Assembly: GCA_977017575.1 (NCBI GenBank)
Contig: CDRNVI010000171.1
Span: 1-28,990, forward strand
Source of the DNA: Paramoeba atlantica
Lineage: Eukaryota > Protista > Discosea
Reading direction: 5' to 3'
DNA length: 28,990 nucleotides
The notes under the pieces were generated by a model. It worked only from the letters and a program-made list of their open reading frames with translations. It searched no databases and was not told where the DNA came from. Positions 1-28,990 of this stretch are shown here, in pieces. The position numbers were made by a program, and so were the translations under genes. Every line of letters starts with the position of its first letter. Within the stretch, counting starts at the first letter, position 1.

Positions 1-2068
1 GGGGAAGAATGGAGGCGAAATGACAATTGGTTGACAGGCGACCCTTGTAGAAATTATTGGGATGGTGTTAAGTGTTGGTTTTTGGATCATGTTTTAGAAC
101 TGTGAGTGGCTAATCTCTTCTCTTCTTTTTCCTTCTCTATTCTATCCTTTATCTTCATCAGTCTCTATTTTGTTTTCTCTTTCTTTCCATCTCTTTTCGT
201 TTTCTAACATGCAAATCTAATAGAAAACTCGCTGTCAATGGGTTAACTGGGACAATTCCCACCGAAATTTCCAATCTCACCTGGCTAGTAACATTGTATT
301 TCTTCTCTCTTTCTCTCTTCTCTCTTTATTTCCCATTTCATTCACTTAATTTGATGAGCAGTGAATCCTTTCTCTTTTTCTTTCTTCTCCTTTTCCCCTC
401 TCTTCTTTGTTCTTTTTCTTTCTCAAATTCCTTTTTAGGGATATTCCATTCAATCCAATATCTGGTACAATTCCTTCTGAAATTGGACAACTCTCTTATT
501 TATCATCTTTGTATGTTGTTCTTTTCTCTCTTCTCTCTTCTCCTTTTTTAATTTTAATCTTGAAGGTTTCTGTATGACAACTCCCTAGAAGGATCAATCC
601 CAACAGAAATCGGAAAACTCACCGAATTAGAAGTAGGGTTCTCTCTCTTTTTTTTCCTCCAAGAAGATTATTTTATTATTTTTATTTTAAAAAACATTTT
701 GTTAAGAAACATTTTGTTAAGAAACATTTTGTTTTTGTTTTAGAAAAGTGATGAGAGGGAAAAAGAGAAGAAAACTAAGCATTTATTTCTTTTGAAAATC
801 TCAGGGTATTGAAAAATAATCGTTTGACAGGAACAATACCGACTGAACTTGGTTTCCTTACAAGTTTGACTAGATTGTATGTTTTTTTCTCTTTTCTCTT
901 TCTCTTTGTAGTCTCTTTTCTTTTTTTTTTTTCCTCCAAAAAGTTTTTTTTTTAAAAAAAAGGTTTTGTTAACAGTTTGTTTTTGTCTTGGAAAAGTGAT
1001 GAGAGGAAAAAGACAAGAGGAAAAAGAGAAGAAAACTGACCATTTTTTCAGGGGAATGTCAAACAACAAGATAAGTGGCCCCCTTCCAACTGAACTTGGG
1101 AGACTCTCAAAAGTTACTCAGTTATCTTTTGGAGAAAACTCACTAACTGGGCAAATTCCAACTGAAATTTGGGGAATGGAAAATCTTCAACATTTGTATT
1201 TATTTTCTTTTTTTTTGACAATATGATTTGTCTGTGATTTCTGAAATTTTTTTCTTTAGAAACTTAAGCCAAAACAATTTAACTGGAACAATTCCAGGAA
1301 AAAATATTCCTTCTTTTATTTATTTGTATGCCAACTCTTTTCTTTCTCTCATACTGTGTTCCATTTTCTTTCTTCCCATTCTCATGAAATTGTTTTTAGA
1401 GATTTAAGTTCTAATACACTGAGTGGAACAATTCCAACTCAATTGGGTGGCCTTCCTCAATTGACTTTTTTGTTTGTCATTCAATTTTTTCTTTCTTGTG
1501 TTCATAATGTAATTTTTCTTGTTTATTGATTACAAATTCACTAAAACAATGAATAATGAACAGGTATCTCAACAATAACTTATTGACTGGATCCATTGAA
1601 AATGATTTGTGGATTTGTAATCTTTCTGAGTACAACCTGAGAAACAATTATTTCTTTTGCCCACTTCTATCTTGTTGTTCAGAATCTGGGAATGGGATGT
1701 GTACAGGAGATGATCCAATTTGTACTCCACCACCAACTCCCTCTCCCTCTCCAGCTCCTTTTCCAACACCATTTCCATTCCCTACCCCATTTCCATTCCC
1801 ATCTCCATCACCTTCTCCACCATTACCCAGTCCTACTCCATCACCAAATCCAATTCCATCTCCATCTCCACAAATCACATCTCAATCTCCATCCCCACCA
1901 ATCCCATCTCCATCTTCATTTTCAATTCCATCACCAGCTCCATCAAAGATCCCATTTTTTTTAATTTTGGTTTTTGTATTATTTTTAATTCTGGTGCTCA
2001 GTCTTATCTTTTTCTTCTTTTTATCAAAGAAATCTAAAGATGAAACCCCAACATTTGAATTTTCATAA
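1..2068 (+). CDS. LRR receptor-like type I membrane protein (5'-partial): plant-type LRR N-cap, about 10 LRRs, Cys-rich cap, Pro/Ser-rich stalk, one TM helix, short cytoplasmic tail
   Basis: Exons with GT-AG boundaries: 1-101 ([30 protein letters not shown]-cap motif), 224-295, 439-510, 566-637, 805-876 (72 nt each), 1052-1195 (144 nt), 1260-1325 (66 nt), 1400-1471 (72 nt), 1564-2068. All introns are phase 2. The spliced frame is open with LxLxxNxLTGxIPTEIGxL repeats, then a (PSPSP)-rich stalk and the hydrophobic segment [25 protein letters not shown] followed by SKKSK; TAA at 2066-2068. Confidence 0.9.
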
Positions 2069-2339
2069 AGCATAAAAAAAATAAAAATGTCTTTCGACAA
2101 CCAGTCTCCACTTTTTTTTAAAGATCAAATTTTTCTTTTGGTTGACTTTTTTACACCACACAATGGAAAATTCAATTCCAATTGGGACCCCATCAACAAT
2201 TTGGAAAAGGGAGACTCTCCCCATGATCCAACAACAACAAAAAAAAAAGAATTATTCAACAATGTTTTTAGGTTTCTAAATGAGAGGCATTTTGGGTAGA
2301 TTTGTGTGTTTTCGGCTTTTGGAGAATTATTGTGAATAA

Positions 2340-2637
2340 TTAAAGAATATCACAATGGCCTGAAAGAAAAAAGATCAGAAGAGAACAGGAGGTATTCTGA
2401 TATTGAAAAAGCTTTTCAACCTGATCTGAAACATGACCTCTTGTTTTCTTTTTCTGATGGAGGGAAATAAGGGGTCCAGAGAGCGGGGATGTATTCCACT
2501 CCATCATCAACGACACGGATAGAATATCCATCGTTGTAAGAGATGTAAGCTTTTTTGTATTCGGTTGTAGAAGTCTTGGAAGCAAACACTGCGTCGCCAA
2601 TGGACAAGTTTTGAATGGCAATTCCAGGATCCGACAT
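2340..2637 (-). CDS. Small (78 aa) Tudor/SH3-like beta-barrel protein with C-terminal CaaX motif (CDIL)
   Basis: Exon 1 is 2637-2421 (ATG at 2637). A 61-nt GT..AG intron (2420-2360) has a pyrimidine-rich acceptor. Exon 2 (2359-2340) gives ...SCFRSGHCDIL*. The segment LSIGDAVFA..T.YKKAYISY...YSIRVVDDG resembles the Tudor/Agenet pattern. The fold call is pattern-based inference. Confidence 0.6.
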
Positions 2638-2865
2638 TTTAATTTTGGAAAAGGGAGTTGCAAGAAAGGATTTTAATTCCGGAAGTAAAATTAAAATGAA
2701 AAGATTTGTTGTTTGGGAATTCAGTCTTTTTGTGACAAATAAAAAGAAAGAATTCCTTTCAGCTCACAATCGGGGTCAGGGATGTTCTCGAAAGCTCAAA
2801 CTTCTTCGACAGAAAAAGAAAGCTGAATTTGAAAAGAACCCGAAAGTTGGACAAAATAAACCTAA

Positions 2866-3212
2866 ATTTATTTTTGGTGTCCTCTCTTTTGGTGTCCCTT
2901 TCCCTTTTGCTTTTCTGTTTTTCTTTCTTTCCAGTGTTCCCCTCTTTCACTTCTCTTCTCTTCTTCTCTCCTTCCTCTTTCTCTTTCTCTTTCTCTTTCT
3001 TTCCCAAGTTTCCCTCTTTCGCTTCACCTTTATTTATTTCGGTGTCCCTTCTTTTGGTGTCCCTTTACCTTTTGTTTTTCTGTTTTCTTTCTTTCTTTCT
3101 GGTTTGGAAGAATGGTTTCAATTTTTTGTTGGTTGTTCATTGGGAGAGGTGGTTCTCGTGGTGGGTGTACTCGTTTTTTGATTGGGGGGAGTCATCAAAG
3201 TGGTTTGTTAGT
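2866..3212 (+). repeat. Pyrimidine-rich upstream/5' segment of the GPCR gene with an internal direct repeat; 2936-3212 is duplicated in inverted orientation at 7502-7745
   Basis: The block (t)atttatt(t/c)ggtgtcc....ttttggtgtcccttt(c/a)ccttttg occurs at ~2866-2910 and ~3031-3075. 2936-3212 matches the reverse complement of 7502-7745 apart from a ~47-nt deletion in the latter. Confidence 0.85.
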
Positions 3213-5273
3213 TGGTTGTTTGTTTTTTGTTTTGTTTTTGTTTTCGGTTTTTTGTGGGTCCGTTTCTTGTGATGATAGTTTTTGTGTTGAATATTCTCTT
3301 CAAAATGAATGTACCTCTGTTTTGGGAACTGTATCAATTGAACAAGGCGAACAAGAAGACTTTTTCAATGAGAATGTTTCACTAACTATTTCTGATGTTC
3401 GAATGAGACCTGAGAAATGTCGAAAACCATTTTTATTGTATTATTGTCAGCTGATGTTTGGAGGATTTGTTTGTCAATCTTCTTCGAGAGAAGAACAACT
3501 ATGTTTCGAGCAAGAGACTTGTCGTCAAGTTGCAGAAGCTTGTAGTGATGAATTTTCACTTGATTGTCTTCCTTCTTCTTTCCCAACATCAACGCCAACA
3601 ACATCTTTTCGACAATCAATTTGTAACGAGATTTGTGATGTTGAAGTTGAAGAACAAATCGAACAAGCAAAAGAAAACATAATTCGTGTGGAAACTTGTT
3701 TAGATGGTTCAAAAGAACAAATTGAATGTTGTAATGATCCATTTATATTTGATGATAATGATGAATGTGTTATTGAATGTCCTCAATATTTGGTTGGACA
3801 ATCACTTGAAAAATGGGTCGGACTCACCGATTTTGTTTTCAATTGGCTGTTTTTGATTGCTTTGATTGCAGCCATTCCTCCTCTCTATTTTATGGCAAAT
3901 ATAAGGTTTTTTTATCTTTCTTTTTGAAAAAAAGAATGAGTTAAAATTATCAAGTTGTTATTGAAAGAAAATATTCAAACATGCAAAATGACAATGAAGA
4001 ATAACAAAAATAGGTATCCAAACAATGTTCTTCTTTTTGCATATGGGGCATACATTCTTGCTGGAATGGTTTATATGAGTGCAGTTTTTGATGGTTTCTT
4101 TTTCTTCAGTCGGATTCTTGAGTATCATTTGTTGTTGAGAGAAAATTATTATTTTTTAATACAAAAATATTGAAACGTTTTTTTCACAGGAGTCTCCAAA
4201 TTTATTTGTAATGGAGAGAAAAGTTATTGGGATGGATTGAATCATTTTGCACATTTACCTCGTAATCTTATTCTCTATTCTATTTGGGTCTTTTTCACAA
4301 GCTTGTCTTATATCCATTGGACTCTTTTTGCTTTTAACTTGTTTTGCCATTCAGTCAGGTTTTTTTCCTCCTCTCTTGTCTCTTCTCTTTTTGTCTCTTT
4401 AACTCAAGAGATTTGCTCTTAGACCTTTCACATCATCCTTTGACAAATTTATTGATCAACCTACACACCCATTAATTATCATTTTAATGGAAGGACTTTG
4501 TTTCGGGATTTCTGGAGGACTAGGTATTCCTCTTTTTGATTTGAGTCATTTTTAAATTCTTTTTTTTTTTTTTCATTTCTTTAATCTTTTAATTCACCAA
4601 AACATTTTTTTTTGTCAATTTCTCTTTGGATTAAAATAGGTTTAACTTGTCTCTTTTATGGGCTTCAAAACAAAGTAATCTTTTTCCCTTCTCCAATCTC
4701 TGCATTTCCGGCCTCTTCAAATGCTTTTTTGTCAAGAATTGTGTTGGTAGTTTTGTTGACGATTTTGGGAGGTGTTGCTGCCTTCTTTATGCTTCTTTCG
4801 ATTATTTTTTTCATGAAGCGAGGAAGACATATTTTTTATTTTCAATGGTTTGGAGTTATTATTCAAAAGAAAGTTAAGTCAAATTTATATTTAGAATTTT
4901 TAATTTAACAACTCCTCTCCCCTAAAAAAACAGGAGATCCATCTTTGTTGGATGTTTTTGGTGTGTTTGGACAATGTGGACCTTATTCATCTATTACCTT
5001 GGAATCCATCAAACTTCTCCATCCAGAACAGAAGTATTCAAATATCCAAATTGTGTAGCATCTCACCCACGAACCAATTCCCCTCCATGTCAAAGAGAAC
5101 ACCCCCATTTTACTATGTTAGTCTTAACCAGCATTTTCACAACTTCCTTCTTTTTCATCCTTCTTTTCATCACTTTTTGGACGAATTCTTTGGTGATTCG
5201 TTGGTGGAAAGAGTTAATCCGGTCAAAAAGAATTTTGAGATCGACAAACCAAAAGTATGAAGTTGTTAATTGA
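3112..5273 (+). CDS. Frizzled/Smoothened-like GPCR (Cys-rich extracellular domain plus 7TM), similar in architecture to Dictyostelium Fsl/Fsc receptors
   Basis: Exons 3112-3905, 4014-4093, 4190-4358, 4423-4523, 4640-4847, 4934-5273 have compatible phases (2,1,2,1,2) and an open spliced frame. Features: signal-like hydrophobic stretch; Cys-rich domain (C..YYCQLMF..C....LC....C.QV..AC); linker CCNDPFI....CVIECP; TM1-RYPNN; Cys pair in the last extracellular loop (YPNC...PPC); TM7 followed by TNSLVIRWWKEL, which is positioned like the Frizzled KTxxxW motif. Confidence 0.8.
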
Positions 5274-5953
5274 GCAAGAGAAGCATTTTTCATTTGATTG
5301 ACCAATTTGCGAGAGCGGGTTGGAGAAATCTTGAAGAAGTTGTCTCGTCGTTGATGTTTGTTTGTCTTTTTTTGTGTGTTTTTGGTTTTGTGCTTTGAGA
5401 TGAACACCAGAGCTCTGAAATGAGGAAGAATTGAAGCAAAGAACCTCAGAAGAGGAAGAAACAAAAAAACTGGCTGTCAAAGCAAGGAGTGAAGAGTCAG
5501 CAAAGCGTCGAAAAATTGGGGTAAAAATTTCTTTTTTGTTGTAACTTTTGTACATTAGGCTACATTCTCTTTTATTGTTTATTTTTAATGTCTTTTGAAA
5601 GATAACCATGGGAAAGAGTTTGTGGGGGAGGTATTACAAGGTAGTACACATCTCAAAATTCTGTTTTCAAAGTTTTTGTGCTGTTGAAGGATGTCCAACG
5701 AAAAAGAAGAACAACAAAGAGTCCTCGACATCTGCACAGGAAGGTGAACCCAGCGATTTCCTACTATTTCCAATTGAAAAAAAACCATTCTGACCTCTTG
5801 TGTGATGCTTAACAAGTGGGTTGCACGTCAATTAAGACATTCATTTTCAAATTGATCTTACTTTTCCAGAAGACTTTTTGTTAATTTGATTTTTTTTTCC
5901 AAAATTATTCTCAATTTTTTTTTTCATTAAATATTATTTCGCTCCAATTCCAG

Positions 5954-6428
5954 GAATTGTTGTGTCCATCTATGCAATTGTCCCTTCTTTTATTGTGGGA
6001 ATTGCTGTAGGTATGATATTTGAGCTATTTCAATCCTCTTTTCTGATAGATCATTTTTTCCCTTTCCTAATAATAAATATATTTTGATGATTGTTTTTTT
6101 TTTTCAGGTGCTGGTCTCTTTGGAAATGAAAATGCTGTTGTGTGGGTTCTTTGTTCGAGCGTCCAAGCCGTCCAACATCCCTGGCTATTGGATCTGGCAC
6201 AAGGTAATTTTTTTTTTTCTTTGTTCTTCCTTCTTTTCTTTTCTCTTTTTGATTGAACTTTTATTTTGATTTCAGTATTGTTTTGAAGGCTTCATGGCGA
6301 ACGAATTCAAACATGGAAAAGATTTTAGTTGTTGTTATGAGACGCTGACTCTACAGACCTCACCATTATTGATTATAGTACCAAAGTCGAGTGCATACAG
6401 CCTTGTCTTTGCCTTATCTCTGATTTAA
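5954..6428 (+). pseudogene. ABCG-family (ABC-2 permease) C-terminal fragment
   Basis: Exon-like pieces 5954-6010 (IVVSIYAIVPSFIVGIAVG), 6108-6203 (AGLFG/MLLCGFFVRAS..NIPGYWIW) and 6276-6428 (YCFEGFMANEF...) match ABCG TM-domain motifs. The middle exon has a frameshift after GLFG, a short duplication (gtccaa..gtccaa) and an apparent deletion between WIW and HK. No nucleotide-binding domain is visible upstream. Confidence 0.7.
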
Positions 6429-6790
6429 ATCATGACTGTGAAGTACGAGGGATAAGAGATTTTGTATGAATATGAATTAGGAAGATGTTAACAAGTGGTG
6501 GTGGTGGTTGTTAGTCCTTGTTGTTTTGGCTGTATTTTATAATTTTTGTTTCTTTTTGTTTTTGAGGGTGTTCAGCACTGGTGAGAGAGAAATCAGAATA
6601 AAACTCAAGAAAATATCTTGATGTTGGAGCATTCTTAGGGGCGCAAGGATTCAGTGAGGCGCCTTAAGATTTTTTTTAAATTAATAATTTCTATTTTTGG
6701 ATTTTCTGCGGAAAACGAATTATTCGTTTCTCCAAAAGGTGTCGTTTTTTTGTTTTTTGGTTTTTGTTTGTATCATCGGATTGGCTGTCA

Positions 6791-7255
6791 ATGACCATGA
6801 ATAACCTCGCCAAGCTTCTTGTATTCAAAATTGTCGCCACACTCTGTGTGTGGTGCATCCCATTGATTCTGTTTCCTTCGCAGTGGTTAGAAGCATGCGG
6901 GATCCCTCACTTGGAAACGTATCTGTTCGCTCGTATGCTGGGGTGGGCTTACCTTTCTCTTTGTGTTGGATATGCGATTGGGTTAAGAGATGAGTTACAA
7001 GGAAAGCGAAATATGGGAGTTATTTACGTTGGAATCGCCAGTAATGGTGGTGGGTGTGCCTATTTGTTATATTATGGAGCTGTTGGAACTTTTTCAGGGG
7101 GATTGGGTCTTCAAATTATTGGGTGGGGATCTTCTTTTGCCGCTGGCTTCATTACAATTGGTTTGATTTTCTTTGGATTGGTGCAGGGACCCAAACAACC
7201 GCCAAAAGAAGACGCAAAACCCAACGGCAAACCTGACTCAAAACTCATCAACTGA
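6791..7255 (+). CDS. Intronless ~154-aa four-TM membrane protein resembling bacterial hypothetical membrane proteins (horizontal-transfer candidate)
   Basis: Single open frame from ATG 6791 to TGA 7255 with no T-rich introns. It is visibly richer in G/C and CpG than its neighbours and has four hydrophobic helices with motifs KIVATLCVWCIPLILFP, FARMLGWAYLSLCVGY, VGIASNGGGCAYLLYYG. The bacterial resemblance is from recall and needs a search. Confidence 0.75.
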   Translation: MTMNNLAKLLVFKIVATLCVWCIPLILFPSQWLEACGIPHLETYLFARMLGWAYLSLCVGYAIGLRDELQGKRNMGVIYVGIASNGGGCAYLLYYGAVGTFSGGLGLQIIGWGSSFAAGFITIGLIFFGLVQGPKQPPKEDAKPNGKPDSKLIN

Positions 7256-7501
7256 AAGAAGATATTTTGTTGAGATTTGAAGAAATAATATTTTTTTTCA
7301 AATCAGAAAGAGGAGTCAGAATTTGAGTGCACTCTGTACATTCATAAATTGACAATTTATTTTTCGTTTTTTTTCGATTTTGTGGCATTTTCTCTCATGT
7401 CGAGTGAGCTTTCCTTTGTTTTTGGGGACAGAATAACACCCCAGCACACATCCAAAACTCATCACAATATTCACACCCCCATCCAATCAACAAATAACCA
7501 T

Positions 7502-7745
7502 ACTAACAAACCACTTTGATGACTCCCCCCAATCAAAAAACGAGCACATCCACCACGAGAACCACCTCTCCCAATGAACAACCAACAAAAATTGAAAAAC
7601 AAAAGGGAAAGGGACACCAAAAGAGAGGACACCGAAATAAATAAAGGTGAAGCGAAAGAGGGGAACTTGGGAAAGAAAGAGAAAGAGAAAGAGAAAGAGG
7701 AAGGAGAGAAGAAGAGAAGAAGAGAAGAGAAGTGAAAGAGGGAAC
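7502..7745 (-). repeat. Inverted partial copy of the GPCR gene's upstream region and N-terminal coding sequence, lacking the ATG
   Basis: The reverse complement reproduces 2936-3212, including ...FCWLFIGRGGSRGGC(A/T)RFLIGGSHQSGLLV, but deletes ~47 nt containing the ATG at 3112. Confidence 0.85.
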
Positions 7746-7866
7746 TTGGGAAAGAAAGAGAAAGAGAATCAGGTAGAGTTCTTGTTTTGGGGTGGGTGGG
7801 TCTCAAGGGACAGTCCTTTTTGAAATCTTAATCATCCTCTTTTTTTTGGAACAACAAAAGTTTCAG

Positions 7867-10800
7867 ATGAATCAAGATTTGCAACAACCGCAACAACAAC
7901 CACAACAACAACTACAACCACAACCACAACAACAAAAAAAGGGACCTGAAATGAGATTGAGAAATGAAGAAGAAGAAGAAGAAAAGAAGAGGATAGAAGA
8001 AGAAGTGAGGGTGGAGTTAAAAAAAAAGTCATTTGAGGTTGGGGAAGAACTTTCTTCTTTCTTTTCTTTTCTCAACTTTCGAATAATATTTTGAACTCAT
8101 TTTTATATTGAAAGAAATTACTTCAAACTGCTTTGAGTCATAGTCGTTGCAAAAGAATTGAGATACTTTTTGAATTGATGGAAAAACACAATCACCCCAA
8201 GGTTTTTTCTTTTTAATCAGAATCATTAATTATTAATCATTATTATTTGTTTGCATCAAAACTATTTTTTCAACAATTTTGAATCAAAGTTATCACAATT
8301 TTGACTCTTTTTTCCCAAAAAAAAACAAAACTATAAATAATATTTTAGTTTGGAATAACACCTCTCCATCTTGCTTCTTTCAATGGAAATGAAGAAAATG
8401 TTGAATTGTTGTTGCAAGAAGGAGCAAAGGCGAATTCTATTGAAGAGGTTTTTCTTGAATTGAATTTGAGTTCTTTTGAACTCACAGAATATCATTCTTT
8501 TATTCTGTTATTTGTTGTTGGACAAAATATTTTGATCAAAATAAATATTCTCATCTTTTTATTTTAATGTTATTATTAGCTTTGTGGAAAAAGCCCTCTT
8601 CACTTTGCTGCAGAGAATAATAAGAAACAAATTGTTCACATTTTATTGGAAAAAGGAAAACCAAATGTTGATCTTCCAGATCAGGTTATTTTTAATTTGT
8701 TTTTTTGATTTGTTGAGTTGGCAGTGTTTTGGTATTCTTTTTGTTATTTTGATTTTTTTGATTTGTTGAGTTGGCAGGGTTTAGAATTCTTTTTTTTCTT
8801 TATTTTCTCATTTTTCTTTTCTTTTTTTATGTAAAGGATGGAAGAACTCCTCTTTATATTGCTGCTGAAAAAGGACATGAACAAATTGTTCAAATTTTAT
8901 TGGAAAAAGGAAAACCAAATGTTGATCTTACTGAAGAGGTTTTCTTTTTGTAGGAGAATTTTTTCTTTTCTTTTCTTTAATTTTTTAATTTCAAGGATGG
9001 AGCAACTCCTCTTTTTATTGCTGCTCAAGAAAAACATGAACAAATTGTTCAAATTTTATTGGAAAAGGGGGGAGCAAATGTTGATCTTGCAATAGAGGTT
9101 CTTCTTCTTATATTTATTTTTTGAATTTGTTGTATTATTTAGTTTCTTTTTCTTTTTCTTTTTCTTTTCACTTTTGACTTTTTTTTTTATCTAAAGGGCG
9201 GAATAACTCCTCTTTTGATTGCTGCTCAAAATGGAGATGAACAAATTGTTCAACTTTTATTGGAAAAAGGAAAACCAAATGTTGATCTTGCAAATCAGGT
9301 TATTTTGTTAATGATTTCTCTTTCTTTTTCTTTCTTTTCTTTTCTGTTTTTGATTTTAAACTGAAATGAAAGAGAGTATTTTGTAACTTGAAAAACAATC
9401 AAACATTCAAAAAAATTGAAATTTATTTGTCATGACTTGTAAAACAAAATCCCATTTTCATTTTTTTTTTGAATGTTTTTCTCTTTTTAAATCAAAGACT
9501 GGAGAAACTCCTCTTTATATTGCTGCTCAAAAAGGATGTGAACAAATTGTTCAAATTTTATTGGAAAAAGGAAAACCAAATGTTGATCTTGCTGAAGAGG
9601 TTCTTTTTAGTAATTACTTTAATTTGTGAGTTGGAGATTTTTCTTTTTTTTTTTTTATTCTCTCAATTTTCGATGTTAATGTAAAGGATGGAAGGACTCC
9701 TCTTTATATTGCTGCTCAAAAAGGATATGACCAAATTGTTCAACTTTTATTGGAAAAAGGAAAACCAAATGTTGATTTTACATCTCAGGTTATTTTGATT
9801 AGTTCTTATTATGATATTTTGAATTGGAAAAATATTCTTTTTCTCTTTTTTTTTTCACTTTCTCATTATTTCTATTTTTTTTTTTTCAATTTCTCGTTTT
9901 TCTCTTTTTTTTTAATGTAATAAAGAATGGAAGAACTCCTCTTTTTATTGCTGCTGAAAAAGGACATGAACAAATTGTTCAACTTTTATTGGAAAAAGGA
10001 GCCAATGTTGATCTTGCAAATCAGGTTCTTCTTATTTTTGATTTTGAAAAATGAATAATGGACTGAATAAAAAACAATTATTTATCTCTCATTCTTTCTC
10101 TCTTTTTCTTTCAAGCTTGGGCAAAATCCACTTCATCGTGCTGTAGTTGGTGGAAATGAACAAATTGTTGACCTTTTATTGGTGAAAGGAAAAGCAGATG
10201 CCAATTCTCAAACAACAGTTCTTTTCTTTTCTTTCCTTTTTTTTTGATCTTGAAGAAATAAATTTATTTATTTTTTATTTTTTTATTTTTCCATTTTTTT
10301 TTTCATCAAAGATTTTATTTTTTAAGAAGGATTTTTTCCCAAAATTAAAGAATAAAAGATTTTTTTTTTATTTTTCTTTATTCCTTTTCTCCTTTTTAAA
10401 TTTTTAATTAAAGTATGGAAGTACTCCTCTTTGTTTTGCTGCTCAAAATGGACATGAACAAATTGTTCAACTTTTGTTGGAAAAAGGAGGAATATATGTT
10501 GACCTTGCAAAAGAGGTTTCTTTTTTCTTTTTTTTTTAGGGCCAGATATTCTTTTTTTTTTTTCTTTTCTCATTTTTTCTATTTTTTTTTATGTAAAGGA
10601 TGGAAGAACTCCTCTTTATCTTGCTGCTGAAAAAGGACATGAACAAATTGTTCAAATTTTATTGGAAAAAGGAAAAGCAAATGTTAATCTTCCAGGAGAG
10701 GTTCTTTTTAGTTCATTTTTGACTTGTTGGATTGGTTTAGTTTTTCCTTTCATTCCATTTTCTCATTTTCTCATTTCCTCTTTTTGATTTGAAAAAGGGT

Positions 10801-13800
10801 GGAGAAACCCCTCTTTATGTTGCTGTCAAAGAAGGATATGGACAAATTGTTCAACTTTTATTGGAAAAAGGTGGAGCAAATATTGATTCTCAAAATTTGG
10901 TTTTTTCCTCTTTTTTTTTATTAAAGAGTTTTTTTTTTGTGGATGAACATATTAAAAACACTCAAAGACTTTTTTATTTTTTCATTTTCTATTTTTTTAT
11001 GACCAAAGGGTGGTGTCACTCCTCTTTTGATTGCTGCTCACAATGGACATGAACAAATTGTTCAAATTTTATTGGAAAAAGGAAAACCAAATATTGATCT
11101 TGCAAATCAGGTTATTTTGTTGATTGTTTCTTTTTCTTTTTCTTTTTCTTTTTTTTTTTTCACTTTCTCATTTTTCTATTTTTTTTTCATGTAAAAAGGC
11201 TGGAGTAACTCCTCTTTATATTGCTGCTCAAGAAGGACATGAAAACATTGTTCAAATTTTATTGGAAAAAGGAAACCCAAATGTGAATTTTCAAAGAAAG
11301 GTTTTCTTTTTTCTTAACATTTGAAAAGAGAGTATTGTTCCTTGTGATGAAATATTATTTGATATTTCTTTGTTGTAATTGATATTTTTTTTCTCACTTT
11401 CTTTTTCTCATTTGTTTGTAATTTTTTTCTCTAAAGTTTGCATTCACTCCCCTTTATGTTGCTATTGAAAATGGCCATGAACAAATTGTTCAACTTTTAT
11501 TGAATGGAGGAGCAAATGTTCATCTTGCAGAATCAGTTCTCCTTCTTTTTACTTTATTTTGTAATTTTAAAAATAGATAGAACCCAAAAACAAAAACAAA
11601 ATTCTTTTTCATTCTTTCCCTCTTTTTCTTTCAGAAATTTGGACAAACTCCACTTGATACTGCTTCTTTTAATGGACATGCACAAATTGTTGAAATGTTA
11701 TTGAACAGAGGAGCAAATGCCAATTCTCGAAGAAAGGTTGAATTATTAAATTATATTTTGACATATTTTGTCATGATATTTTTTTTTTTAAAGGATGGAG
11801 CAACTCCACTCTATATTGCTGCTCAAAAAGGATATGAACAAATTGTTCAAATTTTATTGGAAAAGGGAAGAGCAAATGCTGATCTTGCTGATCAGGTTCT
11901 CTCTTATTTTTATTTTGAATTTGTTGAAAGCTTTGATTTTTTTTTATCTTTTTCTTTCTTTCTTATCTTTTGTTCCCAAGGGATATGGACAAACCCCACT
12001 TGATACTGCTGCTTTTAGAGGACATCATCAAATTGTTCAACTTTTATTAGAAAAAGGAAAAGCAAATGTTAATTCTCAAAGAAAGGTTTTTTTTCTATTT
12101 TTCTTTTTCTTTTTTTCTTATTTTTGATAGAATGTTTTTTGTTTTTCTAATTGAAAAACCAAACACTCAAAATATTTGAAATTTATTTAACATAACTTCA
12201 AAAAAAGTTCCTTTCTCATTTTTCTTTTTTTATATCAAAAGGATGGAACAACTCCTCTTTATGTTGCTGCTGAAAAAGGGCATGAACAAATTGTTCAAAT
12301 TTTATTAGAAAAAGGAAAACCAAATGTTGATCTTGCAGATCAGGTTATTTTATTTTATTTGTTACAACTTTATTAGAAATTTTTTTTTTCATTTTTCTAT
12401 TTTTTAATCAAAAAGGATGGAACAACTCCTCTTTACATTGCTGCTGAAAAAGGATATGAACAAATTGTTCAACTTTTATTGGAAAAAGGAGCAAATGTTG
12501 ATCTTGCTGAAAAGGTTCTTTTTATGATATTTTAATTTGTTGATTTAATTTGATTTCTTTTTCTATTTTTCATGTTCTCACTTTTTTTTTTTTTAAAAGG
12601 AGGGAAGGACTCCTCTTTATCTTGCTGCTGAAAAAGGATATGAACAAATTGTTCAACTCTTGTTGGAAAAAGGAAGAATACATGTTGACCTTGCAAATAA
12701 GGTAATTTTGTTGATTGCTTTCTTTTTTTTTTTTTTTTTTCATTTTCGATTTTTTTTTTAATGTCAAGGATGGAACAACTCCTCTTTATATTGCTGCTCA
12801 AAAAGGGCATGAACTAATTGTTCAACTTTTATTAGAAAAAAGAAAAGCAAATATTAATTCTCAAAGAGAGGTTCTTTTTTCTTTTTCTTTTTTCTTTTTT
12901 GAAAAATATTTTTGAATTTGAAAGTGTTTAAACATTCAAAATATCTGAAATTTATTTGATACAACTTTTTTGGAAAATACCTTTTTCATTATTTTTAATT
13001 TCAAGGATGGAGCAACTCCCCTTTTTATTGCTGCTCAAGAAGGACATGAACAAGTTGTTCAACTTTTATTGGAAAAAGGAAAACCAAGTGTTGATCTTGC
13101 AGATCAGGTTAATTTGTTTATTTGATTCTTTTTCTTTCCTTTTTCTTTTTCACTTTTTCATTTTTCTCCTTTTTTTATTCATGTAAAGGATGGAGTAACT
13201 CCTCTTTTTATTGCTGCTCAAGAAGGACATGAACAAGTTGTTCAAATTTTATTGAAAAATGGAGCAAATGTTGATCTTCCAGCTCAGGTTCTTTTTCTTG
13301 TTTTTAAATTTTAAATGTGTTGATTTGTTTTTTTTCTTTTTTACTTATTTTTTTCCCTCATTTTCATTTTTCTCCTTTTTGATTATTTAAAAGGATGGAA
13401 TAACTCCTCTTTCTATTGCTACTGACATTGGACATGAACAAATTGTTCAAATTTTATTGGAAAAAGGAGGAGCAAATGCTGATCTTGCAGAGAAGGTTAT
13501 TTGTTTATTATTATTTTATTTTTATTTTTATTTTTATTGATTCAATTTTCTATTTTTTTTTCAGTTTCTCATTTTTCTTTTTTTTTTGATTAAAAGGATG
13601 GAGCAACTCCTCTTTTTATTGCTGCTGAAAATGGATATGAACAAATTGTGAAAATTTTATTGGAAAAAGGAGGAGCAAATGCTAATCTTTCAAGATTGGT
13701 TTATTTTTTTATTCTTTTTTTTGAATTATATTTTCTTATTTTCTCTTTGTTAATAAAAGGATGGAGAAACCCCTCTTTCTGTTGCTGCTCAAAAAGGATA

Positions 13801-13873
13801 TGAACAAATTGTTCAAATTTTATTGGAAAAAGAAAAATCAAATATTGATCTTGCAATTCTTCTTTTAAAATAA
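7867..13873 (+). CDS. Large ankyrin-repeat protein: polyQ/Glu-rich N-terminus plus 27 ankyrin repeats, each on its own phase-0 exon
   Basis: Exons: 7867-8037, 8115-8201, then ANK exons 8349-8447, 8580-8684, 8837-8938, 8996-9097, 9197-9298, 9498-9599, 9687-9788, 9926-10024, 10116-10217, 10414-10515, 10599-10700, 10798-10899, 11009-11110, 11199-11300, 11437-11535, 11635-11736, 11794-11895, 11981-12085, 12242-12343, 12416-12514, 12600-12701, 12769-12870, 13006-13107, 13189-13287, 13394-13495, 13597-13698, 13760-13873 (TAA). Internal ANK exons are 99/102/105 nt, AG/GT-flanked and stop-free. Consensus: DGxTPLxxAAxxGHEQIVQ(I/L)LLEKGxxNV(D/N)xxxx. Confidence 0.92.
7882..7935 (+). repeat. Coding (CAA/CCA)n microsatellite encoding a Q/P tract
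   Basis: caacaaccgcaacaacaaccacaacaacaactacaaccacaaccacaacaacaa, in frame within ankyrin exon 1. Confidence 0.85.
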
Positions 13874-16746
13874 TATCTTAAATTATTTAATTTTTTTTTT
13901 ACTTTTAAAGCCTGTTATTTTTTATTTAATATTTAATATTTTCTTCATTGTTTTTCCCCTTTTTTCTGTTTCCTTTTTTTTTCTCTTTGATCTCTTCTTC
14001 TCTGCTATTAGACTTGAGTTATGTCAAATAAAAGAAAGTAACAAACGGAGAAATGGTGCAGAGACGAAACTGAGAAATAAACTCGGAAATCAAATCAGGG
14101 AAAAACAAGAGTGAGAGCTTTATTTTGACTTCGGTACTTAGCACTAACTATTCACAGAATGCAGAGGGCAAAGGACTAAGTCACCAAGTTCGCCAAAAGG
14201 AAGAATGGAGGTTTGGGAACTGGATCAGCAATTCGTCGAAGGGGAGAAATGGATCAAAAGAGTGATGTCATCATTGGAACAAAAAGACCACAAGCAAGCC
14301 TTAGGCTATTGCCAATTGACAGAAAGGCTGTGAGGAATCCTACTCCTTTCCCTTCTCTAACTCCTTATACTTAGAGTAATCCATCACCTGCATCTTCTTT
14401 TCCTAAAAAAGAAGAAGGTGGTTGTAAAGAGAGGCCCATATTTCTGTCAAAAATACAGAAAAGTGGATTTCAGTCATACAAAAGCCTCCCATGAGAATTG
14501 AGTGGTGAACATGTTTTCCCTCTTAAGGTTTTTTTTTTTGAATTGAGTTTGAAAATGTTTCACTCATACGAACACCACAGAGAGGATCTGGCTGATGTGT
14601 TAAAAGGGGTGGCTTTGAGTGCTCAGGAAAATTTTCTCTCTTTGCAGAGGAATACCTCCAGTTCTGACAAGCCCCACCTGCCAGGGAACCTGAGTGCACA
14701 TGGGAGATTTTCTGCAAAGAAAGCTCTACACCACATCCAATTTTTGAGAAAATGTGAATTTTAAAAATAAAGTTTAGGTCCATTTTTTTTGGTAGCAATC
14801 CAGTATTTAAAGGTGTTGTAAGCAACTTTTTGATGGTTATTAAGATGGTAATTTTATGTTTTTTTTCAGAGATCAGATTTACAAACCCAGCACCCATAAT
14901 TTAAAATCTATTTTCATTTTTCAAAGACTGGATTTCCAAATGTAACCCAACTTGGTTAGCTCAAAACTTGGTGTATTTTCCCATTCAAATCCTAAATAAA
15001 AGAGAAAGCCCAATATCTTTTTTGTCATGATGAAGAACTGTCCTACAAGCAATTGAGAGCCAAAATTCTTCAATCAAACAAAAATCTTTGTTGAAAGAGT
15101 CTTCGAGAAGGAGTTCAGGTTTGAACAGAGTGAGTGGTTTGTTTAGACATTTGAGGGAAAAACAAAAAACAAAAAGAAAAAAAAAGAAAAAAAAACAAAG
15201 AATTTGAACTAAATTGTTTTGGCTGTATTTTTCTAATAAAAAAAAAGAAAAAAAGTAATCTGAAAAGAATCCAAGATGAAAATTGTTAATTTTTTTGCTT
15301 TTTTTTCTTTCAAATTTTTGATTCTTTTTTCAAAATGCTTGCTAGATTCAATCTCAAAAGAAAAAAATGAATTCAATCACAAAAAAAGAAAAGAAGGAGA
15401 TTAAAAATGGAATTCTTGCTCTGTCAACCAATTCCCCATGATTCTTTCTGTTCTTCTTCATGGATATTATCACCAAAAAACCCTTTTCCTCTCTCAATGT
15501 TATTGTTTCCTCCTGTTCATTTTTCAAAGCCATTTAAGGATAATTATTCTACTCTTTCTCTCCTTCACCTTTATTATTTGATTGTTTTTGTTTTTTGACT
15601 GTATGAAAACTTGTAAAAACAAATAAGAGTTTAGTGTCTTGGAAAGTGCTTGAAGAGAAGGTTGTGTTTCTATTTGATCATCTTGTTTTTCTTTTTTTTT
15701 CTTTTTTTTCTTTTGTTTTTTTCTCCTTTTTTTCTTTCTTTTTTTTTCTTCCTTTTTATTCTTCCTTTTTATTCTCTCTTTTTTTCTCCTTTTTTTTCCT
15801 TCCTCTTTTTTCTTCTACCTCTTTTTTCTTTTTTTTTTTTTTTATTATTATTATCATTTTTAAAAATATCTTTTTTGAATTCACACACAATCCAGGTTTT
15901 TAAAATTGTTGGAAGAATGAGTTGAAAGAAAGCAAGTGGTTCACATGGACTCTTAAAACCAATGGATTATTCAAAACTGTGACAACCACATTATTTTAAT
16001 AAGAAAACCAGGAAAAAGCACTATTGTTGAGAACTTATTTTGAAACCAAACCAACAACAGTTTTTCTCCAAAATCCATTGTTGGCTTTGGAGCAGAAAGT
16101 TTTAGAAATGGAATTTCAAACTTTGGTGATTTCAAGTGTATTAACTCCCCAAACAAAGGATCTAAAACTCACTGAAATATCATCACATCATTTGGATTTT
16201 TTAGTAACCCATATCATTCATTATCATCTTCACAAACTGTGTTTGTTTCAAATCATCAGATTTCTTGAGGTTTTGAAAGTTTATTTATTAAATTTTAAGA
16301 AATTATAATCTTTTAAAATACACAAAAAAAAAATGAATTAACCTTTTTGAACAGCTTTCTTCACAACTTGCTTTCCAATGGGCAAACAATAAACAAGTTC
16401 TTGAATTAGTTTTTTTGAAATGCTGGACTTGAACTTTTCAAAAGTTCAAGTTTAGTGTTTCAAAAGGTTTATCCTTTTTAATTTGTATTCCTTCATCTTT
16501 ATTACAAAGAATCTTTGAAAAAATAAACCACTTTAAAGTTTGTAATCTCTTCTGTTTTCCTTTTGATTTGAAATGTAAAAACTTTCCCACACAGGGGTGG
16601 GCTCAAGCTGCACTTGCAGTTAGGGCAATTAGTGGGTTTGAATCAGACTACTGGAGAGGTTTCAACACCCTGAAAGTTAGCTGATATCATTGCCCACCTC
16701 AGCTCACAAACAGCCTCAATTTGACTTTCTTCCATTGTCCAAACTT

Positions 16747-16927
16747 TCAACTGTTGAAAAAAAACCAAGAAAAACATCAATCATTGAAAAAATAACTTCA
16801 ACAGTTGAAAAAAAACAACAAAGATTTTGACTGTCAAAAAAATAATTTTGACAGTTGAAAAAAAACAAAAAAAAATCAACTATTGAAAAAAAAGAGCTTT
16901 TTTTTTGTGTTTTTTTTTGACTGCTAA
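16747..16927. promoter_or_regulatory. Array of seven imperfect 11-bp palindromes separated by A/T tracts (putative decayed protein-binding sites)
   Basis: TCAACTGTTGA 16747, TCAATCATTGA 16777, TCAACAGTTGA 16798, TTGACTGTCAA 16827, TTGACAGTTGA 16848, TCAACTATTGA 16876, TTGACTGCTAA 16917. The regulatory function is inferred only. Confidence 0.45.
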
Positions 16928-18089
16928 AAAACAAAGCTGTCACTGGTTTTTTGTTTTGTTTTTCCTTTCTGAAACTGAAAAAAAGATTGAAAAGAGTGTT
17001 TGAGAGTGAGTTTTGAGGTGTTTTTTGAAGAAAAAAAAAGAATTTGTTTTTCTTTTCACTTTTTTATCATTAAATGAATTTACAGTAAGAAATCTCTTTC
17101 TATTTAAATCAATCAACAAAACAAATTCTTTTTTTTCCTTTCACAACATCATCATCTTCAACTTCAACACACAACCTTTTCTTTCAAATTAAACAATTCA
17201 ATCATCAAAAGAATAACAAATACACACTTTTTTTCCTTTTTCCTTTTCTTTTTTGTTTTATTTCTTCAACCTTCACCATTCTCATTCATCCAAAAAACAA
17301 ACAAATCAAAAGAAAGACCACAAGAGTGAACACATAGATATGATGTTAGATTTTTTTTTTGAAGACTTAAAAGGAATATTTAAAATCATTTCAACCCCAA
17401 AAAACACTATGATTGCAAGTGCAGCTTAAACTCACCCTTATGTGTTTTCTATTGTTTTTCATGAATAACAAAAGTGTTGATGATTGGAAGTTGTTCTATT
17501 TTTGTTCAGAAAAAAAATTGAAAAATTTATTACAAACCCTGTTCAATTGTCTTCTATTCAATTTGATGCCATCTTGTCACTCCACTCCTCTGATTGATCA
17601 CTATTTTTTCTAATGTTTATTTTATCCCTTTCTAATTTGATTTTGTCTTTGTTTCTTTCTACAAAAATGCTGTTTTTGTGTTTCTTTTTATTTTTGTCAT
17701 GATCACATCTCAACTGTCTTTTCACTACCCTCACATTTCTTTTTTTTGAGCAAATGTTTATTTTGTTTGTTTCTTTGAATAAATTTACATTTTTAATTTG
17801 ATCTTTGGTTTGGCTTTGCTTTTGTTTTGTCTATCTCTCCTAAGATCCAGTTGATCTAACATTTTTTGCAGAAGAAAAAAGACATAAGAAACCAAAACAC
17901 CTTTTGTATGACAAGAGAAGAAAAGACAATGTCCTTCAAGGTCAAAAAAAGTGAAGGGCAAACTGATTTTATTTTTCCTTTTTTAATAACAAATTTACAC
18001 AAAAAAGGAAATAAAAAGTTTTCCTTCAATTTCCTCAAGAAAAAAATGTGATTTCTTGATGATTCATACAACTTTTTTTTTCCTCATCA

Positions 18090-19200
18090 CATGCTAGTGC
18101 TTCTCCTCTGATTCAAAATAATCTGGGATACACTTCCCTCATGTTGGCTCTCCAAAAAAATTATTCGGAGACAGCAATGATTTTATTAGAAAAATCTTTA
18201 TTTTTGGGTTGTAGTTATGATGAATTACGTATTGGGGTGGAATCTGATGATGAAGCATTTAAGGATGGAAAGTGATTAAATGATCTTGCTGATGAAGAAA
18301 TTTTTCTAATTCTTCATTCTGCCACTCAATCAGAGGAAGCTGCTATTGTTGATTGATTGCTTTCAATTCCAGATTTTTGTGATGTAAATGAAGAAGCAGA
18401 AGATGGGAGTTCACCACTATCTTGTGCCTGTGGTGTTTTTGAGGAGTCTTTTTTTTTTTCTTTTTGAGGCAAACTTTATTCAATTAGTAGTTCTTAATTT
18501 AAGCCATTTGAATTACATTAAATTATGTTTGTTTTTAACCTCTAATGAGAGGTGAAGTTTTAAACTTCAGCTTAGTTCAGTTGGTCTTTATGCTGAACTT
18601 TAGAACTTCTGCAAGTTCAGGCTGGAGGATGCACATCAGAAGGGAGAATAATTCAAAGCTCCTTCTAAGGGAATTTATCCTCAACTTTTTAGCAGACAGG
18701 GTTGAAATGTAACCTGTTCCGATTTTCACACTTCTTCAAGAGCTCCTCACTCCAATCAAATCACTCTACAGCACCAGAAAAATTTTCTATAATATCGAAA
18801 AACTGGGATTTGAACTCACCCCCCTGGGGTTGGATATAGTCAAATTTACAACTAAACTACAGATGCCAACCCATGTGTTTTTGAGGAGTTTTGGTTTGAT
18901 TTTTCAAAAAAAAGTGCGAAAGAGATCAAACTTATTGTCACCAAGTTATTAGACCATAGTGCTAATCCAACAAAGAAAACTTTCTTAAATTTAGAACAAG
19001 ATTATGATGATTCAAAGATTTCAATTTTTCGAAAGTTTGTGATATGAGGAGAGACTGTCACTCAAGCTTTAGTTTTATCTGAAAAAGATTTATTAAACAA
19101 ACACAAACATGACAAAAGAACACTAGCAGCTATAAAATCTGCTCTTAATTTAATTCAGGAAAATACTTTTATGAAATCTGCTAAAAGATCTTCTTCTTGA
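18090..19200 (+). pseudogene. Ankyrin-repeat pseudogene fragment interrupted by a SINE
   Basis: The frame from 18090 reads QNNLGYTSLMLALQKNYSETAMILLEK...DVNEEAEDGSSPLSCACGVFEE. It resumes after the insertion as VFEEFWFDFSKKSAKEIKLIVTKLLDHSANP...SSS* (19200). In-frame TGA codons at 18273, 18354 and 19045. Confidence 0.75.
18448..18874 (-). mobile_element. tRNA-derived SINE (~427 bp) with poly(A) tail and 15-bp target-site duplication
   Basis: TSD GTGTTTTTGAGGAGT at 18433-18447 and 18875-18889. On the minus strand: A-box-like TGTAGTTTAGTTGTAAA (18861-18845), B-box-like GAGTTCAAATCCC (18817-18805), AATAAA (18480-18475) and A-rich tail (18465-18449). Removing the element and one TSD restores the ankyrin reading frame. 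Confidence 0.85.
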
Positions 19201-19685
19201 TTCGAGAGAAATTTGGCAAATCAACTTTTCAATTTGCCAAGAGATTTTCACAATCAAATCAATTTTATTGATTAAATTTTTTTCTTTTTCTTATTTCTCT
19301 TTCTGAAAAAGAAATATTCATTTTCCTTTTCTTCTCTCTCTCTCAGGTTCACAAATTGTATATCTCAAAGAGAATTTTGTTCTTTTCTCTTTTCTCTCTT
19401 CTCTCTCTCCTCTTCTGCAATTTTTCTCCTCAAAGCCACTTTATTAGCATCCATTTTTTTTCTTTGAAAAGTTATTTTATTAAAATTTTTCTTCTTCAAA
19501 TTGAGAATGAGTGCAAAGAAAAAATCAAATTTTTGAATTTGATTCAGTGAAAATTTTTTACTTTAATTTTTTTTGAAAGAATTTCATTTATTGTTGTTGT
19601 TGGTTTTTTTTTTCTTTTTTTTCTTGTTTTTTTCTTATTGTTTTATAGTTTGTGGGTTGGTTGGGTTCACAAGTTTGTTTTTTTG

Positions 19686-22428
19686 ATGGCAAACAATCAA
19701 AAAAGTTACTCTTCTCTGTTTTTTATCTCTTTGTTATCTATCAGAAAAAAATCAAAAAAAAAAAACAAGGATCAGAAACTCTTCTTTGATGTTGTTGGGA
19801 GTGAAAATGAAGAAGATGTCAAAGTTTTTCTTCTTGAAAACAAAGAATGTCAACTTGATGTTGACTTTAAATGTATAAACAAAGTTTTTTATTTTCTTTT
19901 TCTTTTTCTTTTTCTTTTTTCTTTTGTTGTTTTTAAGTTTTTGTTTTCTTTTTGTTAAAAGAATGGAATGACCACTCTTCACCTAGCTACTGAGAAAGGT
20001 TTTGAAAAAATTGTGAAAATTTTTGTTGAATATGAATCCAATTTTGATCTTCAAGAGCAAGTTTTTGATTTTTTTTTTGTTTTTTTCTTTTGTTTCTTTT
20101 ATTTTTTAAATTTTGTTGTTATTTGATAAAATATTGGTTATTTTGATATAATTAGAGAAATGGTTTGAGTAATGATTTTTTTTTGTTTTTTTTTTTAAAA
20201 AACTTATTTTTGTTTAAAAAATCAATACACTCCTTTTCACTTGGTGGTAGGAAAAGGTTTTAAAAAAATTGTGAAAATTTTTATTAAACATAGAATCAAC
20301 ACTGATCTTCAAGATCAAGTTTTGATTTCTCTTTTATATTTTTTTGTTTCCTCTCATTTTGTTTTATTTTGATAAATTATTAGGTTGTTTTGATATGATG
20401 TGTGTTGTGGTGGTTTTATTTTGTTCTTTTTTTTTGTTATTGATAAACTATTGGTTCTTTTGATATGATAGGAAAAAATGGTTGTATTGAGTGATAATTT
20501 TATTTTGTTTCTTTTTTTAAAACTTTTTTTTTGTTGAAGTATCAATACTCCACTCTTCACTTTGTTGCTTCCAAATTTAGAGCCAACAAAGAAATTGTGA
20601 AAATTCTGATTGAAAGTGGAGCTAATATTGATCTTTAAGATCATATTTTGATTTTTTTTTTCTTTTTTCTTTTTTTTTCTTTCCATTTTTTAATTTTGTT
20701 GTTGTTGATAAATTATTGATTTTTTTGAAAAATAATGAGTAAATGGTTAAGGTGATAATTTTATTTTGTTTTTTTTTTAAATTTTTTTTTTTTGTTCAAG
20801 TTTGAATAGGCTGTTTTGCACAAAGTTGTTTCTGAAGATTTTCAAAAAATTGTAAAAATTCTTATTAAATATGGATTCAACCTCAATATTCAAAACAGAG
20901 TTTTTTTTTTTTTTTTTTTTTTTTATTTGTGTTTTTTTCATTTTTTTATTTATTTGTTGATAAATTATTGGTTCTTCTGATATAATAGAAGCTGTGGTGA
21001 TTTGTTTTGTTATTTTTTTTTAATTTTTCTTTTTGTTAAAGAAAAGAAGAACTACTTTTCACCTTGGAGCCAACAAAGAAATTATAAAAATTCTAATTGA
21101 ACAATATTGATCTTCAAGATGAGGTTTTGATTTTCTTTTTTCTTTTTTTTTCTTTTGGTTTTTTTAAAAATTTCTTTTTTTAAAACTTCTTTTTGTTAAA
21201 GAGAAAAAAACCCCACTTCATTAGATTGCTTTTAAAGATTTTGAATAAATTGTGAAAATTCTTCTTGAACATGGAGCTGATGTTAATTTTCAAATCAAAG
21301 TTTTGATTTTTCTTTTTTCTTTTTATTGAAGTGTGATAAGTTATTTTATTCTTTTTTAAACCTTTTTTTGTTCAGTCTGGATGGATCACTCTTTACTATG
21401 CTGTTGAGAAAGGTTTTTATGAAATTGTGAACATTTTTATTGAACATAGATCTAAGATTAATTTTCAAGATCAAGTTTTGATTTTCTTTTTTTTTTTTTT
21501 TTATTTTTTTATTTTTTTATTTTTTCTTTGATTTTCATTTTTTTTTTTTCAAATTTTATCTTTTTTTTGATTTATTGAAAAAATTTCAGTTTAAAATTGT
21601 GTAATGATTTTTTTTTCTTATATTGTGGTTCATTGTATTTGTTGTTTCATGTTGTTGTGAATGGTAGTGTTGTATGTGATGTTTATTTTGTTTTGTTTTT
21701 TTCTTTAATTCTTTTTTTTTTTTGTATTTGTTCTTTTTTAAAATAAATTGTTTCTTTTTTTAATTTTTTTTTATTAAAAAGTATAAAAAGACTGCTTTTC
21801 ATTCTGCTGCTTCTACAGGTTCTAAAGAAATTGTAAAAATTTTTATTGAACATAAATTTACCCTTGATTTTCAAATCATAGTTTTTATTTTTTTTTTTTC
21901 TTTTTTATTATTTTTTGTTTCTCTCTTTCTATTTGTTTTTTCTTTTTTTTTTAACTAATTTTTTCTATTGTAACAATTTGTGTGAGATTTGTTTTTTTTT
22001 TTTTTTAAAATTTCATTTTGTTAAAAAGTAGATGGACTCTTCTTCACAATGCTACTTTCCATGGTTTTGAAGAAATTGTGAAAATTTTTGTTAAATATAG
22101 AGCCAATATTTATCTTCAAAACAAAGTTTTGATTTTTCTTTTTTTAATTTTCTTTTTCATTTGTTGAATTTTATTTGAGTTTTTTTTGTAGTTTTTTTTG
22201 AACTTTTTTATTTTTCTTTTTTGTTAGGATGGTAAAACAATCTTTGATATTATGGAAAATCAGACTAGGAGGCAAAGAATTGTTGAACTGATCAATGAAT
22301 TTCAGGAAAGGGTTTTGTTTTGTTTTTAGTTTTTTTTTTTTTTTTTTTTTCTTCCATTTTTATCTTCTTTTTTTTATTTTTTTGTTGTAAAGGAAAAATA
22401 TCAAACCAACTCAATGAAAAATACATAA
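19686..22428 (+). pseudogene. Second one-repeat-per-exon ankyrin gene (a different repeat subfamily), inactivated
   Basis: Exon relics: ~19686-19883, 19962-20060, 20220-20318 (acceptor AG>AA), 20540-20644 (TAA at 20636, donor GT>AT), 20801-20899 (TAG at 20807), 21042-21123 (internal deletion/frameshift), 21202-21299 (TAG 21222, TAA 21246), 21376-21474, 21782-21880, 22027-22125 (acceptor lost), 22228-22311, 22393-22428. Consensus resembles NGWTxLHxAxxKGFEEIVKILIEHGANxDLQDQ. Confidence 0.85.
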
Positions 22429-22700
22429 TTTATAAATAAATTAAATTACAAAATAAAAATCTGAAATTTAAAAAAATGTTTTTTTTTCTATTTTAATAAT
22501 TAATTTTTTTTTTGTTTTTTTGTTTTAAATAAATTAATAATTTCTTTTATTTATTTAAAAATCAAGTTTTCACTTTTTTCTTTAGATTTTCTTTCAAATA
22601 TCTAATTCATCCATTTGAAAAATGAAGATGTTTTTGCATTTGGACCAAACAAAGAAGTTTTTGAGTGTTCATCAGGAATATGATGTCCAAAAATTCTAAT

Positions 22701-23005
22701 TTACTTTGCTTCATAAGATTCCAATTTAAATGACATAGAAAAAAAACAAACCATCAAAAAAAAAATAAACATCAAAAACCAAACAAAGAATAAAAGAACA
22801 AAAAAGAGAATTCTGAGAGTTGTCCATGAATCATTTGATTCAAAGAAGAAGAATAATCCAAAATTTGAAAAATAATTACAAAAACAATAGGAAATAGAAT
22901 CATCAAGCCATTTTCCAATACAACCATCAGTTAAAAAAGTATAACTTTTATCTAAATATTCACAATAATATGTTTCATCTCTTTCTACATCAGAGGCCAA
23001 TACAT

Positions 23006-23036
<31 letters not shown>

Positions 23037-23615
23037 CAGTTGGAGTTTTTGACCATCTTTTCTCTCAAATTCATTATCCAAATCAAACTCAACATCTCCA
23101 GCTCCTTTTCTTCCAAAAAATATTGAAACATTTGAATTAATCTCCAAAACTTCCACTTCAACAACAATATTTTGATTATACAAATACAATTGAAGAGTAA
23201 ACTCTTCTATAAAAGAGATAAAAGTTACTTAATCATCCTGTTCAGCAATCCTTTCATCAGTATCTTCACTCTTTTTCAATATTACAACAGTTTTAACATA
23301 TTGATCTTTAAATTGATTTTGGTGGATTGTGAAATAACTTTCTTCAAAATTTTCATTCACTTATTCTCTCAAATAATCTCCAAAATTAGGTGGGAGAATT
23401 GCAAAAAAATCTATTCCAGGAATAAATAAGATAATTTGTGTGTTACTCAATTGTTCCACACTTCTTGTGACAACTAAATAAGAAAATATTTCTCTTTCAA
23501 CAACAAAAACTTTCCTATAATTTAACAGTTTAGAAGTAAATGCAATTTCCATATTGTCTAAAATTGTAAGATAATCATTTAATGACAATCCATCATTTGA
23601 AGCTGAATTTCCACC
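22701..23615 (-). pseudogene. GPS/GAIN-motif single-pass membrane protein pseudogene, 5'-truncated
   Basis: One continuous frame from 23615 to 22701 joins the two track ORFs across in-frame TAA codons at 23363-23361 and 23231-23229. YYCEYLDKSYTFLTDGCIGKWLDDSISYCFCNYFSNFGL (~22970-22855) fits the GPS consensus C-x-W..W-x-x-x-GC..C-x-C-x-H-(L/F)-(T/S)-x-F. It is followed by a hydrophobic TM segment; a polyQ tract lies at ~23037-23011. Confidence 0.7.
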
Positions 23616-23618
23616 TAA

Positions 23619-23631
23619 TTAGGGTTTAGGG
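23619..23631 (+). repeat. Short interstitial telomeric motif TTAGGGTTTAGGG
   Basis: Exact match to ~2 units of the terminal repeat, in the same orientation as the 28061 array. Confidence 0.7.
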
Positions 23632-25249
23632 CCCTATACATTGCAAAAAACTAACGAATTTTTTCAAAAGATTTATGAATCGAATCGATTAAGGTGACGA
23701 TTCTATCCGAAAGAGACGAAAAACGTCGAAACATAAGGTGTGCTAAAAAAGAAACTTTTTGTTTTTCTTTGATTTTCTCAATTCTTTCTTTTGATTGTAT
23801 GTGGAAAAGTGAAATGATTGATCCGGTGGTGTTGTTTTTAATAGTTTGTGAATAAAGAAAAAAAAAAAGAATAACAAACTAAAACATTCACTTGAAATAT
23901 GGAATAAAAAAGTTCATTGGTAAATCAAACAATCTATCATGTATCTTTCCAAACCTTTCAACTCTTCTTTTCTTTCAATTTCTTTCTTTTCTCTTTCTGT
24001 TTTTCTTTTTTTTTCTCACCCGCCACTTTCTTTTCCGAAAAAGAAAAAAAAAATCCAATTCCTAATCAAATGTTGCCACATCAGCCATTTTCTTTTTCTT
24101 TTTTTGGTTTTTTTTTTGGTTTTTTGTTTCGAACAGTTTTTTTTTTCTTTTTTGTTTGTGAGAAAGAAAGAAAAAAAGAAAAAGAAAGAGAAAGAGAAAG
24201 ATTCAACAAAAAAGAGAAAAAAACAAAAAAAAACAAAGAAAAAGGATTGTATGACCAAAATTGATTGAAAAGATCCAAATGCAAACCAAAAATAAGATTA
24301 AAAAAGAAAAAAAGAAAAAGAATTGAATTTGTATTGGTCCTATCTTGATGGAAGCTTGAACAACTAAGAAAAAACAAGAACATTTGAATTCTTTTTCACT
24401 TTGTCAAATTTCAAGAAAAAAAATCGCACCCAAAATAAAAATCGGTTTTTCAACAAAAAAGTTTTTCTTTTTTGTTTTTTGTTTTTGTTTGATTTTTGTG
24501 TTTGGTTTTTGTTTTTTGAAAAATGAGAAAAATAGACTTTTAGAAATCAAGAGATTTTTGGTTTTTCAATGTATCACTTTTATATTAAGAAAGAGAAACG
24601 AAAAACCAATCTATTTTTCTCAAAGTGAGAAAGATAAAAGAATTCACAAAATTTATCCGGTGATCCAATTCTTTGAGGTTTTCTTTCTTTTCTTTTTTCC
24701 TCTTCTTTTTCTTGTTTCTTTTTTTCTTTTTTTCTTTTTCTTTTTTGTTTCTTTTTTCTTCTTTTTCCTTCATCTCTTTTTCTTTTTTACTTTTTTTCAC
24801 ACAAAATTGTTTTTTTTTTTCTTTTTCCTTTTTTCTTTTTCTCTTTTTTCTTTTTCTCTTTTTTCTTTTTCTCTTTTTTCTTTTTCTCTTTTTTTTTTTC
24901 TTTTTTGAAAAGATTTAGAAAAATGAAAAACTAATTCTTTTTATTCTCAGAATGAACAAAATAAAAAAAATCAAAAGGGATTCATTTTCTTTTGTGTTGA
25001 GTGGGAACAGGATTTCTTTTTTTTCAATGGTTTTTTGATTTCTTTTTTGATTTCTTTTTTTCTTTTTCTCTCATTTTCTTCTTTTTTTTTTCTTTTTGTT
25101 TTTTTTTATTTCTTTTTTATTTCAGGGTTTTGAAAGCTTAAAAATATGAAAGTTTGTTTTTTGTTGTTTCTTTTAAGTTTTAATTTTTTTGTTGATATTC
25201 GGAATTTTTTTTATTTTATTTTTTTTTATTTTAATTGTTTTTTTTCTTT

Positions 25250-27095
25250 AGAGAGTGTTTTTTATCATTGAAAATGACATCATCTTATTCCCTGTGATTT
25301 ACTGTATCCAAAGAATCCTATTTTTCTCTCAGATAAAGCACAATGTGATGTGATGGGTTAGAGGTTCAGTTTCTTTTTTCCAACATTTTTTTAAACAATA
25401 TTTAAATAATTAAAGTTTTAATGTTTTTTCCTTCAGAAACTGTTCTTTATCATTGAAAATAATATCGTCTTATTCCTTGTGATTTACTGTATCCAAAGAA
25501 GCCTATTTTTCTCAGATAAAGCACCTGATGTGATATGAGGGGTTCAGTTTCTTTTTTCCGGTATTTTTTTAAACAATAACTAATTACTTTTTTTTATTGT
25601 TTTTTCCTTCAGAAACTATTCTTTATTATTGAAAATGATATCGTCTTATTCCTTGTGATTTACTGTATCCAAAGAAGCCTATTTTTCTCAAATAAAACAC
25701 TTGATGTGATGTGAGGTTCAGTTTTTTTTTTTTGATATTTTTTTAAACAATAACTAATTACTTTTTTTTATTGTTTTTTCCTTCAGAAACTGTTCTTTAT
25801 CATTGAAAATACTATCATCTTATTCCCTGTGATTTACTCTCTCCAAAGAAGCCTATTTTTCTCAAATAAGCACCTGATGTGATGTGAGGGGTTCAGTTTC
25901 TTTTTTTCAGTATTTTTTTAAATAGTAACTAATTACTTTTTTTTATTATTTTTTCCTTCAGAAACTGTTCTTTATCATTGAAAATGATATCGTCTTATTC
26001 CCTGTGATTTACTGTATCCAAAGAAGCCTATTTTTCTCAGATAAAGCACTTGATGTGATGTGAGGGGTTTAGTTTCTTTTTTTCAATATTTTTTTAAACA
26101 ATAACTAATTACTTTTTTTTATTGTTTTTTCCTTCAGAAACTGTTCTTTATTATTGAAAATACTATCGTCTTATTCCCTGTGATTTACTCTCTCCAAAGA
26201 AGCCTATTTTTCTCAGATAAGCACCTGATGTGATGTGAGGGGTTCAGTTTCTTTTTTTCGGTATTTTTTTAAATAGTAACTAATTACTTTTTTTTATTGT
26301 TTTTTTCTTCAGAGAGTGTTTTTTATCATTGAAAATTACATCGTCTTATTCCTTATGATTTACTGTATCCAAAGAATCCTATTTTTCTCTCAGATAAAAC
26401 ACAATGTGATGTGATGTGAGGGGTTCAGTTTCTTTTTTCTGATATTTTTTTAAACAATATTTAAATAATTAAAGTTTTAATGTTTTTTTCTTTCAGAGAG
26501 TGTTCTTTATCATTGAAAATAACATTGTCTTATTCCTTGTGATTTACTGTATCCAAAGAAGTTTATTTTTCTCTCAGATAAGCACCTGATGTGATGTGAG
26601 GGGTTCAATTTCTTTTTTTCTGACATTTTTTTAAACAATAACTAATTACTTTTTTTTATTGTTTTTTTCTTCAGAGAATGTTCTTTATCATTGAAAATTA
26701 CATTGTCTTATTCCTTGTGATTTACTCTCTCCAAAAAAGTCTATTTTTCTCAGATAAAGCACTTGATGTGATGTGAGAGGTTCAGTTTCTTTTTTCTGGT
26801 ATTTTTTTAAACAGTAACTAATTACTTTTTTTTTATTGTTTTTTTCTTCAGAGAGTGTTTTTTATCATTGAAAATTACATCATCTTATTCCTTGTGATTT
26901 ACTGTATTCAAAGAATCCTATTTTTCTCTCAAATAAAGCACAATGATGTTGTGATGGGTTAGGGATTTAGTTTCTTTTTTCTGATATTTTTTAAAATAAT
27001 ATTTAAATAACTTTTTGTTTTAATGTTTTTTCTTTCAGAGAATATTCTTTATCCATTGAAAAATTGTATCATCTTATTTCTTTTGTGATTTACTC
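25250..27095 (+). repeat. Subtelomeric tandem satellite, ~10.3 copies of a 174-187 bp unit
   Basis: Unit starts (AGA(A/G)A..TGTT.TTTATCATTGAAAAT) at 25250, 25435, 25611, 25785, 25960, 26136, 26311, 26495, 26673, 26850 and 27037 (partial). Conserved core: tcttattcc(c/t)tgtgatttact.t.tccaaagaa.cctatttttctc...tgatgtgatgtgaggggttcagtttc. Confidence 0.95.
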
Positions 27096-27170
27096 TTGCT
27101 TTGAAACCACCAAGAAATAAGAGCATTCTTATTTTTTAATGGACTGAGATTTCTTTGTACTTTGGTTTTC

Positions 27171-27202
<32 letters not shown>

Positions 27203-27328
27203 TTTCTTTTTTCTCTTCTTTTTCTTTTTTTTTCTCTCTTTTATTCTTTTTTGTCTCTTGCTCCTCCAATCCTTTTTTTTTTTCTCTTTTCCTTCTTTTT
27301 TCTTCTCTTTTTTTTTTTTCTTTTTTCT

Positions 27329-27360
<32 letters not shown>

Positions 27361-27992
27361 TCTTTTTTCTTTTTGCTGATTTTCCTCTTTTGCCTTTTTC
27401 TCTCTTACCAAAGTATTGTTGGGGGTTTAGGGGTGATATTGTGGACCACACCAATTAGGCTTACAAGCTTCTCTCCCTCTTCCTATACATTGCTCCTCCT
27501 TTTTTCCTTCCCTTCCTCCCTCTCTCTGTGTTCAATTTGCTTTCCTTTCTTTTGTTTCATCTTCGACACGTCCTGTCTGTGTGCGGCCAAAATCTACTCT
27601 CCTCTTTTCTGATTTATAGTTTTTTCTTTTACTTTCTCTTTTGTTTTTTGGAATTCAAAATAATAAAAAAGAAAAGTTAAAGGTTTGTTTTGTTTTTTTG
27701 AAAAATCAAAAAAATATTAATAAAAAAATCAATTTTTGATTTGTTTTATTTTTTGGTTTTTTTGAAAAAAAATGAAAAACACAAACATACAACAATGATC
27801 ACAAATGAAAAACAAACTAATATCACCTTAACAACAAAGAAAAAAACCATTAACCCCTCCTTTTATCAACACCAACTATTGCACAAGTCTTCGGACTTAT
27901 GGAGAGTTGGTCTCCTCCCTTCAGCAGTGGTGTGGTGCCCCTCCGTCTGTGTAAAGATGGCAAAAAGATGAAAAATCTGGAAATTGAAACAC

Positions 27993-28006
27993 TAGGGTTT
28001 AGGGTT
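27993..28006 (+). repeat. Short telomeric motif TAGGGTTTAGGGTT just proximal to the main array
   Basis: Read directly from the sequence. Confidence 0.7.
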
Positions 28007-28060
28007 GTTATTTATGGTTGTTGTTGGTTGTGTTGTTGCCTCTTTATGCTTGGTGAAGGG

Positions 28061-28403
28061 TTTAGGGTTTAGGGTTTAGGGTTTAGGGTTTAGGGTTTAG
28101 GGTTTAGGGTTTAGGGTTTAGGGTTTAGGGTTTAGGGTTTAGGGTTTAGGGTTTAGGGTTTAGGGTTTAGGGTTTAGGGTTTAGGGTTTAGGGTTTAGGG
28201 TTTAGGGTTTAGGGTTTAGGGTTTAGGGTTTAGGGTTTAGGGTTTAGGGTTTAGGGTTTAGGGTTTAGGGTTTAGGGTTTAGGGTTTAGGGTTTAGGGTT
28301 TAGGGTTTAGGGTTTAGGGTTTAGGGTTTAGGGTTTAGGGTTTAGGGTTTAGGGTTTAGGGTTTAGGGTTTAGGGTTTAGGGTTTAGGGTTTAGGGTTTA
28401 GGG
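28061..28403 (+). repeat. Telomeric array (TTTAGGG)49
   Basis: 343 bp of perfect heptamer repeats. The G-rich strand runs 5'->3' away from the AT-rich sequence on the left, as expected for that sequence's right telomere. Confidence 0.97.
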
Positions 28404-28579
28404 TTATCTGTGTGTTCAACTTGTTTCTTAAAATTTTCATTGTCTAAGATAGTAAAAACATTTTGCGCTCTAGCAGCCAAACTCCGACTGAGTGGCTTTA
28501 ACTCTTTTGCCTTTTGGGCTTGCTTATAAACATCATGCGCTAAGTTTGCTACCGCAATAATCAATCCCGGATCTATCAT
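28391..28579 (-). CDS. Truncated ORF resembling the MLKL N-terminal four-helix-bundle domain, in a bacterial-looking context; 3' end runs into the telomeric repeat
   Basis: AGGAG at 28592-28588 lies 8 nt before the ATG at 28579. The protein is MIDPGLIIAVANLAHDVYKQAQKAKELKPLSRSLAARAQNVFTILDNENFKKQVEHTD, followed by NPKP* supplied by the telomere repeat. There are no T-rich introns and base composition is balanced. Confidence 0.55.
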   Translation of the reverse strand: MIDPGLIIAVANLAHDVYKQAQKAKELKPLSRSLAARAQNVFTILDNENFKKQVEHTDNPKP

Positions 28580-28990
28580 CTGCATTTCTCCTTTTGCAAT
28601 AAACAATCTCAATTACTAGCAGCAAAATTATCGCGTCAATTATGCTCCTTAACTGCTAGTATCCATTTTCGCATAGCACGAAAACACCCAAACAACGCGA
28701 CGCATTTCACTCGTCGTTCGCTGTGCTTATTGAGGCTAAATTTTAAGTGACTTAATAGGAATTATTTAAATCATTCAACTTAAGTGGTAACGCTTGATGT
28801 TTTAAATGTAATGGACGAGAGCAATCAGTGCTACCTACGTTCGAGAATATACACCAAGGTATTTGTTCAATGCAATGTTTATTCTGCACTCACTCCCTCA
28901 AATGCACAGCACACCCAATTTTAGCTACACATCCAATGTCATTGCTAGCCTATCTTTATTTTGCACCGTGCCTTATCTTCTCCCACGATT

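Follow-up and report, generated by a model that had tools for sequence, protein, structure and literature searches.

The window analysed here, a 28,990-nt stretch of DNA from Paramoeba atlantica, contains an ankyrin gene in which each of 27 ankyrin repeats is encoded by its own exon. It is probably a subtelomeric, cassette-built, ankyrin-only gene that evolves by germline birth-and-death and serves as a constitutive protein-binding scaffold or adaptor; it does not resemble a generator of combinations in individual cells. Its product would be an intracellular protein of 1,004 residues composed of ankyrin repeats only, in which 27 repeats follow an N-cap and lead into a short tail. The array probably arose via tandem duplication of one symmetric exon+intron cassette, with whole units gained and lost through in-register unequal or ectopic recombination and short conversion-like patches carrying variable-face residues between neighbouring units. 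Purifying selection holds the helix framework, leaving the beta-turn and helix-1 face free to change or perhaps pushed to do so. Judging from the general behaviour of ankyrin repeats, the protein probably acts as an elongated binding scaffold or adaptor, with specificities that shift from one paralog to another.

The gene model (Table 1) has an open frame without a stop over all 29 exons, with 56 of 56 splice sites canonical, and is backed by the closest paralog (C151), which is colinear and intact. The original prediction placed 27 single-repeat exons at 8349–13873; these coordinates proved exact, each exon translating into one ankyrin repeat, and the gene start was extended upstream to 7867. 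The claim that all introns are in phase 0 holds for 28 of 28 introns (57–199 nt long, GTT donor in 27), and AG...GT flanks surround all 27 repeat exons. The proposed exon length of 99–105 nt also stands (five exons of 99 nt, 19 of 102 nt and two of 105 nt), except for the last exon, which reaches 114 nt including TAA. Since in-frame duplication is open only to 0-0 units, the symmetry of the 27 exons should not be counted as 27 separate coincidences. A family HMM run over the gene gave 27 matches corresponding to the 27 exons, with none on the minus strand or within introns, and no extra coding exon was found within the gene. Neither of the two non-repeat exons has a Pfam match, and signalling, NTPase (NACHT/NB-ARC) and effector domains are absent from the gene. 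The first exon, which like expression and constitutive splicing is predicted from the sequence, contains no signal-peptide-like stretch. A 60-nt element common to three long introns was considered as a dispersed repeat and rejected, as it is present only here and in the C151 partner.

Table 1 Features of the ankyrin gene and the neighbouring telomere repeat (positions within the window).
Feature	Position	Strand	Remarks
Whole gene	7867–13873	+	29 exons, 1,004 codons, 28 phase-0 GT-AG introns (splice-site and frame check)
Exon with ATG (predicted)	7867–8037	+	Low-complexity N-terminus, Q/P-rich, then E/K-rich; 98% identical in C151 copy
N-cap half-repeat exon	8115–8201	+	Helix pair only; 96.6% identical in C151 copy
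ANK exon 1	8349–8447	+	99 nt, divergent type
ANK exon 2	8580–8684	+	105 nt
ANK exons 3–5	8837–8938, 8996–9097, 9197–9298	+	Zone 8837–9298
ANK exon 6	9498–9599	+	
230-nt unit	9645–9874	+	Exon 7 (9687–9788) and parts of both introns; missing from C151 copy
ANK exons 8–12	9926–10024, 10116–10217, 10414–10515, 10599–10700, 10798–10899	+	
ANK exons 13–18	11009–11110, 11199–11300, 11437–11535, 11635–11736, 11794–11895, 11981–12085	+	
174-nt unit	12242–12415	+	Exon 19 and its intron; missing from C151
ANK exons 20–23	12416–12514, 12600–12701, 12769–12870, 13006–13107	+	
ANK exons 24–26	13189–13287, 13394–13495, 13597–13698	+	Zone 20–26, 12416–13698
ANK exon 27, C-terminal tail (…DLAILLLK) and TAA stop	13760–13873	+	111 nt plus stop
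Telomere repeat (TTTAGGG) x 50	28057–28405	+	G-strand runs toward contig end

All eight repeat exons tested against Pfam PF00023 scored 29.6–38.5 bits (gathering cutoff 21.1), all 27 repeats fit one 35-column alignment frame, and one repeat searched against the PDB matched Ankyrin-1/2, NOMPC and DARPins (4rlv best; also 6mol, 5leb and 1n0r). The signature of this Pfam family, G-x-TPL-H/Y…A-A…G-H…I-V…L-L…G-A-x-V-N/D, spans about 33 residues. The near-invariant helix-2 core described in the original prediction was recovered as a 33-nt motif with 23 occurrences (≤3 mismatches) in the 27 exons, nine of them exact, where shuffled sequence would give 0. Ten columns (1, 3, 7, 8, 11, 12, 14, 32, 33 and 34) have the highest amino-acid entropy, with values of 1.8–3.2 bits compared with 0–1.3 bits at most others, and the same ten columns rank top among 176 family exons from other contigs. 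Variability had been proposed to reach the exon ends, and these are among the ten columns, but the residue that closes each exon is constrained, because the AG/GT donor dictates the final codon (CAG, GAG or AAG in 22 of 26 exons). The ten columns correspond to positions 3, 5, 9, 10, 13, 14, 16, 33, 1 and 2 in DARPin numbering, and the DARPin library of Binz et al. 2003 reportedly randomised positions 2, 3, 5, 13, 14 and 33. All six are included, as had been claimed, though such overlap is expected for any ankyrin repeat because the library positions are unconserved natural surface positions. Mean amino-acid identity among repeats is 0.60 for all 27 and 0.68 for 20 homogenised units, with 0.75–0.82 at framework columns and 0.24–0.34 at the ten variable columns; best nucleotide matches between repeats are 0.73–0.94. 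Synonymous codons are specific to position, with Leu encoded by TTA in 204 of 227 cases at one column, by TTG in 196 of 227 at the next and by CTT elsewhere, and Ala by GCT or GCA depending on the column, a pattern that points to shared descent or homogenisation and not to codon bias.

The subtelomeric location had been foreseen, and the telomere repeat indeed begins 14.2 kb downstream of the ankyrin gene; the same repeat caps other contigs too. G+C content of the contig is 29.6%, and the surroundings of the gene are AT-rich subtelomere with adjoining dispersed repeats. A decayed ankyrin gene with in-frame stops was observed at 19962–22125. Paralogs with the same exon architecture, for which a genome-wide search had been proposed, are abundant: in the 45.7-Mb genome, 13 contigs together yielded at least 182 matches to one exon. 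For ten of the 13 arrays, the closest contig end bears a telomere repeat 2–33 kb away (distances from the contig-end sequences), and nine of these ten read only toward the telomere. Arrays of the family contain 4–28 repeats, and the gene described here is the longest among the members examined. A literature search found neither ankyrin genes of Paramoeba nor one-repeat-per-exon ankyrin arrays.

Comparison with C151 revealed how the array changes. The paralog is colinear, with 25 repeats against 27 here, and orthologous introns are about 96% identical overall (individually 90–100%); despite this 4% neutral divergence, the C151 copy is also without stops and retains canonical splice sites. It is regarded as a paralog and not an allele because its flanks are rearranged, a frizzled-like neighbour gene lying head-to-head in C151 and 4.5 kb upstream in tandem here. 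Four gains or losses of whole exon+intron units separate the two copies (indels of 230, 174 and about 186 nt and the exon 3–5 zone), in agreement with unequal recombination as the diversifier that had been suggested. Exons 19 and 20 begin with 21 identical nt, which mask the breakpoint of the 174-nt unit, and in C151 one additional unit separates the counterparts of exons 23 and 24. The exon 3–5 zone is rearranged, C151 having two exons at that place, and exon 3 shares 94–96% identity with exon 11, whichever copy is taken. The evidence for germline birth-and-death with unequal recombination thus comes from paralogs, not alleles. Exons 8–18 (9926–12085) form an individualised middle block that is colinear with C151 at 94% identity over 2.1 kb, and a third paralog (C206) keeps the order of units 9–16 at 78–89% identity. 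Unit order is therefore stable, contrary to the shuffling originally envisaged. Across exons, the counts of differences from C151 show overdispersion (variance 8.2 against a mean of 3.45). Exon 16 is 90% identical against 97–100% for its flanking introns, and exon 14 93% against 94–98%. Exon 16 carries eight variable-face changes, four of which match exon 18 codons, as expected of a conversion tract.

Substitution rates were estimated over 20 orthologous exon pairs between this gene and C151, with a small neutral baseline of 13 synonymous and 90 intron differences. The proportion of differences was 0.042 in introns, 0.028 at synonymous sites, 0.018 for framework nonsynonymous change and 0.073 on the variable face. 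Framework change is constrained, with a ratio to neutral of 0.44 (exon bootstrap CI 0.21–0.81) and a nonsynonymous rate below that of introns (Fisher p=4e-4). Of the nonsynonymous excess predicted for surface positions, one part held, the variable face at this locus changing 4x faster than the framework, but relative to neutral the ratio is 1.75 with an exon bootstrap CI (0.84–3.27) that spans 1, and it drops to 1.15 without the patchy exons 14 and 16. Site-wise Fisher tests of the variable face against neutral (p=0.002–0.007) were set aside in favour of the exon-level bootstrap because differences cluster in few exons, and the a-priori set of DARPin positions did not exceed introns in rate (Fisher p=0.13). 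Variable-face evolution may thus be relaxed or mildly positive. Between units within the gene, variable-face dN is ~3.2-fold dS (CI 2.5–4.3), which at face value argues for stronger diversifying selection than credited here; we discount it because synonymous sites are visibly non-neutral and intron flanks uninformative. Those flanks were tried as a neutral reference for comparing units within the gene and rejected, with a mismatch of 0.239 compared with 0.265 when shuffled, the T-rich introns being uninformative. The C198/C218 pair, compared as a replicate, counts only as a caveat: its variable-face ratio is 4.1, but units 7, 9 and 10 were paired out of register. Aligning arrays with homogenised introns can pair non-orthologous units and so inflate rate ratios.

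Several other readings of the array were weighed. In an ordinary old ankyrin scaffold, the likeness of the repeats would reflect duplication history and the variable positions would be merely unconstrained, with no repertoire function. Such a reading accommodates the conserved unit order, a variable-face rate compatible with neutrality and a DARPin set no faster than introns, but we consider it rather unlikely: inter-repeat identity (60%, with 82% at framework columns among the 20 homogenised units) is far above that of usual natural ankyrin arrays, four unit indels fall inside 4% neutral divergence, the family is large, subtelomeric, spread over many contigs and variable in repeat number, and exon identity is often below that of flanking introns, as in exons 14 and 16. 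It is extremely improbable that the locus is a decaying or silent subtelomeric pseudogene array without a protein product, since the frame is intact and splice sites are canonical both here and in C151 and framework nonsynonymous change is significantly under the intron rate, although the AT-rich subtelomere, the dispersed repeats and the decayed ankyrin gene nearby would suit such an explanation.

A combinatorial generator, in which skipping or choice of symmetric phase-0 exons yields many isoforms with a new beta-turn at each join, is distinctly unlikely. Skips would stay in frame, all introns being in phase 0 and internal exon lengths all multiples of 3, yet this is no evidence of use because it is an automatic outcome of the array's construction. 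The introns fall at the Pfam repeat boundary, that is, within the beta-turn, and designed ankyrin proteins tolerate differing repeat numbers. For the one-repeat exons of brown-algal ROCO genes, alternative splicing has been reported (PMC11378527). Against these points, the middle units are individualised and their order is kept in three paralogs, as expected if the full array is functional; diversity is already stored as many germline genes; and no competing selector or docking structures were seen, the shared intron ends resembling ordinary branch-site and pyrimidine-tract signals. We regard it as very unlikely that the cassettes are in real use, whether by exon skipping or by mitotic subtelomeric unequal recombination, giving differing binders per cell or clonal line; if they were, an amoeboid protist would have a diversification system of the Dscam or VLR type, which might be linked to the policing of intracellular partners.

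A constant framework combined with a fast-changing binding face characterises recognition repertoires such as plant and fungal NLRs, lamprey VLRs and brown-algal ROCO genes. Ankyrin-only arrays of exon+intron cassettes at protist chromosome ends would carry this theme into a new lineage and a new architecture that lacks an attached signalling domain, and would supply natural binders of the DARPin type that could serve as bait for their partners. The present gene is sobering in this respect, as the array is long, ordered and, except where units were gained or lost, stable, and selection on its variable face is tentative.

The constitutive scaffold favoured here shares features with several known systems. 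Fungal NLR sensors (e.g. Podospora HNWD) carry WD40, ANK or TPR repeats of 'high internal conservation' (HIC; PMC12222747), and the array resembles these in having similar tandem repeats with few hypervariable ligand-face positions on a constant framework, in the shift of unit number via unequal recombination (27 versus 25 here, between paralogs and not alleles) and in exchange between paralogs. Fungal HIC repeats, however, are over 80% identical, compared with 60–68% at the amino-acid level here, and lie in one exon behind NACHT/NB-ARC and effector domains, whereas this gene has one repeat per exon and neither domain, in a subtelomeric setting unlike that of the fungal genes. The LRR-ROCO and NB-ARC-TPR genes of Ectocarpus have one repeat per phase-0 exon (PMC3341825; PMC11378527), with the same symmetric exons of constant length and variable repeat number among clustered genes. 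Their repeats are LRR or TPR associated with ROC-COR or NB-ARC modules, in contrast to ankyrin only here; their exon order is too scrambled to align paralogs, whereas three paralogs are colinear here; exons also occur on their non-coding strand, unlike in this gene; and positive selection was proposed on their ligand-face residues, while the ratio to neutral here has an interval spanning 1.

DARPins and consensus-designed ankyrin proteins (PMC8683736) are likewise built from near-consensus internal repeats between an N-cap and a C-terminal end, with variation at the beta-turn and helix-1 surface, but are man-made with 2–3 internal repeats, as opposed to a natural array of 27. The repeat here usually has 34 residues, with Lys-Pro inserted behind the helix-2 glycine; position 3, variable in DARPins, is mostly Asp. 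In its predicted long solenoid of ~24–27 repeats with position-specific identities, the protein may be likened to the 24-repeat membrane-binding domain of animal ankyrins ANK1/2/3 (4rlv), and by analogy it could form a comparable multi-site binding platform. Many repeats of ANK1 are each encoded by a single 99-nt exon. In animal ankyrins, which are old and slow-evolving, the repeats are accompanied by ZU5-UPA, death and regulatory domains, whereas the gene described here has no domain besides its repeats and belongs to a young, expanding family.

The ankyrin gene of contig C171 (CDRNVI010000171.1) is cassette-built, intact and under selection, consists of ankyrin repeats only and belongs to a large subtelomeric family that changes through unit gain and loss and through local conversion, a unit being one repeat exon with its intron. 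The gene starts upstream of the repeat array, and its full model has 1,004 codons in 29 exons, with all 28 introns being GT-AG, phase 0 and 57–199 nt long. Each of the 27 open, AG/GT-flanked segments of the array translates into one ankyrin repeat, with exon lengths of 99 nt (n = 5), 102 nt (n = 19) and 105 nt (n = 2) and a final exon of 114 nt including the TAA. With exons used singly as search queries, 8/8 repeat exons tested scored above the gathering threshold of Pfam PF00023, and a single repeat matched Ankyrin-1/2, NOMPC, consensus ankyrins and DARPins among solved structures. The Pfam search returned no match to either of the two exons preceding the array, and the product has neither a signal-peptide-like N-terminus nor any domain besides ankyrin repeats.

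Features of contig C171 and of the related arrays
Feature	Location	Strand	Remarks
Predicted receptor-like gene	C171:1-2070	+	Plant-type leucine-rich repeats, then proline-rich stalk and membrane anchor
Frizzled-like gene	C171:3110-5270		4.5 kb upstream of ankyrin gene, in tandem
Inverted 110–300-nt fragment of frizzled-like gene 5' end	C171:7489-7768		Matches 2913-3224 (5' end and promoter region), 80–95% identity
ATG exon	C171:7867-8037	+	Q/P-rich, then E/K-rich stretch
N-cap exon	C171:8115-8201	+	Helix pair
Ankyrin exons 1–27	C171:8349-13873	+
Introns with AAACAYTCAAAAWATYTGAAATTTATTT… element	C171:9299-9497, 12086-12241, 12871-13005
Dispersed repeat	C171:14039-14321		Just 3' of ankyrin gene; several copies, 91–98% identity on C209, C138, C199
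Dispersed repeat	C171:14729-15100		Just 3' of ankyrin gene; >20 copies, 76–94% identity, many contigs
Decayed second ankyrin gene	C171:19962-22125	+	Telomere-ward; eight weak GFEEIVKILIEH-subtype repeat matches
Satellite, 176-bp period	C171:25229-27094		10.4 copies, 86% identity; also scored as 351-bp period; 1 kb inside telomere repeat
Telomere repeat, TTTAGGG x 50	C171:28057-28405		Close to contig end
Non-repetitive, higher-G+C DNA, 585 bases	C171:28406-28990		Immediately beyond telomere repeat, unrelated to it
Closest paralog of ankyrin gene	C151:27051-32706	-	Intact
Segment between head-to-head frizzled-like and ankyrin genes	C151:32706-33109
Unit with exon 7, 230 nt	C171 only		Absent from C151
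Exon 19 with its intron, 174 nt	C171 only		Breakpoint hidden where exons 19 and 20 start identically
Unit with extra exon, about 186 nt	C151 only
Exons 3–5 zone	C171 and C151		Rebuilt between the two; exon 3 94–96% identical to exon 11
Telomere-ward arrays	C151, C225, C146, C201, C176, C198, C218, C191, C171
Arrays on both strands	C235

The original prediction described a library of exon cassettes with a near-invariant helix-2 core and variation concentrated at a few positions, and both features are borne out: a 33-nt core motif was found 23 times with at most three mismatches (nine exact; none expected), and amino-acid entropy peaks at ten of the 35 alignment columns, the same ten that rank highest among 176 exons of the family on other contigs. 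Counted from the exon end, we take these columns to be DARPin positions 33, 1 and 2, then 3, 5, 9, 10, 13, 14 and 16, so that all six DARPin library positions would fall among them. The predicted overlap with DARPin-randomised sites is present but is nothing special, because the library positions were picked for being surface positions that natural ankyrin repeats do not conserve. The exon-final residue is Q, E or K in 22/26 exons, a restriction due to the donor requirement for AG|GT. The 27 symmetric phase-0 exons exist as described but represent one event copied, not 27 coincidences, since a single symmetric unit was duplicated. An element of ~60 nt is common to three long introns; a mobile element was considered and rejected, as the element occurs only in this gene and its C151 partner and is therefore a relic of unit duplication.

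Synonymous codons are also fixed by column. Among 227 family exons, adjacent Leu codons are TTA in 204 and, at the next column, TTG in 196, while two further columns have CTT for Leu; for Ala, two columns have GCT and a third has GCA. Codon bias is insufficient to explain this constancy across repeat exons, which reflects identity by descent or homogenisation; synonymous sites are therefore a poor neutral clock between units, and the variable-column dN/dS of ~3.2 between units within the gene is no proof of selection. Intron flanks serve no better as a neutral reference, with a mismatch between units of 0.239 vs 0.265 after shuffling.

Comparison with the closest paralog, on contig C151, separates unit gain and loss from reordering. 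The paralog shares its first exon and N-cap with the C171 gene, followed by 25 repeat exons in unchanged order, with 90–100% identity at orthologous introns. The flanks of the two genes differ, indicating paralogous subtelomeric loci and not alleles; the segment between the frizzled-like and ankyrin genes on C151 may be a bidirectional promoter of both and may have been duplicated together with the ankyrin gene. Differences of whole units between the two loci are direct evidence for the unequal crossing-over that had been proposed, in the form of in-register unequal or ectopic recombination. Shuffling of units did not hold up: their order is otherwise unchanged, and units 9–16 keep it in a third, more distant paralog on C206 (78–89% identity). 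Units in the middle of the array are individualised; the array itself is unshuffled. Alternative splicing, the other proposed source of array diversity, finds no positive support in the genomic sequence; that exons can be skipped in frame follows from the way the array came about, and conservation of unit order hints that it is the full-length product that counts.

Substitution rates were compared over 20 gaplessly orthologous exon pairs of the C171 and C151 genes. Differences per site were 0.042 in introns, 0.028 at synonymous sites and 0.018 at framework nonsynonymous sites, against nonsynonymous values of 0.073 for the ten variable columns and 0.061 for the six a priori DARPin columns. Change at the variable face is fourfold faster than in the framework (p = 4e-7). 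The framework itself changes more slowly than the neutral rate (p = 4e-4), and the protein is therefore under selection and the gene not a pseudogene. The predicted excess of change at surface positions stands relative to the framework but not relative to neutrality, where the ratio is 1.75 with a 95% interval of 0.84–3.27 from resampling exons. Differences are clustered among exons (per-exon mean 3.45, variance 8.2), and the ratio falls to 1.15 without exons 14 and 16; in exon 16, 4/8 variable-face changes are codons of the neighbouring exon 18, resembling a short conversion tract. At this locus, constraint on the variable face is relaxed, positive selection may act on it, and conversion has remodelled part of it; the rates fall short of demonstrating diversifying selection. 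A second paralog pair (C198/C218) gave a ratio of 4.1 (2.0–6.9), but three of its exon pairs (7, 9 and 10 in the global alignment) are visibly shifted in register, the introns of different units there being almost the same. Such mispairing inflates the apparent variable-position rate and may affect similar ratios in the family.

One exon used as query gave at least 182 matches on 13 contigs, and the 13 arrays retrieved hold 200 further repeat exons in 4–28 units each. The proposed subtelomeric location is confirmed by a telomere repeat at the array-proximal contig end, 2–33 kb away, in 10/13 contigs including C171, with 9/10 telomere-capped arrays transcribed exclusively toward the telomere. 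Most members are shorter genes with a distinct terminal GFEEIVKILIEH-type repeat; the C171 gene and its relatives on C151 and C206 form a long subtype whose tail is different. By analogy with what ankyrin solenoids do, the product would be an intracellular multi-site binding scaffold, with specificities differing between paralogs. Two described systems come closest: sensor domains of fungal NLRs, built of highly conserved ANK, TPR or WD40 repeats (PMC12222747), and genes of brown algae in which each phase-0 exon encodes one LRR or TPR (PMC3341825, PMC11378527). The former have the variable-face logic and recombination mode of the C171 gene and the latter its exon architecture, whereas the NTPase module of the fungal sensors and the NTPase or GTPase modules and scrambled order of the algal genes are absent from it.

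C171 is a whole contig of 28,990 bases in an assembly of 45.7 Mb and 248 contigs, and is AT-rich (29.6% G+C). The segment beyond its telomere repeat has no other occurrence in the whole assembly and is probably foreign DNA or the end of a chimeric read. In the decayed second ankyrin gene, several repeat matches carry in-frame stops and the surrounding DNA has ~20% G+C. The receptor-like gene at the opposite end apparently encodes one leucine-rich repeat per short exon, making it another one-repeat-per-exon gene on this contig.
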